64,000 nt of DNA from an uncultured Candidatus Saccharibacteria bacterium (GTDB lineage Bacteria > Patescibacteriota > Minisyncoccia > Phycocordibacterales > Zambryskibacteraceae): positions 5,132 through 69,131 of the forward strand of contig CAZYVS010000001.1 of assembly GCA_964651655.1 (NCBI GenBank), in the 5' to 3' direction. Within the stretch, counting starts at the first letter, position 1, and each line of letters starts with the position of its first letter. The position numbers and the translations under genes were made by a program. The notes below the pieces were generated by a model. It did not search any database. It was not told where the DNA came from and saw only the letters and a list, made by a program, of their open reading frames with translations. This document shows, in pieces, positions 1 through 64,000 of this stretch.

Positions 1-157
1 CCTCAATGGTAAAACCGGGTTTGGTATGGAGTTTAGTGAGTTTCCTTACACTTAATCACGGACCATTAGCGCTGGGCTTTTCTTTTTTTAATTTATTACC
101 GCATACGTTATAATTACGCGACCGCATTAAAGTAACGTATAACAATAAAACGCTATT

Positions 158-649
158 TTAGTAAACCTTCAAAAGTTTGAAGATGGGAGCAAGAAATGGG
201 TCAAAATGAGTGCCGTAAATGGTGGCGCCAAACAATCCGCCGGAGACAATGATAAAAAACAGACCTGTGATAACAAGAGGAATTAAGACGAATGGTTTCA
301 GGATAAAATGAAACCAAGTGGTCAAAGCTCGGCTTTGACCACTTTGATCGGAGTTTGGGTCGGTAAATTTGAAAACATAGGCAAAAGCAAGCATGCCGAA
401 TATTAACGCCGTAATAATAATAAAAAGCTTATATCTGTCCACTAGCATGTTTCCTCCCCTCAATTCAGTACTGAATTGGGCAGTGATAACTGTCGCTATT
501 GCTCCAAGTTCTCCAATAACAACAAGTGTCATCTTGATATGAAACCAATACGGCAAGGCTAAAATTTTCCTGATTCGCACAAGTTCAAAAACAACGTAAG
601 TCGTGAGAAAGGCGATAGGATAATGTATGACTAAGGGGTGAAGGTCCAT
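158..649 (-). CDS. hypothetical integral membrane protein
   Basis: 163-aa ORF that is hydrophobic throughout with several predicted TM helices. No recognisable motif. Confidence 0.4.
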   Translation of the reverse strand: MDLHPLVIHYPIAFLTTYVVFELVRIRKILALPYWFHIKMTLVVIGELGAIATVITAQFSTELRGGNMLVDRYKLFIIITALIFGMLAFAYVFKFTDPNSDQSGQSRALTTWFHFILKPFVLIPLVITGLFFIIVSGGLFGATIYGTHFDPFLAPIFKLLKVY

Positions 650-654
650 ATATT

Positions 655-2373
655 TTATTTTCTGATGCTTTCTAATTTTTCATGCTCTGCAAGACTTTGT
701 AAATGTCGAGTTTTTTCACCCTCAAACGCTTCCCTATCAAACCGATGATTGGCTATTAAAGAGGCGGCATGACTGGCGCCTAAGTAGTGAGGCATGATTA
801 CATAAGAAGCCCCCGCATGATAAAGCGCGTGTGTATCCGGAATATTGTGAGAAATTGTAACAAAGATACCTTCAGAGTTACGGCTTCGATAATGTGCGAG
901 CAAAGAAATATTGGTACGAAAATCCGGAATAGTGGACACAACCAGTTTGGCTTCGGAGAGATTTATTTCGTCCAGAAATTCGAGATCTTCCGCATCGCCG
1001 AAGCGGTATGGAACATGTTGCAATCTGGCGCGTTCAATGGCAGAAGGGTCATAATCTACCACCAGATAATTACCGGCGATCTGATTGGCTGTTTTGACGA
1101 AGTCATGCCCCACTCGATCGTAACCGAAAATAATAATCTCAAAATTTTCCCTTACATTATTTTCTGTCTTGCGTAATTTCCTAAACGTAATGAATTTCAG
1201 AACCGGTTTTAAGAAAGCATAAATATTGTCTGCATGTTGGATAAAGTAAGTCGAACCGATAATGGTAATCACCCCAACCAAGGTGACAAGAGAAACCGTC
1301 TCCAAATTAACGTGGCCGAGAGAAAACGCCAGCGCGATGAGAATAAGAGAAAACTCGCTGATTTGCGCCACCGTCAACCCGACCATGAAGGCGGTGCGGG
1401 TCCGATATCCAATGAGATTCATCAAAATAATTACAATCAAAGGATTACCAATCAAAACAAAGACGCTTAAGATTATGGCTGCGCCAAGGAGATTTGAAAA
1501 TTGGCCAAAAAGAATTTGTGAACCGAGTAAAACAAAGAAAAGCATAATAAAGAAATCTCGAAGCGGTTTCATCTTGGCGGCAATCTCGTAAGCGAAGGGA
1601 GAAGCCGCCAGAGTGATACCGGCCAGCAGCGCGCCAATTTCAACGGAAAAGCCTATGGTATAAAAAAGGGCCGACATACCCAATCCCCAAGCCAAAGAGA
1701 AAATAAACAGCACTTCCTGCGAACCGGCCACGAATCGGGAAAGGCCCGGTAAAACATATTTGCTGACAAGATAAAGAAAGACCGCCGCCAGCGCTCCCTT
1801 GCCCAAGAGCGTCGTTATTTCCATGAAAGCAAAGCGAGAAGGATCGCCTGTCGAGAGAGCGGCCGTGGCGCCCACAACCGTGATCATAAGGAGGAAAATG
1901 ACAGCCACAATGTCCTGGACAAGAAGAAGGCCGATGGATATCTTGCCATAAAGTTTGCCGAGGTCTCCCCTATCCGAAAGCAATTTAAGAACGATAATGG
2001 TGCTGGAAAAAGTAAGCGCGATGGCGATATAGATCGCCGAAAGTGTGTTAAAACCTAAAAATCGAACTAAGAAATAGCCAATGACGGAAGTGAAAATAAC
2101 TTGCCCGACTCCGGTAATAAAGGAGGGCTTTCCCACTTCTCGCATGACGTCTGGATTCAGAGTCAGTCCGACTATAAAGAGAAGCAGAGCAATGCCTATT
2201 TTAGAAAAAAATTCTATTTCTTCGCGAGAATAAAGAATATTTAACACGTATGGCCCCACAATAACGCCGGTAACGATATAACCGACAATCAGAGGCTGTT
2301 TAAAAAACTTTGTCACTAATGAAACAAGAGTGGCAATGATGATTATCAAAGAAATTTCGATAAAAATTACCAT
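655..2373 (-). CDS. monovalent cation:proton antiporter (CPA2/Kef-type) with C-terminal RCK/TrkA-N domain
   Basis: N-terminal roughly 400 aa is polytopic membrane sequence typical of Na+/H+ exchanger family. C-terminus has an 'IIIFGYDRVGHDFVK...VVDYDP...' Rossmann-like TrkA-N/RCK fold. Confidence 0.6.
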   Translation of the reverse strand: MVIFIEISLIIIIATLVSLVTKFFKQPLIVGYIVTGVIVGPYVLNILYSREEIEFFSKIGIALLLFIVGLTLNPDVMREVGKPSFITGVGQVIFTSVIGYFLVRFLGFNTLSAIYIAIALTFSSTIIVLKLLSDRGDLGKLYGKISIGLLLVQDIVAVIFLLMITVVGATAALSTGDPSRFAFMEITTLLGKGALAAVFLYLVSKYVLPGLSRFVAGSQEVLFIFSLAWGLGMSALFYTIGFSVEIGALLAGITLAASPFAYEIAAKMKPLRDFFIMLFFVLLGSQILFGQFSNLLGAAIILSVFVLIGNPLIVIILMNLIGYRTRTAFMVGLTVAQISEFSLILIALAFSLGHVNLETVSLVTLVGVITIIGSTYFIQHADNIYAFLKPVLKFITFRKLRKTENNVRENFEIIIFGYDRVGHDFVKTANQIAGNYLVVDYDPSAIERARLQHVPYRFGDAEDLEFLDEINLSEAKLVVSTIPDFRTNISLLAHYRSRNSEGIFVTISHNIPDTHALYHAGASYVIMPHYLGASHAASLIANHRFDREAFEGEKTRHLQSLAEHEKLESIRK

Positions 2374-4019
2374 TTCTTTTTCTTTATTACGACTTTAATA
2401 AAGGCGGTGAAGAGCGGATGCGGCGCCAGCGGTCGGGCCTTGAATTCCGGATGAAACTGTGTTGAAAGAAAGAAAGGATGAATATCTTTTGGTAATTCGG
2501 CTATTTCACAAAGACGCCCGTCCGGAGACAAACCGGAGAAAATCATCCCCGCTTTCTCAAGTCTTTCAACATAATTTGGATTAATTTCAAAGCGGTGCCT
2601 GTGCCTTTCGGAAATCTCGCGCCTCCCATAGGCTTCATAGGCAAGCGTTTTGAGCTTGAGCACTGCGGGATATGCGCCGAGACGCATGGTGCCGCCAAGT
2701 TTGCCGTCTTTTATTTTATTTTTTTGGTCCTCCATCACGTTGATAACGGGACAGGAAGTATTTTTATCTACTTCAGTGGTATGAGCGCCCTTAAGACCGG
2801 CGACCGAACGCGAATATTCAATCACTGCCAATTGCATACCATAACAAAGCCCGAGATACGGAATTTTATTTTCTCTGGCAAATTTAATGGTGCTGATAAT
2901 CCCTTCCACCCCATTGGCGCCAAAGCCGCCGGGCACTATCACTCCGTCAAATTTTTTAAGTTCGTTGATTTTGCGCTTACCTGTTTCGTATTCTTTGGCA
3001 TTGATCCATGTCAATTCAGGTTTAACATTTTGCCAATAGGCGGAAAATTTAACCGCCTCAATAACTGAAACGTAGGCATCGGAAAGCATAAAATCTCCGG
3101 TATCAAAATATTTACCTATCACTGCTATTTTGATTTTTTTCTTGGCAGATTCAGTTTTTGAGACAAATTTTTTCCAAGCAATCAAATCTTTTTTGCGCGG
3201 CCGCAAGTTAAAGTGGCTCAAAATTCTCTCACTCAAACCGTCACGTTCGAAGTTAATGGGCACGTCATAGATGCTTTCAATATCCGGAGCGGCAATAATA
3301 TCTTCGCTCAAGACTCCCGAAGCCAGGGCAATTTTTTCCTTTCGTTTCTGGTCAATGGAAACTTCTGACCGCGCGATAATCATATCTGGCTGAATACCGT
3401 ACGAATTAAGCTGGCGAATGGCGTTCTGGGTCAGTTTGGTTTTCATTTCACCGAGTTTGCCGGGAACCGGCAGATAAGAAACCATCACAAACATCACATT
3501 CTTAGGTTCACGAATTTTTAAAAGACGCGCCGCTTCCAAAAAAATCGAGTTTTGATACTCGCCCACCGTACCGCCTATCTCAACCACAGTAATATCGGCC
3601 TTGGTGTTTTTAACCGAGTGATGAAGACGGTTGAGAATTTCTTCGGTTACATGATAAACCGGCTCAACGCACTTGCCGTCGTAGCCTAGGGCGCGTTCTT
3701 TATCAATAACGTGTTTGAGTATCATACCGTTAGTAAGATAGTTATCCCCCGGCATGTCAGTATTAAGAAAGCGTTCATAATTACCCATGTCTTGATCTGT
3801 TTCTAAACCGGAGTCCAAGACAAAGACTTCTCCGTGTTCAACAGGGTTCATGGTGCCGGCATCGACATTTAAATAAGGGTCAGCTTTGATAAGACTGACC
3901 TTGAAACCTTTTGATTGAAGAATGACTCCGATAGAAGAGGTCGCGATACCCTTGCCGACTCCCGACATTACTCCTCCCACGACAAAGATATATTTATGTT
4001 CTCTCTTCCGTGTGTTCAT
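2367..4019 (-). CDS. pyrG: CTP synthase
   Basis: N-terminus 'KYIFVVGGVMSGVGKGIATSSIG...KADPYLNVDAGTMNP' is the canonical CTP synthase synthetase domain. C-terminal glutamine amidotransferase region has 'GLCYGMQ' with a Cys-His pair. 550 aa. Confidence 0.9.
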   Translation of the reverse strand: MNTRKREHKYIFVVGGVMSGVGKGIATSSIGVILQSKGFKVSLIKADPYLNVDAGTMNPVEHGEVFVLDSGLETDQDMGNYERFLNTDMPGDNYLTNGMILKHVIDKERALGYDGKCVEPVYHVTEEILNRLHHSVKNTKADITVVEIGGTVGEYQNSIFLEAARLLKIREPKNVMFVMVSYLPVPGKLGEMKTKLTQNAIRQLNSYGIQPDMIIARSEVSIDQKRKEKIALASGVLSEDIIAAPDIESIYDVPINFERDGLSERILSHFNLRPRKKDLIAWKKFVSKTESAKKKIKIAVIGKYFDTGDFMLSDAYVSVIEAVKFSAYWQNVKPELTWINAKEYETGKRKINELKKFDGVIVPGGFGANGVEGIISTIKFARENKIPYLGLCYGMQLAVIEYSRSVAGLKGAHTTEVDKNTSCPVINVMEDQKNKIKDGKLGGTMRLGAYPAVLKLKTLAYEAYGRREISERHRHRFEINPNYVERLEKAGMIFSGLSPDGRLCEIAELPKDIHPFFLSTQFHPEFKARPLAPHPLFTAFIKVVIKKKKW

Positions 4020-4079
4020 TGTTTTTATTATAACGGAAATATTGAAAAGCCTCCAACTTTCCTATATTGTGTAGTGCAT

Positions 4080-4150
4080 TGCCGGCTCGTCTAATGGTAG
4101 GACACATCCCTCTGGAGGATGTTATCGGGGTCCGAGTCCCTGGCCGGCAG
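4080..4150 (+). tRNA. tRNA-Gln (anticodon CTG)
   Basis: Hand-folded cloverleaf. Acceptor TGCCGGC/GCCGGCA. D-stem GTCT/GGAC. Anticodon stem CATCC/GGATG with loop CTCTGGA (anticodon CUG). T-stem CGGGG/CCCTG with loop TCCGAGT. No encoded CCA. Confidence 0.65.
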
Positions 4151-4166
4151 CCGGTAAAATAAATTT

Positions 4167-4631
4167 ATGACATCATACAAACACACCCAAATTGGGTATC
4201 TGATGCTCACAGTCTTACTAGCCGTACTGGTTTTTTTCGCATGGCTTCAAATTACAGCGAGGGCTGAACCCCCTTCGTACTACTCCGGCACGAATTTTGC
4301 CATTACTGCTATAATGGTATTAATCCTGTTTATCCTTGCATCGTTTGTTACGCTCTCAGTGTCGATTGATGAAAATTATCTTCGAATCAAATTTGGTTAT
4401 GGCATTTTTCGCAAACACTTTTTAATCAGTGAGATTGCCTCTGTCGAACAAGTAAAAAATCACTGGTACTACGGTTGGGGTATACGCGTGTGGTTCTGGC
4501 CATACATGTGGATTTATAATGTTTCCGGTTTTGACGCCGTTGAACTGGTTATGAAAAACGGAAGAGTGTATCGTATTGGAACAAATGTTCCCGGGGAATT
4601 GGAGGCCGCAATCAAGACTGCGTTAAAATAA
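4167..4631 (+). CDS. hypothetical small membrane protein
   Basis: 154-aa ORF with two or three hydrophobic helices. A strong hairpin follows it. Confidence 0.4.
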   Translation: MTSYKHTQIGYLMLTVLLAVLVFFAWLQITARAEPPSYYSGTNFAITAIMVLILFILASFVTLSVSIDENYLRIKFGYGIFRKHFLISEIASVEQVKNHWYYGWGIRVWFWPYMWIYNVSGFDAVELVMKNGRVYRIGTNVPGELEAAIKTALK

Positions 4632-4644
4632 CAATAACCAAAAA

Positions 4645-4677
4645 GGGACATCGGGTGTCTTTTACACCCGATGTCCC
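4645..4677. terminator. bidirectional intrinsic terminator hairpin between convergent genes
   Basis: Perfect 14-bp inverted repeat GGGACATCGGGTGT / ACACCCGATGTCCC with a 5-nt loop. A-run on the 5' side and T-rich on the 3' side. Sits between the convergent ORFs 4167..4631(+) and 4690..5202(-). Confidence 0.6.
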
Positions 4678-4689
4678 CTTGTAAGCCAA

Positions 4690-5202
4690 TTACTGAAGGC
4701 GCGGTAACAGAGAGTCTTCCTCATTATAGATGAGCTCGTCGCAGAAGAGGGATACGCCCCCTCTGTTAAAATTCCTCTTCCCGATATCAATCCTGATACC
4801 CCCATAATGTTGTGCGAGCATGAGAAACTCATCTATATCGTCCTTTCTGGAACTTGCCTCCGCAAGCATTCCAACCTCCACCCCACCTTCCAACCCTCTG
4901 ATTCTTGAAAGAGGCGGATAAAGGTTGAGTAGAAATCTTCTGTCGGTTTCGAGGTAAAAATAAATCTCTACCTCGACTATTCCGCGTGTTTCGTCAAAAA
5001 ACACATAGGGCGATTGGCCGAGCTCCCTCATTCTCCAGCACATAATCAACACTGGAGGAAGTTGGGGTAAGGGATATTCGATATCTATCACAGGAACAAC
5101 CTCTGTCGCCTCTTTTACGTGGCGCAAAAAGATTTTGTTGGCCTGACCCTCAAACCAAACCAGCGTTTTGCCGTCATTATCAAGAAAGCGAAACATAGAC
5201 AC
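4690..5202 (-). CDS. hypothetical protein
   Basis: 170-aa ORF, no recognisable motif. Lies immediately downstream of the glycogen gene cluster on the same strand. Confidence 0.35.
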   Translation of the reverse strand: MSMFRFLDNDGKTLVWFEGQANKIFLRHVKEATEVVPVIDIEYPLPQLPPVLIMCWRMRELGQSPYVFFDETRGIVEVEIYFYLETDRRFLLNLYPPLSRIRGLEGGVEVGMLAEASSRKDDIDEFLMLAQHYGGIRIDIGKRNFNRGGVSLFCDELIYNEEDSLLPRLQ

Positions 5203-5296
5203 CCCCTTGTTTAATTACCAACAATACCAGTGTTATTTCTATCTTAATACACCCTCTCATAATAATAAGTAAATTTCAAGAGAAATAAAAATATGT

Positions 5297-6796
5297 TCAA
5301 GTTCCCCTCTGTTCCGGTTGGCCGCCGCGCAGTTCGGCATATTTTTGTTTATATTGTGCTATCGTCTTCTCCACTTCTTCGTTAGGGATTTCTACTCGCA
5401 ATAAATCTATAGCATTAATAGTGTCATAAATATCAAGCTTGTTTTCCAATTTATACATGGCATCGCGCCAGAGTATGGCCTTTTCGTATTCACCTCGCCT
5501 AGCCGCTTCATGTTCAAGTTTTTTCATCATATCAATAAATGCGTCATACACACCTTGTTCTGCCCCGCCGCGGCCAATGGTGCGATCTTTGAACGGGATA
5601 CGCAGAATTGAGTGCTGCTCTTGCATCATGGTTCGGATACGTCCGGTGCGTTGCCAATTAAAGGCGGTTGATATTATTTTTTCATAAAGTTCGCGCGCTT
5701 CGTCAATAGTTTTTTCCGGCACATTGGGCACCATACGAATAGTTTCAAGAAGGCGGTAGGCCCCGTCCTCAATCATTTCCACGCTCCACCAAGGTTTGGC
5801 CGAGGCCCACCAGAAATGATCACTGGCTGTCGCGATGTCCATTTTCTTTTTTACTTCGGGGAAAATGATGTCGTTCTTATCCATCGCCTCCACTTCTCGG
5901 CGAACCAGATGAAAAAGTTTCCACTGCCATTTATGAATTTTATTTTCCGGATCATTCCAAGAAAGAAATTGGATACCGAGATCAATATCGTTTTTGCTTG
6001 AGGCCCAGGTGGAAGCGATGGGAAGAAGTTCCTCTATTTCGCGCTTATCTTCCAAAAGGTCGGAAATTTTAACTAAATTAAAATCTGTCGTATCAAGAAT
6101 ATTAAAAAGCATTTTTTCGAGTCCGGGTCTATGGTGCCCAAACGTCTCGCCGTCCATAGCGGTGATAATGTAGTGTAAACTCCCGGGCTCATTCTTCATC
6201 GCTTGATGGAGAGTTTCTTTGGAACGCACAACGGCGCTCATGATAAGATTGCTCAATCGCCGTTCACGGAAAAATACCAGAAGTTTTGAATCCTTAATTT
6301 TATAAATTTTCGTATAATTCACTCGGCCGGCTTCGCCCTTGGCGGCTATTTCATCAATAATAATCCATTCAAAGCCAAGCGATTCAATAATGGGAGTCAG
6401 GCGGTTGTCCCAGGCCATTTCGGGAGGAAAAAATCCGCGCGGGTGATACGCTTTGCCCCCGAGATAAAATAAACAAGCGCTATTATTAGTTTCAATCTGG
6501 CGACGGATATCTTCTTCTTCAAGCAACGGTAAAAAAGCGTGATACTTCGCGCTGCCGGTGAATTCAATTTTTCCTTCTTCGCCTCCTTTTTTGAGCATAC
6601 TTAAAAGGTCGTGATGCCGGTATTTATCAAACAGTTCCAGAAGCGCGCCATTGATATTTAAAGTGACGCGAGTCTTGGGAGATTCTGTCAGATGTGTCAG
6701 AATCGGCCGGTAACTCTGGACGACGATAGATTCAAGTATATCGGGTTGCTGATCAGCCGGTTGGTATATGTGTAAAAAATTGGCCCATTTCATCAA
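5297..6796 (-). CDS. glycoside hydrolase family 57-like alpha-glucan enzyme (branching enzyme / 4-alpha-glucanotransferase type)
   Basis: N-terminus 'ANFLHIYQP' resembles the GH57 'HxHQP' start. Length of about 500 aa fits. Co-oriented with glycogen synthase and alpha-glucan phosphorylase. Confidence 0.55.
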   Translation of the reverse strand: MMKWANFLHIYQPADQQPDILESIVVQSYRPILTHLTESPKTRVTLNINGALLELFDKYRHHDLLSMLKKGGEEGKIEFTGSAKYHAFLPLLEEEDIRRQIETNNSACLFYLGGKAYHPRGFFPPEMAWDNRLTPIIESLGFEWIIIDEIAAKGEAGRVNYTKIYKIKDSKLLVFFRERRLSNLIMSAVVRSKETLHQAMKNEPGSLHYIITAMDGETFGHHRPGLEKMLFNILDTTDFNLVKISDLLEDKREIEELLPIASTWASSKNDIDLGIQFLSWNDPENKIHKWQWKLFHLVRREVEAMDKNDIIFPEVKKKMDIATASDHFWWASAKPWWSVEMIEDGAYRLLETIRMVPNVPEKTIDEARELYEKIISTAFNWQRTGRIRTMMQEQHSILRIPFKDRTIGRGGAEQGVYDAFIDMMKKLEHEAARRGEYEKAILWRDAMYKLENKLDIYDTINAIDLLRVEIPNEEVEKTIAQYKQKYAELRGGQPEQRGT

Positions 6797-6804
6797 AATT
6801 TAAA

Positions 6805-8322
6805 TTAATACCGATTATGAATTTCAACGGCTCGTTGGAAAAGAGCGATATATTTTTTAGCCGAACTTATCCACGAAAAATCCGCTGCCATGGCTCGTTT
6901 TTGAAGCGCCCGCCAGTCTTTCTTGTCGCGGAAATTTTCAAAAGCGCGAACGAAAGAAATCATAAGCGATGAAGAGTCAAACCGTTCAAAAGTGAAGCCG
7001 GTACCGGTTTCTTTGTTGGGATTATAATCTTCAACGCTGTCGGCCAAACCGCCGGTTTTTCTGACAATCGGTATAGCGCCCATTCTCATTGCTTCCATCT
7101 GGACAAGTCCGCATGGTTCAAATTGCGACGGTACTAGTACCGCGTCAACCCCCGCAAAAACCAAATGAGGCAAGACATTATCAAACTTCAAGTGTGTTGC
7201 CACTTTTTCGGGATATTTGCTTTCAAGGTCATGAAAGAAACCCATAAACTCCCCCTCTCCCACCACGATAAGTTGTATCGGAAGTTCATTTAAAAGTGTT
7301 TCCATCACGTGAAGCAGTAGGTCCAGACCTTTTTGTTTAGTCAGACGACCGACGATACTTACAATAAACGCATTCTTGTCAATCGGCAGTCTAAAGCGTT
7401 CCTGCAGAGCGGTTCTATTTTTGCACCGCAGGTCAAGATGTTTGGAATCATAAGTCGATTCTATATTTGCATCGATTTCCGGATTCCAAAGGTCATAATC
7501 AATGCCATTCAGTATCCCGGACAAAACCGCGCGGCGTTCGCGCAAAAGATCGTCGAGAAGCTCGCCGTATTCTTCGGTCATAATTTCTTTGGCGTAGGTT
7601 GGCGACACGGTATTAATGACATCGGAATAAATAATTCCCCGGCGCATGCCATTTAAATGTTCAAGCCGAGGAGAATTAAACCCGGGTATGGACGAATGTC
7701 CGTCGTCAAAATCCATTTCCGAAACAAATTTATGGTCAAACATCGCCTGGAAATACAAATTATGAATGGTTAAAACGGAAGCGATTTTGGAAAGTACCGG
7801 ATCGTTTTTGTAAACGGTCTTGAGAAAATTGGCAACCAGTCCCGTCTGCCAATCGGAAGAAACGACAACATCCGGGGTCCAATTGGAATGCAATCGGACA
7901 AACTCTAGAGCACCCCGGCAAAGAAGAGCCCAGCGAACCGCGTCATCGGCGTAACCGTAAACATTGGCCCTTTGTTCGTAATATTCTTGATTTTCCAAAA
8001 AATAAGTGGTAACCGGGTCAGTATCTTTCTTCTTGGGATCATAACGCTTGACATTGCAAACAAGATGAGCCGGCTCGTTTTCATTTCCTGTCGGCACTTC
8101 AAGCCCCTTGAAATCAAGCTTTAATTTATATATGTTTTCGTCCACCGAAAGATACTTGGGAATTATTACTCGAGCGTCATGTCCCAGTTCGCGAAGAGCG
8201 CGCGGCAGAGAATAAATGACCGAACCGAGACCCCCCACTTTAACAAAAGGCGCCGCTTCGGTGGCAACAAAGAGGATTTTGAGACTTTTCTTGGTCTGGA
8301 AAATTCCCATTACACTTTTCAT
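6805..8322 (-). CDS. glgA: glycogen (starch) synthase, GT5 family
   Basis: N-terminal 'KILFVATEAAPFVKVGGLGSV' is the GlgA KxGGL motif region. C-terminal GT-B region 'QFEPCGLVQMEAMRMGAIPIVRKTGGLADSV' is present. Confidence 0.85.
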   Translation of the reverse strand: MKSVMGIFQTKKSLKILFVATEAAPFVKVGGLGSVIYSLPRALRELGHDARVIIPKYLSVDENIYKLKLDFKGLEVPTGNENEPAHLVCNVKRYDPKKKDTDPVTTYFLENQEYYEQRANVYGYADDAVRWALLCRGALEFVRLHSNWTPDVVVSSDWQTGLVANFLKTVYKNDPVLSKIASVLTIHNLYFQAMFDHKFVSEMDFDDGHSSIPGFNSPRLEHLNGMRRGIIYSDVINTVSPTYAKEIMTEEYGELLDDLLRERRAVLSGILNGIDYDLWNPEIDANIESTYDSKHLDLRCKNRTALQERFRLPIDKNAFIVSIVGRLTKQKGLDLLLHVMETLLNELPIQLIVVGEGEFMGFFHDLESKYPEKVATHLKFDNVLPHLVFAGVDAVLVPSQFEPCGLVQMEAMRMGAIPIVRKTGGLADSVEDYNPNKETGTGFTFERFDSSSLMISFVRAFENFRDKKDWRALQKRAMAADFSWISSAKKYIALFQRAVEIHNRY

Positions 8323-8337
8323 CGTATCACATGTTTA

Positions 8338-9993
8338 CTAAAGCACCAAGTAAGATTTCTTGAGATAATCATGAAGCATTCTCCCAGCGGTAAAGCTCGA
8401 TGCCACAATTTTTTGCGTGGCGCGCATTCGTTTGACCCACTCCGACGGCAACCCTTCAGTTCCTCTTTTATAAAAAAGAGGAATAATTTCTTTTTCAACG
8501 GTATCATAGATGGCCGTGGCTGTATCATCTCCGGGTAAAATAAAGCCGATATTCGACCAATTGACTTCATCTATCCAACCATCGGAAGTGCTGACTTGAA
8601 TCGCCCCATTTAAACCCGCTTTCATGCCGCTCGTCCCGCAAGCTTCAAAGCCCCTCTCCGGAGTGTTAAGCCAGACATCCGCTCCCAGCACCAATTCTTT
8701 GGCCACGGTTGTTGAATAATCTTCAAGATAAACGATTTTATTGTTAAAAACGGGATTTTTGATGATAGTTTTTATTTTTTCAATTGTTTTTAGCCCGGCT
8801 GTATCAGATTCATGCGCTTGACCGGAAATAATAAATTGCGCTTTGGAGTGACCGAAGCAGATTCGCTCCAAGCGAGCCAAGTCTGAGAAAAGCAATTCGG
8901 GACGCTTGTATCGAGCAAAGCGCCGGGACCATACTATAGTGCAAGCGTCCGCGTCAAGCGTCACTCCGGTCTTGGCGGCCACAAAATTTACCAGCCCTTC
9001 TCGTAAATCTCTTTTGATTTGCCAAATGGTTTCATCGGTCAATTGAGTTTTATCTTTGAGATTGATACGCCAAGCATCTGCCTGCCAACGCTTAACAAAC
9101 ACTCCATTGGTAATGGGAAAAAGGATGCTGTCCGGATGAGCCAGTTTCTCAAAGACCGTGTGTAAAATACTGACGCCATTTTGTCTTTGGGCGCAGTTCA
9201 ATAAAAACTGAGTCGTCGAAAAAATTTTTGCGATATTTTTATTTTCTCCAAGTTTGAAAATATCGTTAGCGGAAATGCCGTTCGCTTGACAATACGGTCC
9301 GACCAGCGCTCCGAATTTTTCTTCGCTCACGCTTAATCCCGACAAAGAAAAAATGGTGTGTTTGGTCGCCGCAATTTTTTCCTTGATAGAAGCGACGGCC
9401 GTCTTGATATCTTTCGTTTTATTGGCCGTTATTTTTTGCATTAGAAGTTCAAAAGCGGCAAAAGCGGTATGACCTTCGTTTAGATGATAAGCGCTTGGCG
9501 TTATACCGAGTTTGGAAAGAATTCTGACTCCTCCTATGCCCAACAATATTTCCTGTTTGGTTTGAATATTCGGATTTGAATCGTAAAGACGATTGGTAAT
9601 AGCTTTATTTTCCGGCGAATTTTCTGAAATATCCGTATCCAAAAGCAAAAGATACGCGCTTTTGCCGAAGCGGCGCGCCCAAACGCGCGCCCTGACAGTT
9701 TCCTCCCCATACGGCGCATCCGTTAAAACAGGCTTGCCGGCCCTTTCAATCACTGAAAAATCTTTTATACATTCGGTAGCCATTGAACCTTTATACTTGA
9801 GCCCAATAGCCACGAAAGGCAAACCTTCGTCAGCCGCTTCAAGAACAAAATCACCCGCCAGGACGCCCAGTCCGCCGGCATACATGGAAGAATCTTCGCC
9901 CAAGGCATATTCGGCGCAAAAAAACACCACCGGAGCGTTTTCCAAACGTTTGTACTCCGGCGCGGAGTTAAAAGTGATTGTTTTTACATCCAT
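8338..9993 (-). CDS. glgP: alpha-glucan phosphorylase (GT35, short form)
   Basis: 'AEYALGEDSSMYAGGLGVLAGDF' and 'HLNEGHTAFAAFELL' are glycogen phosphorylase signature stretches. The 551-aa short archaeal/CPR-type length fits. Confidence 0.8.
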   Translation of the reverse strand: MDVKTITFNSAPEYKRLENAPVVFFCAEYALGEDSSMYAGGLGVLAGDFVLEAADEGLPFVAIGLKYKGSMATECIKDFSVIERAGKPVLTDAPYGEETVRARVWARRFGKSAYLLLLDTDISENSPENKAITNRLYDSNPNIQTKQEILLGIGGVRILSKLGITPSAYHLNEGHTAFAAFELLMQKITANKTKDIKTAVASIKEKIAATKHTIFSLSGLSVSEEKFGALVGPYCQANGISANDIFKLGENKNIAKIFSTTQFLLNCAQRQNGVSILHTVFEKLAHPDSILFPITNGVFVKRWQADAWRINLKDKTQLTDETIWQIKRDLREGLVNFVAAKTGVTLDADACTIVWSRRFARYKRPELLFSDLARLERICFGHSKAQFIISGQAHESDTAGLKTIEKIKTIIKNPVFNNKIVYLEDYSTTVAKELVLGADVWLNTPERGFEACGTSGMKAGLNGAIQVSTSDGWIDEVNWSNIGFILPGDDTATAIYDTVEKEIIPLFYKRGTEGLPSEWVKRMRATQKIVASSFTAGRMLHDYLKKSYLVL

Positions 9994-10011
9994 CTTTGAG
10001 GATGGCGCGAA

Positions 10012-10482
10012 TCAGCGGACAATAAGACTTCCAACCATGCCCAGGGCGCGATGATTACCAATAGAACAGTAATACTCAAAAGTGCCAACTTTGTCTGCCA
10101 CAAAGGAAATCGTCTGTGTTTCTCCGACATTAAGCGTCCGAGTAGAAGCGTTAAATTCATCTATCTTCAAATTGTGCGTGCCCTTTGTATTCTTGACCGT
10201 AAGCTTGACAGTATCACCTCGGTTGACTGTGATAGTCGAGGGCGTAAAAGAGAAAGACGCGGCATCAATGCTGAATTCTTTAACATTATTGACGGCGCTT
10301 TCCTCCGTTACTTCTTCCACCACCTTCTCCGTGACCGGAGTTCCTCCTATCCCGCTTGTCGGGACCGGCATATTGTTATTGATCTCCGTCTCGGTCGGCG
10401 CTACCCCCTTGCTTTTAAACAAGAAAAAACCGCCCAGCACCAAAACGATGATAATAATAACTGTCACTAATGTGTTGTTCAT
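10012..10482 (-). CDS. membrane-anchored cupredoxin (plastocyanin/azurin-like blue copper protein)
   Basis: N-terminal TM helix. C-terminal domain has type-1 copper ligand spacing His ('GTHN') ... Cys-x2-His ('YCSIGNH') ... Met ('LGM'). Confidence 0.6.
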   Translation of the reverse strand: MNNTLVTVIIIIVLVLGGFFLFKSKGVAPTETEINNNMPVPTSGIGGTPVTEKVVEEVTEESAVNNVKEFSIDAASFSFTPSTITVNRGDTVKLTVKNTKGTHNLKIDEFNASTRTLNVGETQTISFVADKVGTFEYYCSIGNHRALGMVGSLIVR

Positions 10483-10520
10483 ATTGTTTAAAATTATGAT
10501 TTTATGTTTTATGCCGTTAA

Positions 10521-11462
10521 TTATACTTTAAGGTACTTTCGAATAGCAAGAGCGCTCGAAAGCGCGCCAATAAATATTCCCGAAGCTATAATGATGAAAG
10601 CAATTTCTAAAAAATGACGCAGATAATAAGAAAAGAGATTGAAGCCGACAAAAAAATCTTTAGTCGCGCCGCCCAGCCAATAAGTAATGGGCAGCAGGAG
10701 AAGTAGAGTCAGAATGCCCGCCACTACTCCGTAAATCACACCCACCACCACGAAGGGCCCCCGAATATAAGTGGTTGAGGCGCCCACTAGGCGCATGACG
10801 CTAATCTCATCTCTGGCCAGATAAATTGTCAGGCGGATAGTATTGAAAGCGATTAGCACGGAGATTACCGCCAGGAAAAACATGGCCACAAAACCAAGCC
10901 AGTCGGCGGACGCAATCACTTTGGTTAACCTGTCAATGGCAGTTTTGTTTTGAAAATAATTAATCCGATCAATGATAGAAAAACCGGCAGAGGAAAGCGC
11001 ATTATCACTTTCTAGGAATTCAGCCACCGAGGCATATTGTGAAGGATCTCTGGCTTTGATATTTAGGACGCCGCCTAAAGGATTCTCGCCAAGTTCGTCC
11101 AGGGCCGAGAGGATGGCCTGGTCGTTTGAATGTCTTTCTTTAAAGAGAGTCAGCGCTTCATCGCGAGAAACATAAGTGACCAAAAGGACTGCCGGTAAAG
11201 ATTCAACGGAATGTTTGATATTTAAAATGTCCTCCTCTTTAGCCGAAGTGATGAAAGTGACATTGATGTCTATCTTATTTTTTAATTCGGCCAGAGTGGT
11301 ATCTAAAATAGCACTGGAAAAGGAAATCAGACCGATAACCAGAAGCGTTACCATCATGATCAAAACAGAAGCCAGAGTGACCGTCGTGTCTCTCCAGAAA
11401 TTAAAAAAACCGGTGCGCAGAATTCTCTTTAAGTTTGTCCAGAACATTTGCTTTTTACTCAT
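10521..11462 (-). CDS. ftsX: cell division ABC transporter permease FtsX
   Basis: 313 aa with four TM segments, a large first periplasmic loop and a C-terminal FtsX-like permease fold. Immediately downstream of ftsE. Confidence 0.75.
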   Translation of the reverse strand: MSKKQMFWTNLKRILRTGFFNFWRDTTVTLASVLIMMVTLLVIGLISFSSAILDTTLAELKNKIDINVTFITSAKEEDILNIKHSVESLPAVLLVTYVSRDEALTLFKERHSNDQAILSALDELGENPLGGVLNIKARDPSQYASVAEFLESDNALSSAGFSIIDRINYFQNKTAIDRLTKVIASADWLGFVAMFFLAVISVLIAFNTIRLTIYLARDEISVMRLVGASTTYIRGPFVVVGVIYGVVAGILTLLLLLPITYWLGGATKDFFVGFNLFSYYLRHFLEIAFIIIASGIFIGALSSALAIRKYLKV

Positions 11463-11471
11463 AAAATTTAA

Positions 11472-12152
11472 CTAGACGAAATATTTTCCGGCTCTATCGT
11501 CACGCACTACCCGGCCGCGCTCCATGGCCACCACCCGCCGTTTCAACAAATCAATTATACCCTTATTATGGGTAGCCAGTATCACCGTGGTCCCCAAGTC
11601 GTTAATTTTTTTTAATATTTGAACTATGTCGTAAGTATTGGCCGGGTCAAGATTACCGGTCGGCTCATCGGCGATAATAATATCCGGCTCATTGACCAAG
11701 GCGCGAGCGATAGCCACCCGCTGTTTCTCTCCGCCGGACAACTCGCGGGGAAAATTCCAAACCTTCGGCGTTAAATCCACCAATTCAAGCACGTGCGGCA
11801 CATCGGATTCTATTTCTTCATCCGCTCGTCCGGCCGCTTCCATGGTGAAAGCGATATTTTCATACACGGTCTTATTGGGAAGCAGACGAAAGTCTTGGAA
11901 AACCATGCCCACCTTCCGACGAAAAACATCCGTTTCTTTTTTAGTTAGCTTGTGAATATCGGTGGATTCGTAATAAATCGCGCCTTCCGTCGGCTCTTCT
12001 TCTCCGAGAAAAAGTTTCAAAAGAGTGGTTTTGCCGGCGCCGGAGGGTCCAACAATAGAAACAAATTCTCTCGGCTCGATAGAGAGCGTCACTTCATCTA
12101 GGGCGACGGAACTGTCCGGATAAATTTTTGAAACGCGGTCAAAAACAATCAT
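11472..12152 (-). CDS. ftsE: cell division ATP-binding protein FtsE
   Basis: Walker A 'GPSGAGKTT', ABC signature '[15 protein letters not shown]' and Walker B '[12 protein letters not shown]'. 226 aa. Confidence 0.85.
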
Positions 12153-12268
12153 ATCGCATTATTTTAACACGCAATGATTTCCACAACAAGATGACGGGTT
12201 GTAAAAAAACAAAAAACATCATTAAGCGTTTTCTAGTATTTTTTAGCATTGCAATATACTACACACCC

Positions 12269-12286
12269 GGTATGATATATCATACC
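12269..12286. promoter_or_regulatory. 18-bp perfect palindrome GGTATGATATATCATACC (candidate operator), copy 1
   Basis: Self-complementary 18-mer overlapping the start of the YerC-like gene. An identical copy lies 465 bp downstream. Confidence 0.5.
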
Positions 12287-12703
12287 TTTATGAAGGTACG
12301 GGCAAAATCATTAACTAAAGAGCAGCGGATAGAAACGCTTGACACACTCTACACAGCTGCCGCCTCGGTACAAGGAAGGACGGCAGTGAAGCTTTTTTTA
12401 CGAGACTTGCTTACCGAGAGTGAACGTATTATGTTGGGACGTCGAATCATTATTGCCCGCAAACTCATTAGAGGAACCAGCCGTGACGATATAGCCGCGG
12501 AACTGCGGGTCGGTTACGATACTATCCACCGCGTTCATCGATGGCTTCACGACCAATTTCCCGGTTACGAACAAGCTGTCAAAGGGATGGAGAAAGAATT
12601 TGAAAAGCGTCGCGGAAAAAAATTGGGCGCAACAAGCGCGCTCTATCGTCTTAAGAAAAAGTATCCATTGCACTTTCTATTATTCCCTTGGCCGAAACAC
12701 TAG
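12272..12703 (+). CDS. TrpR-like / YerC-YecD family DNA-binding protein
   Basis: 'TESERIMLGRRIIIARKLIRGTSRDDIAAELRVGYDTIHRV' matches the Trp-repressor-like YerC/YecD helix-turn-helix core. The start is uncertain: ATG at 12272 or 12290. The ORF-track start at 12128 overlaps ftsE and is unlikely. The start region overlaps an 18-bp perfect palindrome. Confidence 0.55.
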   Translation: MIYHTFMKVRAKSLTKEQRIETLDTLYTAAASVQGRTAVKLFLRDLLTESERIMLGRRIIIARKLIRGTSRDDIAAELRVGYDTIHRVHRWLHDQFPGYEQAVKGMEKEFEKRRGKKLGATSALYRLKKKYPLHFLLFPWPKH

Positions 12704-12733
12704 CGTATACATTTCGTGTCTAGTTTTATTTGA

Positions 12734-12751
12734 GGTATGATATATCATACC
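12734..12751. promoter_or_regulatory. 18-bp perfect palindrome GGTATGATATATCATACC (candidate operator), copy 2
   Basis: Identical palindrome, here 20 bp including the flanking A/T. Lies 48 nt upstream of the ATG of ORF 12800..13363. Confidence 0.5.
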
Positions 12752-12799
12752 TCTGGACTATCTTGACTCAAACTTAATACTTTGTGGTATATTTAAATT

Positions 12800-13363
12800 A
12801 TGGACGGAAGCAAACAAATCGCCGTTGTTCTCGCCATCTTAGCAGCCGGAAGTATACTCTTCGTCGGCAACCGGGATATCTCTTCTTATTTCCCGTCATT
12901 CTCCTTCTCACTCCCCTCTTTAGAAATTTCCCGGAATAGTACCGACGCGACCCTATCGGTCGAGGCATGGAATATCTTTCAGAATTACCTAAAATTTGCT
13001 AAAAATCACGATCTTATCGGTATCCGCAGTCTCTCGCACCAAATCTCCGCGACCTGTAACGACCCTGCGAAAGAAAACGACTGTTTCGCTCTGATGGATA
13101 GCGTCTACTCCTTTGCCAGCCCTCTTAAATTGAGCGATTTTAACCATATCCAATCGGATGAACGCCAAATAGTTATGTACACGGACGGTCCCACGGTGGC
13201 TACCTTATATTTCACTAGAAATGCAGACGACACAAAAGTGCTCGGCATGAGATTTTGTTTCGAAGATGAAACAACTATCGGAACTTGTGTAATGATTGAC
13301 TCTCTTAAACAGGATTCAAACAACAACGGCTGGTGGGACAGCGTTGAATCCCTCTTCTATTAA
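12800..13363 (+). CDS. hypothetical membrane-anchored protein
   Basis: 187 aa with an N-terminal TM helix, then Cys-containing soluble domain. A candidate operator palindrome lies upstream. Confidence 0.4.
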   Translation: MDGSKQIAVVLAILAAGSILFVGNRDISSYFPSFSFSLPSLEISRNSTDATLSVEAWNIFQNYLKFAKNHDLIGIRSLSHQISATCNDPAKENDCFALMDSVYSFASPLKLSDFNHIQSDERQIVMYTDGPTVATLYFTRNADDTKVLGMRFCFEDETTIGTCVMIDSLKQDSNNNGWWDSVESLFY

Positions 13364-13381
13364 TTAACAAGGGCCACAGTT

Positions 13382-14338
13382 TTAGTTTCCTAACGTGATA
13401 AACGAATGTTCTGTAGTTGTAGCGCTGTTGTTTGCCTTATCGGAAACTTTCACCAAATAGTAATAAGTTGTGGAAGCCGTTAATTCAGAGAGATTGTAGG
13501 AATGGAAAGTCTTCCGGGTACCATTGTCCAATCTATTTGCCGAGGATACGTTCAGAGGTGTCGTCGTGCTGTACCAAAGTGTGGAAATGGCATTCTCATT
13601 AGTAAACCATGTTACGGAAGCCGTAGTGCTTGCTGTGCTGGTAGCCGAGAGGTCTCTTATAATTGGAGCCAACACATCAGGCGTAGTCGTCCCTAGCTTC
13701 CAGTCATCACCCTTCTTCTCTATACCTTTTGGTAATTTCTGACATTCGGGAACAATCGGTTTTACCCCATCATGTTTTCTTAGCCATCCTGGAGCAATTA
13801 AGTGTCCCGGAGGCACAGCGGCACATAGACGATGTTTCTTTTTGTCATTATCATTATCATTATCATCGTCCTCATCGTCATCTTCGAAAGCAATCTGATT
13901 ATCTTTTAAGAGTCTGTTCAATAACATTCGGGTCCTGGGACCAACCCAGCCCACTTGCTCAAGACCATTTTCCTTCTGAAGACGCTTGAGTGCCCTCTCT
14001 GTTGCCTTTCCAAAGTATCCTGTTATTAATCCTTCAGGATAAATATCCGGGTTCGCAGCAAGAAGCGCCTGTAAGGCTTCTACGGCCTCTCCCCGCGACC
14101 CAAGGCTTAAACTAATAAGAAAATCGTTAAACTGTGTAGTCACTTGAGTTTGTAGAGTCATTTGACTAGTTACTAGGGCGTCAATTTGTTTCTGTAGAGC
14201 TTGTATTTGCTGAAGGAGCACCGATATTGCATTAATCTGCGTCGTGCTGGTAGCAGACTGGGCCATACTAATAGAAGGTATGAACATGGCGCCCGCTGTA
14301 AGCAGACCGACTAAGGGGATAAGCGACTTTCGTTTCAT
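13382..14338 (-). CDS. secreted protein with peptidoglycan-binding domain and acidic low-complexity tract
   Basis: Signal peptide. PG_binding_1-like stretch 'GSRGEAVEALQALLAANPDIYPEGLITGYFGKATERALKRLQKENGL'. 'EDDDEDDDNDNDNDKKK' acidic run. Thr/Ser-rich C-terminus. Confidence 0.5.
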   Translation of the reverse strand: MKRKSLIPLVGLLTAGAMFIPSISMAQSATSTTQINAISVLLQQIQALQKQIDALVTSQMTLQTQVTTQFNDFLISLSLGSRGEAVEALQALLAANPDIYPEGLITGYFGKATERALKRLQKENGLEQVGWVGPRTRMLLNRLLKDNQIAFEDDDEDDDNDNDNDKKKHRLCAAVPPGHLIAPGWLRKHDGVKPIVPECQKLPKGIEKKGDDWKLGTTTPDVLAPIIRDLSATSTASTTASVTWFTNENAISTLWYSTTTPLNVSSANRLDNGTRKTFHSYNLSELTASTTYYYLVKVSDKANNSATTTEHSFITLGN

Positions 14339-14517
14339 TTGTGTAATTAATTTATAACTAATAAACCTGATACCATAGACGATTATACTGCTATATCCTT
14401 ACAGACTACTTTCTACTTTGAAAATATACGGACAAACCAGCCCAAGAGGCTCAACTTGCTTTCGTTCGCATCAACAAACACTTGTATATCCGCGGAAACT
14501 TTTTCTAAAGCTTGAAT

Positions 14518-15066
14518 CTACACCTCTAGATCCGCCTTAACACTGGCGCTGGCCGTCTTTTGCTCGGCCTTCTTTAGCCTGGCAATATGATTTTGGGTAG
14601 TGACTATAGCAGAACGCAGTTCTCCAAGATTTTTGTAATCAGGACCAAACAGAAATACTTTTACTTTGTTCTCGGAGATAACTTTTGCCATGCTATTATT
14701 TACTTGCGCAGTTGTCGAAGCCTGTTCTTGGGCTACCAACCTGATATCCGCGCCAATTCCACTATCTCTATCTGCGATAGCCAGAAGAGATTTAACTACC
14801 AAGGAAACTTTACTTTTCTGTTCATCTCCCTGGTGTCCCTCCGCTCGTGATGAAGAGGTGGCGTTCCCTTGAGTTGAGGTGGCAGGCTTGTTTTGAGACT
14901 GCGCGCTTCCTGTCGCACTGGCACTTACGGAAGTTTGTGACCCTCCTCCATATACATTGACCCCGGCACCAACATTGACTTCTACAGCTGAAGCTGTGGC
15001 TCCCCCAGCCAATAATACTGCCAAGGTGGCTACCGCTAAGCTAAACCTTTTGTGTTCTTTTTTCAT
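14518..15066 (-). CDS. hypothetical secreted protein
   Basis: Signal peptide, Ser/Thr/Gly-rich N-terminal half, then conserved C-terminal region. 182 aa. Confidence 0.4.
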   Translation of the reverse strand: MKKEHKRFSLAVATLAVLLAGGATASAVEVNVGAGVNVYGGGSQTSVSASATGSAQSQNKPATSTQGNATSSSRAEGHQGDEQKSKVSLVVKSLLAIADRDSGIGADIRLVAQEQASTTAQVNNSMAKVISENKVKVFLFGPDYKNLGELRSAIVTTQNHIARLKKAEQKTASASVKADLEV

Positions 15067-15180
15067 ATATTTATTAAGACGAATAAAAACTGATTTCCTT
15101 TCAGCTAATCAATACTCTATCATAATGTATTCCTTTACTAAACTGCGTGGCTAATTCTTCTAGATTCTCCTTATTTTCAT

Positions 15181-15897
15181 TCAAGGTTGAACCTTGATAA
15201 TCCGTTTTATAATTGTATGGATAAATTTTAATACCACGTTCTCCGTATCTATATAGTCATCATTTTGAACAGCAATAAACATTTTTTCTTCAGCGAGCAC
15301 TTTCACATTTGTACTTTCAACAGTGGCACCGGAAATAATACTTGGGCTAGATTCTGTCGCCACCGCCATAGGTCTTGATGTTTTAGGTTGAGGAATAGGC
15401 CGACCAAAAAGCTGAACAATATAAATGCTCTCTTGGCCATTATAGACACCGGGCGCAAGAGCTATGCCAATCTCGGTGAATTTATCGTTAAGAATATTGG
15501 CGCGATGTCCTTGAGAATTCATCCAGGCGCGCACCACATCTTCCGAATCTATAAAGTTAATTGCTAAATTTTCACCCGCATAGAGAAAATCATAACCGCC
15601 TTGGGAAAACCAGTACCAGGGAGATTTGCCTTCGGGACTAGTGTGAGCAAAGTAATTCTTCTGCGCCATATCATTGGCCTTTAATTGAGCGGCGGCGGTC
15701 AGAATGGGACTAAACTCCAGCGGATTCAAATTTTGAGAGAAACGATTTGAATTAGTCAGGTCGAATAAGACTCCGGTGATAACAGCTGAAAGTAAATTAG
15801 GACGATTTGCAATGAGAGATTTGGTGGAGAAGACCAATCCAAAAAGAACAACTGCTAGAAAAGCGATGCCTATGAGATTTCTAAGTCTCTTTCTCAT
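15181..15897 (-). CDS. CAP-domain (SCP/PR-1/YkwD-like) secreted protein
   Basis: N-terminal TM/signal. 'AHTSPEGKSPW...WMNSQGHRANILNDKFTEIGIA' matches CAP-domain His/Glu signature positions. Confidence 0.55.
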   Translation of the reverse strand: MRKRLRNLIGIAFLAVVLFGLVFSTKSLIANRPNLLSAVITGVLFDLTNSNRFSQNLNPLEFSPILTAAAQLKANDMAQKNYFAHTSPEGKSPWYWFSQGGYDFLYAGENLAINFIDSEDVVRAWMNSQGHRANILNDKFTEIGIALAPGVYNGQESIYIVQLFGRPIPQPKTSRPMAVATESSPSIISGATVESTNVKVLAEEKMFIAVQNDDYIDTENVVLKFIHTIIKRIIKVQP

Positions 15898-15921
15898 CCC
15901 TCTGATTGTACTTGAATATAA

Positions 15922-18708
15922 CTATCTTCCAAAGGGTCTCACGATCTGGGAAATACGTTTTTGTTTAAAAATATTTTTCAGCAGATCAATAAGTCCCTCT
16001 CTCGGCGGCGGGGGCGGATTGATTGGAGTATCGTCGATATTGTCAAGGTTAGTATGGATATCGTTATCGTCTAGTTTGGCTGGAGGAATTTTATTTCGCG
16101 CCGGAGTTTTGTCAATTGCGACAATGATAGCCGGGGCATTTGGATTCTTGGACCACGGAACCAGAGGCGGTATTTGGAGCGCGAGTGCCGGACATTCCAG
16201 CATATTTATCCAACGTAAAGTCGTCTGATACGCGATGCCGGTGGATGTATTCAGACCCCATGGAGCGAGAATTTCACGCGGATATTTCTCTTGAAAGGTC
16301 TTAAGCGCATTGTACGTAAGAGGACCATAGACGCCAGTTACCGGTAAACCGGCGCCCATTTCCCCGTTCAAGAACTCTTGTAATTTCATAACTTGTTCCA
16401 CGTCATTATCAGCGCCATGGCGGATAAATTTATCCATATAAAGACCGCAGCTTACCCCAAGAACTTCGCCCTTACTTTCCACCGTGACACGAGAAGAAGC
16501 GACACCCGAAGAAGCATCGGTGCTTAAGTCAGGGTCTTGAAGGTAATCTCCTCCCAAGGCCTCAACCCAAGCGGTATTCGTATAAACACCCGGAGTGGTG
16601 CTGGCATTAAAGATTGCCGTGTAGGTAATAGTAATCTCTTCATTCGGAAAAATTTCACCAAGTTCCCAATTATTTTTGGTTATAATCTTGCCGTTTTCAT
16701 CTTTAAGAACATCATAGAGAATTCCTTCAAAAGCGGAACCGCCTTTATTTTCAATCACAATCGTGTAGTCCACGGTGCTCGAAGCGGTAATATCTGTGCC
16801 GGTGGCGGAATTTGTTTTGGTTATATAAAGAGAGGGATAGGTGCTCGCTTTCGTAACGCTTTCGTAAGAAATTGATCTGCCGAATGACCGTAAGCGACGA
16901 GCCAAAAGAGAAACTGTATCGGAATTATCGGCCGGGTTACCGTCGGTTTCATTGGCTGAAACTTCAAACGCATGGTCAATCAGAGTATCTCCATATGGCA
17001 AACCGCCATTCACTTTTGCCCGATACGAAAATTCTTTTATCTCGCCGGGCAAAAGGTCTCCTACTTCCAGGGAGTATATTTCATTTTGGTCCCCGCCTTC
17101 AAAACTGATGTGTGGTGAGTCGAAACTTCCATTAAATCGTACATTATGAGCCGAGGCATCACCACGATTGGCGACTGTAGTATGGAAGATGGGTTCCGAG
17201 CCCGGGCCAAGAATCTCTGGTCCTTCCACTTGCGAAGCCACCCAGATGTCAGGTTGGCCGAATGAGACATTACCCGACCAATCTCCAAAGATGTTAATGA
17301 GCGCGATAATCCAGTTGGAACTTATAACATTGGTATTGGCAACATTCAAAACGTTTGCTCCGGCATAAGCATTACCGGTGTTGATAGAAGCCGTACCACC
17401 CGCGCTCGTTGCCTTGTTTTCTCCCGTGAGAGCGAATACTTTGACGTTATTTCCGATGTTAGCGGTATTATTAGTTTTCACGTCAATACCTCCCCCACCT
17501 CCGGCACCATCTTCGTTCGCCCCATCATTAGAAAAGAGTTCAATACCGGATGGCGTCTCGGTCCAACTTATTCCCTCCGGCGCATTGAAGACCGAACCGT
17601 TCCAGTTGCCGAAGATTCTAAAGACAACAAAGAATGTGGGAGCGTTGACAAGATTGGTGTTGATAATATTTGCGACGTTACTGCCAGCCACAGCATTGCC
17701 GGTTTCAATTAAACTTCCATCGCCTTCCGTTTCGTTATCTCCGGTGTTGGCCGAGGTTTCCACTTCATTTTCAACATTAGCTGAATTGGTATTGGAAATA
17801 TTTGCTCCGCCGACCGTAGAAAACGGGGTGAAGAAATTGGAGAAAAAGTCCGAGTTCGGGAAGATGAGGTCGCCGTTCCACCCGCCGAAGTTGTTGAAAG
17901 CGAAGAGTAGATAATTTGAGTTGATAATATTGGTATTGGCAACATTGACCACATTGGCGCCAGCGTAAGCGTTACCGGTGTTGATCGAAGCGCCATTACC
18001 ACCCAAAGCAAAGTTCTGCCCGGTTGAAGAACGCACGATAACCACGTTTGAAATTGTGGCATCATTTTCCGTCTCTACTTTAAGAGTGGAAGCAAGGCCG
18101 TCGCAAGTTGGAGTGCCGCAGGGATTGTCGGAATTTGGAGGTGCTTCAGAAGAAGTTATGGGCCGGAGATCAATATGTCCAAGTGACTGGAGAAAATTAT
18201 TAAGAAGATACAAGAAACCGTTTGATTCAACCAGATTAAGATTGACCACCGAGACCACATTGGCAGAAGCATAGGCGTCGCCTGTCGTAATTAGAGTCTC
18301 GTTCGTTGAGGAAGCGTTATTCTCTCCCGTCGCGGCAGTAGTGGTGGCCTCATTTTCTACCACGCCTTCGTTGTTAATTAAAACATTCTCGTTCTCCGCC
18401 GGCAGAGTCTCAACTTCAACTACATTTACGTTGACACTGCTCTCCGTGTCAGTTTCCGCCACAGCATCGCCAGTATCTATAATTACTTCTCCGTTTGAGA
18501 TAGCTTGCTCCTCTTCAAGTACTGGCTCTGGCACCGTCTCCTCTACTACTACCGGCGCCTCTTCAACACTTGGCGTCTCTTCTACAATATCCTCGGCCTG
18601 AACTTGTAAGGGATACACCGGCGCTAGAATTAACGACCAGATAACTACTCCGGCGGTTAAACGTTTAGCTGTCTCCCAAGTATTAGACTGTAAAGATTGA
18701 AAAAACAT
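15922..18708 (-). CDS. large secreted surface protein (928 aa) with repeated 'TGNAYAGANVxNVANTNxI' modules and C-terminal peptidoglycan-binding-like domain
   Basis: Signal peptide. At least four copies of an approximately 35-aa motif: 'TTGDAYASANVVSVVNLNLV', 'NTGNAYAGANVVNVANTNII', 'ETGNAVAGSNVANIINTNLV', 'NTGNAYAGANVLNVANTNVI'. C-terminal 'GVYGPLTYNALKTFQ' is a PG-binding-like stretch. Pro-rich tail. Confidence 0.6.
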   Translation of the reverse strand: MFFQSLQSNTWETAKRLTAGVVIWSLILAPVYPLQVQAEDIVEETPSVEEAPVVVEETVPEPVLEEEQAISNGEVIIDTGDAVAETDTESSVNVNVVEVETLPAENENVLINNEGVVENEATTTAATGENNASSTNETLITTGDAYASANVVSVVNLNLVESNGFLYLLNNFLQSLGHIDLRPITSSEAPPNSDNPCGTPTCDGLASTLKVETENDATISNVVIVRSSTGQNFALGGNGASINTGNAYAGANVVNVANTNIINSNYLLFAFNNFGGWNGDLIFPNSDFFSNFFTPFSTVGGANISNTNSANVENEVETSANTGDNETEGDGSLIETGNAVAGSNVANIINTNLVNAPTFFVVFRIFGNWNGSVFNAPEGISWTETPSGIELFSNDGANEDGAGGGGGIDVKTNNTANIGNNVKVFALTGENKATSAGGTASINTGNAYAGANVLNVANTNVISSNWIIALINIFGDWSGNVSFGQPDIWVASQVEGPEILGPGSEPIFHTTVANRGDASAHNVRFNGSFDSPHISFEGGDQNEIYSLEVGDLLPGEIKEFSYRAKVNGGLPYGDTLIDHAFEVSANETDGNPADNSDTVSLLARRLRSFGRSISYESVTKASTYPSLYITKTNSATGTDITASSTVDYTIVIENKGGSAFEGILYDVLKDENGKIITKNNWELGEIFPNEEITITYTAIFNASTTPGVYTNTAWVEALGGDYLQDPDLSTDASSGVASSRVTVESKGEVLGVSCGLYMDKFIRHGADNDVEQVMKLQEFLNGEMGAGLPVTGVYGPLTYNALKTFQEKYPREILAPWGLNTSTGIAYQTTLRWINMLECPALALQIPPLVPWSKNPNAPAIIVAIDKTPARNKIPPAKLDDNDIHTNLDNIDDTPINPPPPPREGLIDLLKNIFKQKRISQIVRPFGR

Positions 18709-19111
18709 ATTTGAAAATTTTATTTATAAACGCTAGTACAGGACTCACCACCGTGTGCAAAATCGAACTTTGCACACTACTGGTTTCTTCCCCGCTGACC
18801 TGCGCTTCGACGCTTGTCGAGGATTTAACGTTGGACAGATTTACTTCAACATTTTTTTCTATTACCGCATCCTCGCCGGCAGGCGCTGTTACAGTTTCAT
18901 CAATGTCGGTAACAACTTCCCCGTCAATTTCAGTGTAAATCTTTACATTGGCTTTACTCTCGCCTTGGATAATTTCTCCCCCCGAATTAACCAAATTACT
19001 ACCCGTAGAAGCTGATGATGAGACATTATTTATAATCTCCACGGCATAAAGCGGCCAGGCTATACCTAGCCCGAGAGCGACCGCAATAATTTTTGTAGAT
19101 AGACTTAACAT
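18683..19111 (-). CDS. hypothetical secreted protein
   Basis: Likely start 'MLSLSTKIIAVALGLGIAWPLYA' (signal/TM). Upstream extension in the ORF track overlaps a REP element and is unlikely to be coding. Confidence 0.4.
   Translation of the reverse strand: MLSLSTKIIAVALGLGIAWPLYAVEIINNVSSSASTGSNLVNSGGEIIQGESKANVKIYTEIDGEVVTDIDETVTAPAGEDAVIEKNVEVNLSNVKSSTSVEAQVSGEETSSVQSSILHTVVSPVLAFINKIFKYVFSIFTV
18753..18777. repeat. REP-like palindromic element (TGTGCAAAG...CTTTGCACA family), copy 1
   Basis: GTGTGCAAA-ATCGAAC-TTTGCACAC: 9-bp perfect arms. Intergenic. Confidence 0.6.
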
Positions 19112-19117
19112 CACTTG

Positions 19118-19140
19118 TGTGCAAAGCTCGGCTTTGCACA
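19118..19140. repeat. REP-like palindromic element, copy 2
   Basis: GTGTGCAAAGC-TCG-GCTTTGCACA, 10-bp arms. Directly upstream of ORF 18683..19111. Confidence 0.6.
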
Positions 19141-19267
19141 AACTTATTTCCCTCGAATTCCGCTCCATTTTGTTTCCCAAGGTTCGACCTTCAGAATTCC
19201 TAAGGTCGAACCTTTGATAATGGGGCGGCACCCGAAGGTCCCGTAGGACGGGACACTTCGAAAAAAA

Positions 19268-19858
19268 CTATCTTCGAACGCGAACGATGTTCGTGTTGAC
19301 AACATTTACAACTTCCGACCAAGCGCTTGCGTCACCTGTTTTAATTGACCCACCATTTCCGCCGTTGGCATCGCTGTCAGCGTCAGAGTGCCAGCCCTTG
19401 GCTTTGGCTTTGCTTTTAGCATCGCCCCCACTGGAAATGTTTCCTCCTGTCGATGCATTAGTTGTGACGGTGTTAGTCACATATGTGTCGTCATTATTCA
19501 CGTCAACATCAATGTCACCCTTGCACCCGCAAGGAGATTTAACCTTGACATCATTAGAGTTGACAACATTTGTCACATACGAATCTGCCCATGCATCACC
19601 AGTTGTGATTGAGCCGCCATTTCCACCGTTAGCGTCACTATCAGCGTCACCACCCCATTTGGCTTTGGCTTTGCTTTTAGCATCGCCCCCACTGGAAATG
19701 TTTCCTCCTGTCGATGCATTAGTTGTGACGGTGTTAGTCACATATGTGTCGTCATTATTCACGTCAACATCAATGTCACCGCTCTGGTGGGAGGCCAGTG
19801 CTGGTGAGGTAAAGCTCAAGAGAGCCACGATAGCAAAGATTGCTGTAATTTTCTTCAT
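19268..19858 (-). CDS. small secreted repeat protein (196 aa), paralog of the 15922..18708 module family, with internal tandem duplication
   Basis: Signal peptide. Two near-identical ~80-aa internal repeats: a 122-nt stretch at about 19394-19515 is repeated exactly at 19646-19767 (period 252 nt), beginning 'CTTGGCTTTGGCTTTGCTTTTAGCATCGCCCCCACTGGAAATG' in the first copy. C-terminal '...GGNGGSIKTGDASAWSEVVNVVNTNIVRVRR' is shared with neighbours. Confidence 0.55.
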   Translation of the reverse strand: MKKITAIFAIVALLSFTSPALASHQSGDIDVDVNNDDTYVTNTVTTNASTGGNISSGGDAKSKAKAKWGGDADSDANGGNGGSITTGDAWADSYVTNVVNSNDVKVKSPCGCKGDIDVDVNNDDTYVTNTVTTNASTGGNISSGGDAKSKAKAKGWHSDADSDANGGNGGSIKTGDASAWSEVVNVVNTNIVRVRR

Positions 19859-20051
19859 TTGTTTTCTTTACTTAATTAACTTGTAATTAATCAAAATTTT
19901 TCTTCGGTCCCTTAAGGGCTAACTGAAGAAAAATTTTGTTTTATCAACCTTGTCCCGCTAAAGGCGGGGCTTCTTGGATTCTTGGAACCCAAGAAGCAAG
20001 GGATGTTTCCCTCTCCCTCATTTCTTGGGTTCCAAGCAGATTTTTGAAGAA

Positions 20052-20882
20052 CTATCTTCGAACGCGAACGATATTGGTATTCACTGTGTTTGATACACCT
20101 GAATAGGCACTCGCGTTGCCGGTAACGACCGTGCCACCGTTGCCACCGTTAGCGGTACTGTTAGCATCACCACCATTTTTGGTTTTGGCCTTGCTCTTGG
20201 CATTGCCGCCTTGAGAGGCATTGTTGCCAGTTGAAGCCGAAGTGCTGACATTGTTGATGACAGTGGTGTTCTTGTTCTTGATGTCCACGTGAACATCACC
20301 GCCACAACATTTAGGCGGACAAGTCTTGACTTCAAATTTATATAAGAGTCCAGCTGGATTTGTACTTACGTTGTAAGTACCGACATTTTTTACTTCAATC
20401 CGTAGCGTATGATTCCCCGGTGTTACATTTGCCGTGAGATTATAAGGATCCTGTGTGGCGAGTGTGAAGTTCACGCTATTTATATCTCCCGCAACCGGCA
20501 CACCATCAATGAAGACCTCGTAGCTATTATCGGTGGCAATATCTAACTGCGCGGACAGTACCGTGCCAGAGACTGTAAAGTTCTGTTCGAACGCCACTAC
20601 TTCATTAGCCGCAGTCGCGCCGGATTTCCAAATCCAAGTCGCTCCCGGAATTGATGCCGTCCAAGCCGGGTGAACAGCCACCGCTGCTGGACTGCCTCCT
20701 ACAACAGTCGTGGTCAAGTCACTCACAGAAGTTTCAGTGACTGGGTTTGTGCATTCACAGGGAGGTGGAACAGGGTCGGCAAAAGCTGTTTTAATACCGA
20801 CTAGCAACATGGCGGACATGGCAATGATCGCCGCCATAATAATTATTTTGTGTAAATAATTATTTGTTTTATATGAATCCAT
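20052..20882 (-). CDS. small secreted repeat protein (276 aa), paralog of the same module family
   Basis: TM/signal. Cys-containing Ig-like middle region. C-terminal 'ASTGNNASQGGNAKSKAKTKNGGDANSTANGGNGGTVVTGNASAYSGVSNTVNTNIVRVRR' is nearly the same module and the same terminal RVRR as 19268..19858. Confidence 0.55.
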   Translation of the reverse strand: MDSYKTNNYLHKIIIMAAIIAMSAMLLVGIKTAFADPVPPPCECTNPVTETSVSDLTTTVVGGSPAAVAVHPAWTASIPGATWIWKSGATAANEVVAFEQNFTVSGTVLSAQLDIATDNSYEVFIDGVPVAGDINSVNFTLATQDPYNLTANVTPGNHTLRIEVKNVGTYNVSTNPAGLLYKFEVKTCPPKCCGGDVHVDIKNKNTTVINNVSTSASTGNNASQGGNAKSKAKTKNGGDANSTANGGNGGTVVTGNASAYSGVSNTVNTNIVRVRR

Positions 20883-20939
20883 ATTTTTAAGTTTATTAAT
20901 TATTAATTTTTATGATTATTAATATCTACATACGCAAAA

Positions 20940-20962
20940 GCCACACGAGAAAACCGTGTGGC
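20940..20962. terminator. hairpin with T-run (terminator-like)
   Basis: GCCACACG-agaaaac-CGTGTGGC followed by TTTTATTT on the + strand. Lies between mini-gene units. Confidence 0.35.
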
Positions 20963-21168
20963 TTTTATTTCTAACTTTTCTTTTGTGTGGGAAACTCGTT
21001 GCATATCGCAAACTCACATATCTTCCGGTTTCCCCTCGAAAGATATCGTCTCTGAATACCCCTGTATTTTATATTCAACCGTTTCCCTGTGTCAAACCTA
21101 CTTATCCACATTACGGACATCAGATTTTCATAATTGCGATATAATAGAAATGACTTAATTCTGTAAAG

Positions 21169-21248
21169 AAAAACTCCCAGAAGGGACGCTAGATGGGAAA
21201 CTGACCCCTTTCAGGGTAAGTAATCTAACGTCCCTTCTGGGAGTTTTT
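21169..21248. repeat. 80-nt structured element: 20-bp perfect inverted repeat with 40-nt internal hairpin-containing spacer
   Basis: AAAAACTCCCAGAAGGGACG ... CGTCCCTTCTGGGAGTTTTT. The spacer contains CTAGAT/ATCTAA and an ACCC-CTTTCA-GGGT inner stem. Located in an approximately 600-bp non-coding stretch. Confidence 0.5.
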
Positions 21249-21436
21249 GCATATATAATTCGTATGTATTTGGAAAGGGCTGATTTTTCTGTCAGAAGAA
21301 TACACTTATGACCTTTAGATGTCAAGGACTTTTCCAATCTGCATATTTTGACCCTTCAAAAATAACTCTGCATAATTTAAAAATAATCTGTCCTTTATCT
21401 TCTTACCCATACCCCCACACAAGACTTTTATAAAAA

Positions 21437-21466
21437 CGAAACGGGGGCGCGATTGGCCCCCGTTCG
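21437..21466 (-). terminator. intrinsic terminator of ORF 21480..21797
   Basis: ACGGGGGC / GCCCCCGT stem, extendable to 12 bp. Followed on the minus strand by TTTCGTTTTTAT. Confidence 0.5.
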
Positions 21467-21479
21467 AACCAGACACCAC

Positions 21480-21797
21480 TCATGTTCTCTCCCCTCTTTG
21501 GTAGAGAACGATTAATTTTCCATTTACCTTTCTGGAAATTAACTCGATATCGTTATCCCGAAAGGTCCAATAATTCACTTCCACCATACGAATCTTAGTC
21601 ACAACCCAAAGATCCGCTTTGGTGAAATGAAGTATTGCTACCGCAAGAAAAGGAGCGAGTAGAATGGTCTCACGTTGTTCCGGTTGTTCCGCCTTCATCT
21701 CTTCCTTCAGATCTTGCGGTATTTGAGAAACTTGCGCTGACACTACCGTTATGTCACCAATGGCGAGAAACAAGGCAATTATCACCATTTTTCTCAT
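21480..21797 (-). CDS. hypothetical small secreted protein
   Basis: 105 aa with an N-terminal signal peptide. Has its own downstream terminator. Confidence 0.35.
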   Translation of the reverse strand: MRKMVIIALFLAIGDITVVSAQVSQIPQDLKEEMKAEQPEQRETILLAPFLAVAILHFTKADLWVVTKIRMVEVNYWTFRDNDIELISRKVNGKLIVLYQRGERT

Positions 21798-21874
21798 ATG
21801 ACCTCCTTCCTTCTTTCTACCAATCTAAAACAAATAATACACTCGTATTTTATATTTACCACAAACAAAAAAGA

Positions 21875-21908
21875 GGGCCGAGGGCTGATAATCGCCAGCC
21901 CTCGGCCC
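21875..21908 (-). terminator. intrinsic terminator of ORF 21924..22226
   Basis: 13-bp perfect stem GGGCCGAGGGCTG / CAGCCCTCGGCCC. On the minus strand it is followed by TCTTTTTTGTTTG. Confidence 0.5.
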
Positions 21909-21923
21909 GTTCCCCATCCTCAT

Positions 21924-22226
21924 TCACACCTCCCCGAAATTAAGAGCTAACTGGACATGTACACTCTGTTTGGCGAGCGATTCCTCTTCCAAACAAGAAA
22001 TGTGATATAACCCACCCTTGTGACTTATGGCATTTCTGCCGGTTATGTCCACAAACTTCCGACACCATATGCATGGCGAGCTCTTAATGAAAAGCTCGTA
22101 GCAGTCGGGGTGCATCACCCCAATCGCCACTTCGACATGCCAATCAGACTCATCCACCTCCCTTATACATCTCGCGTAAGCGCAACAAGCCATAATATTA
22201 GCCTCCTTCCATTTTTGCTGAACCAA
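21924..22226 (-). CDS. hypothetical Cys/His-rich small protein
   Basis: 100 aa. Multiple Cys and His ('MACCAYARC', 'HPDCYE', 'CIWCRKF', 'HISC') suggest a metal-binding fold. Confidence 0.35.
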   Translation of the reverse strand: MVQQKWKEANIMACCAYARCIREVDESDWHVEVAIGVMHPDCYELFIKSSPCIWCRKFVDITGRNAISHKGGLYHISCLEEESLAKQSVHVQLALNFGEV

Positions 22227-22323
22227 TTTGAACTAAAATGTCTATTTTCATTATATACTTTATTATATAAAAGATTAAGCGGAGACAATATTGTCTCCGC
22301 TAGACCACCTCCTTTCTAACTCG

Positions 22324-22569
22324 TTAATACACGCTACCGGAGCGTCGCCGGGCCAACCTAGTCTGCGTAGACTTAAAGCGTTGCAGGATATCGCGGCGCC
22401 GGGTAAGCTTAACCTCTGAAATCTCAAGCCGTCTTGTTTCGAGCTTAAAATACCCGTTGTATCCGGAGTATCCTATGTTCGTATTCGGCACCGTTTGTCT
22501 GGCCTCATAAACTTTCCCATCTTTAACAAAAAAGATCTTGCATCCCAAGGGCCAATTCTGACGTTTCAT
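22324..22569 (-). CDS. hypothetical small protein, 'DGKVYE...RRRDILQRF' family, paralog A
   Basis: 81 aa. Strong SD 'GGAGGAAAAATG' and an upstream TATAAT. Shares motifs with ORF 22817..23059. Confidence 0.4.
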   Translation of the reverse strand: MKRQNWPLGCKIFFVKDGKVYEARQTVPNTNIGYSGYNGYFKLETRRLEISEVKLTRRRDILQRFKSTQTRLARRRSGSVY

Positions 22570-22670
22570 TTTTCCTCCGATCTTAACTTAAAAACCAAAA
22601 GTCTATTTTAATTATACACATATTGATTATACAAAAAAGAGACCGGATGGCCTCCGTATTGGATGGGGAA

Positions 22671-22697
22671 CCGAGAACCGGCATTGTCGGTTCTCGG
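22671..22697 (+). terminator. hairpin with T-run on plus strand
   Basis: CCGAGAACCG-gcattgt-CGGTTCTCGG followed by CTCCATTTTTTA. Confidence 0.35.
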
Positions 22698-22816
22698 CTC
22701 CATTTTTTAGGTAGGAAGGGGCTGGGATTCCCCCTGGCAAGGAGGTAGATATGAATCACCTCCTCTCTTAGCAAGTTCCGATACCCATTCCAACACCCAT
22801 GGGGTCGTCCATAAAT

Positions 22817-23059
22817 TCATCGTACCAACTTTCGTCGGTGCTTCCCAACCCCAAAGCGTTGCAGAATATCGCCACGTCTCGCTGGCTTAATCCGTTCTGT
22901 TTTGGGTTGTCTTTCAACTCGAACGGAGAAATCAGTGACACTCCAGTGATATAAAACGGAGAATTTGTGCTCATACACCCTCCCATCTGTTCCCTTACGA
23001 AACTCCTTACAGGGAGATGCCTCACTTTTTTCTTCTTCGTCATCCTTCTCCTCCTTCAC
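22817..23059 (-). CDS. hypothetical small protein, 'DGRVYE...RRGDILQRF' family, paralog B
   Basis: 80 aa. Shares 'DG[KR]VYE' and 'RRxDILQRF' with 22324..22569. The overlapping alternative frame 22768..23043 is not conserved at the paralogous locus. Confidence 0.35.
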   Translation of the reverse strand: MKEEKDDEEEKSEASPCKEFRKGTDGRVYEHKFSVLYHWSVTDFSVRVERQPKTERIKPARRGDILQRFGVGKHRRKLVR

Positions 23060-23261
23060 TTTCTATATTTCCTCCCCTCTTTTTTCCCATTCCACCAGTA
23101 TGCAACATCCAGCCAATACCACTGGATGTTGGCGCGCAGAACCCTCCAGAGCGCTCTCATGTTTCCTCCTCCTTTCCCTATATAATCCTTCATCTACGGC
23201 AGTCTAACCCCATAATACACCTGCACTTTCTTATCTGCTACTAGAGTTGAAGTGGGTTGAT

Positions 23262-23582
23262 TTATTTAACACGCAGACGAGCTGCGATAGCAAAGTGTAT
23301 AAAATATCTCTCAAGGTCTGACAGACTCGTCTTGTATTTGTTCTCTCCCCAAATAATATCGCAGAAAATTTCTCTAGCTCTTCCCACCTCTCGCAACCGA
23401 CCAAGCCATCTTCTATCTCTAAGAGTTAAGTCAAAGAGTTCTAAGGCTCTATTGGCCGCACTGAAAAAACCATTAGAATCCTTACCATCAAGTTTAGCCA
23501 CTCTCCCAACTTCACTACCGATGTTACCCATTTGCTCAATAAGAGAAAATTTGTCCCAACTTTCCTTAAGACTTTCTCGCAT
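23262..23582 (-). CDS. hypothetical all-alpha small protein (possibly MazG-like NTP pyrophosphohydrolase fold)
   Basis: 106 aa. Second gene of a two-gene minus-strand cassette with a 5-bp spacing. 'IEQMGNIGSEVGRVAK' and 'ALELFDLTL' loosely resemble MazG-like EExxE/ExxD helices. Confidence 0.3.
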   Translation of the reverse strand: MRESLKESWDKFSLIEQMGNIGSEVGRVAKLDGKDSNGFFSAANRALELFDLTLRDRRWLGRLREVGRAREIFCDIIWGENKYKTSLSDLERYFIHFAIAARLRVK

Positions 23583-23587
23583 AAAAC

Positions 23588-23953
23588 TTACTGTTTTACT
23601 CTAGTATTTACAATTGATATTATTTTTTTTCGTACGGCTTCATCTTCTACTCCACGGCTAGTATTACCCGAAAGTGGTTTCAGATTTATCATGGAGTCAA
23701 ACTCAATACATTGATTTCCAGTTTTATCAAGATTTAAATTGATACCCCAAGTATTGTCTCTTTTAGAACCCTTCGTTTCAAGTAATAAAGTCTCGAGGTC
23801 AGAGTGGAATTCTCCCCCCAAAGCCATAATTTCCTGTTCTACATCAATGACTGCTTTGATAATAGTGATAAATTGTTCATGAGCGAGAGTTTTGAGCGTT
23901 TCAAGAGTAATGCTATCCTCAACAATTTTAATCCTAGTTTTATCGTTATCCAT
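23588..23953 (-). CDS. hypothetical protein
   Basis: 121 aa. First gene of the two-gene cassette. No recognisable motif. Confidence 0.35.
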   Translation of the reverse strand: MDNDKTRIKIVEDSITLETLKTLAHEQFITIIKAVIDVEQEIMALGGEFHSDLETLLLETKGSKRDNTWGINLNLDKTGNQCIEFDSMINLKPLSGNTSRGVEDEAVRKKIISIVNTRVKQ

Positions 23954-23968
23954 GATTGATATTATACC

Positions 23969-25333
23969 TCACGATTTAAGTATTTTAATTTTCGCGCCAA
24001 TTTTGTTTAATCGCCCCACGATATCCTCATAACCGCGCTTGATGGCATAAACGTTTCGTAAGATTGACTTCCCTTCCGCCCCAAGCATGGCCACCATAAG
24101 CATCACCGCCGGCCGAAGCGCCGGAGGACAAACAATCTGCGCGCCCTTGAGACGAGACGGCCCGTCAACAAAAACGCGATGAGGGTCAGCCAAGCGAACG
24201 GTCGCTCCAAGGCGATTAAGCTCGATAAAGAAAACGGCTCTGTCCTCCCACATCCAATCATGTATCAGCGTGCTACCCTCAGCTTGCGTGGCGATCGGGA
24301 CAAAAAAGGGGAGGTTGTCGGTATTGATGCCCGGGTACGGCTGGGCGTGAATCTTGTCGTGAAGCGCTGTTAATTTGGAAGGTTTGATGATCAGATCAAT
24401 AAGTTTGGTCCGGCCATTGGCGGCTAAATATGTTTTGGATATATCGTAACGCAATCCCATTTTTTCAAGCTTAAGAAGTTCCAGTTTAAGAAAATCAATG
24501 GGCGCTCTTTTAATCACAAGTTTAGAATGGGTCACGATGGCCGCGGTGATAAAAAGCATGGCCTCTATAGGGTCCTCGCTGTTGGAATATTCAATATCCT
24601 TTTTGATATTTGGATTACCCTCTATCACAAGCCTCTTTGTCCCGATACCATCTATTTTTATTCCCAATTTCTGTAAAAAATAACATACCTCAAGCACCAT
24701 ATAATTCTGTTGGGCGAAATCTATAGTGGTTTGCTGCGGCCCGCCTGTCGGCGAGGCAGGCAGAACAGCCGCCCGCAAGATGGCGTTGGTGGTGCCGGTA
24801 TCAGACGCTTCATACATCACCACCTCTTTTTTCGCCCGCCCATTTTGTGTTTGTGAGATGTGGTAGAAGTTTTCCTTGGTTACGATTTTTAACCCCAAAT
24901 CTTCAAGCGCGTAGCGGTGAGCGGCGATAGTTCTCTCTCCCATTTGACAGCCACCGATGTGAGGTAATTTGAAAGATTTTAACCTGTTAGAAAGCGGTCC
25001 GATAAGCATCAGAGCAGAACGAATTTTGCCAGTGGAATGACTGTTGATTTGTGAGATAGAAAAGGTTTTCGGCGGTTCAATGGTGAGAGTATTTTTGTCA
25101 ATCCATACCACTCTGATACTCAAACTCTTGAAAATTTCTATAAATCGGTTGACTTCCTCGATTCGGGGAATATTTTTTAAAGTAGTTTGGCCGCGATTCA
25201 CAAGAGCGGCGGCAAAGAGATGGGTGGCGCCGTTTTTGGAAGCGTTAGTGGTAATAGAACCGGAAAGTTTGTGTCCGCCCTCTATTTCAAAGTCGTCTTT
25301 TTCATCCCGCCAATTAATCGAAGTGGGGGCCAT
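23969..25333 (-). CDS. murA: UDP-N-acetylglucosamine 1-carboxyvinyltransferase
   Basis: 454 aa. 'ITTNASKNGATHLFAAALVNRGQTTLKNIPRIEEVNRFIEIFKSLSI' and 'PHIGGCQMGERTIAAHRYALEDLG' (active-site Cys loop) match the MurA/EPSP-synthase fold. Confidence 0.85.
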   Translation of the reverse strand: MAPTSINWRDEKDDFEIEGGHKLSGSITTNASKNGATHLFAAALVNRGQTTLKNIPRIEEVNRFIEIFKSLSIRVVWIDKNTLTIEPPKTFSISQINSHSTGKIRSALMLIGPLSNRLKSFKLPHIGGCQMGERTIAAHRYALEDLGLKIVTKENFYHISQTQNGRAKKEVVMYEASDTGTTNAILRAAVLPASPTGGPQQTTIDFAQQNYMVLEVCYFLQKLGIKIDGIGTKRLVIEGNPNIKKDIEYSNSEDPIEAMLFITAAIVTHSKLVIKRAPIDFLKLELLKLEKMGLRYDISKTYLAANGRTKLIDLIIKPSKLTALHDKIHAQPYPGINTDNLPFFVPIATQAEGSTLIHDWMWEDRAVFFIELNRLGATVRLADPHRVFVDGPSRLKGAQIVCPPALRPAVMLMVAMLGAEGKSILRNVYAIKRGYEDIVGRLNKIGAKIKILKS

Positions 25334-25375
25334 CGTCCGTACAATATATCATACGGCGGGCAGATTTAAGGAGTC

Positions 25376-25795
25376 TTATGACCGACGCGAACCTTTGAGG
25401 GCCAGTAAGATTAAGACTAGGATGTAAATTAAATGGTCGTCTATCAGAGGATTATTTTCTGGTGGCAGAACGGCCAAATACATCAGGAAGAGCATGACAC
25501 TGCCGGCGACAGCGCCCCAAAAAACAAACCGATTAAATAACAAAGTCAAACCAACGAAGAGAAGTCCCGTCATAAACAGCCAGTCAACAGCCGCCACCCC
25601 GGCCAATCCCTTAAAAAGAGGTTCCAACGGCCCGCGGGTGGCATTCAAGAGAAACCCGGATGTCGGCGAACCTCCGCTCAACCAAGCATTCTCCGATTTG
25701 GTGGCAAATCCGAGCCCTAGTAACTTATCAACAAAAGCCCAAAGAAAAATCAAACCCATCGCCAGACGCAAAACTAACCAAGTGATTTTTTTCAT
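25376..25795 (-). CDS. DoxX-family membrane protein
   Basis: 139 aa with four TM helices. 'LRLAMGLIFLWAFVDKL' is the typical DoxX N-terminus. Confidence 0.55.
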   Translation of the reverse strand: MKKITWLVLRLAMGLIFLWAFVDKLLGLGFATKSENAWLSGGSPTSGFLLNATRGPLEPLFKGLAGVAAVDWLFMTGLLFVGLTLLFNRFVFWGAVAGSVMLFLMYLAVLPPENNPLIDDHLIYILVLILLALKGSRRS

Positions 25796-25807
25796 ACCCC
25801 TATCCTA

Positions 25808-26620
25808 TTACTGAACCCAAGTGACGAAGGTGAAAACTTTTTCTCCCCTACCTAAATCACGAACATGGAGCGAGTTTCTGCCTCGCGCGTCTTGTCTGAT
25901 TGCCCTTCCCCAGGCCGACGGATTATCAAGATTAATATCTTGGAGGTCCACTCCGTTAATACCCATAATGCCTGCGAACCTGCCCGGACCGGAAGTTGTT
26001 TGCCCTATGGTAGTGGTACCGTCAAGATGGGCATAAATAGTTTCTATCTGTTCGAAATCGTGCTCGTTGGGATGTTCATTAGAAGGCGGGCCGTCCGGGT
26101 TGCTGGTATAGTCCATGCAACTGCCTAAATTAGCGTTGTCGAAGTTCTCGTCTTGATGGTCAAGACCAAAGTCGTGAGCTATTTCTTGACACATAACCAA
26201 CCTGCGCCAGGCGGGAGTATTATAGGTACTTGTGTTGAAGTAAGTATCATTAACCTTGGAAATAGCTTTGGTAATGTGCAAACCGGAAACCCAAATTTGA
26301 GCGAGACCCAGCCAGCCGGTATTACCATAACGCTCCGAACAAACTTCAATTTGTCCGGTTTTCGCCTTACAAGTGCGCGGCCTGGTGCTGCCGGTAACTT
26401 TCGTTAAATCAAGTATCGAGGATGCGCTCCAATCGCTGATAGCTTCATCTAAATACGAGTCCCACGTAGAAGAAACGTTATCCCCAACCTTTAGGGTAAA
26501 TGGGTTACTCGTCCGCGCCCAGTGATAACCTCCCCATGAATGGTTTGCCGAGGCGGTTGATGGTAAACCGCTGAAAGAAAGCGCTAAAACCGCGAAAATT
26601 GCTATTTTTTTCAACTGCAT
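25808..26620 (-). CDS. secreted zinc metalloprotease (metzincin-type HExxHxxGxxH)
   Basis: Signal peptide. 'CQEIAHDFGLDHQDE' gives HEIAHDFGLDH, the HExxHxxGxxH motif plus Asp. Confidence 0.55.
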   Translation of the reverse strand: MQLKKIAIFAVLALSFSGLPSTASANHSWGGYHWARTSNPFTLKVGDNVSSTWDSYLDEAISDWSASSILDLTKVTGSTRPRTCKAKTGQIEVCSERYGNTGWLGLAQIWVSGLHITKAISKVNDTYFNTSTYNTPAWRRLVMCQEIAHDFGLDHQDENFDNANLGSCMDYTSNPDGPPSNEHPNEHDFEQIETIYAHLDGTTTIGQTTSGPGRFAGIMGINGVDLQDINLDNPSAWGRAIRQDARGRNSLHVRDLGRGEKVFTFVTWVQ

Positions 26621-26836
26621 ATTCGTAATTATTTTAATTGAATCTTAATACTTAATAATATACAGTATACACCATATCTCAATCGGCGCTAGGCTTGGAA
26701 TTAGTCAGTCTCTTTTACCGATTACGTTATTTCTTGCCTATAGGCATAAGATAACGTATTGACATTTATACCAAGCGAACTGGAAGCGGGATGCGGTATA
26801 TAACTTTTTGTTATAACACGTGGTAGAATTAACATT

Positions 26837-27253
26837 ATGTGGATAGGTTATGCCCTTTTATCAGCCGTCTTCGCCGCCGCTGTCGCCATTTTAGGCAAAA
26901 TCGGTTTGAAAAATATTGATTCAACTCTGGCCACCACTATCAGAGCGGCGGTAATGGCAATTTTCCTTCTTGGCGCATCGGTCGTATTGCAAAAATTTTC
27001 ACTCATCAAAACGGTCGGCAGCGAGACTCTGACATTTATCATTTTCTCCGGTGTGGCCGGAGCACTCTCGTGGCTTTTCTATTTTCTAGCGCTTAAGAAC
27101 GGCCCGGCTACCGCCGTCGCCGCCCTTGACAGATTAAGTGTTGTCTTTGTGGTTATCCTGGCCGCAATGTTTCTCGGTGAAGCTCTGACTCTGAAATCCG
27201 TCTCCGGCCTAATTTTACTTGTTCTTGGAGCAATCTTGCTGGTTTGGAAGTAA
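26837..27253 (+). CDS. EamA-like / small DMT-superfamily transporter
   Basis: 138 aa with four TM helices and Gly/Ala-rich helix packing typical of single EamA domain proteins. Confidence 0.45.
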   Translation: MWIGYALLSAVFAAAVAILGKIGLKNIDSTLATTIRAAVMAIFLLGASVVLQKFSLIKTVGSETLTFIIFSGVAGALSWLFYFLALKNGPATAVAALDRLSVVFVVILAAMFLGEALTLKSVSGLILLVLGAILLVWK

Positions 27254-27255
27254 TT

Positions 27256-28092
27256 TTAATTTTTCAAATTTTCCTCGAGAAAAATCAATACCTTGGCCCA
27301 GGCATCTTTGGTTTCATTCGGCGCATGATTCACGCCCGACGGATTGGCAAAGGCGTGTCCGACTCCCGGGTAAATATAAATTTCGTTCTTAACACCCAAA
27401 GTGTTGAGGGACGACTCAAAGGAATGCACCGTTTCAACCGGTATTGATTGATCCTGGTCCCCAAAGATGCCGAGCACCGGCCATTTGATAGGTTTAAGTT
27501 TGTCCGTTGCCGTGGCTAGACCACTGCCATAATAGACAACCGTTGCGTCAAGTTTGGCACCGGAAATCGCCAGTTCCACAGACTGCTTTCCGCCAAAACA
27601 CCAACCGAGCGAAGCCACCTTGAGAGCGCCCGCTTGGCGCAGAAAACTTACCGCCGCTTTCAAATTCTCCAAAGCCTTGACTTGATCAAGTTCAGCTGTT
27701 TGAGTTCGCGCTTCGTCCGGAGTGGTCGCCACCTTACCAAAGAGATCCACGGCAAGCACTCTATAACCTTCTTTTGCCAACTCTTTGGCCATATCTTTTA
27801 TCTGGTCATTAAGACCCCACCACTCGTGGATCATTACCACTCCGGGATATTCACCTTCTTTTTCCGGATAAACATAGAATCCTTGCGTGTTAGTAAAATA
27901 GGTAACATCTTCTTCAACGGTCGCTATGCCGTCCTTTGAAAGCATTTCCACATTTTTCATTTCTCCTGTATCTTTTTTCATATAAATTAAGACCGCTACA
28001 CCGACAATAATAATGAGTATTATAATATTTTTTATCATAACTATTATTTTATCATTCCTAACACGGCTTTGAGAGCTGAGGGTAACTCCCAC
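27256..28092 (-). CDS. dienelactone hydrolase family protein (membrane-anchored)
   Basis: N-terminal TM. 'PGVVMIHEWWGLNDQIKDMAKELAKEGYRVLAVDLFGK' and 'LGWCFGG' (nucleophile elbow) match the DLH fold. The true start is probably an internal Met, because of the overlap with the next gene. Confidence 0.65.
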   Translation of the reverse strand: MGVTLSSQSRVRNDKIIVMIKNIIILIIIVGVAVLIYMKKDTGEMKNVEMLSKDGIATVEEDVTYFTNTQGFYVYPEKEGEYPGVVMIHEWWGLNDQIKDMAKELAKEGYRVLAVDLFGKVATTPDEARTQTAELDQVKALENLKAAVSFLRQAGALKVASLGWCFGGKQSVELAISGAKLDATVVYYGSGLATATDKLKPIKWPVLGIFGDQDQSIPVETVHSFESSLNTLGVKNEIYIYPGVGHAFANPSGVNHAPNETKDAWAKVLIFLEENLKN

Positions 28093-28619
28093 ACAGCAGG
28101 GTCTTCTTCGTTGAAATGTCCTTTGTTATGTTCCACAATTATCTTGGCACCAACTCTGTTTTTCCAAGATTCTTGATTTTCCGGTAAAACATATGGGTCA
28201 TTATCTGAAAAAATTGCTACTGCTTTATTGACAGCATTTCGTATCTTGTCATCATTGAGTGGGGTATTCACCCACGGCCCAGCGATTCGTTCTTCCTCCT
28301 CAGTTTCTAGATTACGAAGATTATAAAATCCGGCCACAAAGACAGCTCCACCGATCTTAACACCCTCCGGCAAAGTTTCGAGATATCTAATGATAGTTTG
28401 ACAACCGATACTATGTCCGACAAAAAATGTATTGGAATCAGGCATACCAACTACTTGTTTTAGAAATGATACCCAAGTTTCTATTTTGGGCTCTGCTGTA
28501 TTGGGCATCGCTGGCACAAAAACCTCAAATCCCTTTGCTTCCAGCTCTTTTTTGATCCATGGAAACCACGCCTCATCCGGACGTCCTCCCCAACCGTGTA
28601 CTATAAAAACTCTTTTCAT
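28044..28619 (-). CDS. alpha/beta hydrolase (YdeN / RBBP9-like serine hydrolase)
   Basis: 'RVFIVHGWGGRPDEAWFPW' and 'FVGHSIGCQTI' (GHSxG nucleophile elbow). 191 aa. Confidence 0.6.
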   Translation of the reverse strand: MKRVFIVHGWGGRPDEAWFPWIKKELEAKGFEVFVPAMPNTAEPKIETWVSFLKQVVGMPDSNTFFVGHSIGCQTIIRYLETLPEGVKIGGAVFVAGFYNLRNLETEEEERIAGPWVNTPLNDDKIRNAVNKAVAIFSDNDPYVLPENQESWKNRVGAKIIVEHNKGHFNEEDPAVWELPSALKAVLGMIK

Positions 28620-29053
28620 AAATCTAAGCTCTTCTTATCATAACCATAGTTCTCTTCATCTACCAGATCAATTTTAGTTGTTCGGAGTATATACCAGGAA
28701 TCTCCTTGCAAAATATCTTCATTTTCTTTTGGTTCTGGATAATCCCTTTTGGTTAAATGTTTGATAGCTAGATCATGTCTTGCTCCATCAATCTTTTCTG
28801 CTTTACCGGAAAATTGTATACCTAAATTTGGCTCCTTACTCTTGTTACTCACAGTAATAGTCCCCGCTACCTGACTATTTTCAATCAAAGCCTTCGAGTG
28901 TCGCACATCCGGATCAGACATCCAGTAGATATTTAAATCTTCATCGTAAACATAGACTAGATCGGCTACCCATAAACCACTCTCGTCTTGCGTCGCCAAA
29001 CTCATCAAGTGTCCCTTATCTAAAACTTCTAATATTTTAGTTTTTATATCCAT
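28616..29053 (-). CDS. pyridoxamine 5'-phosphate oxidase-like FMN-binding split-barrel protein
   Basis: 145 aa. 'GHLMSLATQDESGLWVADLVYVYDEDLNIYWMS' pattern is typical of the PNPOx-like family. Confidence 0.55.
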   Translation of the reverse strand: MDIKTKILEVLDKGHLMSLATQDESGLWVADLVYVYDEDLNIYWMSDPDVRHSKALIENSQVAGTITVSNKSKEPNLGIQFSGKAEKIDGARHDLAIKHLTKRDYPEPKENEDILQGDSWYILRTTKIDLVDEENYGYDKKSLDL

Positions 29054-29383
29054 TTAATTATCTTTCAAGGAAATTACTTGTATTCCTTTATCATCAATAT
29101 CTTCTCTGGGCCAAAACTTTGTCAAATCATCAATCTTCCACTTGCCGATATATCCAACTTTTTTCTCCAATTGTCTGCCTGTATAATTTTTTGTCCCAGG
29201 ATCCCATTCTCTAAGCACTAAAATATCTCCTTCAGCAATATCGAAGTCATTTAAACGCCACTCAAATGTCTTCCTGCCATCAAGGATGGCTTGAAAATAT
29301 TCCGGCCAAACTTTTTTTTCTATTTTTAACATATTATTTGGGCTGACCTCCTCGGTCTCATAAATTATACCGTTAAGCTTCAT
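29054..29383 (-). CDS. ASCH / DUF3850-like domain protein
   Basis: 109 aa. 'KVWPEYFQAILDGRKTFEWRLNDFDIAEGDILVLRE' matches the ASCH beta-barrel consensus (K-x-W-x-x-F-x-x-I-x-x-G-x-K-x-x-E-x-R-x-N-D). Confidence 0.5.
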   Translation of the reverse strand: MKLNGIIYETEEVSPNNMLKIEKKVWPEYFQAILDGRKTFEWRLNDFDIAEGDILVLREWDPGTKNYTGRQLEKKVGYIGKWKIDDLTKFWPREDIDDKGIQVISLKDN

Positions 29384-29430
29384 AAGGATTTTTGATTACT
29401 TTTATTCTACCGTTTTGACGTTCCTTGGAA

Positions 29431-30072
29431 TCATTTATTTTTATACTTTTCGGGTAAGAAACTGTACTCAAGGAAAGTTGTACTTAATAAGTCAGATCCA
29501 TTTCTGGGTGACGCTAAACGTGCAATGTAAAACCTCATCCCATCTACAATCTCTTTGAAGGAATAAATCTGCTCATCTAACGTTTTCTGGTCGACTATTT
29601 TTTTTGCTTCTGATTTCTTTATTGTGTTATTAGTAATATTTTGAACCCTCATCACAGCATGACCGTGCAGCAGAAGGTTTCGCATTTTCCGAAAGTTTTT
29701 TAACCGAGAGATGAGATTTTTATACTTTTCTCTTTCCTGCAAATCCTCTTCTTTGAAGTCAAAATTAAAAGTGTAAAGAAAGACTGACGTCTTATCAATA
29801 AAGTTTATGCTGTCTAGGTGCTTGAATATGTCTAGATCCGGGCTGAACGAATGATCGCGCACTAACTCACGGAAAAAGGCATTCATGCCACTTTCTAAAA
29901 TCAAGTGGAGTGAGATTAGTGAATCGACGATATCTTCTTCGGTAAGTTCAGTGTTATTAAGAAGAGGTACGATCCTTTTCACATTCACAGACCAAACTAT
30001 ATGTTGCTCATCAGTGATGGATATAAGTGTTCCGTATTGTAGGTTTGCACCTTCTGAATCTTGTGTGTACAT
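29431..30072 (-). CDS. hypothetical protein with HEPN-like R-x4-HGH motif (Abi-like?)
   Basis: 213 aa. 'FRKMRNLLLHGHAV' fits the HEPN Rx4-6H consensus seen in Abi/Swt1-type RNases. Otherwise unrecognised. Confidence 0.3.
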   Translation of the reverse strand: MYTQDSEGANLQYGTLISITDEQHIVWSVNVKRIVPLLNNTELTEEDIVDSLISLHLILESGMNAFFRELVRDHSFSPDLDIFKHLDSINFIDKTSVFLYTFNFDFKEEDLQEREKYKNLISRLKNFRKMRNLLLHGHAVMRVQNITNNTIKKSEAKKIVDQKTLDEQIYSFKEIVDGMRFYIARLASPRNGSDLLSTTFLEYSFLPEKYKNK

Positions 30073-30117
30073 AACGATGGTTGTTTATGAGGATTCAATG
30101 TTTCTCGGACTCCGAAC

Positions 30118-30366
30118 CTATCTCAAGATGAATAAAGCAAATTTCTTTTCTCGCCTCCATCCTTTAATCTCCGCTTCTCTTTGCCGTGCCTCTTTCAATG
30201 TCTTAAAAGCTTCTTGGTACTTCAATATAACTGGTCTACGCAGTTTTGTGTAATGTGCACCCCACTTCGAATCATTATGTTGTTCTACTCTCCTAACAAG
30301 ATTATTCGTACAACCGACATAGAGAGATTTATCTGCACATTCTAAGATATAGACGAAATACGACAT
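30118..30366 (-). CDS. GIY-YIG nuclease superfamily small protein (UPF0213/YhbQ-like), copy 1
   Basis: 82 aa. 'YFVYILECADKSLYVGCTNNLVRRVEQHN' matches the GIY-(10)-YVG-x-T-x-N-x-x-RR-x-x-H GIY-YIG core. Confidence 0.75.
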   Translation of the reverse strand: MSYFVYILECADKSLYVGCTNNLVRRVEQHNDSKWGAHYTKLRRPVILKYQEAFKTLKEARQREAEIKGWRREKKFALFILR

Positions 30367-30467
30367 GAGAACTTTAGGCCCTTCACTTTCGTTCAGGGAC
30401 TTCTTCTCTCCTGTATATGCTGGCCGCAGGCACTGATGAGCCTTCGTCCAGCGAAGGTGAAGAAGTG

Positions 30468-30538
30468 CTGCGGGGGTAGGAGTCGGACCTACATACGCAG
30501 CTTCAAAGGCTGCTGTCCTGCCGTTAGACGACCCCGCA
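30468..30538 (-). tRNA. tRNA-Gln (anticodon TTG)
   Basis: Hand-folded on the minus strand. Acceptor TGCGGGG/CCCCGCA. D-stem GTCT/GGAC. Anticodon stem GCAGC/GCTGC with loop CTTTGAA (anticodon UUG). T-stem GTAGG/CCTAC with loop TCCGACT. Lies between two GIY-YIG genes. Confidence 0.7.
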
Positions 30539-30540
30539 AA

Positions 30541-30786
30541 TTATTGCAGAAATAGGGTTTTGAGAAACTTTCTACCATTTGCTGTCTTAAGCTGTTTTTC
30601 CCTTTTTCTAGCTTCAGTAAGGTTATCATATTGCTCATGGTAAATCATTACCCATGGTTTATGTCTCTTGGTATAGAAATGCTTACCAGAATTATGTTCA
30701 GCAAGTCTTCTGTCTAAGTTATTGGTCATTCCCACATAACTCTTTTGAACTGAACAACTCTTTAAAACATAAATGTAATAAACCAT
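30541..30786 (-). CDS. GIY-YIG nuclease superfamily small protein (UPF0213/YhbQ-like), copy 2
   Basis: 81 aa. 'YYIYVLKSCSVQKSYVGMTNNLDRRLAEHN' GIY-YIG core. Stop codon is 2 nt before the 5' end of tRNA-Gln(TTG). Confidence 0.75.
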   Translation of the reverse strand: MVYYIYVLKSCSVQKSYVGMTNNLDRRLAEHNSGKHFYTKRHKPWVMIYHEQYDNLTEARKREKQLKTANGRKFLKTLFLQ

Positions 30787-30798
30787 AATAAAAAGGCG

Positions 30799-30920
30799 TG
30801 TCCTACCCGCCTCGCGTCGACTCGCCCTGAATTGGGCGAAGTGAGCAAGTCCCCGCGAGTCGAGGCGGGCCGTTAGACCAGCTTCGACTAGATGTCGAAT
30901 CTAGGCGAGCGACCCCGCAA
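30799..30920 (-). pseudogene. disrupted partial copy of tRNA-Gln(TTG) 5' region carrying two palindromic-element insertions
   Basis: Minus strand reads TTGCGGGGTCG-[31-nt insert with CTAGAT/ATCTAG stem]-GTCTAACGGC-[approx 62-nt GC-rich palindromic insert CCGCCTCGACTCGCGGGG...GCGAGTCGACGCGAGGCGG]-GTAGGACA. Compare with the intact tRNA TGCGGGGTCGTCTAACGGCAGGACA. Sits immediately upstream of GIY-YIG copy 2. Confidence 0.5.
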
Positions 30921-31005
30921 ATTACACCTTGATAGTACGAATTATTTCCACTTTTAGCAAATTTAATTGATGATTTTAGAATTCAGATTCTGATATAATA
31001 GAATT

Positions 31006-31221
31006 ATGGATGATAACGTCCATTATAAATTCTCAAGTCATTTGTGCGGTCATTGTGGCGGACCGGCGCCGGATTGGAAGTGCCCGAAGTGCGGTCTGAC
31101 TTCTTACGTCTTTGACCCCGACCATTTTAAAAAATGTAAGCGCACGGGAAAAATGGAAGCTCTCTGTCAAAAATGCGATGAAGCCGAATCCCAATGTGTC
31201 TGTCCGATACAAAATAATTAA
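31006..31221 (+). CDS. small Cys-rich zinc-ribbon protein
   Basis: 71 aa with CxxC pairs ('CGHCGG', 'CPKCG', 'CQKCD', 'CVCP'). Confidence 0.4.
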   Translation: MDDNVHYKFSSHLCGHCGGPAPDWKCPKCGLTSYVFDPDHFKKCKRTGKMEALCQKCDEAESQCVCPIQNN

Positions 31222-32267
31222 ACGGATTTAATACAATCGGCCAACGCAATCTCCAGAGCCAATTCCGGAATAGAGGTGCGGCCGGAATCTTCATAGGCAG
31301 TAATAAATGACAGTAGAACTTCGGCGGTCAGATCTGAACCGGCTTTTGCCGCTAATTTCTGAAGGAAGACGAAATCATCTTCGGAAACTTGTTTTTTAAT
31401 ATAATCATCCATACCCGCTTTAAGCCGAAGCAAGAAAAGAAAGCGCAGCCGTTCAAGGATAAGCTTGGCAAAAAGCTTCATCTCGGCATTGGCCGCTACG
31501 GCGTTCTGGATTGCCCTCATCCCCTTTTCGATATCTTTGTCAATAATTGATTCAAGTATATTTCTAACCAACTCCGCTTTCGGTGCGCCTGTCACTATTT
31601 CCACTTCTTCGCGAGTAATTTTTTTATTGTTTGTTGAGGAAAACACTTTTTCCAAAATTCCATGTGCATCACGAAAGGAACCGTCACCCAAAATAGCCAC
31701 TAGCTCCGCCGCCGCCGGCTCCAGAGTAAAGCCTTCCTTTTTCGCCACCGAGAGAGCAAAAGTTTTGAGCATCACTTGATTTGGTTGTCTGAAAGAAAAA
31801 GTCTGACAACGAGAAACTACCGTCTCCGGCACCTTTTCTAATTCGGTTGTCGCCAACACAAACACGACATGTTGCGGCGGTTCCTCAAGAGTTTTGAGAA
31901 AAGCGTTCCAGGCATCCTTGGTAAGCATATGCACCTCATCAATAATATAAACCTTGTAATGTGAATCAAAGGGCAGAGTGTTGACGGATTCTCGAATCTC
32001 GCGGACATCATCAATACCACGATTAGAGGCGGCGTCCATCTCGACCAAATCGTTGGCTGAAGTGCCAATCTCTCGTGATAAGATTCTCGCCATCGAAGTC
32101 TTGCCGGTACCGCGCGAACCGGAGAAGAGATAAGCGTGCGAAATATTACCGAGTTTGATTGCTCCTTCCAAAACTCTGACGATATGATCTTGACCGATAA
32201 CATCCTTAAAATGTTGCGGACGATATTTGCGATACAGCACGCCTCCGGTTTTAGTATCTTTCTTCAT
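31218..32267 (-). CDS. dnaX: DNA polymerase III subunit gamma/tau (short form)
   Basis: 'YRKYRPQHFKDVIGQDHIV...HAYLFSGSRGTGKTSMARIL' clamp-loader AAA+ N-terminus. 'IIDEVHMLT' Walker B. SRC motif 'TVVSRCQ'. Confidence 0.85.
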   Translation of the reverse strand: MKKDTKTGGVLYRKYRPQHFKDVIGQDHIVRVLEGAIKLGNISHAYLFSGSRGTGKTSMARILSREIGTSANDLVEMDAASNRGIDDVREIRESVNTLPFDSHYKVYIIDEVHMLTKDAWNAFLKTLEEPPQHVVFVLATTELEKVPETVVSRCQTFSFRQPNQVMLKTFALSVAKKEGFTLEPAAAELVAILGDGSFRDAHGILEKVFSSTNNKKITREEVEIVTGAPKAELVRNILESIIDKDIEKGMRAIQNAVAANAEMKLFAKLILERLRFLFLLRLKAGMDDYIKKQVSEDDFVFLQKLAAKAGSDLTAEVLLSFITAYEDSGRTSIPELALEIALADCIKSV

Positions 32268-33280
32268 ACCGGTATTATACGATTTTTTATGAATTCGGAT
32301 ATAATTGCCTCTACCTCACTCGCGTTATTGGTATTCATTAGTTTAACGCGCAAATCTCCTATTCCATCAATGCCAGATAAATAGGCCTTAAAATGTTTTT
32401 TCATCACAGCAAAACTTTTATGCTCGCCGAGTAATTCTTCAAACAATTTTATATGCTTCACCAACACTCGTAACTTTTCTTCTATAGAAGGGGGTTTGTC
32501 CAAGTCGGCAAACAACCACGGATTACCGAAGATGGCGCGTCCAAACATTATTCCGTTACAACCCGTTTCTTCAATCCGCATTCTTGCTTCTTTTAAATTT
32601 CTTACATCACCATTACCCAAGATTAAAGTTTCTTTGCCGGAAGCATTTCGAATCTCGACGGCGCGTTTGACAAATTCCCACCGGGCCGATACCTTGGACA
32701 TCTCTTTCCTAGTGCGAGCATGGATAGTCACTACGGCCACATCTTCTTCAAGAATTTCTGGTAACCAATTTTCAAGCTCTGGTTTGTTATAGCCGATACG
32801 AGTCTTCACAGATACCGGTAGTGAGCCCGCGCCTTCTTTGGCTGCGTTGATAAGTTCTCTAGCCAGCAACACATTCTTCATAAGCGAAGCTCCGGCGCCT
32901 TGTTTCTCCACATTTTTGTCCGGGCAACCCATATTGATGTCAACTCCGTCAAAGCCGAGCTCGCGTGCGAGCTCGGCGGCTTTCTTCATATTTTCGGGCA
33001 CAGAGGTAAAAAATTGCGCTACTATTGGTCGTTCCGCTTCACTATATTCAAGACTTTTCAAAAGCTTTTTTCTGCCTGCTTCAGGCGCTAATGCTAAACC
33101 ATCAGCGGAAACAAACTCTGTCCACATCACATCGGGCCCGCCTCGCCTCGGCTCGCCATCGCGAGTCGAGGCGGACTTACTCACTTCTGCAATAATACGT
33201 CGAAAAGCCGCGTCCGTCACATCGGCCATGGGCGCCAGTACAAAAATTGGTTTACTTAATTTTCCCCAAAATCCAAGCAT
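32264..33280 (-). CDS. dus: tRNA-dihydrouridine synthase
   Basis: 'FVLAPMADVTDAAFRRI', 'NMGCPDKNV' (catalytic Cys) and 'VSVKTRIGYN' match the Dus TIM-barrel. Contains an in-frame insertion 'SKSASTRDGEPRRGGP' encoded by a GC-rich palindromic element. Confidence 0.85.
   Translation of the reverse strand: MLGFWGKLSKPIFVLAPMADVTDAAFRRIIAEVSKSASTRDGEPRRGGPDVMWTEFVSADGLALAPEAGRKKLLKSLEYSEAERPIVAQFFTSVPENMKKAAELARELGFDGVDINMGCPDKNVEKQGAGASLMKNVLLARELINAAKEGAGSLPVSVKTRIGYNKPELENWLPEILEEDVAVVTIHARTRKEMSKVSARWEFVKRAVEIRNASGKETLILGNGDVRNLKEARMRIEETGCNGIMFGRAIFGNPWLFADLDKPPSIEEKLRVLVKHIKLFEELLGEHKSFAVMKKHFKAYLSGIDGIGDLRVKLMNTNNASEVEAIISEFIKNRIIPV
33137..33195. repeat. GC-rich palindromic element (CGCCTCG...GCGAGTCGAGGCGG family) inserted in-frame in dus
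   Basis: CGCCTCGCCTCGGCTCGCC-atc-GCGAGTCGAGGCGG, followed by GGACTTACTCACTTC. A related copy lies at 30805..30880 (CCGCCTCGCGTCGACTCGCC...GGCGAAGTGAGCAAGTCC...GCGAGTCGAGGCGGG). Confidence 0.55.
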
Positions 33281-33318
33281 ATATCCACTCTCTACTATTT
33301 ACTGTTTACTGTCTACTA

Positions 33319-34134
33319 TTATTTAAACTTGTAGAATACTTTATTTGTCGTGCGCAAGTCCAGATACAAAACTTTTTTAAGAAAATCCTTCTGAGCTTTG
33401 ATAGAATCATCAGAGAGAAAAGCCTCTAGATTCGAGTGCAACAAAACAGGATCATCCCCTCTTCTCCATATCAATTGTCCGCCATTAGGCAAAAGCAAAT
33501 TATAATCGTCCGCGGTTATCTTCATAGCCGTTGGCTGAAGATTTAATGTTGGCAAAATTTTTATAAATCCCAAAAGCGACTCAAAGTTCTCCGCAGGAAT
33601 AAGTTGCTTGCCTATAGGATTGCCGATCGGCTCTTCCGTACTATAGACAAAGTAAACTCCGTTTGAAAAAGAGGGGGCGGGCGCAAAGATAAATCCTCCC
33701 TTATCCACAAAGAAACATTCATCTTCAATACAATACAGAGCGAAGGGCATACGCTCTTCAACATTTATGACAAGAGTTTGAAATTTGTCTAGGTTTAAAT
33801 CAACAGATCGAAGTCTTGGAAATTTTTCAATGAGACTTTGCTTAATAGCGCGCCGCGGATAGATAAACGCATTGGCGCGAGGAATCATCCAAAGATAATG
33901 ATTGTCAATCAAACTTTGAACAGCTTGGGTCATCTCTTCCCTATCTGCTACATTTTCTCCAGTTATCATTACCGCTGTAATCAGAAATTTTTCCAAACGA
34001 GAAAGATAAATCAGCGTAAAAACTATAGTCAAGACGCCAATTAGAACAAGGGCAAATTTTATACGCCTTCTTTTTTTCTTTTTCTGATAAAATCCGGCCG
34101 AATTTATAACCCTGCCGCTCGAAACTATTTTCAT
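33319..34134 (-). CDS. ftsQ: cell division protein FtsQ/DivIB-like (POTRA domain)
   Basis: Basic N-terminus then TM ('IKFALVLIGVLTIVFTLIYL'). POTRA-like stretch 'LRSVDLNLDKFQTLVINVEERMPFALY...FVDKGGFIFA'. Confidence 0.55.
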   Translation of the reverse strand: MKIVSSGRVINSAGFYQKKKKRRRIKFALVLIGVLTIVFTLIYLSRLEKFLITAVMITGENVADREEMTQAVQSLIDNHYLWMIPRANAFIYPRRAIKQSLIEKFPRLRSVDLNLDKFQTLVINVEERMPFALYCIEDECFFVDKGGFIFAPAPSFSNGVYFVYSTEEPIGNPIGKQLIPAENFESLLGFIKILPTLNLQPTAMKITADDYNLLLPNGGQLIWRRGDDPVLLHSNLEAFLSDDSIKAQKDFLKKVLYLDLRTTNKVFYKFK

Positions 34135-34180
34135 AAAGAAAGTATATCAAACCTCTCAATAGACCATACAAGCCCTCTTA

Positions 34181-34205
34181 CTGTGCAAAGCTCGACTTTG
34201 CACAG
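34181..34205. repeat. REP-like palindromic element, copy 3
   Basis: CTGTGCAAAG-CTCGA-CTTTGCACAG, 10-bp perfect arms. Immediately 3' of the REP-associated transposase gene. Confidence 0.65.
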
Positions 34206-34868
34206 TTATGGCAATAGTTCTTTGGTAATTTCCTTAGCTGGACTACTGGAAACAAATTTTTTATACGACGAAATGCTTTTTTCTTTAGTATAACGATCCG
34301 TTATAATATCCGTTACTAATAATCCTTCAAACCTATTTTTATCAATACAATCTTGATAACTTGACCATGGATAGAGATGCTCTTTTCCCGTCCATCCTTT
34401 TATTTCGCATGGATGTTTATGAATGTATGCCGAGGTATGCATTAATTGTCTGTCTTCGCCAATATGGACACTTTTATACGGACCTTGAAATAAGTGCCCG
34501 CTTTTTTCATGTCTAGTATTAAAATACTTTGTATATGCAGTCAAAACCCTGTGCATATATTTAGAAATGCCATTATCAACTAATTCACGAATAATTATAT
34601 GAAAATGGTTTGGCGCTAAACAGAAAACTACTAGTTCCACAATCCTCTTTTTTAGGATATCATTCTTTAACTCATCCGTAATGTGCAAAGTCGATCTTTG
34701 CACATTTTGGCGTATTTCTCTGCTTATATTTTTTATAACCACTTCTCCTTGAAAAGCCATGAGGAGAAATAAAAATCTTAAGCGATCTTGATCTGTTTCA
34801 AAGATTGGTTGTTTTTGCATTCCCCTGTTAAAGACATGCAAATATTCTCCGGGCGCATGAAATCGCAT
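34206..34868 (-). mobile_element. IS200/IS605-family Y1 transposase, REP-associated tyrosine transposase (RAYT)-like
   Basis: 220 aa. 'YLHVFNRGMQKQPIF' N-terminus. HUH motif 'NHFHIIIRE'. Catalytic-Tyr region 'TAYTKYFNTRHEKSGHLFQGPYKSVHI'. Flanked on both sides by REP-like palindromes of one family and carries one copy in-frame. Confidence 0.7.
34680..34706. repeat. REP-like palindromic element, copy 4 (inside the RAYT ORF, in frame)
   Basis: AATGTGCAAAG-TCGAT-CTTTGCACATT, 11-bp perfect arms. It encodes 'NVQRSTLHI' within the transposase. Confidence 0.6.
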
Positions 34869-34894
34869 ACCTCTATTGTATACCTATATTTATT

Positions 34895-34917
34895 TGTGCA
34901 AAGTCGAGCTTTGCACA
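34895..34917. repeat. REP-like palindromic element, copy 5
   Basis: TGTGCAAAG-TCGAG-CTTTGCACA. Immediately upstream of the RAYT start. Confidence 0.65.
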
Positions 34918-34989
34918 GTTTTAACAAAGAAGTCCCGCACAGAGTTTGTACATTTCTGTACGAGACTTCTGTGTGGGACCACGATGCAA

Positions 34990-35268
34990 TTAAGGACCTT
35001 TCCATGTTTTCAACATTATCCCTGAGATGGATGCTCTGACATCGTCAGCCTTTCTGCGTCCATTCTGATACGAATATTCCTGGTCCGACGCGAGACGAGT
35101 TACAACGCGATCAAGTGCTTCCTCGGTTCCTTCGGGGAACGCCTTGCGATCGACGTGAGCTAACTCTTCATTAATGACCTCGCGCACTCTTCGTTCATAC
35201 GGTTTCTCTTTCGTTTCCTGGTCTGCCATGACCGTTCTCCTTTCGTTACTTCGATAGAATCCCAACAC
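34990..35268 (-). CDS. hypothetical small protein
   Basis: About 80-92 aa and charged. Overlaps the next small ORF by 23 nt (operon-like). Confidence 0.3.
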   Translation of the reverse strand: MLGFYRSNERRTVMADQETKEKPYERRVREVINEELAHVDRKAFPEGTEEALDRVVTRLASDQEYSYQNGRRKADDVRASISGIMLKTWKGP

Positions 35269-35482
35269 TTTGCATGATTGCTAAAGTTTCTTCTGCCCCT
35301 TCTTCGCGGAGCTTCTGTTTTACAATCTCCTCCGCCGTCACCGTCGGTTCTTTCCAGACTTTTCGGTCCTCGAGAAAAGTACTAATCAGTCTCACGACTC
35401 GTTTCCTATCTTTCGCCGACAGTCGCACCTCCAAACTATGTAAAAGATCCTTCAAGAACAATGAGTCAGATTCATTGAGCAT
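35246..35482 (-). CDS. hypothetical small protein
   Basis: 78 aa and helical/charged. Upstream partner of 34990..35268. Confidence 0.3.
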   Translation of the reverse strand: MLNESDSLFLKDLLHSLEVRLSAKDRKRVVRLISTFLEDRKVWKEPTVTAEEIVKQKLREEGAEETLAIMQSVGILSK

Positions 35483-35564
35483 ATTTACCTCCCCTAATAA
35501 ACAGTTTTTTACTTTCTGGATGTGATTATATATTAAATAAAAAATATGTCAAATAAAAATTACT

Positions 35565-36830
35565 TTACTTTTTTATCTCCGACAGACCGTTCATGTATGG
35601 TACTAGTACTTCCGGAAGTTTTATGGAACCGTCGGCTTGTTGAAAATTTTCTACCAGAGAAACAAGGAGACGCGGAGTGGGAGCGGCAGTGGCATTGAGA
35701 GAGTGGGCATATTGAAGTCTTCCCTCACCATCTTTATATCGAGTATTTAAACGCCTGGTTTGAAAGTCGTGGAAATAAGAAGCGGAGCCAATTTCTCTAT
35801 AAGTGTTCTCGCCCGGCACCCAGAGTTCGATATCATATTTTTTAACCTGACCGAGACCCAGGTCCCCCCCGCAATTTATAACTGTGCGGTACGGAATTTG
35901 AAGAGATTCAATAAATTCTTCAGTATTGCGATTTAATTCTTCATGATATTTTACCGACTCGTCGTGATTCGCTTCGCAAAGAATCACTTGCTCAAATTTG
36001 AAAAATTCATGCACTCGAACCAAACCCTTTACATCTTTGGAATGACTGCCGATTTCCCGGCGAAAGCAGGACGAGAAAGCCAGAATTTTTTTCGGTAATT
36101 CTTCTTTAGAAATCGTTTCGTCTTGGAAAAGCCCCATAATCGCCACTTCCGCCGTACCGGCCAAATATTTTTCATCTTGAACTTTATAAAGGTCGTCCTC
36201 ACTTTGTGGCAACCAACCAGTACCCAGAAGCGGTTCGCGGCGAACCAAGGAGGGAGCAAAGTAGAGAGAAAAACCACGCGAGACGAAAAAGTCAAGCGCA
36301 TAGCGCCAAACGGCAAAGGAAAGCATGGCCCCCGAACCTTTGAGAAAATATCCTCGAAAACCGGCCACTTTCGTTCCCCGTTCGAAATCAGCCATACCAA
36401 GAGCGGTCATAAGTTCCATGTGACTCTTAAGTTCAAAATCAAATTTAGGAATGTTACCCCATCTTCTTATTTCTTCATTATCGGCATCGCTATCACCTTC
36501 CGGCACCGACCTGTCGGGAATGTTCGGCACCTTAAGCATCAGTGCCCGCCATTCGCGCATTATTTCTTTTAATTCTTCTTCATCTCGTTCTAGTTCGCTT
36601 TTGAGCGTCTTCATTTTTCCAAGAATGGCCTCACGCTCTTCGGAACTAGCTTTTACTATCTTATTGTTGGCTACATTTTGATCAGCGCGTTTCTCTTCCA
36701 CCCGCCCGAGAAAAACCTTCCGTTTATTGTCAATTTCAACAAGTCTATCAAGGTCAATCTCCACTCGCTTAGATTTTGCCGCTTTGGCTATCAACTTTTT
36801 ATTTTCCCTGATAAATTTAATATCGAGCAT
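35565..36830 (-). CDS. serS: seryl-tRNA synthetase
   Basis: N-terminal coiled-coil 'MLDIKFIRENKKL...'. Class II motifs 'FRREIGSHSKDVKGLVRVHEF' (motif 2) and 'GSASYFHDFQTRRL' (motif 3 region). Confidence 0.9.
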   Translation of the reverse strand: MLDIKFIRENKKLIAKAAKSKRVEIDLDRLVEIDNKRKVFLGRVEEKRADQNVANNKIVKASSEEREAILGKMKTLKSELERDEEELKEIMREWRALMLKVPNIPDRSVPEGDSDADNEEIRRWGNIPKFDFELKSHMELMTALGMADFERGTKVAGFRGYFLKGSGAMLSFAVWRYALDFFVSRGFSLYFAPSLVRREPLLGTGWLPQSEDDLYKVQDEKYLAGTAEVAIMGLFQDETISKEELPKKILAFSSCFRREIGSHSKDVKGLVRVHEFFKFEQVILCEANHDESVKYHEELNRNTEEFIESLQIPYRTVINCGGDLGLGQVKKYDIELWVPGENTYREIGSASYFHDFQTRRLNTRYKDGEGRLQYAHSLNATAAPTPRLLVSLVENFQQADGSIKLPEVLVPYMNGLSEIKK

Positions 36831-36902
36831 AAATTAGCTTTTTGCTTCTAGCTATTAGCTATTAGCTTAAATACATAATACAAGAATGCTATTATAAATG
36901 AA

Positions 36903-37760
36903 ATGATACAAAATCTGTCACCCAGAGACTTTCCGGAACTTCTCAAAGAAATACCGGATCCTCCCGCGCGATTGCGCTATGAAGGCGCATTGCCAAAAGC
37001 TGGCAACAAACTCCTGGCCATAGTCGGTTCAAGAAAATATACAAGCTATGGAAGAGAGGTGTGCGAATCCATAATCTCCGGGCTTGCCGGTTCTCCTATT
37101 ACAATCGTTTCCGGCCTGGCCCTCGGCATTGATTCCATCGCTCACCGCGCCAGTCTGCGCGCCGGACTTCAAACTATCGCCATCCCGGGTTCCGGTCTTG
37201 ATAGAAAAGTCCTGCATCCCCACTCTCATGTCAATCTCGCTAATGAAATTGTAGAAAGTGGCGGAGGATTGATTTCGGAATATGACGACACCATGCCTTC
37301 GGGCGCCTGGGCCTTCCCGAGGAGAAACAGAATCATGGCGGGAATGTGTCATACCACTTTGGTTATTGAGGCCGAGAGAAAATCCGGGACACTCATCACT
37401 TCGCGACTGGCTACCGAATACAATCGAGAGGTTGGCTGTGTCCCCGGTCCGGTAAATTCTCCCACCTCGGACGGAGCGCATATGCTTATCCGCCTCGGCG
37501 CGGCGCTGATACGCGACGCCAATGATGTGCGAGAACTTCTGGGATTAAAAAGAATGGATGAAAATCCAACTCTTGTAGATATTGAAGAATTGAGTGATGA
37601 AGAAAAAATTTTTATACAAATTTTGGAAAAGTCATGTCCGCGAGATGAACTTATTCGCCAATCAAAACTCGACATAGGCACCGCCAGCGCCACCCTCTCA
37701 CTTCTAGAAATCAAAGGTTTGATTATCGAAGAACTAGGCGAGGTTAGAAGAACGTTTTAA
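36903..37760 (+). CDS. dprA: DNA processing protein A
   Basis: 'KLLAIVGSRKYTSYGREV...IVSGLALGIDSIAHRASL...IAIPGSGLD' matches the DprA/Smf Rossmann domain. C-terminal winged-helix-like tail. Confidence 0.85.
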   Translation: MIQNLSPRDFPELLKEIPDPPARLRYEGALPKAGNKLLAIVGSRKYTSYGREVCESIISGLAGSPITIVSGLALGIDSIAHRASLRAGLQTIAIPGSGLDRKVLHPHSHVNLANEIVESGGGLISEYDDTMPSGAWAFPRRNRIMAGMCHTTLVIEAERKSGTLITSRLATEYNREVGCVPGPVNSPTSDGAHMLIRLGAALIRDANDVRELLGLKRMDENPTLVDIEELSDEEKIFIQILEKSCPRDELIRQSKLDIGTASATLSLLEIKGLIIEELGEVRRTF

Positions 37761-37845
37761 CTCTATTTATACAAAAAACCGCCCATACCTCCCAATAGAC
37801 GGTTCATAATTTGCTACTCGTATATTCTTGCCTTTTTCAAAAATT

Positions 37846-37998
37846 TTTCTTTTTCCTTGGAGTTAATTCTGGATCTGGGCCAACGAGGTGCCGCCATTTG
37901 GGATTAAGATAACAAATCCCCATTACCACAAGGGCAAGAACACCTATAGCTAGTGCTGGTAAAACTACAACCGATAACAATTCCCTTAGAGTATCCAT
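37846..37998 (-). CDS. possible 50-aa membrane peptide (not in ORF track)
   Basis: Hand translation gives MDTLRELLSVVVLPALAIGVLALVVMGICYLNPKWRHLVGPDPELTPRKKKNF, with a single TM helix. Short and unsupported by other evidence. Confidence 0.2.
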
Positions 37999-38100
37999 AC
38001 TTGGAAATCCTCCTCTATCTGGTTCTTGTCGATTTACATTCTAATATCAATTTACGCTAATTTCTACAAGTAATCAAATCTATGTTTAATCAAAGAAAAA

Positions 38101-38128
38101 GGGGCGAGTCAAAAGTTCGACTCGCCCC
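38101..38128 (-). terminator. intrinsic terminator of ORF 38151..38804
   Basis: GGGGCGAGTC / GACTCGCCCC 10-bp perfect stem. On the minus strand it is followed by TTTTTCTTTG. Confidence 0.55.
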
Positions 38129-38150
38129 ATCTGGGGCTCGCAACGAGCAC

Positions 38151-38804
38151 TCAGTCTGCCAAGCGCGGTTCGTAGAGATTTCGCGCCTGAACGATCAAGT
38201 GCACTTGCTCGAGCTTGAGCGGAGAATGATCCGGTGCCTTAAGAACGCCCTCACCGAGCGTATGGTTGTCGCCGAAGATCCGAGCCCTCTCGGTGTAGAG
38301 ACCGTTGAGCTTGTGTCGCGTCCCGAACATCGGTTGGGACTTCACGTTCTTCGGCTCCTGCTTTGTACCGAGACAGAGCAAGCTTGCTTGTTGAATCTCG
38401 TCCCATGTATGCGGGATCGGAACAGCGAAGATGTCGCCCTGTCGTTTCGAGGCCACTCGGAAAGCTTGCTCGAATTTCGTGATGACCTCCGGCTTCAGCG
38501 CGGCGTAGAACGAATCGTCGCCTTCTCGCTGAAAAGCACGAAACGGCTCGTCTCGCAAACGGACCAGGAACGGACGTTCGTCGGTGCCTCCAAACCAGTA
38601 CTGCGTTTCGGACCCACCGCTTATGATACGGAGCAGAAACTGCTCGCCGTTCATGAGAGGGAAGAACTCCGACTCGGGGTTGTCTGGCAGAACGATGTCT
38701 GTACTTTCTCGGAAAGGCGGAGCGTGTGCACCCCCCTTGTAGCCGAACTGGAGCTTAGCCATTCCGGCTTTCTTCGGAACAGTTCTCATCTTGAAGAGTT
38801 TCAT
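38151..38804 (-). CDS. hypothetical protein (in GC-rich island)
   Basis: 217 aa. Local GC is clearly higher than the surroundings. No recognisable motif. The overlapping 370-aa plus-strand ORF is Arg-rich and looks like an antisense artefact. Confidence 0.45.
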   Translation of the reverse strand: MKLFKMRTVPKKAGMAKLQFGYKGGAHAPPFRESTDIVLPDNPESEFFPLMNGEQFLLRIISGGSETQYWFGGTDERPFLVRLRDEPFRAFQREGDDSFYAALKPEVITKFEQAFRVASKRQGDIFAVPIPHTWDEIQQASLLCLGTKQEPKNVKSQPMFGTRHKLNGLYTERARIFGDNHTLGEGVLKAPDHSPLKLEQVHLIVQARNLYEPRLAD

Positions 38805-38819
38805 CTCATGCCTCCTTTC

Positions 38820-39053
38820 TTAGGCGTGGAGTTGGGGAGCGATCGGGAAGAACAGTTTCGTCCTGCACGCAGGACAGAAGACATAATCACCCGGACCGCT
38901 CGGGTCGGTCTTGTAACAATGACTGCAAAAAGCAACACCGCACGAAGGACAGTTGTAGTCGCAATTCTGCTCTCCTACTTTCGCCCCACAATTAGGGCAA
39001 TCGCGAGGAGAAACAACAACCAGCTCTTTCTGCATCGGTTTCTCCTTTCTCAA
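38820..39053 (-). CDS. small zinc-ribbon protein (in GC-rich island)
   Basis: 77 aa. 'CPNCGAKVGEQNCDYNCPSCGVAFCSHCYKTDPSGPGDYVFCPACRTKL' has multiple CxxC pairs. Confidence 0.45.
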   Translation of the reverse strand: MRKEKPMQKELVVVSPRDCPNCGAKVGEQNCDYNCPSCGVAFCSHCYKTDPSGPGDYVFCPACRTKLFFPIAPQLHA

Positions 39054-39415
39054 AGGACTGTTTTACCGCAATTTTCTAATCGCAGAGCCTACCGGACACC
39101 ATGTCCGATATTGCCGCTTATCGTAGCATGTATTGGTTATGCAGTCAAGGTTCATCGCGTACACTTTTGGCGGGTTTTCGTTTATAAAAAATAATACCAA
39201 ATACTTGCGATCGCAAATAAATGGTAGGACCGGAGTCCCAAAAGACGATCTTTTGGGACATAAAATTTTGCTCTCAATAAATCAAATTTAACGACTACGT
39301 TATAATCTCACGACCGTGAATTAATAACGTATTAATTTATTACACAACTTAAAATCAGAAAAACTTTTTAATAATAAATTTGCAAATAGAAAGTTTCTGT
39401 AGTATCTGTTAAGCA

Positions 39416-41656
39416 ATGCGTTTACTTATAGTAGAGTCGCCGTCGAAGGCCAAGACTATCGAAAAATATCTTGGTAAAGATTTTCGCGTGGTGGCTTCTA
39501 TCGGTCATATCAGAGACCTTCCTAAATCAAATAGAGCCGCCATTGATATACCGGCCGGCTTCGTGCCGCATTACGAAGTGGTGAAAGGAAAGGAGAAAGT
39601 AATTTCCGAAATTAAATCACTGGTAAAAAAGGCCGACGAAGTCTTGCTTGCCACCGACCCAGACCGCGAGGGTGAGGCCATTGCCTGGCACGTAGAAGAA
39701 ACGGTTGGGCTCAAGAATCCAAAACGCGTTGTTTTTTACGAAATTACCAAAGAAGCCGTGGAGGAAGCTATTGAACACCCGAGAGAAATCGATACCAATT
39801 TGAGAGAAGCGCAAGAAGCCAGAAGAGTGCTGGATCGCCTAGTAGGCTACGATCTCTCTGGACTTATCTGGAAAAAAGTGCGTTACGGTCTGTCGGCCGG
39901 CAGAGTGCAATCCCCCGCCCTTAGAATTATCATGGAACGCGAAAGAGAAATTCGCGCGTTTGAGTCAATCACTTTCTGGAAAATTTTTGCAAATTTGGAA
40001 TCCAAAGTCAGACCTTTAAAAGATTCTCAAGGTCTGACCTTTGAATGTTCGGTTGAGCCTACAGACCAGAAAGAAGTGGAAAACATTCTTGAAGCAGGCA
40101 GAAATGGTTCGTGGCAAATAACAGATATTAAAGAAACGAAGGTGGCGCGCGCTCCGCGCGCGCCCTTCATCACCTCAACTCTGCAACAGGCGGCCAGCTC
40201 CCGACTTGGCCTCGCACCGTCTCGCACCATGTACTTTGCCCAAAGACTCTATGAAGCTGGACATATTACTTATATGCGCACAGATTCTACAAATCTTGGA
40301 GCAGCCGCGCGCAAGGAGGTTGAAGAATTGATAAAGAAAAAATACGGAGAAAGTTATTTTGAATCGCATGTTTTTACTAAAAAATCAAAAAACGCCCAAG
40401 AAGCCCACGAAGCCATCAGACCTACGCACATGAAAGTGGAAATGGCCGGAGTGAGCGACGGGGAGAAGAAACTCTACGGTTTAATCTGGCAAAGAACCAT
40501 ATCCAGCCAGATGAAATCAGCGGAAATTATGCGCACGAAGGTGGTGGCGAATATACAAGAAGTTGAGCTTCCACTTGGAAGCTCAACTTCCAAGCGAGAT
40601 TTAATACCTGATTTCTGGCTCAATGGTTCGCGCATCATCTTCGACGGCTGGCTTAAGGCGGACCGCCTATCGGCCGGCGAAGATATTGTCTTACCGAAAC
40701 TTGATATCGGCGAACCATTAAAACTGATAGACATGAATGTTGAGCAAAAAGAAACCCAACCGCCAGCCAGATACTCGGAAGCGGGTCTGGTTAAGGAACT
40801 TGAGAAACGCGGTATCGGTCGACCTTCCACTTATGCTTCTATTATCAAAACTTTGGATGATCGCGGATATGTAGAAAAAAGGGCTAAAGCGCTCTATCCA
40901 ACTGATACCGGCGAGGTAGTCAGCACTTTTCTCGAAGAACATTTTCCTACTTATATCAGCGACTCCTTCACCGCCGAAATGGAAGACGAATTGGATGATA
41001 TTGCCAACGGCGCACGTACCTATAGGAAAACCCTGTCAGACTTTTATACACCATTTCTAAAAGCGGTGGTAGAAAAAGAAAAAGTTCCAAAAGTCACCAA
41101 TCTTGGCCAGGCGCCAGAGGACTTGAAGTGTCCTGTCTGTGGAGCTAACATGATTATCAAGCTTGGCCGAGGCGGCAAGTTCCTGTCATGTGAAAAGTAT
41201 CCGGAGTGTCAGGGAGCCCGCACCATGGAAGGTAAAGAGCTTGAGGGGCCTAAAGATACCGGAGAAATCTGTCCAAAATGTGGCAAGGGAAATCTGACCA
41301 CTCGCGAGGGTAAGTTTGGAATGTTCACCACCTGTTCGCGTTTTCCAAAATGCAAATTTGTTAAAAAGGATAAAGAACAAGAAAAGGCGAACTCCACCGG
41401 AGTAGAATGTCCGATTTGTAAAAATGCCCTGCCTGCCGGCAGGCAGGGCTTCATATCGGAAAGACGCGGACGGTTCGGAGTTTTCTACAGCTGTTCAAAT
41501 TATCCCGATTGCAAATATGCCATCAAGGCCAAGCCCACCGGGGAAGTTTGTAAACTCTGCGATAGTTTAATGATGGAAGGCACTAAAACTATTCCAGAAA
41601 GATGCTCAAATAAAAAATGCCCAAATCACAATCCGCACAAAACCAGCCAGATGTAA
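39416..41656 (+). CDS. topA: DNA topoisomerase I
   Basis: TOPRIM 'MRLLIVESPSKAKTIEKYLG'. Active-site region 'GHITYMRTDS'. C-terminal tandem C4 zinc ribbons ('CPVCGANM...CEKYPEC', 'CPKCGKGNL...CSRFPKC', 'CPICKN...CSNYPDC'). Contains an in-frame 32-nt perfect palindrome. Confidence 0.9.
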   Translation: MRLLIVESPSKAKTIEKYLGKDFRVVASIGHIRDLPKSNRAAIDIPAGFVPHYEVVKGKEKVISEIKSLVKKADEVLLATDPDREGEAIAWHVEETVGLKNPKRVVFYEITKEAVEEAIEHPREIDTNLREAQEARRVLDRLVGYDLSGLIWKKVRYGLSAGRVQSPALRIIMEREREIRAFESITFWKIFANLESKVRPLKDSQGLTFECSVEPTDQKEVENILEAGRNGSWQITDIKETKVARAPRAPFITSTLQQAASSRLGLAPSRTMYFAQRLYEAGHITYMRTDSTNLGAAARKEVEELIKKKYGESYFESHVFTKKSKNAQEAHEAIRPTHMKVEMAGVSDGEKKLYGLIWQRTISSQMKSAEIMRTKVVANIQEVELPLGSSTSKRDLIPDFWLNGSRIIFDGWLKADRLSAGEDIVLPKLDIGEPLKLIDMNVEQKETQPPARYSEAGLVKELEKRGIGRPSTYASIIKTLDDRGYVEKRAKALYPTDTGEVVSTFLEEHFPTYISDSFTAEMEDELDDIANGARTYRKTLSDFYTPFLKAVVEKEKVPKVTNLGQAPEDLKCPVCGANMIIKLGRGGKFLSCEKYPECQGARTMEGKELEGPKDTGEICPKCGKGNLTTREGKFGMFTTCSRFPKCKFVKKDKEQEKANSTGVECPICKNALPAGRQGFISERRGRFGVFYSCSNYPDCKYAIKAKPTGEVCKLCDSLMMEGTKTIPERCSNKKCPNHNPHKTSQM
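40559..40594. repeat. perfect 15+15-bp palindrome (GAAGTTGAGCTTCCA-CT-TGGAAGCTCAACTTC), extended by CAAG to complete an overlapping CTTGGAAG/CTTCCAAG hairpin, inside topA in frame
   Basis: Encodes 'EVELPLGSSTSK'. A related core CACTTGGAAGCTCAAC(C/T)TCCAAG recurs inside miaA (47481..47503), which also encodes 'PLGSSTSK'. Confidence 0.6.
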
Positions 41657-43161
41657 ACATCCTCGACAAAATCGTGAGAAGCATGTCGGGTTCTTCCGCC
41701 GAGGAGATAGCAATGGTAAAGAAAGCTTTTGCCTTCGTCGAGCGGGCGCACCTTGAACACAAAAGACTTTCGGGTGAACCGTATCTCAAACATTTATCGG
41801 AAACGGCCCAAATCTTGACGGATCTGGGAGCGGGAGGAGCCACGATAGCGGCCGGATTACTCCACGATACCATCGAGGACGTCGGTATAAAAAGAGAAGA
41901 AATCGTCAAAGAATTTGGGGAAGAAATTGCTTTTCTCGTCGAAGGCGTAACCAAACTCGGACATCTCAAGTACAGGGGCATCGATCGTCACAACGAGAGT
42001 CTGCGAAAACTTTTCGTCGCCATGTCGGAGGACATCAGGGTGCTTCTTATTAAACTTGCAGACCGCCTGCACAACATGAGAACGCTCTCTTATGTGCCAA
42101 AAGATAAACAAAGACGAATAGCGGCTGAAACGCTTGAAATTTATGCGCCTATCGCCTACCGGTTAGGCATTAGGAAAATTAATCGCGAACTTGAGGACCT
42201 TTCTTTCCCCTATGTTTATCCCAAGGCCTATGAAGAAATGACGAAGGCGCTCAAAGAGCGGCATCAAGATAGAATTGAAAGTTTAGAGAAATTCTCCCAC
42301 TCTGTTATCAAAACACTCGTGAAAGAAGGACTGACTACGGCTAAGACAGAGTATCGAGTGAAGGGTCTTTATAGTCTCTACAAAAAATATCTTAGGTATG
42401 ACAAAGACTTGGAAAAAATTTACGATGTTAATGCCATACGCATTATGGTAGATTCCGTTGCCGATTGTTATCAAGCGCTGGGAGCCATACACGGACGTTG
42501 GAGACCCCTGCCTCATCGCATTAAAGATTATATCGCTTTCCCAAAACCGAACGGCTATCAAGCTCTGCATACGACCGTCTTTGTCGGCGATGGCAATATT
42601 GTGGAAGTTCAAATCAAGACCCACGAAATGTACCGGTATTCCGAATACGGTGTGGCTTCCCACCTTTTGTACAAAGCAGACAAGCAGGGCAAAAAAATTT
42701 TGGATTGGATATACGCTCTCTTGCCCAAACTAAGAAGAACCGGCAACCCAAGCGCTCTTCAGGAAAAAGATGTGCCCAAATGGATTTCGGAATTGGCATC
42801 ATACCGAGGACCGGCAAAAAATCAACGCCTCTTCCGCGAACGATTGGCCAGCGATTTTTTCAATTATCGCATATTTGTTTTTTCGCCCAAGGGCGACGTG
42901 GTAGACCTGCCGATCGGCTCAACACCCATTGACTTCGCCTATTCGATACACTCCAATATCGGCGACCACATGACAGGCGCTAAGGTCAATGGCAAATTAG
43001 TCGCGCTAGATACGGAGCTTCACAACGGAGATATTGTCTTTATCATGACAAGCGAAACCGCCAAGCCCAATCGCAAATGGCTCGATATGACCAAAACCTC
43101 AATGGCGCGCCGCCATATCCGTCGCGAACTTATCAAGCTAAGAGAATCGGAAAACTCTTAA
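41617..43161 (+). CDS. rel: bifunctional (p)ppGpp synthetase/hydrolase, RelA/SpoT family (short, no ACT domain)
   Basis: HD domain 'HLEHKRLSGEPYLKHLSETAQIL...GLLHDTIEDV'. Synthetase 'GLYSLYKKY...NAIRIMVDSVADCYQALGAIHGRWRP...DYIAFPKPNGYQALHTTV'. TGS 'GDVVDLPIGSTPIDFAYSIHSNIG'. The start may be an internal Met, since 41617 overlaps the topA end. Confidence 0.85.
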   Translation: MPKSQSAQNQPDVNILDKIVRSMSGSSAEEIAMVKKAFAFVERAHLEHKRLSGEPYLKHLSETAQILTDLGAGGATIAAGLLHDTIEDVGIKREEIVKEFGEEIAFLVEGVTKLGHLKYRGIDRHNESLRKLFVAMSEDIRVLLIKLADRLHNMRTLSYVPKDKQRRIAAETLEIYAPIAYRLGIRKINRELEDLSFPYVYPKAYEEMTKALKERHQDRIESLEKFSHSVIKTLVKEGLTTAKTEYRVKGLYSLYKKYLRYDKDLEKIYDVNAIRIMVDSVADCYQALGAIHGRWRPLPHRIKDYIAFPKPNGYQALHTTVFVGDGNIVEVQIKTHEMYRYSEYGVASHLLYKADKQGKKILDWIYALLPKLRRTGNPSALQEKDVPKWISELASYRGPAKNQRLFRERLASDFFNYRIFVFSPKGDVVDLPIGSTPIDFAYSIHSNIGDHMTGAKVNGKLVALDTELHNGDIVFIMTSETAKPNRKWLDMTKTSMARRHIRRELIKLRESENS

Positions 43162-44084
43162 AGGCTAAAATTGGCGACCGAATAGAGAGATTCGTCGTCT
43201 CCGCTACCAGTCAGAGACGGCGCCTCCGCTGTCGAAAAGTTTTGTTCCGGTTGATTCTTGATTTTCTCGTCAGAAATAATTCTATCCAACAAGGCGCGCA
43301 GATCGTCTTTGTTGAAGAAATCAATCGTCACCCGGCCGCCTTCTTCCTTTTTTTCTATCCGCACCCGAGTGCCAAGTTTTTCTTTGAATTGATCTTCAAT
43401 GTCTATCAGTTCCTGGTCAATAAGTTTGCGAGCGCGCTCCACCGCAATATGGCGAGCAATACCTTCGGCTTCCCTGACATTGAGTTTTTTAAAAATAATT
43501 TCTTTGAAAAGAGTCTCCTGCTCCTGCGGTCGGTCTATCAGCATCATCAGCGGACGGGTGTGGCCTTCGGTAATCTTGTTTTCCGAGAGCGCATTAATAA
43601 TGTAATCCGGAAGCGTAAGAATGCGCAAAGAATTTGAAACATATTCGCGGCTCTTGCCGACTTTCTTGCCTATCTCATGGTGTTTGAAATTAAATTCTTT
43701 TACCAATCGATCAAAGGCTCGCGCCCGGTCCACCGGACTAAGATCCTCGCGTTGGATATTCTCGATGATAGCGAGCTCAAGTTTCATCAAATCCGTTTCT
43801 TCACCGGTGCGGATAAGTACCGGCACTTGCGCGAGACCGGCTAGGCGAGCGGCGCGAAGGCGCCGCTCGCCGGCTACCAATTCGTACTCTACGCCGATAC
43901 CGCCGTCTTCTTTTATTATTTCATTACGCGTCACGACCAGAGCCTGAAGCACGCCATATTGGCGAATTGAATCCGCGAGACTTCTTAATTGAACCTCGTC
44001 AAATCCGCGGCGCGGTTGAAATGGGTTTGGTTTGATTTTATCCACCTCTATCCAGAAAATGGAATCGTTATAGAATCGTGACAT
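43158..44084 (-). CDS. parB: ParB/Spo0J-family partition protein
   Basis: 'KPNPFQPRRGFDEVQLRSLADSIRQYGVLQALVV' is the ParB N-terminal CTPase/nuclease-like box. 'GLAQVPVL' follows. HTH region present. Confidence 0.8.
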   Translation of the reverse strand: MSRFYNDSIFWIEVDKIKPNPFQPRRGFDEVQLRSLADSIRQYGVLQALVVTRNEIIKEDGGIGVEYELVAGERRLRAARLAGLAQVPVLIRTGEETDLMKLELAIIENIQREDLSPVDRARAFDRLVKEFNFKHHEIGKKVGKSREYVSNSLRILTLPDYIINALSENKITEGHTRPLMMLIDRPQEQETLFKEIIFKKLNVREAEGIARHIAVERARKLIDQELIDIEDQFKEKLGTRVRIEKKEEGGRVTIDFFNKDDLRALLDRIISDEKIKNQPEQNFSTAEAPSLTGSGDDESLYSVANFSL

Positions 44085-44191
44085 GAAGTTATTATAACCT
44101 ACAACTCACAACCTACAACAAACAACGGATTAGATTGTCTAAGCTTAAATTCTATTGTATGTTGTAAGTCGTTGGTTGTTAGTTAATATTT

Positions 44192-44276
44192 GCCGGGATG
44201 GCGGAATTGGTAGACGCACACGACTCAAAATCGTGCGGAGCAATCCATGAGAGTTCAATTCTCTCTCCCGGCACCA
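44192..44276 (+). tRNA. tRNA-Leu (anticodon CAA)
   Basis: Type II tRNA. Acceptor GCCGGGA/TCCCGGC plus A-CCA. Anticodon stem CACGA/TCGTG with loop CTCAAAA. Long variable arm. T-stem GAGAG/CTCTC with loop TTCAATT. Confidence 0.8.
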
Positions 44277-44297
44277 AAAATATGTATAATTAGATGA

Positions 44298-47021
44298 ATG
44301 GGTTCTGCAACAGAAATTGCGTGGCACACAAAACCGGTCTCAAAAGTTTTAGAGATATTAAAATCGAGTGAACACGGACTCTCAAGCATTGAGGTAAAAC
44401 ATAGGCTTGAAGAGAATGGGCCAAATGTTTTGCCGGAGTCAAGGCCGGATAATGTTGCTCTTATCTTTCTGCGGCAATTTCAGAGTCCATTAATTTATAT
44501 TCTCCTGGCCGCAGCTTTGGCGGTATTTTTTATAGGAGAGAAAACCGATGGTATTGTTATTATCACAGTTCTCATTTTGAATGCCGTTGTCGGCTCTATT
44601 CAAGAAGGTCGGGCCAGAAATACTCTCCTGGCCTTAAAGCAATACGTGGAAACAAAGGCGGTAGTTTTGCGGGACGACAAAGAAATTATTATTGCCGATT
44701 CGCAGGTGGTGGTAGGAGACATTATCTTACTCCAAGGAGGCGAAAAAATAGCGGCCGATGCAAGAATCATATCCGCACAAAATCTCAAGATTGACGAATC
44801 TTCTCTTACCGGAGAATCAGGGGCGGTGCATAAAACGTCTGACACCTTGGATAATCCAAATCTGACTGCGCAAGAAGAACGCAACATGCTATTCAAAGGC
44901 ACTCACGTGGTCGCCGGCAATGGCAAGGCCATAGTGGTAAGAACCGGGGTGGAAACAATTATCGGTAAAATAGCCAAGGAAGTATCTTTAATTGAGAAAG
45001 AGATCCCGCTTAAAACCAACATTCGCAACCTCTCAAGAATAATTATTCTAATTACGGTGGGTGTCAGCGCTCTTTTATTTATCGTCGGTATTATCTCCGG
45101 CAAATCTATAATTGAGATGCTTGTCTTTGTTATTTCAATTTCGGTTTCCATCATTCCAGAGGGCCTGCCAGTTGCTATTACCGTCATATTGGCCACCGGA
45201 GTTTGGAGGATGAGTAAGAGAAACGCCCTAATTAAACGTCTGCAAGCGGTAGAAGCGCTCGGACAAGCAAAAGTCATCGCAGTCGATAAGACGGGAACCA
45301 TTACCAAAAATGAAATGGTGGTTCAAACCATTCATGTGGACGGTCAGATGTTTGAGATTGACGGAGTCGGATATGAACCGAAGGGTGATATAAGAATCAA
45401 CAAACAAATTATAAATCCGCCCAATCACCCGGAACTTCTACTTTGTGGTAAAATCGCCGCTCTCTCGGCCAGCGCCAGAGTCATGCTTCAAGAAAAAACT
45501 ACGGAATGGAAAATCTCCGGCGACCCAACGGAAGCGGCCATGGTGGTGCTCGCCAGAAAGTTGGGTTTCAATAGAGATGATCTGGAACACGAATCACCGC
45601 TCATGGCAGAGATACCTTTCGACTACAACACTAAATATCATGCGACTCTACATAAAGATAAGGAAACAAATTTCTTAGCAGTAGCCGGCGCGCCCGAAGT
45701 AATTTTAGAAAATTCAAATAAAATTTGGCAAGATAACAAAGAAATAGGCCTCTCTCCCGAACGCAAAGAAGAATTGATATCTATATTCTTCGACATTTCA
45801 AGAAGAGGGCTTAGAGTTCTGGCACTGGCTTCAAGTTCGCGCGGCTCTGACGATTTAAATCAGGAAGATGTAATGAATCTGACCTTTACCGGATTCTGCG
45901 GTCTCAAGGATGCCTTGCGTCTCGAAGTTAAGGAAGCCACCAAACGCGCCATAGCGGCCGGCATGAGAGTGGTGATGATCACCGGCGACCATCAAACCAC
46001 GGCAGAAGCCATAGCCAAGGAAGCGGGTATTTATAAAACCGGTGATACCAGCCTGACCGGTGTTGAGATAGATAAATTTTCGGACGGCGTGCTTAAAGAA
46101 TACTTGACCAAGACTTCGGTATTTGCCAGAGTCACACCGGAACACAAACTCCGCATTATCAATGCTTATAAAGCCAGAGGAGAAATTATTGCTATGACCG
46201 GCGACGGAGTAAATGACGCGCCATCTCTGGTGGCGGCAGATCTTGGAGTGGCAATGGGTAAGATTGGTACAGAAGTGGCTAAGGAAGCTTCTGATATTGT
46301 CCTCTTGGATGATAATTTCGGCAGTATCGTTTCGGCAATAGAGGAAGGCAGAAACATTTACAAAACAATCACAAAAGTAGTTCTTTATCTTCTGTCTACC
46401 AGTCTGGGTGAACTGCTGGTGATTACGGGAGCCATTTTTGTAGGTCTGCCCTTACCACTTTTACCGGCACAGATCATATGGTTAAACTTCGTCACGGACG
46501 GATTCTTCACTGTCGCTCTTGCCATGGAGCCGAAGGAGCACGGCTTGTTGAGCAAAACATTTAAGAAGCCGGGGAGATATCTGGTGGATACTTTGATGGG
46601 GCAGAGAATATTGCTTATGGCGTTACCAATGCTTGTGATAACTCTTGTGTTGTTTCAAAATTATTTTGAAACAGATTTGGCCAAGGCGTGGACAATCTCT
46701 CTCACTGTCCTCGCCGTCTTTCAATGGTTTAATGCTTGGAATTGCCGTTCCGAAAATAAGTCAATCTTTCAGGCAAATATTTTCGAAAACAGATTTATGG
46801 CGGGCGCTACCTTGGCGGCTTTATCGTTCCAGATACTCGCCGTCTATAATCCCTTGTTCCAAAGATTTTTGCATACCGTACCACTTGCTCTTTCCGATTG
46901 GTTGGTTATTATTGCCCTGGCAACTTCTATTATCTGGGTAGAAGAAGTTAGAAAATTTTTATGGCGCAACAAAAAATCCTCGTTATCGTTGGTCCCACCG
47001 CTTCAGGTAAGTCAAGCCTAG
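44298..47021 (+). CDS. cation-transporting P-type ATPase (type IIA/IIB-like)
   Basis: 'DKTGTITKN' phosphorylation motif. 'MITGDHQTTAEAIA' and 'MTGDGVNDAPSLVAADLGVAMG' hinge motifs. Ten TM helices. 907 aa. Confidence 0.85.
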   Translation: MGSATEIAWHTKPVSKVLEILKSSEHGLSSIEVKHRLEENGPNVLPESRPDNVALIFLRQFQSPLIYILLAAALAVFFIGEKTDGIVIITVLILNAVVGSIQEGRARNTLLALKQYVETKAVVLRDDKEIIIADSQVVVGDIILLQGGEKIAADARIISAQNLKIDESSLTGESGAVHKTSDTLDNPNLTAQEERNMLFKGTHVVAGNGKAIVVRTGVETIIGKIAKEVSLIEKEIPLKTNIRNLSRIIILITVGVSALLFIVGIISGKSIIEMLVFVISISVSIIPEGLPVAITVILATGVWRMSKRNALIKRLQAVEALGQAKVIAVDKTGTITKNEMVVQTIHVDGQMFEIDGVGYEPKGDIRINKQIINPPNHPELLLCGKIAALSASARVMLQEKTTEWKISGDPTEAAMVVLARKLGFNRDDLEHESPLMAEIPFDYNTKYHATLHKDKETNFLAVAGAPEVILENSNKIWQDNKEIGLSPERKEELISIFFDISRRGLRVLALASSSRGSDDLNQEDVMNLTFTGFCGLKDALRLEVKEATKRAIAAGMRVVMITGDHQTTAEAIAKEAGIYKTGDTSLTGVEIDKFSDGVLKEYLTKTSVFARVTPEHKLRIINAYKARGEIIAMTGDGVNDAPSLVAADLGVAMGKIGTEVAKEASDIVLLDDNFGSIVSAIEEGRNIYKTITKVVLYLLSTSLGELLVITGAIFVGLPLPLLPAQIIWLNFVTDGFFTVALAMEPKEHGLLSKTFKKPGRYLVDTLMGQRILLMALPMLVITLVLFQNYFETDLAKAWTISLTVLAVFQWFNAWNCRSENKSIFQANIFENRFMAGATLAALSFQILAVYNPLFQRFLHTVPLALSDWLVIIALATSIIWVEEVRKFLWRNKKSSLSLVPPLQVSQA

Positions 47022-47875
47022 CTGTTCGATTAGCAAAAAAATTCAACGGAGAGATAATTTCCGCCGACTCGCGACAAGTCTATAAAGGTCTCGATATTGG
47101 TACGGGTAAAATCACTAAACAAGAGATGCGGGGCGTGCCACATCACCTGCTCAACGTTGCCAATCCTAAAAAACAATTCTCGGTGTCAGAATACAAAACT
47201 CTGGCTGAAAATAACTTACGATATATCGTAAGTTGTGGAAAATTGCCTATAGTTGTTGGGGGAACGGGTTTTTACATAGATACCCTTACCGGAAGAATTA
47301 ACTTTCCTAACGTGCCGCCGGACAAGAAACTTCGAGAGAAACTTTCTCAAAAATCTATTGAGACACTTTTTGAAATGTTGATGAAAAAAGATCCGACTAG
47401 AGCCAAAACAATCGACAAATATAACAAGGTTCGTCTGATCCGCGCTCTAGAGATTATCAAGAAAATTGGCTCCATTCCCCCACTTGGAAGCTCAACCTCC
47501 AAGTCTCGGTACCGCTTCATATTTATCGGATTAAAGCCAGATGACCTCGACAAAAGAATTTACAAAAGATTACTTATAAGATTTAACGGTATAATTCGTG
47601 AAGGCAAAAAACTGCATAAACAAGGACTGTCATACAAACGTATGTATGAACTTGGGCTTGAATACCGATATATTGGTATGTATTTGCAAAATAAAATCTC
47701 TAAAAAAGAAACAATGGATAAACTTTATTTGGCAATCAAACACTACGCCAAGCGGCAAATGACCTGGTTTAAGCGAAATAAAGAAATTAGATGGTTTACC
47801 ATGAGCTCTGTCGAAGGGTTCAAACCGGAAACATACAAAGAGATAGAAAAATATACTGGACGTATGCTAGGATGA
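46961..47875 (+). CDS. miaA: tRNA dimethylallyltransferase
   Basis: '[45 protein letters not shown]' P-loop N-terminus, typical of MiaA. Contains an in-frame 'PLGSSTSK' element. Confidence 0.85.
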   Translation: [304 protein letters not shown]

Positions 47876-47882
47876 CGTCACT

Positions 47883-47955
47883 GGGCGATTAGTTAAGTGG
47901 TATAACTTCGGTCTCCACCCCGTCGCTCGCGAGCGACGGGGTCCAAAACCGATAT
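47883..47955 (+). pseudogene. partial tRNA-Trp copy (5' portion, nt 1 to about 45) with 28-nt insertion in the anticodon loop
   Basis: GGGCGATTAGTTAAGTGGTATAACTTCGGTCTCC is identical to the 5' half of the intact tRNA-Trp at 48209. A perfect 24-nt palindrome CCCCGTCGCTCGCGAGCGACGGGG (47908..47931) follows. Then comes ...AAAACCGATAT, abutting the ATG of GIY-YIG copy 3. Confidence 0.55.
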
Positions 47956-47957
47956 AT

Positions 47958-48218
47958 ATGTATTACGTATATATTCTAAAAAATCTCAAAACAAAGAATT
48001 TGTATATAGGATACACCCGAAATTTAAGACGTAGAATAAATGAGCATCAGAGCGGAAAGGTATACACAACAAAACGATTAGGACGTGATGTGGACCTCGT
48101 TTACTACGAAGCTTATAAAAATGAGGATGATGCAAGAGATAGGGAGAAAAGTTTTAAAAATTCTGGTTCCGTGTACAATGGACTAGTTAAACGAATAAAA
48201 CGCAGTAGGGGCGATTAG
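47958..48218 (+). CDS. GIY-YIG nuclease superfamily small protein (UPF0213/YhbQ-like), copy 3
   Basis: 86 aa. 'YYVYILKNLKTKNLYIGYTRNLRRRINEHQ' GIY-YIG core. The 3' end overlaps the first 10 nt of the intact tRNA-Trp. Confidence 0.75.
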   Translation: MYYVYILKNLKTKNLYIGYTRNLRRRINEHQSGKVYTTKRLGRDVDLVYYEAYKNEDDARDREKSFKNSGSVYNGLVKRIKRSRGD

Positions 48219-48282
48219 TTAAGTGGTATAACTTCGGTCTCCAAAACCGATATCGGGGGTTCGATTCCCTCATCGCCCGCCA
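48209..48282 (+). tRNA. tRNA-Trp (anticodon CCA)
   Basis: Acceptor GGGCGAT/ATCGCCC plus G-CCA. D-stem GTTA/TAAC. Anticodon stem TCGGT/ACCGA with loop CTCCAAA. T-stem GGGGG/CCCTC with loop TTCGATT. Confidence 0.8.
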
Positions 48283-48283
48283 A

Positions 48284-48457
48284 TCAGATTTTCTTTTCCT
48301 TGTAGATGGTGTGCTTGCGCGCTATGGGGTTGTATTTTTTGAACTCAAGTTTGCGCTCGACGGATTTTCGATTTTTGCGCGAATAATAAGTGTGGCCTTT
48401 ACCGACCCCTTTTTCGTCTCCCACCGAGACTAGTTTTATGAGATGCAATTGCGACAT
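48284..48457 (-). CDS. rpmG: 50S ribosomal protein L33
   Basis: Hand translation (minus strand): MSQLHLIKLVSVGDEKGVGKGHTYYSRKNRKSVERKLEFKKYNPIARKHTIYKEKKI. It matches the L33 pattern (...KNxR...KLELKKYDP..RKH..YKE.K). 57 aa and not in the ORF track. Confidence 0.7.
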   Translation of the reverse strand: MSQLHLIKLVSVGDEKGVGKGHTYYSRKNRKSVERKLEFKKYNPIARKHTIYKEKKI

Positions 48458-48469
48458 GGAAAGAAATGG

Positions 48470-48724
48470 TTACTTAGCGGCATAAATCTCAGCTCCTTCC
48501 TTCACCGGCTGAGAAACCTTTATAGCCACTTCTTCACCTTTCTTGCCAGACTTGACAGATTTGTGATCAAGTTGCATAGAAGCAACCGTGTCCGTAAATT
48601 CTTGATCCCCGCGTCTTATATTGACCTGGCTCCCAACTTTGAGAGCCTTATTCAATCTAACCACCGCCACGCCAAGCTTGTCGTAGAAATGCACCACCTT
48701 GCCGATTGGTTTTTCCTTTAACAT
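48470..48724 (-). CDS. small stand-alone beta-barrel protein resembling the C-terminal domain of translation factors (IF2 C2 / EF-Tu domain 2-like)
   Basis: 84 aa. 'GKVVHFYDKLGVAVVRLNKALKVGSQVNIRRGDQEFTDTVASMQLDHKSVKSGKKGEEVAIKV' resembles in pattern the C-terminus of this window's own IF2 ('GKQIVGGRVLSGQIKHGANVKIIRRG...VKELQQSKIAIDSVNEDVEFGAMIE'). Confidence 0.35.
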   Translation of the reverse strand: MLKEKPIGKVVHFYDKLGVAVVRLNKALKVGSQVNIRRGDQEFTDTVASMQLDHKSVKSGKKGEEVAIKVSQPVKEGAEIYAAK

Positions 48725-48840
48725 GACATAAATGCTACACAGTCTATTAAATTTTGCAAGTCACTAGAAAGTGAACGTGTAGAGAAGGATGCCCAGAAAA
48801 AGTGACGCAAAACAAGCAAAAAAACCGATAGTTTCTATCG

Positions 48841-50349
48841 TCATATGCAGCAACTTAATTGGGAAATGTCTTTGGTGAATGACAGCGCGACAATTTTTAT
48901 GGATTCCGACAGCGTCGGGAACATCGGCAAGGAATTTGTTACATCGTCAATCGTGTTTTTGTTCTTGACCAGTATCATGGCTTCGGCGATAAGCTCGCCA
49001 GCATTCGGCGCGAGAATATGCACGCCAAGAATTTGTTTCGTTTTCGGATGAATCGCCATTTTTATCATTCCCTCGGTACGGTGCATGATAATCGCTTTTG
49101 GCACATCCTCGAACGAAACCGTGCGGCAGGCACATACCCCCATTTGCTTCATCTGCTCGTCCTCGGTAAAACCGACACCGGCAAGCTGGGGGTCGGTAAA
49201 AATAGTGTAGGGCACGGTATTATAGTCAATCGATTTGAGCGTTTGCCCTGAGCGAGCGTCAGCGAGTCGAAGGGCGTTTTCCGCGGCCAGCGTTCCTTCT
49301 CGTCCGGCGGTCGGTTCAAGACGCAAGGGTCCGCTCGTAACATCGCCGACTGCAAAAATATGCGGTTGCGAAGTTTGGAAGTGCTGATTGACTACAACAG
49401 CTTTCTTTGCATCAATGTTAACCCCGGCTTTATCTAATCCAAGGCCGCCAGTATTCGGGGTTTTACCTGCGGCAAGAAGAATCTCGTCAGCAGATGTTTC
49501 TTCTGGTTTGCCGCCAACGGTGTAAGAAACGACTTTTTTATCTTTTTCCTTTCGGGCACTTTTTACTTCGACATTTGTTTTTATGATTATGCCCTCCTTC
49601 TGTAGTAATTCCTGAAGGCGGTCTGTGAATGCCTTTTCGGCGGGCGGAAATAATGAGGGCCCGCGCTGGAGAATCGTTACTTTTGTGCCGAAACGCGAGA
49701 ACATTTGCCCGAATTCAAGTCCCAGAGGGCCCGCACCAACCACGATCAATTCTTTCGGCTGATTTTGCAGACGCAATGCTTCAATATGAGTGATAAATCC
49801 AACTTCGCGAATACCCTCAATCGGCGGAACATTAGCAGTTGAACCAGCGGCGATAATAAATTTTTCCGCACTCAGTTTTTCCTTGCCCGCCGAAGCTTTA
49901 GCGAAGGAGGGTCCGTTGACTTCAATTTTGTTTTGAGAAACAAATTTTGCCTTTCCTTCGATAACGGTGACATTCTCAAGATACTTTAAAACTTTTTCAT
50001 ATTTTTCAACCCGCAACTTTTCAACCAGCGATAATTCATCTTGCACAACTTTCTGAAAATCAAAATTTTTCACTTCAAGCTCAACACCGGCAACACCGTG
50101 ATGTTTGGCATAATGCAAAATTTCGCCAGCGTAAAGAAGCGTCTTTGACGGCACACACCCGACATTGACGCAAGTGCCACCAAGCGGCAGTCCGGAGTTA
50201 ATGAGTGCCGTTTTTGCTTTAAGTTCGTTGGCGCGGATGGCGGCGGCAAATGCCCCCGCCCCGCCGCCGATAATTATAAGGTCAAATTTTTTCACCCCGT
50301 TAGAAATTTGGGCTCTCTCATCTTTAAATTTTGTCTCGTTTTTCGCCAT
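48841..50349 (-). CDS. merA: class I pyridine nucleotide-disulfide oxidoreductase, mercuric reductase (MerA core)-like
   Basis: FAD motif 'DLIIIGGGAGAFAAA'. Redox-active 'GGTCVNVGCVPSK' (the MerA-type CVNVGC rather than the LpdA CLNVGC). C-terminal vicinal 'SCCI' Cys pair is characteristic of MerA. No NmerA metal-binding domain. Confidence 0.55.
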   Translation of the reverse strand: MAKNETKFKDERAQISNGVKKFDLIIIGGGAGAFAAAIRANELKAKTALINSGLPLGGTCVNVGCVPSKTLLYAGEILHYAKHHGVAGVELEVKNFDFQKVVQDELSLVEKLRVEKYEKVLKYLENVTVIEGKAKFVSQNKIEVNGPSFAKASAGKEKLSAEKFIIAAGSTANVPPIEGIREVGFITHIEALRLQNQPKELIVVGAGPLGLEFGQMFSRFGTKVTILQRGPSLFPPAEKAFTDRLQELLQKEGIIIKTNVEVKSARKEKDKKVVSYTVGGKPEETSADEILLAAGKTPNTGGLGLDKAGVNIDAKKAVVVNQHFQTSQPHIFAVGDVTSGPLRLEPTAGREGTLAAENALRLADARSGQTLKSIDYNTVPYTIFTDPQLAGVGFTEDEQMKQMGVCACRTVSFEDVPKAIIMHRTEGMIKMAIHPKTKQILGVHILAPNAGELIAEAMILVKNKNTIDDVTNSLPMFPTLSESIKIVALSFTKDISQLSCCI

Positions 50350-50479
50350 AACTTTATTGTTAGATTATTTTTTTGAGCTTGTCTGTATCCATACTTGAAT
50401 TCATATTCAAATGATAGCAAAATAAGAATCAATCTGAAATAACCAGTGTTTACACTGAGCGAGCCTTAGCGAGTCGAAG

Positions 50480-50563
50480 TGCGCCGGGCAGGATTCGAAC
50501 CTGCGTAGGCCTAAGGCCGACAGATTTACAGTCTGTTGCGATTGACCGCTCCGCCACCGACGC
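50480..50563 (-). tRNA. tRNA-Tyr (anticodon GTA)
   Basis: Minus-strand type II tRNA. Acceptor GCGTCGG/CCGGCGC with one G-U pair. Anticodon stem ACAGA/TCTGT with loop CTGTAAA. Long variable arm. T-loop TTCGAAT. Confidence 0.75.
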
Positions 50564-50599
50564 AATTTAACCATCCTAATTGAAATTAACGCAATTTGC

Positions 50600-50735
50600 A
50601 AAAATCCAACATTGTGCTAACGTTAGGAGCGGATCCATTGGCGAGGGTGAATTCCCGTCACACGTCATCCTTGCCTCTCCCGGGGGTGCACCAGAGGGGG
50701 GTCGCCGCGATACGCCTCCAGCGGTGGCCCCTCTT
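50600..50735 (-). ncRNA. candidate small structured RNA, possibly SRP (4.5S-like) RNA
   Basis: Minus-strand transcript would read ...CUCUGGUGCACCCCCGGGAGAGGCAAGGAUGACGUGUGACGGGAAUUCACC... It resembles the E. coli 4.5S 3'-strand core ...AAGGCAGAUGACGCGUGUGCCGGGAUG... and the 5' CUCUG. A GC stem plus U7 on the plus strand (50686..50750) suggests an RNA end. I could not identify a clean GNRA-capped helix 8 by eye. Confidence 0.25.
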
Positions 50736-50738
50736 TTT

Positions 50739-53414
50739 TTATTTTAGGACCGGTTCTTTTTTCGTGATTATCGCGCCCACATGACCCGAGTATCTGCTCC
50801 TTTTAACATCGAAAGTAAATTGACCGTCTTTAACATTAACCAAAACCATACCCCCAGAAAGCACTTTATTTGAAATCATCATGGAGGCTACGGGATTTAG
50901 AATTTTGTCTTGAATCAGACGCTTTAATGGTCTGGCTCCGTATTGTGGATCATATCCTTCTTTGGCCAATAATTCCGAAACTGATTCCGTGGTAGAAAGA
51001 TCGATTTCCTTATCCTTCAGGCGTTTCTTAATAATATCAATTTGAATATTGACTATCTCTTGGACTGCTTCTTTTGAAAGAATGTCGAAGATAATAATAT
51101 CGTCAAGACGATTAAGAAATTCGGGTCGGAAATGTTCCTTAAGGGTTGAGAGCACTTTTTCCTTCACGTCTTCATAAGTTTCCTTCTCACCATTACTGAA
51201 TCCGATGGTTTGCATCTTGTCTATATATTGGGCTCCGACATTGGAAGTCATAATAATAACCGTATTTTTGAAATTAATGACTCTGCCCTTGGCATCGGTC
51301 AAACGACCGTTATCAAGAATCTGCAATAAAATGTTGAACACTTCTGGGTGAGCTTTTTCTATCTCATCAAAGAGAATCACAGAATATGGTCTGTGTCTCA
51401 CCGATTCGGCGAAACTCGAACCTTCTTCAAAGCCGACATACCCCGGCGGTGCGCCGATTAATTTTGAGACGGAATGTTTTTCCATAAACTCCGACATATC
51501 CACGCGGATGAGCGCTCGTTCGTCATCAAACATAAATTCGGTTAGAGCTTTGGTCAATTCTGTCTTCCCCACTCCGGTCGGACCGAGAAAAATGAAAGAA
51601 CCGATAGGACGATTGGGGTCGGAAATACCGGCGCGCGAACGTTTGATAGTATCGGAAATTTTTCTGACTACCTCATTTTGACCCACAATGCGCCTTTTGA
51701 GAAATTCTTCCATTCTGGAAAGTTTGATGGCTTCCTCTTCAAGCATTCTGGCCACCGGAACGCCGGTCCAACGGCTAACCACCAAAGCGATGTCCGAGGC
51801 GGTAATTTCCTCTTTCAAGATCCGTCGCGAACTCTGTAGTTTTTTGAGACGTTTGTTTTTCAAATCTAACTCCTTTTCTAAAGAAGGAATTCTGCCATAA
51901 CGAAGTTCGGCCGCTTGAGATAAATCGGCGCGCGCTTCCGCCGCTTCCGCTTCAATTCGCAAGGCTTCAAGAGATTTTTTAATCTCTTTTATTTCTCCCA
52001 CAGTCTCCTTCTCATTTTTCCATTTGAGTTCAATTTCGCCCGTATCCTCTTTCAAATCGGCAATCTCTGTGTTGATAGTCTTGAGCCGAGTTTTAACCTT
52101 AAAATTTTTGGTTTCTTTTTTAAGCGCCTCTTTCTCTATTTCAAGCTTCATAATTTTTGATTGCGCGTCTTGAAGAACCGGGGGCATATTTTCAAGAGAA
52201 ATTTTTAAAAACGACGCCGCTTCATCAATCAAATCAACCGCTTTATCCGGTAAGAATCGATCGGTAATATAACGCGAGGACAAGGCGACAGCCGCTTGGA
52301 TAGCGTCATCGGTAATATGCACTCCATGATAAAGCTCGTAGCGCTCTTTGAGGCCGCGTAAAATTGTCATAGCATCCTCAAGAGACGGTTCCTGAACGTA
52401 AACCGGCTGGAAACGACGGGTCAGAGCCGGATCTTTCTCAATATGTTTTTGATATTCGCGCAGAGTGGTCGCGCCAATGGCTCGCAGTTCACCCCGAGCC
52501 AGGGAAGGTTTGAGCATATTGGAAGCATCCATTGATCCTTCCGCGGCTCCCGCGCCGACAATGGTATGAATTTCATCAATAAAAAGGATTATCTTGCCGT
52601 CAGACTTCTCGATTTCTTTGATAATATTTTTTAGCCGCTCCTCAAATTCTCCGCGATATTTGGTGCCGGCGATCAAGAGACCGATATCAAGAGAAACCAA
52701 TTCCTTATCCTTCAAAGACTCCGGTACGTTGCTACTTGCCATGCGTAAAGCGAGACCTTCGGCAATAGCCGTTTTACCGACTCCGGCTTCACCTATAAGA
52801 ATAGGATTATTCTTGGTACGACGGGAAAGAATCTGAATGATTCGCGAAACTTCATCGTCCCGACCGATGACCGGGTCAAGTTTGTTGGCTTTGGCCAGTT
52901 GAGTCAAAGAGCGAGTATATTTGGAAAGCGATTTGAATTTTTTGGTTTCTTTCGGTTCGACGGGACCGGCTTTTTTTAGCTCCTCCAACACCTTCAGAAC
53001 CGTTTGCCTGTCAATTTTAAATTTAAGCAACAGCTCGCGCGCCTCGCCCGGGACGTCCAAGACGGCAATAAAGAGATGCTCGGTTGAAACAAATTCATCT
53101 CCCAAAGATTGCGCCACCTTGCTCGACGACTCAATAGTATGGGCCAGTTCCGGAGTCAGATAAATTTGATAAGAAGGAGAAATAGTTTGGCTGGTTTCCG
53201 GACTTTCTATCACATCAAGCACCGAATCTGTCAGGAGAATCGTATCAATATTCATTTTGTCCAAAATCGAGATAGCCATGCTTTCCTCTTGCAATAAAAG
53301 CGCGGCCAAAAGATGCATGGGATTAACGTGATTTTGCCCGCGCTCAATGGCCAGCTCATGCGCCCGGCGGATGACATCTTTGGCTTTGGTAGTGAAATGA
53401 TTAAATGGTTGCAT
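50739..53414 (-). CDS. clpB: ATP-dependent chaperone ClpB
   Basis: Clp N-domain. Two AAA+ modules ('[15 protein letters not shown]', '[17 protein letters not shown]'). Long middle coiled-coil. 891 aa. Confidence 0.9.
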
Positions 53415-53439
53415 AGTTATTTATCACACACTCGCTTCG

Positions 53440-54432
53440 CTATTTTACCATAGGCTTGCAAATTTTACAAAATATTTTGACAGCCTGTTTGATATCGTCT
53501 AGAGAAGTAAAGCGGCCGAAGGAGAAACGTACCGGCGTGCTTGGCGGTTCAGGCTTGTTTGAGTTGCACGCGGGTCCAGCGGAGACTAGGATACCAGCCC
53601 GATCAAGAGCAAGGACAAGAAATTCTGGAAGAATACCTGGCACTAAGATATGAACAACATTGGGTAGACTTCTGGTAATGAGTGCTTGGGGTAAGGACTG
53701 CTGAATCAACTCCACAAATTCAACACTCAACAAATCTAGACGTTTACGCTCTAATGTTCTATCGCGGACAGCTATTTCGAGCGCTTTGGCAAATCCTGCA
53801 ATTAACGGCACGACTGGAGTACCTAGCGGCGGAAGATCGAGCTTAACACCTTTTTTAACGACTAACGCTCCGATACCTTTCGGTCCATAAAGTTTCGCCG
53901 AGTCGAGAGTCAAAAGATCACACGAGAGAGCCTCAAGTCCGACGTTAAAATACGCCGCAGTCTGTGAGGCATCAATGTGTAGAAGTGGGAACTCGGTATT
54001 GCCCTTCTTCCTTTCCTGACGTATTTTGCGACCGAGCTTATTATCTGTCGTAACACTTGAGATAAGGGTAGTCTCCGCACCTGCCTTGCCGGCAGGCAGG
54101 CCCGTAATACCTTTGGCGGCCTCCGATACCGATGGGTGAGAATCTTGTCCAACAACAATGCGTCCTGGTTTTACTCCCCTTACCGCCCAGGTATTGGCCT
54201 CTGTCCCACCAGAAGTAAAGATGATTGCCTCTTTTGCTACGCCCAAGATTCGAGCAATTTTCGTGCGGTACTCATCTACGTCTTTTTTAATCCTCACCCC
54301 CTCCTCGTAAATAGCGTTGGGATTATAAAAATCTTTCGACCAATATTTCTCCATAACTTTTTTCACTTCGGGCAAGACCGGCGTAGCAGAAGCGTAATCA
54401 AGAAAAATTCTATTTTTGTCGGATTGATTCAT
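53440..54432 (-). CDS. class V aminotransferase / cysteine desulfurase-like protein (short)
   Basis: 'IFTSGGTEANTWAV', 'HIDASQTAAYFNV' and PLP-Lys region 'DSAKLYGPKGIGALVVKKG'. 330 aa. Confidence 0.65.
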   Translation of the reverse strand: MNQSDKNRIFLDYASATPVLPEVKKVMEKYWSKDFYNPNAIYEEGVRIKKDVDEYRTKIARILGVAKEAIIFTSGGTEANTWAVRGVKPGRIVVGQDSHPSVSEAAKGITGLPAGKAGAETTLISSVTTDNKLGRKIRQERKKGNTEFPLLHIDASQTAAYFNVGLEALSCDLLTLDSAKLYGPKGIGALVVKKGVKLDLPPLGTPVVPLIAGFAKALEIAVRDRTLERKRLDLLSVEFVELIQQSLPQALITRSLPNVVHILVPGILPEFLVLALDRAGILVSAGPACNSNKPEPPSTPVRFSFGRFTSLDDIKQAVKIFCKICKPMVK

Positions 54433-54498
54433 TATGCCGACATTTTATAGATACAGGCTGTTTTTGCAACATTTTTATGATATGGTTAGAACTTAATT

Positions 54499-56031
54499 AT
54501 GATTAAATCTAGACAAACAAGAGAAAAAGAAACCCGTCCGCCGGTAGTGGCCATCTTAGGACACATTGACCATGGCAAATCAACGCTCATCGACTATATT
54601 AGAAAAACCAGCGTGACCGGGACAGAGGTCGGAGGCATTACTCAACACATTAGCGCTTATGAGATTACGCGCACCACAAACGATGGACGGGAGAAACACA
54701 TAACATTTCTTGACACTCCCGGTCATGAGGCCTTCAGCAGTATTCGCGCTCGTTGTACAAATGTGGCGGATATGGCGGCGCTCATAGTCAGCGCCGAAGA
54801 TGGTGTCAAACCCCAAACGCTTGAAGTCTTCAAACAAATCAAGGAATGCGCTTTGCCCTATTTGGTGGTCATTACAAAAATTGACAAATCTTCGGCCGAT
54901 GTTCCACGCACTAAACAAAATTTAGCTGAAAATGAAATCTATGTGGAAGGTTACGGCGGCGATACGCCAGTGGTGGCGTTGTCGGTTAAAACCGGAGAGG
55001 GAGTGGATGAATTTTTAGAAATGATCGGCCTCATTTCCGAACTTGAAGAAAAGACGGCCGATCGAGATATGTTGGGTTCCGGAATTATTATAGAAAGCAA
55101 GCATGATGCTAAAAGAGGCATAGTCGCGGTAGGTATTATAAAAAATGGCACAATACGCCCGGGCTTATTTGCCGCCGCTAAAGCGGGACAAGCCGCCAGT
55201 ATCGGTACTATAGCTCCGATACGTTTTCTTCTTGACGCGGAAGGAAAGATGGCTGATGAACTCTCGTTCTCCAGTCCCGTACAAATTGCCGGCTGGGATA
55301 AAATGCCGACGATAGGAGAAGAATTTAAAACATTTCTTAAGAAAGACGAAGCGCTCGCCTTTGCCACGACAATCTCTAAAAAAACCATTTCACCAAACCG
55401 GACACAATTTGAGACCGACAAAAATATTTTTGCCCTGCCATTGATAATTAAGGCAGACACTACCGGCAGCTTAGAAGCCATAACCGGAGAACTTAGAAAA
55501 CTTTCAAGAGAACGGATCGCGCCGCAAATTATCCTTTCCAATGTCGGCAGTATTAACGAAAACGATGTCAAATCCGCTATGGCCACTGCCGGCGCGGTCA
55601 TAATCGGCTTTAATGCTAAAGTGGAATCTAGAGTCGCTCTCTTGGCCGAACGTTCCGGCATTACTATTCTGACATTTAATATTATTTATGAACTTACAGA
55701 TAAGGTGAAGGAATTACTATCTTTAAGGGAGCCGAGAGTTGAGATAGAAACAATCATCGGCACTTCTAAAGTGCTAAAACTATTCGGCATCACTAAAGGC
55801 AAACAAATTGTGGGCGGGCGCGTGTTGTCGGGTCAAATCAAACACGGCGCTAATGTTAAAATTATCAGACGCGGAACGGAACTTGGCGCCGGTAAAGTTA
55901 AAGAACTCCAGCAGTCTAAAATCGCCATCGATTCGGTAAACGAGGATGTTGAATTCGGCGCAATGATTGAATCTAAAATAGAAATTGCCACAGGCGACAT
56001 CCTGAAAGCAGTCGCTACCTCCATAAAATAA
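54499..56031 (+). CDS. infB: translation initiation factor IF-2 (short form, G domain onward)
   Basis: 'RPPVVAILGHIDHGKSTLIDYIR', 'DTPGHEAF' and 'VITKIDK' GTPase motifs. C-terminal beta-barrels. Followed by rbfA. Confidence 0.85.
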   Translation: MIKSRQTREKETRPPVVAILGHIDHGKSTLIDYIRKTSVTGTEVGGITQHISAYEITRTTNDGREKHITFLDTPGHEAFSSIRARCTNVADMAALIVSAEDGVKPQTLEVFKQIKECALPYLVVITKIDKSSADVPRTKQNLAENEIYVEGYGGDTPVVALSVKTGEGVDEFLEMIGLISELEEKTADRDMLGSGIIIESKHDAKRGIVAVGIIKNGTIRPGLFAAAKAGQAASIGTIAPIRFLLDAEGKMADELSFSSPVQIAGWDKMPTIGEEFKTFLKKDEALAFATTISKKTISPNRTQFETDKNIFALPLIIKADTTGSLEAITGELRKLSRERIAPQIILSNVGSINENDVKSAMATAGAVIIGFNAKVESRVALLAERSGITILTFNIIYELTDKVKELLSLREPRVEIETIIGTSKVLKLFGITKGKQIVGGRVLSGQIKHGANVKIIRRGTELGAGKVKELQQSKIAIDSVNEDVEFGAMIESKIEIATGDILKAVATSIK

Positions 56032-56357
56032 TGAGAGAGATCAAGAGAGAGAAAATGAGAGAAATAATCCATCGCTTAGCGGCGGAGTTTGTCAGAAACG
56101 AAGCCGGCGATACTTCGCTTCTGACTATCACCAGAGTGGAAATTTCGCCCACCGGGAAAGAGTCAAAAATATATTTTACCACCCTTCCGGAAAACCTAGA
56201 AAACACTGCTTTAAAATTTTTAATAAGAAAAACTCCAGAGTTTAATGTATACGTGAGAAATAAATCTCGTCTCGGTATGGTGCCGCATATTGATTTTAAA
56301 ATCGACTACGGCGAACGCCATCGCCAGAAACTCGACGAATTAAGCGAGGAACATTAA
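56031..56357 (+). CDS. rbfA: ribosome-binding factor A
   Basis: 108 aa. 'RLAAEFVRNEAGDTSLLTITRVEISPTGKESKIYFT' matches the RbfA KH-like fold. Canonical infB-rbfA order. Confidence 0.8.
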   Translation: MREIKREKMREIIHRLAAEFVRNEAGDTSLLTITRVEISPTGKESKIYFTTLPENLENTALKFLIRKTPEFNVYVRNKSRLGMVPHIDFKIDYGERHRQKLDELSEEH

Positions 56358-56369
56358 TATATCACTGTC

Positions 56370-56440
56370 GCGAGTATGGTCTAACGGTATGACACGACCT
56401 TCCCAAGGTTGAAACCGGGGTCCGACTCCCCGTACTCGCA
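56370..56440 (+). tRNA. tRNA-Gly (anticodon CCC)
   Basis: Acceptor GCGAGTA/TACTCGC. Anticodon stem CGACC/GGTTG with loop TTCCCAA. T-stem CGGGG/CCCCG with loop TCCGACT. Confidence 0.75.
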
Positions 56441-56461
56441 CAAAAATCACGAAGTCCAATT

Positions 56462-56537
56462 TGGTGCGCCCTGAAGGGATCGAACCTTCGACCTTATCCT
56501 TAAGAGGGATCTGCTCTACCAGCTGAGCTAAGGGCGC
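56462..56537 (-). tRNA. tRNA-Lys (anticodon CTT)
   Basis: Minus strand. GCGCCCT...AGGGCGC-A-CCA. D-arm GCTC/GAGC. Anticodon loop CTCTTAA. T-arm GAAGG-TTCGATC-CCTTC. One G-A mismatch at 27-43. Confidence 0.75.
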
Positions 56538-56601
56538 ATATAAATCAAAGTATCACAAAAAAGCGATAATTTTTCAATTATGATAAAGTGATATCCGCTA
56601 T

Positions 56602-56673
56602 GGCCTAGTGGCGAAGGGGTAACGCGGCTGTCTGCAAAACAGCTACACGCCGGTTCGAGTCCGACCTAGGCCT
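56602..56673 (+). tRNA. tRNA-Cys (anticodon GCA)
   Basis: Acceptor GGCCTAG/CTAGGCC. Anticodon stem GCTGT/ACAGC with loop CTGCAAA. T-loop TTCGAGT. One mismatch in the T-stem. Confidence 0.65.
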
Positions 56674-56697
56674 CAAGCTATGATGATGTAGCTTTAT

Positions 56698-56779
56698 GCC
56701 CGGGTGGCGTAATTGGCAGCCGCGTCCGACTTAAGATCGGATACCGAAAGGTGTGTGGGTCCAAATCCCACCCCGGGCA
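56698..56779 (+). tRNA. tRNA-Leu (anticodon TAA)
   Basis: Type II. Acceptor GCCCGGG/CCCGGGC. Anticodon stem TCCGA/TCGGA with loop CTTAAGA. Long variable arm. T-stem GTGGG/CCCAC. Confidence 0.75.
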
Positions 56780-56781
56780 CT

Positions 56782-56866
56782 GCCGAGGTGGCGAAATTGG
56801 TAGACGTACTTGCCTTAGGAGCAAGCGGGGTAACCCATGGGAGTTCAAATCTCCCCCTCGGCACCA
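56782..56866 (+). tRNA. tRNA-Leu (anticodon TAG)
   Basis: Type II. Acceptor GCCGAGG/CCTCGGC plus A-CCA. Anticodon stem CTTGC/GCAAG with loop CTTAGGA. T-loop TTCAAAT. Confidence 0.8.
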
Positions 56867-56888
56867 AACCTGATATAGTATGCGATAA

Positions 56889-58811
56889 ATGAAAAAGGAA
56901 GAAAATAAAATATTCGAGGGTAATATCCGCGTCACAAGCAAAGGCGTCGGCTACTTCCCTATCTCGGATGATTCAGAAGATTATGAAATTCAGCCGGACA
57001 ACTTAAAAACTGCTCTTGATCACGATAGGGTTAAAATCGCGCTTTTAGACAAAGAAGTTTTTGGACGCAAACAAGCCGAAGTACTGGAGATAACGGAGCG
57101 GCACAAAACAAAATTTGTCGGCACTCTTGAGAAAGATGGAGACATATTTTTCCTCGTACCTGATGACAAAAGAATGTATAGAGATATAGTTGTGCCCCTT
57201 GACTCCGCTCGGGGCGCCTACGACGGAGATAAAGTCCAGGTCAAGATTACAGAATGGCTCGACCCGGCCAAAAGCCCACAAGGAGAAGTGGTTCGAGTCA
57301 TTGGACGCGCCGGAGAACATAACGCCGAGATGCTAGGCATTGTTTACGAAAGCGGCTTTGAAGTGGACTTTCCTCCTGAAGTGGAAAAGGAGGCACAGGA
57401 GTGGAAAAAGAAATATAAAAAGGAAGACTTACTCAAAGATCGAAAAGACTTCCGCGAAACCACGACCTTTACCATCGACCCGGCGGATGCCAAGGACTTC
57501 GACGATGCCCTGTCTTTCAAAGAACTGCCAAACGGTAATTATGAAATCGGTATTCATATCGCTGATGTCTCACATTTTGTGGTAGAAAAGACAGCACTGG
57601 ACAAAGAAGCACTCAAGCGCGGCACGTCTATCTATCTTGTGGACCGCACTATTCCAATGCTTCCGGAAGTGCTTTCCAACGATCTATGCTCTCTTAATGC
57701 CAACGAACCCAAATACGCTTTTTCAGTTGTCTTCGTGGTAGACAAATCGGCCAAAGTTAAAGAACGTTGGTTTGGTAAGACGCTTATAACATCTGATAAA
57801 CGATTTACCTACGAAGAAGCACAGGAGATTATGGACCAAGGGACAGGAATATTTGTTGATGAACTTAAAACTTTGAATGAACTTGCTAAAATACTTCGAG
57901 AAGAAAGATTTAAAAACGGCGCGATTGATTTTGAAACCGAGGAAGTGAAATTTGAACTTGACCACTTGGGCAAACCGATTCGAGTATATAGAAAAGAGCG
58001 TAAAGATACCCATAAACTAATCGAGGAATTCATGCTTCTGGCTAATCGCGAAGTGGCAACCTTTATGCACACTATCAATGGTAAAAATAGTCATGCGGCG
58101 TTCGTTTATCGCATCCACGATGCTCCGGATAGGGAAAAAATTGTAAATCTTGCTACCTTCGTCAAAGCACTCGGTTTCGAACTCAAAAACAAGGATGGAG
58201 AAACCACCGCGGAAGATATCTCCAGGATGCTTCGTTCAGTTGATGGCAGTCCGGCAGAAATGCTTATAAAGACAGCGGCCATCAGAGCCATGTCCAAAGC
58301 CATTTATTCAACTTCGAATATTGGCCATTTCGGACTGGCTTTTGAATATTACACCCACTTCACTTCTCCCATTCGCCGTTATCCGGATTTGATGGTTCAC
58401 AGATTGCTTCTGCGTTTCTTGACCAAGGGTAAAATTGAGCAGGATGAAATCATTAAGTATCAAAAGCTTTGCGCTGATTCAAGCGAGCGTGAACTTGAAG
58501 CGGCTCAAGCTGAACGAGCCTCTATCAAATACAAACAGGTGGAATACATGCAGGAACATATCGGCGAAGAATTCGACGCCATTATTTCCGGCGTTTCGGA
58601 ATGGGGTATTTATGTTGAGGAGATTAATACCAAAGCGGAAGGCATGGTCAAACTGCGAGACTTGAAGGATGATTTTTACGAACTGAACGAGAAACTCTAT
58701 GCTATAGTGGGTAAAAACACCGGCAAAAAATATTCTCTCGGTGATAAAGTCCGTGTTAAACTCATCGCCTCCGACCCAGAACGAAAAACTCTTGACTTTA
58801 TATTTGTTTAA
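56889..58811 (+). CDS. rnr: ribonuclease R (RNase II family 3'-5' exoribonuclease)
   Basis: RNB catalytic motif 'FTIDPADAKDFDDALS'. Cold-shock/OB N-terminus. C-terminal S1 domain 'GEEFDAIISGVSEWGIYVE'. 640 aa. Confidence 0.9.
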   Translation: MKKEENKIFEGNIRVTSKGVGYFPISDDSEDYEIQPDNLKTALDHDRVKIALLDKEVFGRKQAEVLEITERHKTKFVGTLEKDGDIFFLVPDDKRMYRDIVVPLDSARGAYDGDKVQVKITEWLDPAKSPQGEVVRVIGRAGEHNAEMLGIVYESGFEVDFPPEVEKEAQEWKKKYKKEDLLKDRKDFRETTTFTIDPADAKDFDDALSFKELPNGNYEIGIHIADVSHFVVEKTALDKEALKRGTSIYLVDRTIPMLPEVLSNDLCSLNANEPKYAFSVVFVVDKSAKVKERWFGKTLITSDKRFTYEEAQEIMDQGTGIFVDELKTLNELAKILREERFKNGAIDFETEEVKFELDHLGKPIRVYRKERKDTHKLIEEFMLLANREVATFMHTINGKNSHAAFVYRIHDAPDREKIVNLATFVKALGFELKNKDGETTAEDISRMLRSVDGSPAEMLIKTAAIRAMSKAIYSTSNIGHFGLAFEYYTHFTSPIRRYPDLMVHRLLLRFLTKGKIEQDEIIKYQKLCADSSERELEAAQAERASIKYKQVEYMQEHIGEEFDAIISGVSEWGIYVEEINTKAEGMVKLRDLKDDFYELNEKLYAIVGKNTGKKYSLGDKVRVKLIASDPERKTLDFIFV

Positions 58812-58856
58812 GTATACAACACTGTATCGGCGGTGGGTTTTTCTTTTTATATAAAT

Positions 58857-58884
58857 GCTAACATACGATATATCGTATGTTAGC
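58857..58884. terminator. 28-bp perfect palindrome between convergent rnr and smc (bidirectional terminator candidate), related to the YerC-operator palindrome
   Basis: GCTAACATACGATA|TATCGTATGTTAGC. The central ACGATATATCGT resembles the GATATATC core of the palindromes at 12269 and 12734. Confidence 0.45.
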
Positions 58885-59000
58885 TAGACACGGAGCAAAT
58901 GTAGGACAGAAAAACGTCACGGACGCCGACGGGCGGAGTGGAGTGTGCGTTTTGAGCACAAAACGATAGCGCGTTTTTCTGAACTATATTTGCGGAGTAT

Positions 59001-61103
59001 TTATTTCGCCACTTCAACAGCCTGGTCAAAAGAAATGGAAAGCAATTTAGAAATGCCGTCTGAACCCATAGTGACACCATAGATCACACCGGCGCGAGAC
59101 ATCGTCTCTCGATTATGAGTAATGAGAATAAGTTGCGAATGTTTCGACAAAGTTTCAACCAAGTCTCCGTATTTTTTAGAATTAGATTCATCGAGTGCCG
59201 CATCTGTCTCATCAAGGATAATGAACGGCGGCGGATTGACTTGAGAAACCGCGAAGATAAGAGCGATGGAAGTCAAGGCCCGCTCCCCGCCCGAGAGCAT
59301 GACGAGCCCGCGGATTTTTTTCTTAGGCAAGCTGACTTTAATGTCAAGACCCTCCTCAATTTCTTTTTCGACCTCCTCAAGGTCAGACCTTTCTAAATCC
59401 TCGAGGTTTGACCTTTTCCCGGTCTCTTTCGTCAAAACGAGACAAGCCTCTCCCCCGCCAAACATTGAAACAAAAAAGTTGCCGAATTCTTGGTTGATTT
59501 TTTCCAATCCGGAACTAAATTCAGATGCCAGACGCGTTTCCAATTCTTTAATAAGTTCGGCAAGAGTATCGGCCGATTTTTCCAGATCAAGTAATTCGCG
59601 CGCCAGAAACGCATCGCGTTCGGAAGTTTCTTTGTATTCCTTGTGAATATCGTCCATACCGGAAACATTGAAATCCTCAAGTCGAATTTTAAGCTTCTCA
59701 ATAATGCGTTTAGTGGCTTCCTGTTCTTCGCGGTTAACAGGCACGGAGACATCGCCTCCGCGTTCGTATTTGGACACGACAGGACCAACAAGATGGCCGA
59801 TCTCCTGAAGTTCTCTTCTGCACTCATCCTCAATCAGATTTAGGGAATCCTCGCGCAATTTCAGAAGGTTGAGTTTTGAACCAAGCTCATTTTCAAGAGA
59901 TTTAGTACGAAAAACTGCTTTCTCCGCCTCAGAAATTTTATGCTCTTTCTTTTTGATTATTATAAGTTTTTCTTCGAACTCTATTTGCTCTTTCTTAAGC
60001 TCTTTGATTCTCGCATGGGTTTTAGAAATAAATTTAGAATCTGTGGCATGTTTTCTTTCTGTTATGAAACTCCCTATTTTATCCTTGACTACACTAAGGT
60101 CTTGAAGGTGTTTTATATCTTCGTACAATTCTTCAACCTCTTTCAGTCTTACAGTCTTTAGCTCATCTGAAACAGAAAGTTTTTTCTCATTCTCGATCAG
60201 ACGTTCTTCGGCGATGATAAAACCGTCTATCTTGCCAATCTCCCGAGTCAATTCATCCTTCTCTTTTTGTATAGTGCTTAGTCCTGATTCTAATTCTATC
60301 AATTTCTTTGCTTCCTTCGACTCTTTAGAAAGATTTTCAAGTTCTATCTTCAGCGGCTCTTTCTCTTCTATTAACTTTTTTCTTGCAACGGAAATATAAT
60401 GCTCTTCATTTTGAAAATATTTTCTAGCTACCGAAAGAAGTTCTTGACGTTGGACTTCTGTTTTCTCTATTTTCTCTACTTGTTTTTTCAGAAACTTAAG
60501 GTGCGGCGCAATTTCCTTTCGCAAAGCTTCCACTTGCTGGATATTTTCAAAAGTCTTCTTGAGTTTGCGTTCGCTCTCCAGACGTTTGTATTGATAAAGT
60601 CTCAATCCCAAGGCGTCTTCTATCATCTCTTTCCGGTCCTTAGGACTGGCGCTAAGAATTTTGTCAGCTTCGCCTTGAGAAATAATATGATGGCCGGAGG
60701 CGCCGATATGAGTTCGAGCCAAAAGTTCCAAAATATCCCTAAGACGAACCTGACTGCCGTTGATACGATATTCGTTGAGTCCGTCTCTGTGAACTATGCG
60801 TTCAATTATCACTTCCAAAAAATCTACATCAAAGATTTTTTGAGTGTTATCAAAAGTGACCTTGACAGAGGCCCGATGGGCGCGCGGCTCGCTCACCGCC
60901 CCATTCCAGATCAAATCTTCCCCGCGTTTGCCGCGCATACTTTTGATAGATTGTTCTCCAAGCGCAAAACGAAAAGCCTCGGCCACGTTGGATTTGCCGG
61001 AACCGTTCGGGCCGACTATGGCCGCGATGGGCGAATCAAATTCAAAAACATTCTTTCTGGCAAAAGATTTAAATCCCGTAAGTTCTATACTTTTTAAATA
61101 CAT
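59001..61103 (-). CDS. smc: SMC-family chromosome segregation ATPase (short, 700 aa)
   Basis: N-terminal Walker A 'IVGPNGSGKSNVAEAFRFALGE'. Long coiled-coil (Glu/Lys/Leu heptads). C-terminal signature and Walker B 'LSGGERALTSIALIFAVSQVNPPPFIILDETDAALD'. No obvious hinge of canonical length. Confidence 0.75.
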   Translation of the reverse strand: MYLKSIELTGFKSFARKNVFEFDSPIAAIVGPNGSGKSNVAEAFRFALGEQSIKSMRGKRGEDLIWNGAVSEPRAHRASVKVTFDNTQKIFDVDFLEVIIERIVHRDGLNEYRINGSQVRLRDILELLARTHIGASGHHIISQGEADKILSASPKDRKEMIEDALGLRLYQYKRLESERKLKKTFENIQQVEALRKEIAPHLKFLKKQVEKIEKTEVQRQELLSVARKYFQNEEHYISVARKKLIEEKEPLKIELENLSKESKEAKKLIELESGLSTIQKEKDELTREIGKIDGFIIAEERLIENEKKLSVSDELKTVRLKEVEELYEDIKHLQDLSVVKDKIGSFITERKHATDSKFISKTHARIKELKKEQIEFEEKLIIIKKKEHKISEAEKAVFRTKSLENELGSKLNLLKLREDSLNLIEDECRRELQEIGHLVGPVVSKYERGGDVSVPVNREEQEATKRIIEKLKIRLEDFNVSGMDDIHKEYKETSERDAFLARELLDLEKSADTLAELIKELETRLASEFSSGLEKINQEFGNFFVSMFGGGEACLVLTKETGKRSNLEDLERSDLEEVEKEIEEGLDIKVSLPKKKIRGLVMLSGGERALTSIALIFAVSQVNPPPFIILDETDAALDESNSKKYGDLVETLSKHSQLILITHNRETMSRAGVIYGVTMGSDGISKLLSISFDQAVEVAK

Positions 61104-61147
61104 ATTACTTGTGGTGAGCTTGCCCCGCCGTGGCGGGGCGAGTCGAA

Positions 61148-61837
61148 CTACTTCCAGCCTTTGGCCTCAAGGGCCTGGCGAGCGGCTTCTTGCTCTGCGT
61201 CTTGTTTGGATTTGCCTTCTCCTTTGCCATAGACTTCCTCGTTTACATAGACTCCGACCACAAAGCGTTTGTCGTGGTCGGGGCCCGATTCGCGTATAGT
61301 TTTGTAGATAGGAGTCATACTCATATACTCTTGGGCTTTTTCTTGGAAACGACTTTTGGCGTCTATCCAATCGCCGGTAGCAAGAATATTCTCCACAAGT
61401 GGCGCGATATGGGTCAGAATGAAATTCTTGGCGATATCATACCCCCGGTCAAGATAGATGGCGCCGATAATGGCTTCCAAAGTGTTAGCCAGAATATACT
61501 GTCGCGCTCGGCCGGTGTCTTTTAATTCTCCTTTTGAGAGCAGAAGAAATTCGTTGGCGCCGAGAGTTTGGGCTACTTGGCTGCAAGTATCGGCATTGAC
61601 CAGCGCCGATCGCAAGGCGGTCAACTCCCCCTCATCTGAATGTTTAAGGCGTTCGTACAAATATCCGGTAATGGCCAATTCCAAAACCGCATCTCCCAGA
61701 AATTCCAGTCGTTCATTATGTTCCAGAGCCAGATCGCGATTTTCATTGATATATGAACGATGAGTAAAAGCTTGCTTTAACAAATTTTTGTCTTTAAATA
61801 CCACTCCGGCTCTTTTTTCAAATTTATCGAAATTCAT
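61148..61837 (-). CDS. rnc: ribonuclease III
   Basis: 'FTHRSYINENRDLALEHNERLEFLGDAVLELAITGYLYERL' RNase III signature. C-terminal dsRBD 'RFVVGVYVNEEVYGKGEGKSKQDAEQEAARQALE'. Confidence 0.9.
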   Translation of the reverse strand: MNFDKFEKRAGVVFKDKNLLKQAFTHRSYINENRDLALEHNERLEFLGDAVLELAITGYLYERLKHSDEGELTALRSALVNADTCSQVAQTLGANEFLLLSKGELKDTGRARQYILANTLEAIIGAIYLDRGYDIAKNFILTHIAPLVENILATGDWIDAKSRFQEKAQEYMSMTPIYKTIRESGPDHDKRFVVGVYVNEEVYGKGEGKSKQDAEQEAARQALEAKGWK

Positions 61838-61887
61838 ATAATTTATGGTGAGTTTATTTATGGTGAGCTTGTCGAATTATCGAACCA

Positions 61888-62808
61888 CTATTTAGATTCG
61901 GCTAATTTTGTTATGGCTTTGGTTACTATAGGCAGAATATCATCATAAAAATTTAAATCCAAGATGTCCGCAAGCTTAAACCAGCGCACATCATCCAAAC
62001 CGCCTTGCTCCTCTTTTTTCTCAAGCGTCAGTTCTTGGTACGACGCTTCAGCCAGAAAGTAGGCAACGTGTTTCAAGATCTTACCCTTCTCTGGATGATA
62101 GGTCGAATACGCGTTCTCTCCAAGCCGTTCAAGAATATCGATGGGTATGCCGAGTTCTTCTTGCGCCTCGCGACGAAGACCTTCTTCCTCGCTTTCTTGG
62201 CCCTCAAGTTTGCCTTTGGTCAGGGTCCAGTGACCGAAGACATCATGCACCAGCGCCATATAAATATTATTCTCATGGCGAGCAAAGACCACCGCGCCGG
62301 CTAAACGCTCAACTGGTAATTTGTCGAGCGGCACATTGCCGTATTTCTTTTTTGGTTTCGGCTGGTCGAATTTGCCAGGCTCTCCCATCTCTTTGTAAAC
62401 GGCTCCGAGCACTCCATTGATAAACTTGCCGGAAGTGTCGCCGCCAAAAGTTTTGGCCAGTTCAATAGCTTCGTTGATAGCTACTTTCGGCGGCACTTCC
62501 TTGCGGTCCGCGAACAAAAGTTCGGCCAAACCGATGCGTAAAATATTTCTGTCAACAACGGAGATTTTATTAATCGGCCAATCCGGCGCCGCTTTTTCTA
62601 TCAAAACATCGAGGTTTTTCTTTTTCTCCAACACTAGTTTCAAAAGATTGTTCATAAACGGCCTATCGTTCGTGCCCGGCGCAAATTCTTGAACCGTGCG
62701 CTCAAAGATCGGAAAAATATCTCCAGTTTTAGCGCCTTCAAAATCCCATTCAAAGAGAGTCTGGAGAACAATTGACCTAGATAAATGTCGGTTGGACATA
62801 AAGAACAA
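61888..62808 (-). CDS. nusB: NusB-like N-terminal domain fused to C-terminal NUDIX hydrolase domain
   Basis: Residues about 1-140 'LSRSIVLQTLFEWDF...ISVVDRNILRIGLAELLF...EAIELAKTFGGDTSGKFINGVLG' match the NusB fold. Residues about 170-300 carry a Nudix box 'GKLEGQESEEEGLRREAQEELGI'. Confidence 0.7.
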   Translation of the reverse strand: MFFMSNRHLSRSIVLQTLFEWDFEGAKTGDIFPIFERTVQEFAPGTNDRPFMNNLLKLVLEKKKNLDVLIEKAAPDWPINKISVVDRNILRIGLAELLFADRKEVPPKVAINEAIELAKTFGGDTSGKFINGVLGAVYKEMGEPGKFDQPKPKKKYGNVPLDKLPVERLAGAVVFARHENNIYMALVHDVFGHWTLTKGKLEGQESEEEGLRREAQEELGIPIDILERLGENAYSTYHPEKGKILKHVAYFLAEASYQELTLEKKEEQGGLDDVRWFKLADILDLNFYDDILPIVTKAITKLAESK

Positions 62809-62822
62809 AAGAACTTAAAAAA

Positions 62823-63026
62823 CTACTTGACTTTTTTCGCCTGTTTTTCCAGTTTAGCCGTTAAATCAATAACTTTTCTACCGCGATAAGTGCCGGTCGC
62901 TTTCGAAAGCCGATGCCGTAAATGAAAATTGCCCGACTCATCCTTGGATAAAGCGGGTTTTGAGAGCGCGTGATGAGAACGCCTGTTTCTGGTATGAGAC
63001 CTCGTATGCCTCATTCGTACTGTCAT
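62823..63026 (-). CDS. rpmF: 50S ribosomal protein L32
   Basis: 'TRNRRSHHALSKPALSKDESGNFHLRHRLSKATGTYRGRKVI' matches the L32 pattern (RRSH.AL....L..C..CG..HL.H.....G.YRGR.V). Confidence 0.8.
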   Translation of the reverse strand: MTVRMRHTRSHTRNRRSHHALSKPALSKDESGNFHLRHRLSKATGTYRGRKVIDLTAKLEKQAKKVK

Positions 63027-63114
63027 AACCCCACTCTATCACCAACTTTTCCAAAAGAAAAGCCCCGCACTCGCTGCGCGTCAGGTCAACGCGAAACGAG
63101 TGAGGGAACTTTGG

Positions 63115-63708
63115 TCACCATCTCTTCGGATAGGCGGCAACGGCGGCCCTCTGCTCATCCGTGAGCTCTTTTGGCTTCCACCCACGAATGATGTCGAAGT
63201 AGCGTTCGCAGACTTTAGGATTATCGACAGCGGCCCATGTTAACACCGCCTTGGTCGCTAGGAGATGGAAAGGTACCGTGCCCTTCTCCTCAATCTCGCA
63301 CAGCCAATCTTCAGCGGTAACCATTTTGAGAGGGCCAAGAACCTCGTCCGGATCATCCCTGTCTACAGTCTCAAAAGTCCTCAGGCACTGTTCCGGCACA
63401 TACACCGGAAAAGCAACCTTGAGATGAATACCGCCCGGGTGGTACTCATCAGGCCCACACCTGACAAGTATAGGCGTCGGCGACAGTATCTTCATCGCAA
63501 ACACCCTGCCACCCCGCGCCTCACTGAAGACACCGTTGAGAAGGGTCTCCAGAATGGATTGACCATTTTTTCCACCTTCCGTGATATGCCGGATGGAAGT
63601 CTTACCTTCACTTTCTATCAGATAAGTCATCCGAGCAATCTCCAGTAAGCCGCTCTTACCATCAATCTTCACGATCGGGGTAGAGACACTATGACTCGTA
63701 ATCTCCAT
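63115..63708 (-). CDS. hypothetical protein
   Basis: 197 aa. No recognisable motif. Not DUF177/YceD-like despite sitting upstream of rpmF. Confidence 0.35.
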   Translation of the reverse strand: MEITSHSVSTPIVKIDGKSGLLEIARMTYLIESEGKTSIRHITEGGKNGQSILETLLNGVFSEARGGRVFAMKILSPTPILVRCGPDEYHPGGIHLKVAFPVYVPEQCLRTFETVDRDDPDEVLGPLKMVTAEDWLCEIEEKGTVPFHLLATKAVLTWAAVDNPKVCERYFDIIRGWKPKELTDEQRAAVAAYPKRW

Positions 63709-63750
63709 GATAATTCTCCCTTCTGTAGTCTACCCAAGATTATACTACAT

Positions 63751-64000
63751 TTATTTACCTTTTGTCAACCGCGTTAAAAAACTCCGACGATGAATAATTG
63801 TCGGGCCGAATTTTCGAATGGCTTGTCGATGCTCGAGGGTGCCATAACCCTTGTGTTTCTGAAAATTAAATTCCGGAAATTTCTTTGAAAGTTTGACCAT
63901 CTTTTTGTCTCGGATCACTTTAGCCACGATGGAGGCCAGAGACACAATCGGGATTTTCTCATCCCCTCTTACCACTGTAAGTTGATGAATAAATTCTTCC
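63751..64000 (-). CDS. rnhB: ribonuclease HII, C-terminal part (gene runs off the window end)
   Basis: 'HKGYGTLEHRQAIRKFGPTIIHRRSF' is the RNase HII C-terminal signature. The N-terminus lies beyond position 64000. Confidence 0.6.
   Translation of the reverse strand, partial: EEFIHQLTVVRGDEKIPIVSLASIVAKVIRDKKMVKLSKKFPEFNFQKHKGYGTLEHRQAIRKFGPTIIHRRSFLTRLTKGK

What the first reader, a model, noticed from the sequence alone, without database searches (positions are those of the whole stretch)
47883..48282. GIY-YIG mini-gene sandwiched between a disrupted 5' pseudo-copy and an intact copy of tRNA-Trp
Three pieces lie in a row. First, a 5' fragment of tRNA-Trp covering nt 1 to about 45, identical to the real gene, whose anticodon loop carries a perfect 24-nt palindrome CCCCGTCGCTCGCGAGCGACGGGG. 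Second, an 86-aa GIY-YIG (YhbQ-like) ORF whose ATG sits 2 nt after that fragment. Third, an intact tRNA-Trp(CCA) whose first 10 nt form the last codons and stop of the GIY-YIG ORF. A duplicated 5' tRNA part flanking a nuclease gene is the footprint expected of a site-specific tRNA-targeting mobile cassette (homing-endonuclease-like or integrase-less). It is not ordinary gene order. The palindrome in the anticodon loop suggests the dead copy became a sink for palindromic-element insertion.
Basis: seen in the sequence. Interest (0 to 1): 0.8.

Follow-up and report, generated by a model that had tools for sequence, protein, structure and literature searches.

The report
Mobile nuclease mini-gene lodged in tRNA-Trp
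A 326-bp selfish cassette (a GC-rich palindrome plus an 86-residue GIY-YIG nuclease gene) sits inside the tRNA-Trp gene of an ultra-small (CPR) bacterium, which keeps a working tRNA because the tRNA's first 35 bases are repeated; the same design recurs at many tRNA genes across this group and appears not to have been described.

Summary
The core interpretation, a tRNA-targeting mobile nuclease cassette, is supported by comparative evidence. Relatives with the same miaA / tRNA-Trp / rpmG order have an empty site. A related genome with the cassette shows synonymous divergence of 0.30 in the nuclease gene, against 1.2-1.9 in the flanking genes. In six other genomes the dead 5' tRNA piece matches another lineage's tRNA-Trp better than its host's. 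19 of 80 homologous genes lie directly 5' of a same-strand tRNA, against 1% or less for control positions. The same window holds a second cassette at tRNA-Gln.

The palindrome is not a chance late arrival. The motif CCCCG-N4-TCGCGA-N4-CGGGG lies at the same anticodon-loop position in many lineages, shows compensatory changes, travels with the gene, and looks like the ORF-less counterpart of the inverted repeats that bracket 49 of 81 family members.

The most likely mechanism is homing-like spread by recombination. The dead 5' piece and the live tRNA would act as portable homology arms, and the structure-specific (UPF0213/Slx1-like) nuclease would supply the break. This mechanism is inferred, not shown. 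I rate it a new variant of a known kind (free-standing homing-endonuclease cassette), and possibly a new class of minimal hairpin-bounded element.

The parts
46961..47875 (+). miaA (tRNA isopentenyltransferase), the upstream neighbour. Its stop codon lies 7 nt before the dead tRNA piece.
   Evidence: Pfam IPPT E 1.3e-60. In empty-site relatives the intact tRNA-Trp starts 8-9 nt after the miaA stop.
47883..47917 (+). Dead 5' copy of tRNA-Trp, nt 1-35 (acceptor 5' strand, D arm, anticodon stem 5' strand, loop through CCA). It occupies the ancestral position of the tRNA.
   Evidence: 35/35 identical to 48209-48243. Position compared with the empty sites L144 and L085.
47918..47941 (.). 24-nt perfect GC-rich palindrome CCCCG-TCGC-TCGCGA-GCGA-CGGGG in the anticodon loop of the dead copy, flanked by TCCA on both sides.
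   Evidence: Unique in the window. The same motif lies at the same site in L002-L004, L006, L009, L015, L082, L163, L168, L171 and L173. Stem 96% paired, 6 of 10 pairs with changes on both sides, 0 of 500 shuffles as good.
47942..47955 (+). Second piece of the dead tRNA copy (nt 32-45: TCCA, rest of the anticodon loop, anticodon stem 3' strand, start of the variable region).
   Evidence: 14/14 identical to 48240-48253.
47952..47974 (+). AT-rich hairpin that includes the start codon. There is no Shine-Dalgarno-like sequence upstream of the ATG.
   Evidence: Inverted repeat I4. Appears in the RNA minimum-free-energy fold.
47958..48218 (+). 86-aa stand-alone GIY-YIG nuclease gene (UPF0213/YhbQ-like). 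The stop codon TAG is tRNA nt 8-10.
   Evidence: Pfam E 2e-17. Catalytic Tyr, Tyr-Ile-Gly, Arg, His and Glu invariant in 31 homologues. dN/dS about 0.12 against L082. AlphaFold pLDDT 86. Best PDB matches 1zg2, then Slx1, I-TevI and UvrC.
48209..48282 (+). Intact, functional-looking tRNA-Trp(CCA) with encoded CCA end.
   Evidence: ARAGORN. Rfam RF00005 68.5 bits, full length.
48284..48457 (-). rpmG (ribosomal protein L33), the downstream neighbour on the opposite strand.
   Evidence: Pfam Ribosomal_L33 E 6e-13.
30799..30919 (-). Second cassette, part 1: dead 5' copy of tRNA-Gln(UUG) (nt 1-10, 11-18, 20-25), interrupted by a 32-nt insert and a roughly 64-nt GC-rich imperfect palindrome (CCCGCCTCG...CGAGGCGGG).
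   Evidence: Sequence read directly.
30541..30786 (-). Second cassette, part 2: 81-aa GIY-YIG gene ending 2 nt before tRNA-Gln.
   Evidence: Pfam GIY-YIG E 1.2e-15. 41% identical to the tRNA-Trp-linked protein.
30467..30538 (-). Second cassette, part 3: intact tRNA-Gln(UUG).
   Evidence: ARAGORN. Rfam 56.6 bits.
30118..30366 (-). Third GIY-YIG mini-gene (82 aa), about 100 nt 3' of tRNA-Gln.
   Evidence: Pfam GIY-YIG E 4e-17.

Best explanation
The region is a small selfish DNA cassette living at the 5' end of the single tRNA-Trp gene of a Candidatus Zambryskibacteria (CPR/Patescibacteria) genome. The unit consists of the dead tRNA-Trp 5' half, a 24-nt palindrome, a short remnant of the tRNA 3' side, and the 86-aa GIY-YIG nuclease gene.

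What is shown:
- Relative to relatives with an empty site, 326 bp have been added inside tRNA nt 1-35. The 35-nt repeat leaves one intact tRNA.
- The nuclease gene is conserved and under purifying selection.
- The cassette is younger than its flanks, and it occurs with foreign-type dead tRNA pieces in other lineages.

What is inferred:
- The cassette spreads by homing-like homologous recombination. A break or nick made by the nuclease in a naive tRNA-Trp gene would be repaired from a filled allele. The dead 5' half would pair with the left end and the live tRNA with the right end, acting as portable homology arms made of a universally conserved gene. Everything between the arms would be copied in.
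- The protein's nearest characterised relatives are structure-specific nucleases, so it is probably structure-specific.
- The variable crossover point would explain why the dead piece is identical to the host tRNA, mosaic, or donor-like in different genomes.
- Lying between the tRNA's promoter and the tRNA, on the same strand, would force the host to transcribe the nuclease gene. RNase P cleavage at tRNA +1 would remove the borrowed stop codon, which could keep nuclease levels low.
- The palindrome is the ORF-less form of the inverted repeats that bracket most family members. It probably serves as the nuclease's structured DNA recognition or regulatory site.
For: Insertion and empty sites:
- L144 has the miaA stop, then 9 nt, then tRNA-Trp, with rpmG on the opposite strand. 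L085 has the miaA stop, then 8 nt, then tRNA-Trp. Neither has an ORF or a dead copy.
- L082 is filled, with the same architecture.

Recent movement:
- Window against L082: dS of the GIY gene is 0.30, against 1.89 for miaA and 1.24 for rpmG.
- The 75 nt covering the dead copy, palindrome and spacer are 100% identical, while the 7 nt just upstream are only 3/7 identical.
- L002 has rpmG 44% but GIY 78% identical to the window. Closer hosts (rpmG 81-91%) have GIY 67-71%.

The dead copy travels with the cassette:
- In L004, L006, L163, L002, L171 and L173 it matches another genome's resident tRNA-Trp at 89-100%, against 71-80% for its own.
- Palindrome variants go with the dead-copy type, not the resident type.

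Mosaics expected from crossovers in the arm:
- In L162 and L168 the dead copy is identical to the resident tRNA only over the first 31 or 25 nt. In L162 the part 3' of the palindrome has diverged.

Linkage to the tRNA, not to neighbours:
- The upstream gene is rpmG in L002, L003, L005-L007 and L023, and miaA in the window and L009.

Generality:
- 19 of 80 homologues have a same-strand tRNA starting within -20 to +100 nt of the stop codon, against 0.5-1% of control positions (binomial 2e-15). Only one case is on the opposite strand.
- A tRNA-Gln cassette lies in the same window.

Active nuclease:
- Invariant catalytic residues, dN/dS about 0.12, and a GIY-YIG fold closest to UPF0213 and Slx1.

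Palindrome is integral:
- 26 of 28 motif hits in 725 kb lie next to cassettes, and none lie in the 79 MiaA loci without the gene. Covariation supports the stem.

No integrase or transposase in the flanks.
Against: - No cleavage data exist. The protein is a bare catalytic domain with no DNA-binding domain of the kind site-specific GIY-YIG homing enzymes have.
- The filled allele still holds an intact tRNA-Trp, so a nuclease that recognised the tRNA gene would also cut its own host. How the filled allele would be protected is unexplained.
- The homology arms are short (35 and 74 nt).
- ORF similarity and host similarity are partly congruent (Spearman 0.56), so much of the distribution is vertical.
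- Some loci do not fit a simple two-arm model. Examples are the hairpin-bearing 3' tRNA fragments downstream of the resident tRNA in L004, L007 and L045, and the absence of a dead copy in L007, L164-L167 and L172.
- The dS estimate rests on 86 codons and one genome pair.
- No sigma-70-like promoter was found nearby, so the transcription claims are inference.
Confidence: 0.55

Rival explanations
1. Transposon-like insertion. The element is a hairpin- or inverted-repeat-bounded unit that the GIY-YIG protein itself inserts at staggered nicks. One nick would be at the base of the acceptor stem and one in a loop of the tRNA gene folded as DNA. The 35-nt repeat would then be a long target-site duplication. 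The 24-nt palindrome would be a non-autonomous (MITE-like) copy that inserted separately with a 4-nt TCCA duplication.
For: - 49 of 81 family ORFs are bracketed by inverted repeats ending 0-7 nt before the ATG and overlapping the stop codon, against 1.8% of control positions.
- L049 and L075 have perfect 19-bp terminal inverted repeats (CCCCTCAC...GTGAGGGG) flanked by a 7-nt repeat of tRNA-Ala nt 4-10.
- L036 has an ORF-less 24-nt palindrome at the same site with the same 7-nt repeat.
- L080 has a 4-nt repeat, and L060 an 11-nt repeat at a tRNA-Ile 3' end.
- Palindromes are flanked by TCCA, TCA, TAA or CCCTTAG repeats, and they nest in each other's centres (L004).
- The repeats always start at tRNA nt 1-4 and end at a loop.
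Against: - GIY-YIG enzymes hydrolyse DNA. None is known to carry out strand transfer.
- The tRNA-Trp clade ORFs, including this one, are not bracketed by inverted repeats.
- Foreign-type and mosaic dead copies are not expected if the repeat is always duplicated from the recipient.
- The palindrome motif is not dispersed: one copy in 64 kb.
- The constant palindrome position, combined with a variable length of the tRNA remnant, fits one ancestral structure plus deletions better than repeated independent events.
Confidence: 0.22
2. Not mobile. A local tandem duplication of tRNA-Trp in an ancestor, followed by decay of the upstream copy, left a vertically inherited housekeeping UPF0213 gene that is simply co-transcribed with the tRNA.
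For: - UPF0213/YhbQ-type genes are widespread chromosomal genes of unknown function.
- ORF similarity and host similarity correlate partly.
- L162 and L168 show a near full-length dead tRNA directly before the ATG, as a tandem duplication would leave.
Against: - Empty sites occur in close relatives.
- dS is four to six times lower than in the flanks.
- Dead copies of another lineage's tRNA type are seen, and the types are swapped between the related hosts L002 and L171.
- The same architecture occurs at Gln, Ala and Phe tRNAs.
- A neutrally decaying copy would not remain 35/35 identical in seven lineages.
Confidence: 0.1
3. Intron-like RNA element. The 326 nt between the two repeats would be removed from a precursor, as a group I or archaeal-type tRNA intron carrying a homing endonuclease gene.
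For: The insertion maps to the anticodon loop, the classic site of bacterial tRNA group I introns. GIY-YIG genes often reside in group I introns (established knowledge).
Against: - There is no Rfam intron hit at E up to 1 in 47700-48400.
- 261 of the 326 nt are ORF, leaving no room for a ribozyme core.
- An intact tRNA lies downstream, so splicing is unnecessary.
- In CPR rRNA genes, GIY-YIG-encoding insertions are likewise not introns (PMC11270868).
Confidence: 0.03
4. Assembly artefact: a duplicated read block or a contig join created the 35-nt repeat.
For: Short exact repeats can arise from mis-joins in metagenome assemblies.
Against: The identical architecture is present in an independent JGI metagenome contig (L082) and, with sequence variation, in about 20 other assemblies from NCBI, ENA, JGI and Logan. 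The ORF reads through the junction in frame.
Confidence: 0.01

Closest known systems
Free-standing GIY-YIG homing endonuclease genes of phages (for example T4 SegB in the tRNA gene cluster, Seg/Mob genes) - from my own knowledge
   Same: A nuclease gene outside any intron, lying beside or inside conserved genes. It shows presence/absence polymorphism and is inherited together with flanking sequence through break repair.
   Different: Seg-type enzymes are 200-250 aa and have DNA-binding domains. This protein is an 86-aa bare catalytic domain. This cassette rebuilds its target by repeating the tRNA 5' half, carries a conserved palindrome, and is chromosomal in CPR bacteria. It is almost absent from viral contigs.
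Mobile GIY-YIG ORF plus replacement gene end in fungal mitochondria (Allomyces atp6 element; Paquin, Laforest and Lang 1994 - from my own knowledge), together with GC-rich mobile palindromes: yeast GC clusters, Allomyces double-hairpin elements, and Neurospora PstI palindromes flanking tRNA genes (cited in PMC2800124)
   Same: An endonuclease ORF enters an essential gene. A duplicated gene end restores function and the displaced end remains as a dead fragment. The ORF co-occurs with short GC-rich hairpin elements that show short flanking repeats.
   Different: Here the target is a tRNA and the duplicated part is the 5' end rather than a protein's C-terminus. The host is a bacterium. The palindrome is physically part of the cassette, at a fixed site.
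GIY-YIG-encoding insertion sequences in CPR rRNA genes (Tsurumaki et al. 2024, PMC11270868)
   Same: Same group of organisms. The GIY-YIG ORFs lie in insertions that are not introns, and the insertions sit at the tops or bases of stem-loops of structured-RNA genes.
   Different: [quoted passage not shown] No tRNA association, 5' duplication or palindrome was reported.
UPF0213 / YhbQ / YazA family and Slx1 (structure-specific GIY-YIG nucleases)
   Same: Best sequence and fold matches are 1zg2 at E 1e-11, then Slx1. The protein is a single-domain GIY-YIG.
   Different: UPF0213 proteins are regarded as ordinary chromosomal genes of unknown function. Slx1 needs Slx4 and a RING/PHD domain. Neither is known to be mobile or tRNA-linked.
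tRNA-gene-targeting integrative elements (tyrosine-integrase islands and prophages) and REP/RAYT or IS200/IS605 hairpin systems - from my own knowledge
   Same: A tRNA gene serves as the landing site, with a partial tRNA repeat that keeps the gene intact. DNA hairpins act as cis-elements next to the enzyme gene.
   Different: There is no integrase or HUH transposase. The repeat is the 5' part, not the 3' part. The element is about 0.3 kb. The palindromes are not dispersed through the genome.

Membership tests
GIY-YIG nuclease superfamily | Sequence match to the GIY-YIG catalytic domain, with the GIY and YIG motifs plus the conserved Arg, His/Tyr and Glu. | tested here: met
   Pfam PF01541 E 2e-17 over residues 1-69. 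Y3, Y5, Y16-I17-G18, R26, H30 and E63 are invariant in 31 homologues.
GIY-YIG nuclease superfamily | Three-stranded sheet flanked by helices (GIY-YIG fold). | tested here: met
   AlphaFold model pLDDT 86, with topology strand-strand-helix-helix-strand-helix-helix. Foldseek hits to 1zg2, Slx1, I-TevI and UvrC catalytic domains.
UPF0213 (YhbQ/YazA-like) subgroup | Stand-alone domain of about 85-105 aa, closest in sequence to BH0048 and EF2693. | tested here: met
   Profile search of PDB: 1zg2 E 1.1e-11 and 1ywl E 4.7e-09, far ahead of Slx1 and I-TevI.
Homing endonuclease gene (free-standing) | Presence/absence polymorphism at a fixed site in a conserved gene. | tested here: met
   Filled alleles: window and L082. 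Empty alleles: L144, L085, L084, L149 and others.
Homing endonuclease gene (free-standing) | Evidence of horizontal spread independent of the host genome. | tested here: met
   dS 0.30 against 1.2-1.9 for the flanks. Discordant L002. Foreign-type dead tRNA pieces.
Homing endonuclease gene (free-standing) | The enzyme cleaves the empty allele site-specifically, and the filled allele is immune. | not testable with these tools
   This needs biochemistry. The filled allele retains an intact tRNA-Trp, so immunity is not obvious from the sequence.
Homing endonuclease gene (I-TevI/Seg type) | Catalytic domain joined to a DNA-binding domain that reads a long target. | tested here: not met
   The protein is 86 aa, and the GIY-YIG domain covers residues 1-69. 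Only a short basic helix follows. NCBIfam group-I-intron endonuclease model scored 20.7 bits against a cut-off of 56.
Group I intron in a tRNA anticodon loop | Ribozyme core (P3-P9) detectable by covariance model, with an interrupted tRNA as the only copy. | tested here: not met
   No Rfam intron match at E up to 1. An intact tRNA lies downstream.
Integrase-mediated tRNA-targeting island | A tyrosine or serine recombinase gene within the element, and a repeat of the tRNA 3' part. | tested here: not met
   Neighbouring genes are a P-type ATPase, miaA, rpmG and a pyridine-nucleotide oxidoreductase. The repeat is the 5' part.
Inverted-repeat transposon with MITE derivatives | Terminal inverted repeats bracketing the enzyme gene. 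| tested here: inconclusive
   Met for 49 of 81 family members, with perfect 19-bp repeats in L049, L075 and L042. Not met for this cassette, where a complete palindrome lies only on the 5' side.
Inverted-repeat transposon with MITE derivatives | Target-site duplication, and many dispersed copies. | tested here: inconclusive
   Short flanking repeats are present (TCCA here; TCA, TAA, CCTATAG elsewhere). Only one palindrome copy lies in the 64 kb, and 26 of 28 copies sit beside cassettes.
REP/RAYT or IS200/IS605 hairpin systems | HUH (Y1) transposase. | tested here: not met
   The only enzyme is GIY-YIG.
Anti-phage defence system | Significant match to a known defence protein model. | tested here: not met
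   PADLOC gave only weak partial-domain hits, E of 5e-4 or worse for this protein.

The most novel reading that the evidence does not exclude
CPR/Patescibacteria harbour a previously unrecognised class of minimal mobile element. Each unit is about 0.3 kb, is bounded by CCCC...GGGG inverted repeats, and encodes nothing but an ~85-aa structure-specific GIY-YIG nuclease. ORF-less 24-nt palindromes would be its non-autonomous forms. The class would target stem-loop-forming DNA, above all the 5' part of tRNA genes, and rebuild the tRNA by repeating its 5' segment. The tRNA-Trp lineage seen here would have gone one step further and turned the dead tRNA half into a portable homology arm for homing between lineages.
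Probability: 0.35. Interest if true: 0.85.

Novelty: new variant of a known kind. Interest (0 to 1): 0.72.

Why it matters
If correct, this is the smallest self-contained mobile nuclease cassette described in bacteria. It would also be a new answer to an old problem for selfish DNA: how to occupy an essential single-copy gene without killing the host and without a self-splicing intron. The answer here is to repeat the tRNA 5' half and borrow the tRNA's invariant U8-A9-G10 as the stop codon.

- It would give a concrete, testable function for part of the large UPF0213/YhbQ family, whose role has been open since its structures were solved in 2005.
- It would explain non-intron GIY-YIG insertions in CPR rRNA genes.
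- It would provide markers (dead tRNA halves of foreign type) that record gene flow between uncultured CPR lineages.
- It affects annotation. Gene callers already mis-extend these ORFs through the tRNA fragments (148-aa and 147-aa calls).

Tried and rejected
- Group I or other intron: the Rfam scan of 47700-48400 at E up to 1 found only the intact tRNA. Rejected.
- Pseudo-tRNA detection by ARAGORN or Rfam: neither reports the 5' fragment. It was established by repeat search and BLAST instead.
- Genome-wide REP-like repeat: the palindrome, with up to 3 mismatches, and related CCCC-type motifs occur once in the 64-kb window. Rejected for this genome.
- Rho-independent terminator or sigma-70 promoter role for the palindrome: no T-tract follows it and there are no promoter-like hexamers in 47500-48500. 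Unsupported.
- Defence-system or phage origin: PADLOC and PHROGs hits are weak. There are 3 distant homologues in 2.9 million viral contigs and no motif hit.
- Literature: five searches on GIY-YIG with tRNA, Patescibacteria/CPR, palindromes, terminal inverted repeats and transposase, or YhbQ. They found only the CPR rRNA-insertion paper and fungal mitochondrial analogies. Nothing described this arrangement. The library is incomplete, so absence is not proof.
- Model in which the cassette carries the live tRNA and the dead piece is the old resident: disfavoured. Palindrome variants track the dead-copy type, and in L004 the resident type is native to its host clade. It is not excluded for loci such as L004 and L045 that have extra 3' fragments.
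- One look-up (P0021) returned no DNA.
Full report
**1. The observation**

The window comes from a Candidatus Zambryskibacteria metagenome-assembled genome (GCA_016185455.1, contig JACPNM010000001.1).

- ARAGORN and Rfam find one tRNA-Trp(CCA), at 48209-48282.
- Positions 47883-47917 are an exact 35-nt copy of its nt 1-35 (BLAST E 3.7e-15).
- Directly after the copied anticodon comes a perfect 24-nt palindrome, CCCCGTCGCTCGCGAGCGACGGGG, at 47918-47941. It is unique in the window and absent from 100 shuffles.
- After the palindrome comes TCCAAAACCGATAT (tRNA nt 32-45), so TCCA flanks the palindrome on both sides.
- Two nucleotides later, an 86-codon ORF starts (47958-48218; Pfam GIY-YIG E 2e-17).
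- The ORF's last ten nucleotides are the first ten of the intact tRNA. The stop codon TAG is the tRNA's U8-A9-G10.

**2. The protein**

- In 31 homologues the catalytic Tyr, Tyr-Ile-Gly, Arg, His and Glu are invariant.
- dN/dS against the closest relative is about 0.12.
- An AlphaFold model (pLDDT 86) has the GIY-YIG topology.
- The best solved relatives, by sequence and by fold, are the UPF0213 proteins BH0048 and EF2693. Next come the structure-specific nuclease Slx1, then the I-TevI and UvrC catalytic domains.
- There is no DNA-binding domain. The group-I-intron endonuclease model scores far below its cut-off.

The protein is a functional-looking bare nuclease domain of the YhbQ type. Its nearest characterised relatives are structure-specific rather than sequence-specific enzymes.

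**3. Is it an insertion?**

A metagenome scan with MiaA returned relatives with the same gene order.

- In L144 (rpmG 87% identical) and L085, the intact tRNA-Trp begins 8-9 nt after the miaA stop. There is no ORF and no extra tRNA piece.
- L084, L149, L101 and L098 are likewise empty.
- In the window, the dead 5' piece occupies that ancestral position, 7 nt after the miaA stop.
- L082 (MiaA 75-78%, L33 93% identical) is filled, with the same architecture and the same palindrome.

Relative to the empty sites, 326 bp have been added within tRNA nt 1-35. The exact register cannot be determined because of the repeat.

**4. Is it mobile?**

- Between the window and L082, synonymous divergence is 1.89 for miaA and 1.24 for rpmG, but 0.30 for the nuclease gene.
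- The 75 nt from the first base of the dead copy to the ATG are identical, while the 7 nt just upstream are 3/7 identical.
- Across 12 genomes, ORF and rpmG similarities correlate only partly (Spearman 0.56). L002 has rpmG 44% but ORF 78% identical to the window. Much closer hosts (rpmG 81-91%) have ORFs only 67-71% identical.
- In seven loci the dead piece is 100% identical to the resident tRNA.
- In L004, L006, L163, L002, L171 and L173 the dead piece matches the resident tRNA-Trp of a different genome at 89-100%, against 71-80% for its own. The related hosts L002 and L171 carry swapped types.
- Palindrome variants (GTCAC, GTCGT) go with the dead-copy type, not the resident type.
- In L162 and L168 the dead copy equals the resident tRNA only over its first 31 or 25 nt. 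In L162 the part beyond the palindrome is diverged, roughly 0/31 against 9/34 mismatches.

These patterns are what recombination within a homology arm would produce. Neutral decay of a local duplicate would not produce them.

**5. Linkage to tRNAs in general**

- A scan of one genome per species found at least 556 loci with relatives, and 80 were retrieved.
- The closest relatives nearly all lie immediately 5' of tRNA-Trp on the same strand. The upstream gene is sometimes rpmG and sometimes miaA, so the gene follows the tRNA, not the neighbours.
- Overall, 19 of 80 have a same-strand tRNA starting within -20 to +100 nt of the stop codon. Control positions give 0.5-1% (binomial 2e-15). Only one case is on the opposite strand.
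- Other targets are tRNA-Ala, Phe, Val, Asp and Leu.
- In ten loci the stop codon is the tRNA's U8-A9-G10, and the C-terminal residues change with the acceptor-stem sequence (GD or GL).
- The window itself holds a second cassette on the minus strand. It consists of a dead tRNA-Gln 5' piece interrupted by a 32-nt insert and a roughly 64-nt GC-rich insert, then an 81-aa GIY-YIG gene, then intact tRNA-Gln(UUG). A third GIY-YIG gene lies just beyond.

**6. The palindrome**

- A fuzzy search for CCCCG-N4-TCGCGA-N4-CGGGG in all 167 fetched loci (725 kb) gave 28 hits. Of these, 26 lie beside GIY-YIG/tRNA cassettes. None lie in the 79 MiaA loci that lack the gene.
- In at least 12 lineages the palindrome sits at the same place, after the anticodon.
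- The stem is 96% paired, with changes on both sides at 6 of 10 pairs. None of 500 shuffles does as well. The TCGCGA centre is invariant in ORF-adjacent copies.
- In L164-L167 and L172 the palindrome follows the rpmG stop codon directly (TAA|palindrome|TAA), with no tRNA fragment. It therefore accompanies the ORF, not the dead tRNA.
- Copies also occur in D loops (L002, L004, L005, L171), in tandem (L162), and nested in each other's centres (L004). Short flanking repeats are seen: TCA, TAA, AAG.

In the wider family:
- 49 of 81 ORFs are bracketed by inverted repeats, against 1.8% of control positions.
- L049 and L075 have perfect 19-bp terminal repeats, CCCCTCAC...GTGAGGGG, inserted after tRNA-Ala nt 10 with a 7-nt repeat. 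In L036 the same site is occupied by an ORF-less 24-nt palindrome with the same 7-nt repeat.

The palindrome is therefore best read as the ORF-less counterpart of the element's ends, and an integral, co-inherited part of this cassette.

**7. Mechanism**

Shown: an insertion within the tRNA gene, preservation of one intact tRNA by a 35-nt repeat, a conserved nuclease, and movement between lineages together with the dead tRNA half and the palindrome.

Inferred, and preferred (confidence about 0.55): homing-like spread.
- A break or nick in a naive tRNA-Trp gene is repaired from a filled allele.
- The dead half pairs with the left end and the live tRNA with the right end. Whatever lies between them is copied.
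- The crossover point determines whether the new dead piece is recipient-type, mosaic or donor-type.
- The same-strand position 5' of the tRNA would tie transcription of the nuclease gene to that of an essential tRNA.
- RNase P cleavage at tRNA +1 would remove the borrowed stop codon.

Weak points:
- There is no cleavage evidence.
- The protein has no DNA-binding domain.
- The filled allele has no evident protection from being cut.
- The homology arms are short.
- Some loci carry extra hairpin-bearing 3' fragments (L004, L007, L045).

Main rival (about 0.22): transposon-like insertion at staggered nicks in tRNA DNA folded into hairpins. This is supported by the inverted repeats and variable flanking repeats in the wider family. 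It is weakened by the foreign and mosaic dead copies, and by the chemistry of GIY-YIG enzymes.

Other rivals are poorly supported:
- Vertical inheritance of a tandem duplicate (0.10).
- An intron (0.03). There is no Rfam hit, no room for a ribozyme, and an intact tRNA lies downstream.
- An assembly artefact (0.01). Independent assemblies show the same architecture.

**8. Comparison with what is known**

The closest functional analogues are:
- Free-standing GIY-YIG homing endonuclease genes of phages.
- The mitochondrial GIY-YIG ORF that entered Allomyces atp6 carrying a replacement gene end, in genomes rich in mobile GC-rich hairpins. This comparison is from my own knowledge, with the hairpin literature cited in PMC2800124.

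In CPR bacteria, GIY-YIG ORFs have been reported in non-intron insertions of rRNA genes, located at stem-loops, and were thought not to spread by homing (PMC11270868).

Five literature searches found no description of tRNA-linked GIY-YIG cassettes with a repeated 5' tRNA part and a palindrome. The cassette fails membership tests for group I introns, integrase islands, HUH-hairpin systems and I-TevI-type enzymes. It meets the tests for the GIY-YIG superfamily and the UPF0213 subgroup.

**9. Verdict**

The thing is a mobile, tRNA-associated nuclease mini-cassette: a new variant of the free-standing homing-endonuclease theme. There is a realistic chance (about 0.35) that the whole family is a new class of minimal hairpin-bounded elements. 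Interest: 0.72.

Noticed in passing
window 30118-30919 (minus strand): A second cassette of the same design lies at tRNA-Gln(UUG). It has a dead 5' tRNA-Gln piece split by a 32-nt insert and a roughly 64-nt GC-rich palindromic insert, then an 81-aa GIY-YIG gene ending 2 nt before the tRNA. A third 82-aa GIY-YIG gene lies about 100 nt 3' of the tRNA. The three proteins are about 41% identical to each other.
   Followed up: partly
loci L019, L021, L029, L042, L049, L052, L059, L075, L080 and others (around positions 2400-2900 of each): Most relatives of the nuclease gene are bracketed by CCCC...GGGG inverted repeats. The 5' arm ends at the ATG and the stop codon lies inside the 3' arm. Extra ORF-less hairpins of the same sequence cluster nearby. 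This looks like an autonomous-element/MITE relationship.
   Followed up: partly
L004 2830-2905; L007 2871-2915; L045 2848-2960; L048 2840-2865: Hairpin-bearing fragments of tRNA-Trp (anticodon arm plus 3' half) lie downstream of the resident tRNA. In L004 a 43-nt direct repeat (anticodon arm plus palindrome) flanks the ORF and tRNA. This suggests repeated rounds of tRNA-Trp copy gain and inactivation, which the simple model does not explain.
   Followed up: partly
L048 2420-2500: In one dead tRNA-Trp copy, GC hairpins replace whole arms. The D arm is replaced by CCCCGCGGCGGCGGGG. The anticodon 3' strand, variable loop and T-stem 5' strand are replaced by TCCCGCAGCTGCGGGA. The remaining segments stay identical to the resident tRNA.
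   Followed up: no
window 49381, 49396, 49410, 49503: The window differs from the public NCBI record at four positions, all inside the pyridine-nucleotide-disulfide oxidoreductase gene. The gene is one intact 502-aa ORF in the window but is called as two genes (185 and 282 aa) in the record. The cassette region is identical in both.
   Followed up: partly
window 316-344, 19118-19140, 34180-34206, 34680-34706, 34895-34917: A separate family of hairpins with TGTGCAAAG...CTTTGCACA arms (loops around GCTCGGC or TCGA) occurs at least five times in the window. They may be terminators or a REP-like repeat. They are unrelated in sequence to the cassette palindrome.
   Followed up: no
window 12269-12286, 12732-12753, 47213-47234, 58857-58884: Four perfect AT-rich palindromes share the centre ACGATATATCGT or TGATATATCA. 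One of them lies inside miaA.
   Followed up: no
proteins P0002, P0005, P0008, P0015, P0081, P0090: Public gene calls for several homologues are extended at the N-terminus through the dead tRNA piece and the palindrome (for example ...GRLVKWYNFGLHPVARERRGPKPIY-M...). One call runs on through the live tRNA. These are annotation artefacts caused by this architecture.
   Followed up: yes
L164 95-916: A LAGLIDADG_3-domain ORF (273 aa) overlaps or abuts a tRNA-Tyr gene just upstream of rpmG and the GIY-YIG/tRNA-Trp cassette. This is another homing-endonuclease-type gene in the same tRNA-rich neighbourhood.
   Followed up: no

What the first reader, a model, noticed from the sequence alone, without database searches (positions are those of the whole stretch)
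61888..62808. NusB fused to a NUDIX hydrolase domain
NusB is normally a stand-alone protein of about 140 aa. Here the first 140 or so residues are NusB-like, and residues about 170-300 carry a canonical Nudix box (GX5EX7REUXEEXGU: 'GKLEGQESEEEGLRREAQEELGI'). A transcription antitermination factor physically coupled to a nucleotide-diphosphate hydrolase could link rRNA antitermination to an RNA-cap, NAD-cap or alarmone-cleaving activity. The same window encodes a Rel/SpoT enzyme, so ppGpp metabolism may be relevant.
Basis: partly seen in the sequence, partly recalled or inferred. Interest (0 to 1): 0.5.

Follow-up and report, generated by a model that had tools for sequence, protein, structure and literature searches.

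The report
NusB fused to Nudix domain
In a large group of tiny uncultured bacteria (Parcubacteria), the rRNA transcription factor NusB really is one protein with a Nudix nucleotide-hydrolase domain; relatives often lose the catalytic residues but keep the domain, so it probably binds a nucleotide or an RNA 5' end.

Summary
Window 61888-62799 (minus strand; true start ATG 62799, 303 aa) encodes one protein. Its parts are a bona fide NusB (aa 1-139), a disordered K/P-rich linker (140-162) and a Nudix domain (163-303) with an exact Nudix box (aa 196-218).

It is not a frameshift artefact. The same architecture is found full-length in 120/120 closest homologues and in 80/80 of the best species-representative genomes. 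It persists down to ~31% identity across Zambryskibacteria, Nomurabacteria and Paceibacterota. It always lies in rpmF-nusB::nudix-rnc-smc, often overlapping rnc.

By profile and by fold, the Nudix domain belongs to the ApnA-hydrolase (NUDT2 / Aquifex aq_158 / Ndx1 / CT771) subfamily.

The new point is that the catalytic box is intact here but eroded in most of the family (intact in 50/80, 9/55 and 23/120 of three sets). Meanwhile D186, F188, T192, Y231, Y285 and D287 are invariant, and the domain evolves as slowly as NusB.

Best reading: a flexibly tethered module that binds a nucleotide or an RNA 5' end and is attached to the antitermination factor. It is probably hydrolytic in this organism and binding-only in many relatives, as in NrtR. 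Databases call it just "NusB", and I found no literature on it. It is a new variant of known kinds, of moderate interest.

The parts
61888..62799 (-). Complete nusB::nudix coding sequence (303 aa plus the stop codon at 61888-61890). An in-frame TTG at 62808 gives the mechanical 306-aa ORF, but ATG 62799 is the likely start.
   Evidence: Homologues are 303 aa with a conserved MSNRH N-terminus.
62383..62799 (-). NusB domain, aa 1-139: all-helical, seven helices.
   Evidence: Pfam PF01029, E 5e-33. TIGR01951, 127 bits against a cutoff of 88. Foldseek TM 0.86-0.87, rmsd 1.8-2.0 A, to NusB in NusB-NusE-BoxA complexes. F126 (= Aquifex F122) and D83 (= Aquifex E81) are invariant.
62314..62382 (-). 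Inter-domain linker, aa 140-162 (EPGKFDQPKPKKKYGNVPLDKLP): K/P-rich and predicted to be disordered.
   Evidence: pLDDT is below 50 at residues 140-153 and 143-155 in two AF2 runs, with pTM 0.48-0.49. The spacing between flanking motifs is conserved at 43-55 residues in 356 proteins; composition is 21% K and 13% P. dN is higher here than in either domain.
61891..62313 (-). Nudix-fold domain, aa 163-303, of the ApnA-hydrolase (NUDT2 / aq_158 / Ndx1 / CT771) type.
   Evidence: Pfam PF00293, E 3e-13. Profile against the PDB: 3i7u 3.5e-16, CT771 3e-13, Ndx1 4e-12, NUDT2 7e-10. Foldseek TM 0.86-0.89 to the Aquifex Ap4A hydrolase.
62146..62214 (-). Nudix box, aa 196-218, GKLEGQESEEEGLRREAQEELGI (G196, E202, R210, E211, E214, E215, G217). 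It is intact in this organism.
   Evidence: exact regex match, the only one in the window. It varies in relatives.
61148..61837 (-). rnc (RNase III), 50 nt downstream on the same strand. It is the conserved operon partner.
   Evidence: Pfam Ribonucleas_3_3, Ribonuclease_3 and dsrm. It lies downstream of the fusion in 79/80 loci, mostly with gaps of 0-100 nt, and overlaps the fusion by 8-16 nt in deep-branching members.
62823..63026 (-). rpmF (ribosomal protein L32), 23 nt upstream on the same strand.
   Evidence: Pfam PF01783. It is upstream in at least 53/80 loci and in L082 and L084-L087.

Best explanation
Shown. This is a single, conserved gene of Parcubacteria (the Paceibacteria lineage: Zambryskibacteria, Nomurabacteria and relatives). 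It encodes a genuine NusB joined by a ~25-residue disordered, lysine/proline-rich tether to a Nudix-fold domain derived from the dinucleoside-polyphosphate (ApnA) hydrolase subfamily. It is very probably co-transcribed with RNase III.

Inferred. The NusB half does the normal job: with S10 it binds BoxA on nascent pre-rRNA and nucleates the antitermination / rRNA-chaperone complex. The tethered Nudix half is a module that binds a nucleotide or a polyphosphate. Its most likely target is the 5'-terminal (tri)phosphorylated or Np4-capped nucleotide of the same BoxA-bearing transcript. The alternative target is free ApnA or NTP near the polymerase.

In organisms with an intact box, including this one, the module probably also hydrolyses its ligand. 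That would convert a ppp- or Np4-capped leader 5' end to a monophosphate and prepare the leader for decay after RNase III cleavage. In the many relatives whose box glutamates are replaced, it would only bind. This is the same evolutionary pattern as in the NrtR regulators.

My confidence by step: real fusion 0.97; NusB half functional 0.85; Nudix half catalytically active in this organism 0.6; the conserved role is ligand binding rather than catalysis 0.6; the ligand is an RNA 5' end 0.3. The overall confidence value given (0.45) is for the composite statement that this is a tethered nucleotide- or RNA-5'-end-binding module, hydrolytic in this organism.
For: Real fusion:
- All 120 closest homologues are 279-327 aa (most 303-320) and carry PF01029 + PF00293, from many independent assemblies.
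- 80/80 of the best species-representative genomes hold it full-length.
- 77 of the 150 best 50%-identity representatives have both domains, down to ~31% identity.
- dN/dS is ~0.06-0.09 in both domains.

NusB half: it passes the TIGR01951 equivalog cutoff. The BoxA-U8-stacking Phe and the E81-equivalent acid are invariant.

Nudix subfamily: the top PDB hits, by profile over the full length and by fold, are Ap4A/Ap6A hydrolases. NUDT2 of that subfamily trims ppp-RNA (PMC8616924), and Nudix RppH removes Np4N caps and the 5' pyrophosphate (PMC9283932).

Binding rather than catalysis is the constant:
- The full box is kept in only 50/80, 94/120, 9/55 and 23/120 of four sets.
- E211 is replaced by K, V, G or R. 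This is the position of the E58A mutation in the human Ap4A hydrolase structure 4ijx.
- D186, F188, T192, Y231, Y285 and D287 are 120/120 invariant in the distant set and invariant in the 103-sequence alignment.
- dN of the Nudix domain is about equal to dN of NusB in the intact-box and degenerate-box classes alike.
- The degenerate RKVPLE motif is itself fixed in 12 of the 13 sequences of that class (RKVPIE in the thirteenth).

Tether: two AF2 runs (34 and 103 sequences) give confident domains (pLDDT 81 and 86) but pTM 0.48-0.49 and a disordered linker.

rRNA-processing link: rnc lies immediately downstream in 79/80 loci and in deep members, sometimes overlapping the fusion. Nus factors and the leader-trailer helix (the RNase III substrate) are known to act together in 30S biogenesis (PMC10250234, PMC4807359).

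Precedent: in NrtR, a Nudix hydrolase is fused to a transcription factor, the signature is intact in some members and lost in many, and ligand binding is retained (PMC2330246). NrtR and AraR also appear among the fold hits.
Against: - No substrate or ligand can be assigned computationally.
- RppH-specific models do not match (20.9 bits against a cutoff of 118).
- The adenine-stacking role I assign to Y231 and Y285 rests on my recollection of the C. elegans Ap4A hydrolase structure. I could not verify it in the paper library.
- The invariant residues could be fold-core or protein-interface residues rather than ligand contacts. I could not inspect model coordinates.
- A low pTM is weak evidence against a defined inter-domain interface.
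- No rRNA operon or BoxA was available, so 5'-end proximity could not be tested. The BoxA consensus is not enriched in the window.
- I could not check whole genomes for a second, stand-alone NusB or for other 5'-end enzymes.
- dS is near saturation, so the dN/dS values are approximate.
Confidence: 0.45

Rival explanations
1. Small-molecule sensor (NrtR-like effector domain). The Nudix-like domain binds a free nucleotide signal, such as Ap4A or other ApnA, an NTP, or possibly an alarmone. It thereby switches NusB's ability to bind S10/BoxA, coupling rRNA antitermination to nutritional or stress state. Intact-box members also destroy the signal.
For: The evolutionary pattern is the same as in NrtR: a fused Nudix domain, an eroded signature and a retained pocket. 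NrtR and AraR are among the fold hits. The ApnA-hydrolase ancestry makes ApnA a natural ligand.
Against: Two AF2 runs predict no defined interface between the domains, and the linker is long and disordered. That is an awkward basis for allostery. No regulatory target is known. Rel/SpoT is not linked.
Confidence: 0.22
2. Housekeeping enzyme fused for convenience. The Nudix domain is an ordinary ApnA/NTP-sanitising hydrolase that was fused to NusB in a streamlined genome. It acts on the free nucleotide pool and has no functional coupling to antitermination. Degenerate-box versions are decaying remnants.
For: The box is canonical in this organism. Patescibacteria genomes are reduced, and fusions can arise by loss of an intergenic region. 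One Nomurabacteria locus carries a separate Nudix gene nearby that could supply the activity.
Against: Degenerate-box domains are not decaying. Their dN equals that of the NusB domain, dN/dS is ~0.06-0.07, the new RKVPLE motif is fixed, and a set of non-catalytic residues is 100% invariant. The architecture and the linker length are conserved down to ~31% identity. A sister lineage has rpmF-nusB-rnc with no Nudix at all, and no stand-alone precursor gene was found next to nusB.
Confidence: 0.12
3. Protein-protein adaptor. The Nudix fold has been recruited as a structural module that contacts RNA polymerase, S10, RNase III or another factor of the rRNA transcription complex, for example replacing an accessory factor such as SuhB. 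Nucleotide binding is irrelevant.
For: Catalytic residues are dispensable, while surface-type motifs (DxFxxWT, YxD) are invariant. The gene is tightly linked, sometimes overlapping, with rnc. SuhB shows that an enzyme fold can serve as an integral antitermination factor (PMC4807359, PMC6614797; listed).
Against: Several invariant or near-invariant positions (W191, T192, K195, Y231, Y247, W273, Y285) are shared with catalytically active ApnA hydrolases (alignments). That is more simply explained by a retained ligand pocket or fold core. E202, R210 and E215 of the box remain mostly conserved.
Confidence: 0.12
4. Artefact: two adjacent genes (nusB and a nudix gene) joined by a sequencing or assembly frameshift.
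For: One metagenomic contig (L082) has nusB and nudix called as two genes.
Against: In L082 the split is a single in-frame TAA at the Tyr135 codon, and the same frame continues through the linker. The other apparent stand-alone Nudix hits that I checked are contig-edge fragments. Hundreds of independent assemblies have the uninterrupted ORF.
Confidence: 0.01

Closest known systems
NusB (transcription antitermination factor; TIGR01951 / PF01029)
   Same: The N-terminal 139 aa pass the equivalog threshold. They have the NusB fold (TM 0.87 to NusB in NusB-NusE-BoxA complexes) and keep the BoxA-U8-stacking Phe (F126) and the E81-equivalent acid (D83).
   Different: Canonical NusB is a stand-alone protein of ~130-150 aa. 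Here it carries a ~25-aa disordered linker and a 140-aa Nudix-fold domain, and it sits in rpmF-nusB-rnc-smc.
ApnA (Ap4A/Ap6A) hydrolase subfamily of Nudix enzymes: Aquifex aq_158 (3i7u), Thermus Ndx1 (1vc8), Chlamydia CT771 (4ilq), human NUDT2 (3u53), C. elegans Ap4A hydrolase (1kt9), Mtb Rv2985/MutT1 N-domain
   Same: These are the best full-length profile hits (E 3.5e-16 to 1e-9) and the best fold hits (TM up to 0.89). They share the D..(H)WT..KG motif before the box, the Tyr after the box, the C-terminal W and the Y/F positions. The window protein has a canonical box.
   Different: The known enzymes are stand-alone (or fused to a histidine-phosphatase domain in MutT1) and always catalytic. 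Most members of the fusion family have lost E211 and/or E214 or more. F188 and D287 are specific to the fusion family.
NrtR / AraR Nudix-related transcriptional regulators
   Same: A Nudix hydrolase is fused to a nucleic-acid-binding transcription factor. The signature is intact in some members and perturbed in many, and the domain is retained as a ligand-binding effector (PMC2330246). They appear among the fold hits.
   Different: In NrtR the Nudix domain is N-terminal, derives from an ADP-ribose pyrophosphatase and packs against a winged-helix DNA-binding domain. Here it is C-terminal, derives from an ApnA hydrolase, is flexibly tethered, and its partner is an RNA-binding elongation factor.
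RsmB/Sun 16S rRNA m5C967 methyltransferase
   Same: This is the one well-known case of a NusB-like RNA-binding domain placed N-terminal to an enzyme domain that acts on rRNA.
   Different: There the catalytic domain is a SAM methyltransferase and the N-domain is only NusB-like. The RsmB models score 17-50 bits against cutoffs of 269-540.
RppH (bacterial RNA 5' pyrophosphohydrolase / Np4 decapping Nudix enzyme)
   Same: A Nudix enzyme that works on RNA 5' ends. It is the functional analogue of the mechanism proposed here.
   Different: The fusion's Nudix domain is not an orthologue: RppH models score 14-21 bits against cutoffs of 118-139, and BdRppH is only a mid-ranking fold hit (TM 0.65-0.67).

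Membership tests
NusB (TIGR01951 / PF01029) | The sequence matches the family model above the curated threshold. | tested here: met
   TIGR01951, 127.4 bits against a cutoff of 88.35. PF01029, 114.7 bits against 23.1.
NusB (TIGR01951 / PF01029) | All-helical NusB fold. | tested here: met
   AF2 predicts seven helices with pLDDT mostly above 85. Foldseek TM 0.84-0.87 to Aquifex, Thermotoga and Mtb NusB.
NusB (TIGR01951 / PF01029) | BoxA/NusE contact residues: the helix-7 aromatic residue that stacks on U8 (F122) and the acid at position 81. | tested here: met
   F126 and D83 align to Aquifex F122 and E81. Both are invariant in 103 sequences. D at this position also occurs in Thermotoga and Mtb NusB.
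NusB (TIGR01951 / PF01029) | Binds S10 (NusE) and BoxA RNA and supports antitermination. | not testable with these tools
   This needs biochemistry or complementation. No rRNA leader was available in the window.
NusB (TIGR01951 / PF01029) | Is the organism's only NusB. | tested here: inconclusive
   There is no second NusB in the 64-kb window. Whole genomes could not be fetched.
Nudix hydrolase superfamily (PF00293) | Nudix alpha/beta/alpha fold. | tested here: met
   PF00293, 50.4 bits against a cutoff of 21.1. Foldseek probability 1.00 to many Nudix structures.
Nudix hydrolase superfamily (PF00293) | Nudix box GX5EX7REUXEEXGU. | tested here: met
   Exact match at aa 196-218 in the window protein. 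Across the fusion family, however, the box is intact in only 50/80, 94/120, 9/55 and 23/120 of four sets.
Nudix hydrolase superfamily (PF00293) | Metal-dependent pyrophosphohydrolase activity. | not testable with these tools
   This needs an enzyme assay.
ApnA hydrolase (NUDT2-type) subfamily | Closest to characterised Ap4A/Ap6A hydrolases over the whole domain. | tested here: met
   Profile A3 against the PDB: 3i7u 3.5e-16, 4ilq 3.2e-13, 1vc8 3.6e-12, 3u53 7.4e-10, 1kt9 9.2e-10. The fold ranking agrees.
ApnA hydrolase (NUDT2-type) subfamily | (H)W-x-x-P-K-G motif before the box, and a Tyr about 16-18 residues after it. The criterion is recalled from Dunn et al. 1999 and Bailey et al. 2002 and was not verified here. 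| tested here: inconclusive
   The window protein has GHWTLTKG, with Pro replaced by Thr. Y231 (+13) is invariant and Y234 (+16) is variable. The literature check failed.
RppH | Match to the RppH equivalog models. | tested here: not met
   NF001936, 20.9 bits against a cutoff of 118. NF001937, 14.1 bits against 139.
NudC (NAD-cap / NADH pyrophosphatase) | Match to the NudC equivalog model. | tested here: not met
   NF001299, 14.5 bits against a cutoff of 158.
NrtR family | A Nudix-like effector domain plus a C-terminal winged-helix DNA-binding domain. | tested here: not met
   There is no wHTH domain; the partner domain is NusB. The resemblance is an analogy only.
RsmB/Sun | A NusB-like N-domain plus a SAM methyltransferase domain. 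| tested here: not met
   RsmB models score at most 50 bits against cutoffs of at least 269. The C-domain is Nudix.

The most novel reading that the evidence does not exclude
The Nudix(-like) domain is a reader, and in some lineages an eraser, of the 5' terminus of nascent pre-rRNA. NusB-S10 holds BoxA while the tethered domain grips the ppp- or Np4-capped 5' nucleotide. This would give the antitermination complex a second anchor that keeps the leader at the polymerase until the trailer is made, so that the leader-trailer helix forms for the co-encoded RNase III. In intact-box species it would then license leader decay. That would be a new role for the Nudix fold inside a transcription elongation complex, and a CPR-specific solution to rRNA chaperoning.
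Probability: 0.15. Interest if true: 0.75.

Novelty: new variant of a known kind. Interest (0 to 1): 0.5.

Why it matters
NusB is one of the most conserved bacterial transcription factors and is regarded as a stand-alone protein. Here an entire, very diverse branch of the Candidate Phyla Radiation has replaced it with a NusB-Nudix protein, and databases still label that protein plainly "NusB".

The mosaic loss of catalytic residues under strong purifying selection marks a natural enzyme-to-binding-module transition, like NrtR, inside the rRNA transcription machinery. It also gives ready-made natural "catalytic-dead" controls.

If the module acts on RNA 5' ends, it would physically link 5'-end chemistry (ppp or Np4 caps) to antitermination and RNase III processing. 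If it senses ApnA, it would link a stress nucleotide directly to rRNA synthesis. Either outcome can be tested with recombinant proteins, and either would inform how minimal-genome, unculturable bacteria build ribosomes.

Tried and rejected
- Frameshift artefact: rejected.
- Stand-alone Nudix relatives of the C-domain. P0252 is a contig-edge fragment starting at the linker Met. P0265/L082 is a single in-frame TAA. P0236 lies at the start of a 992-bp contig. No genuine two-gene precursor was found.
- A link to ppGpp through the window's Rel/SpoT: the gene is real but 19 kb away with unrelated genes between, so it was not pursued.
- A BoxA consensus scan of the window gave 11 hits against 7.6 expected, which is uninformative. 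There is no rRNA gene in the window.
- Literature searches for NusB+Nudix and for NusB+Patescibacteria found nothing relevant. The search for Ap4A hydrolase Tyr76/Tyr121 found nothing usable.
- The listing of cluster members gave no organism names for the divergent representatives.
- The afdb50 fold library was not available.
- Monophyly of the RKVPLE class. An NJ tree scatters the class, needing at least 13 state changes. Nearest-neighbour analysis shows weak signal outside the box region. I therefore make no claim about the number of independent losses or about recombination.
- orf197 (63115-63708) against the stand-alone Nudix gene in the syntenic slot of L085: no significant similarity (BLASTP E 1.8) and no Pfam hit.
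- A more diverse alignment for AF2, to look for a fixed inter-domain interface: pTM was unchanged at 0.48.
Full report

Yes. The window has one uninterrupted ORF at 61888-62808 on the minus strand (306 aa from a TTG). Homologues are 303 aa and begin with a conserved MSNRH. The real start is therefore the ATG at 62799, 23 nt after the stop of rpmF.

- Pfam finds NusB at aa 10-139 (E 5e-33) and NUDIX at aa 171-287 (E 3e-13).
- The NCBIfam equivalog model for NusB is passed (127 bits against a cutoff of 88).
- The quoted string GKLEGQESEEEGLRREAQEELGI is aa 196-218 (nt 62146-62214). It matches GX5EX7REUXEEXGU exactly and is the only such match in six-frame translation of the window.

**2. Is it a frameshift-joined gene pair?**

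No.

- All 120 closest proteins in a 5.8-billion-protein collection are 279-327 aa (most 303-320) and carry both Pfam domains. They come from many independent assemblies (NCBI, ENA, JGI, Logan).
- In one-genome-per-species GTDB contigs, 363 stretches encode a relative, and the best 80 (63-95% identity) all cover residues 1 to ~300.
- An exhaustive HMMER search of 1.84 billion 50%-identity representatives gives 145 hits at E<=1e-30. Of the 150 best, 77 have both domains and 55 of these are full-length, down to ~31% identity.
- The apparent stand-alone Nudix hits that I checked are fragments. P0252 starts at the linker's Met on a contig edge. P0236 lies at the start of a 992-bp contig. In L082 the "two genes" are separated by a single in-frame TAA at the Tyr135 codon, and the reading frame continues unchanged.
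- Both domains evolve under strong purifying selection (dN/dS ~0.06-0.09; dS is near saturation, so the ratio is approximate).

**3. Who has it, and in what context?**

Record titles and source names place it in Zambryskibacteria, Nomurabacteria, Paceibacterota, Minisyncoccia and the "Parcubacteria group", all within the Patescibacteria/CPR. The nearest relative of the window's gene (95% protein identity) is from a Zambryskibacteria MAG (L001).

The gene order rpmF - nusB::nudix - rnc - smc is conserved:

- rnc follows in 79/80 loci, usually within 0-100 nt.
- In deep-branching members the two genes overlap by 8-16 nt, and rnhB lies upstream.
- A sister lineage has rpmF - nusB (144 aa) - rnc with no Nudix domain (L084). 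The nusB-rnc linkage is therefore older than the fusion, and the Nudix domain was added at the 3' end of nusB.

It is 19 kb away, with topoisomerase I upstream and, between it and nusB, ParB, a P-type ATPase, MiaA, ClpB, IF-2, RbfA, a tRNA cluster, RNase R and SMC. There is no linkage.

**4. The NusB half.**

AF2 gives the seven-helix NusB fold. Foldseek aligns it to NusB from the Aquifex NusB-NusE-BoxA complexes (TM 0.87, rmsd 1.9 A).

Stagno et al. (PMC3177189) identify F122 (stacks on BoxA U8), E81 and G78 (U8 recognition, NusE H15 contact) and K118. In the HMMER alignment to Aquifex NusB these correspond to F126, D83, S80 and T122. F126 and D83 are invariant in 103 diverse fusion proteins. 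An Asp at the E81 position is also found in Thermotoga and M. tuberculosis NusB.

Nothing suggests loss of NusB function. I could not test whether it is the only NusB in the genome. None other exists in the window.

**5. The Nudix half.**

A 22-sequence profile of the C-terminal domain hits, over essentially its full length:

| Structure | E-value |
|---|---|
| Aquifex Ap4A hydrolase | 3.5e-16 |
| Chlamydia CT771 | 3.2e-13 |
| Thermus Ndx1 Ap6A hydrolase | 3.6e-12 |
| Human NUDT2 | 7e-10 |
| C. elegans Ap4A hydrolase | 9e-10 |
| Mtb Rv2985 (deposited in the PDB as 8-oxo-(d)GTP phosphatase; entry title calls it a Nudix diadenosine polyphosphatase) | 1e-9 |
| Dcp2 decapping enzymes | ~4e-9 |

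Foldseek gives the same ranking (TM 0.86-0.89 to 3i7u).

RppH, NudC, MutT and ADP-ribose pyrophosphatase models are all far below threshold. So the domain descends from the ApnA-hydrolase branch. Members of that branch also act on RNA 5' ends: NUDT2 converts ppp-RNA to p-RNA (PMC8616924), and Nudix RppH removes the pyrophosphate and Np4N caps (PMC9283932).

**6. The unexpected part: the catalytic box is not what the family conserves.**

Box integrity was scored at G196, E202, R210, E211, E214, E215 and G217.

| Set | Full signature kept |
|---|---|
| Closest homologues | 94/120 |
| Species representatives | 50/80 |
| Full-length 50%-identity representatives | 9/55 |
| Second, more distant set (Nomurabacteria/Paceibacterota) | 23/120 |

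Recurrent variants:

- RKVPLE (E211K, 213P, E214L). It is fixed in 12 of the 13 sequences of its class (RKVPIE in the thirteenth) and puts a Pro inside the catalytic helix.
- R-V..D-E and R-G..E-E.
- A 5-residue insertion between G196 and E202.
- In deep branches, domains in which Pfam no longer sees Nudix at all (P0194, P0266), or which carry a long K/E-rich insertion (P0238, P0249, P0256).

E211 is the residue mutated in the human Ap4A hydrolase structure 4ijx (the E58A mutant). I obtained this by counting along the alignment and from the PDB title. E215, the equivalent of Ndx1 E50, is the best-kept glutamate.

In contrast, D186, F188, T192, Y231, Y285 and D287 are 120/120 invariant in the distant set. 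G168, K195, G239, Y247, W273 and W191 (aromatic in nearly all) are nearly invariant.

dN of the Nudix domain is about equal to dN of the NusB domain in all three classes: intact-box 0.166 vs 0.183, RK..LE 0.143 vs 0.147, RV..[DE]E 0.085 vs 0.084. The domain is therefore maintained by selection whether or not it can catalyse.

Several of the constant positions (D, W-T, K-G, the Tyr after the box, the C-terminal W and Y/F) are shared with the active ApnA hydrolases in the alignments. From memory of the C. elegans enzyme, the two Tyr would be the adenine-stacking pair and the Lys a phosphate ligand. I could not verify this in the library.

**7. Domain arrangement.**

Two AF2 runs, with 34 and then 103 diverse sequences, give confident domains (mean pLDDT 81 and 86). 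Both give pTM of only 0.48-0.49 and a linker with pLDDT below 50.

The linker is K/P-rich (21% K, 13% P). Its length is conserved, with 43-55 residues between flanking motifs in 356 proteins. It evolves faster than either domain in the intact-box and RK..LE classes. This looks like a flexible tether rather than a rigid two-domain unit.

**8. Most likely mechanism (inference).**

NusB-S10 binds BoxA on the nascent pre-rRNA at the polymerase. A tethered nucleotide/polyphosphate-binding module with about 25 residues of reach is then well placed to meet either the 5' end of the same leader or nucleotides near the polymerase.

In this organism, with an intact box, I expect hydrolysis. That would be ppp or Np4 cap to p, or cleavage of ApnA. 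In degenerate-box relatives I expect binding only.

The constant partnership with rnc fits a role in pre-rRNA leader handling. So does the known cooperation of Nus factors with the leader-trailer helix in 30S biogenesis (PMC10250234, PMC4807359).

NrtR is a documented precedent for exactly this evolutionary pattern: a Nudix enzyme fused to a transcription factor, with the signature intact in some members and lost in many, and ligand binding retained (PMC2330246).

The rivals, with their confidences, are listed separately: a free-nucleotide sensor that modulates NusB, a housekeeping enzyme fused without coupling, a protein-protein adaptor, and an artefact.

**9. Comparison with what is known, and novelty.**

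The protein is a member of NusB and of the Nudix superfamily (ApnA-hydrolase branch). It is not RppH, NudC, NrtR or RsmB (see the membership table).

The combination itself appears undescribed. Full-text searches for NusB+Nudix and NusB+Patescibacteria returned nothing relevant. Every source name seen is simply "NusB" or "N utilization substance protein B".

I rate it a new variant of known kinds. It is a lineage-wide NusB with a Nudix/pseudo-Nudix appendage.

**10. Limits.**

- No substrate, ligand or partner is demonstrated.
- Whole genomes and rRNA leaders were out of reach.
- Model coordinates could not be inspected, so pocket versus interface was not resolved.
- dS is saturated.
- The number of independent catalytic losses is unresolved.

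Noticed in passing
window 59001-61103 (-); also L085 6633-8894 and L087 6602-8770: The SMC-like protein downstream of rnc is only 700 aa (753 and 722 aa in two distant relatives). The SMC_N profile spans almost the whole protein. Typical bacterial SMC is ~1150-1200 aa, so this lineage seems to have a conserved short SMC with a much reduced coiled coil and hinge.
   Followed up: partly
window 63115-63708 (-); L085 3946-4596: A 197-aa ORF lies between rnhB and rpmF. It has no Pfam hit and has homologues in only 6/80 related loci. In a Nomurabacteria genome the same slot holds a stand-alone Nudix gene (216 aa, PF00293 E 2.5e-7). The two are not detectably similar (BLASTP E 1.8). A nearby stand-alone Nudix could matter for whether the fused domain needs to stay catalytic.
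   Followed up: partly
L082 940-942 (GCA_013565675.1, JACCDV010735530.1): One metagenomic assembly has an in-frame TAA in place of the conserved Tyr135 codon at the end of the NusB domain. The gene is therefore called as nusB (133 aa) plus nudix (141 aa, TTG start). This could be a sequencing error, a pseudogene or a real secondary split. It is a single case.
   Followed up: partly
window 41617-43161 (+): A compact Rel/SpoT homologue (514 aa: HD_4, RelA_SpoT, TGS). No domain was detected C-terminal to TGS. It overlaps the end of topA by ~40 nt.
   Followed up: no
window 56370-56863: A cluster of five tRNA genes, four on the plus strand and one on the minus strand (56465-56537), lies between rbfA and the RNase R gene. 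Upstream of it is a short IF-2 (510 aa) followed by rbfA.
   Followed up: no
window 34206-34868 (-): A 220-aa ORF matches the IS200-like Y1 transposase family (PF01797, E 9e-10). Mobile elements are uncommon in such small genomes.
   Followed up: no
L075 (JBEBJM010000013.1, labelled Nitrospira sp.) and many 'uncultured Candidatus Saccharibacteria' TPA records: Contigs carrying the Parcubacteria-type nusB::nudix-rnc operon are labelled Nitrospira or Saccharibacteria in their records. This is probably mis-binning or generic labelling, not real occurrence of the fusion in those taxa.
   Followed up: no
P0238, P0249, P0256 (about 340 aa): Deep-branching NusB fusion proteins have a C-terminal domain that carries a ~60-80-aa lysine/glutamate-rich insertion where the Nudix box helix would be. 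They keep Nudix-like flanking strands (for example 'VGEANYS' and 'YKWLD').
   Followed up: partly
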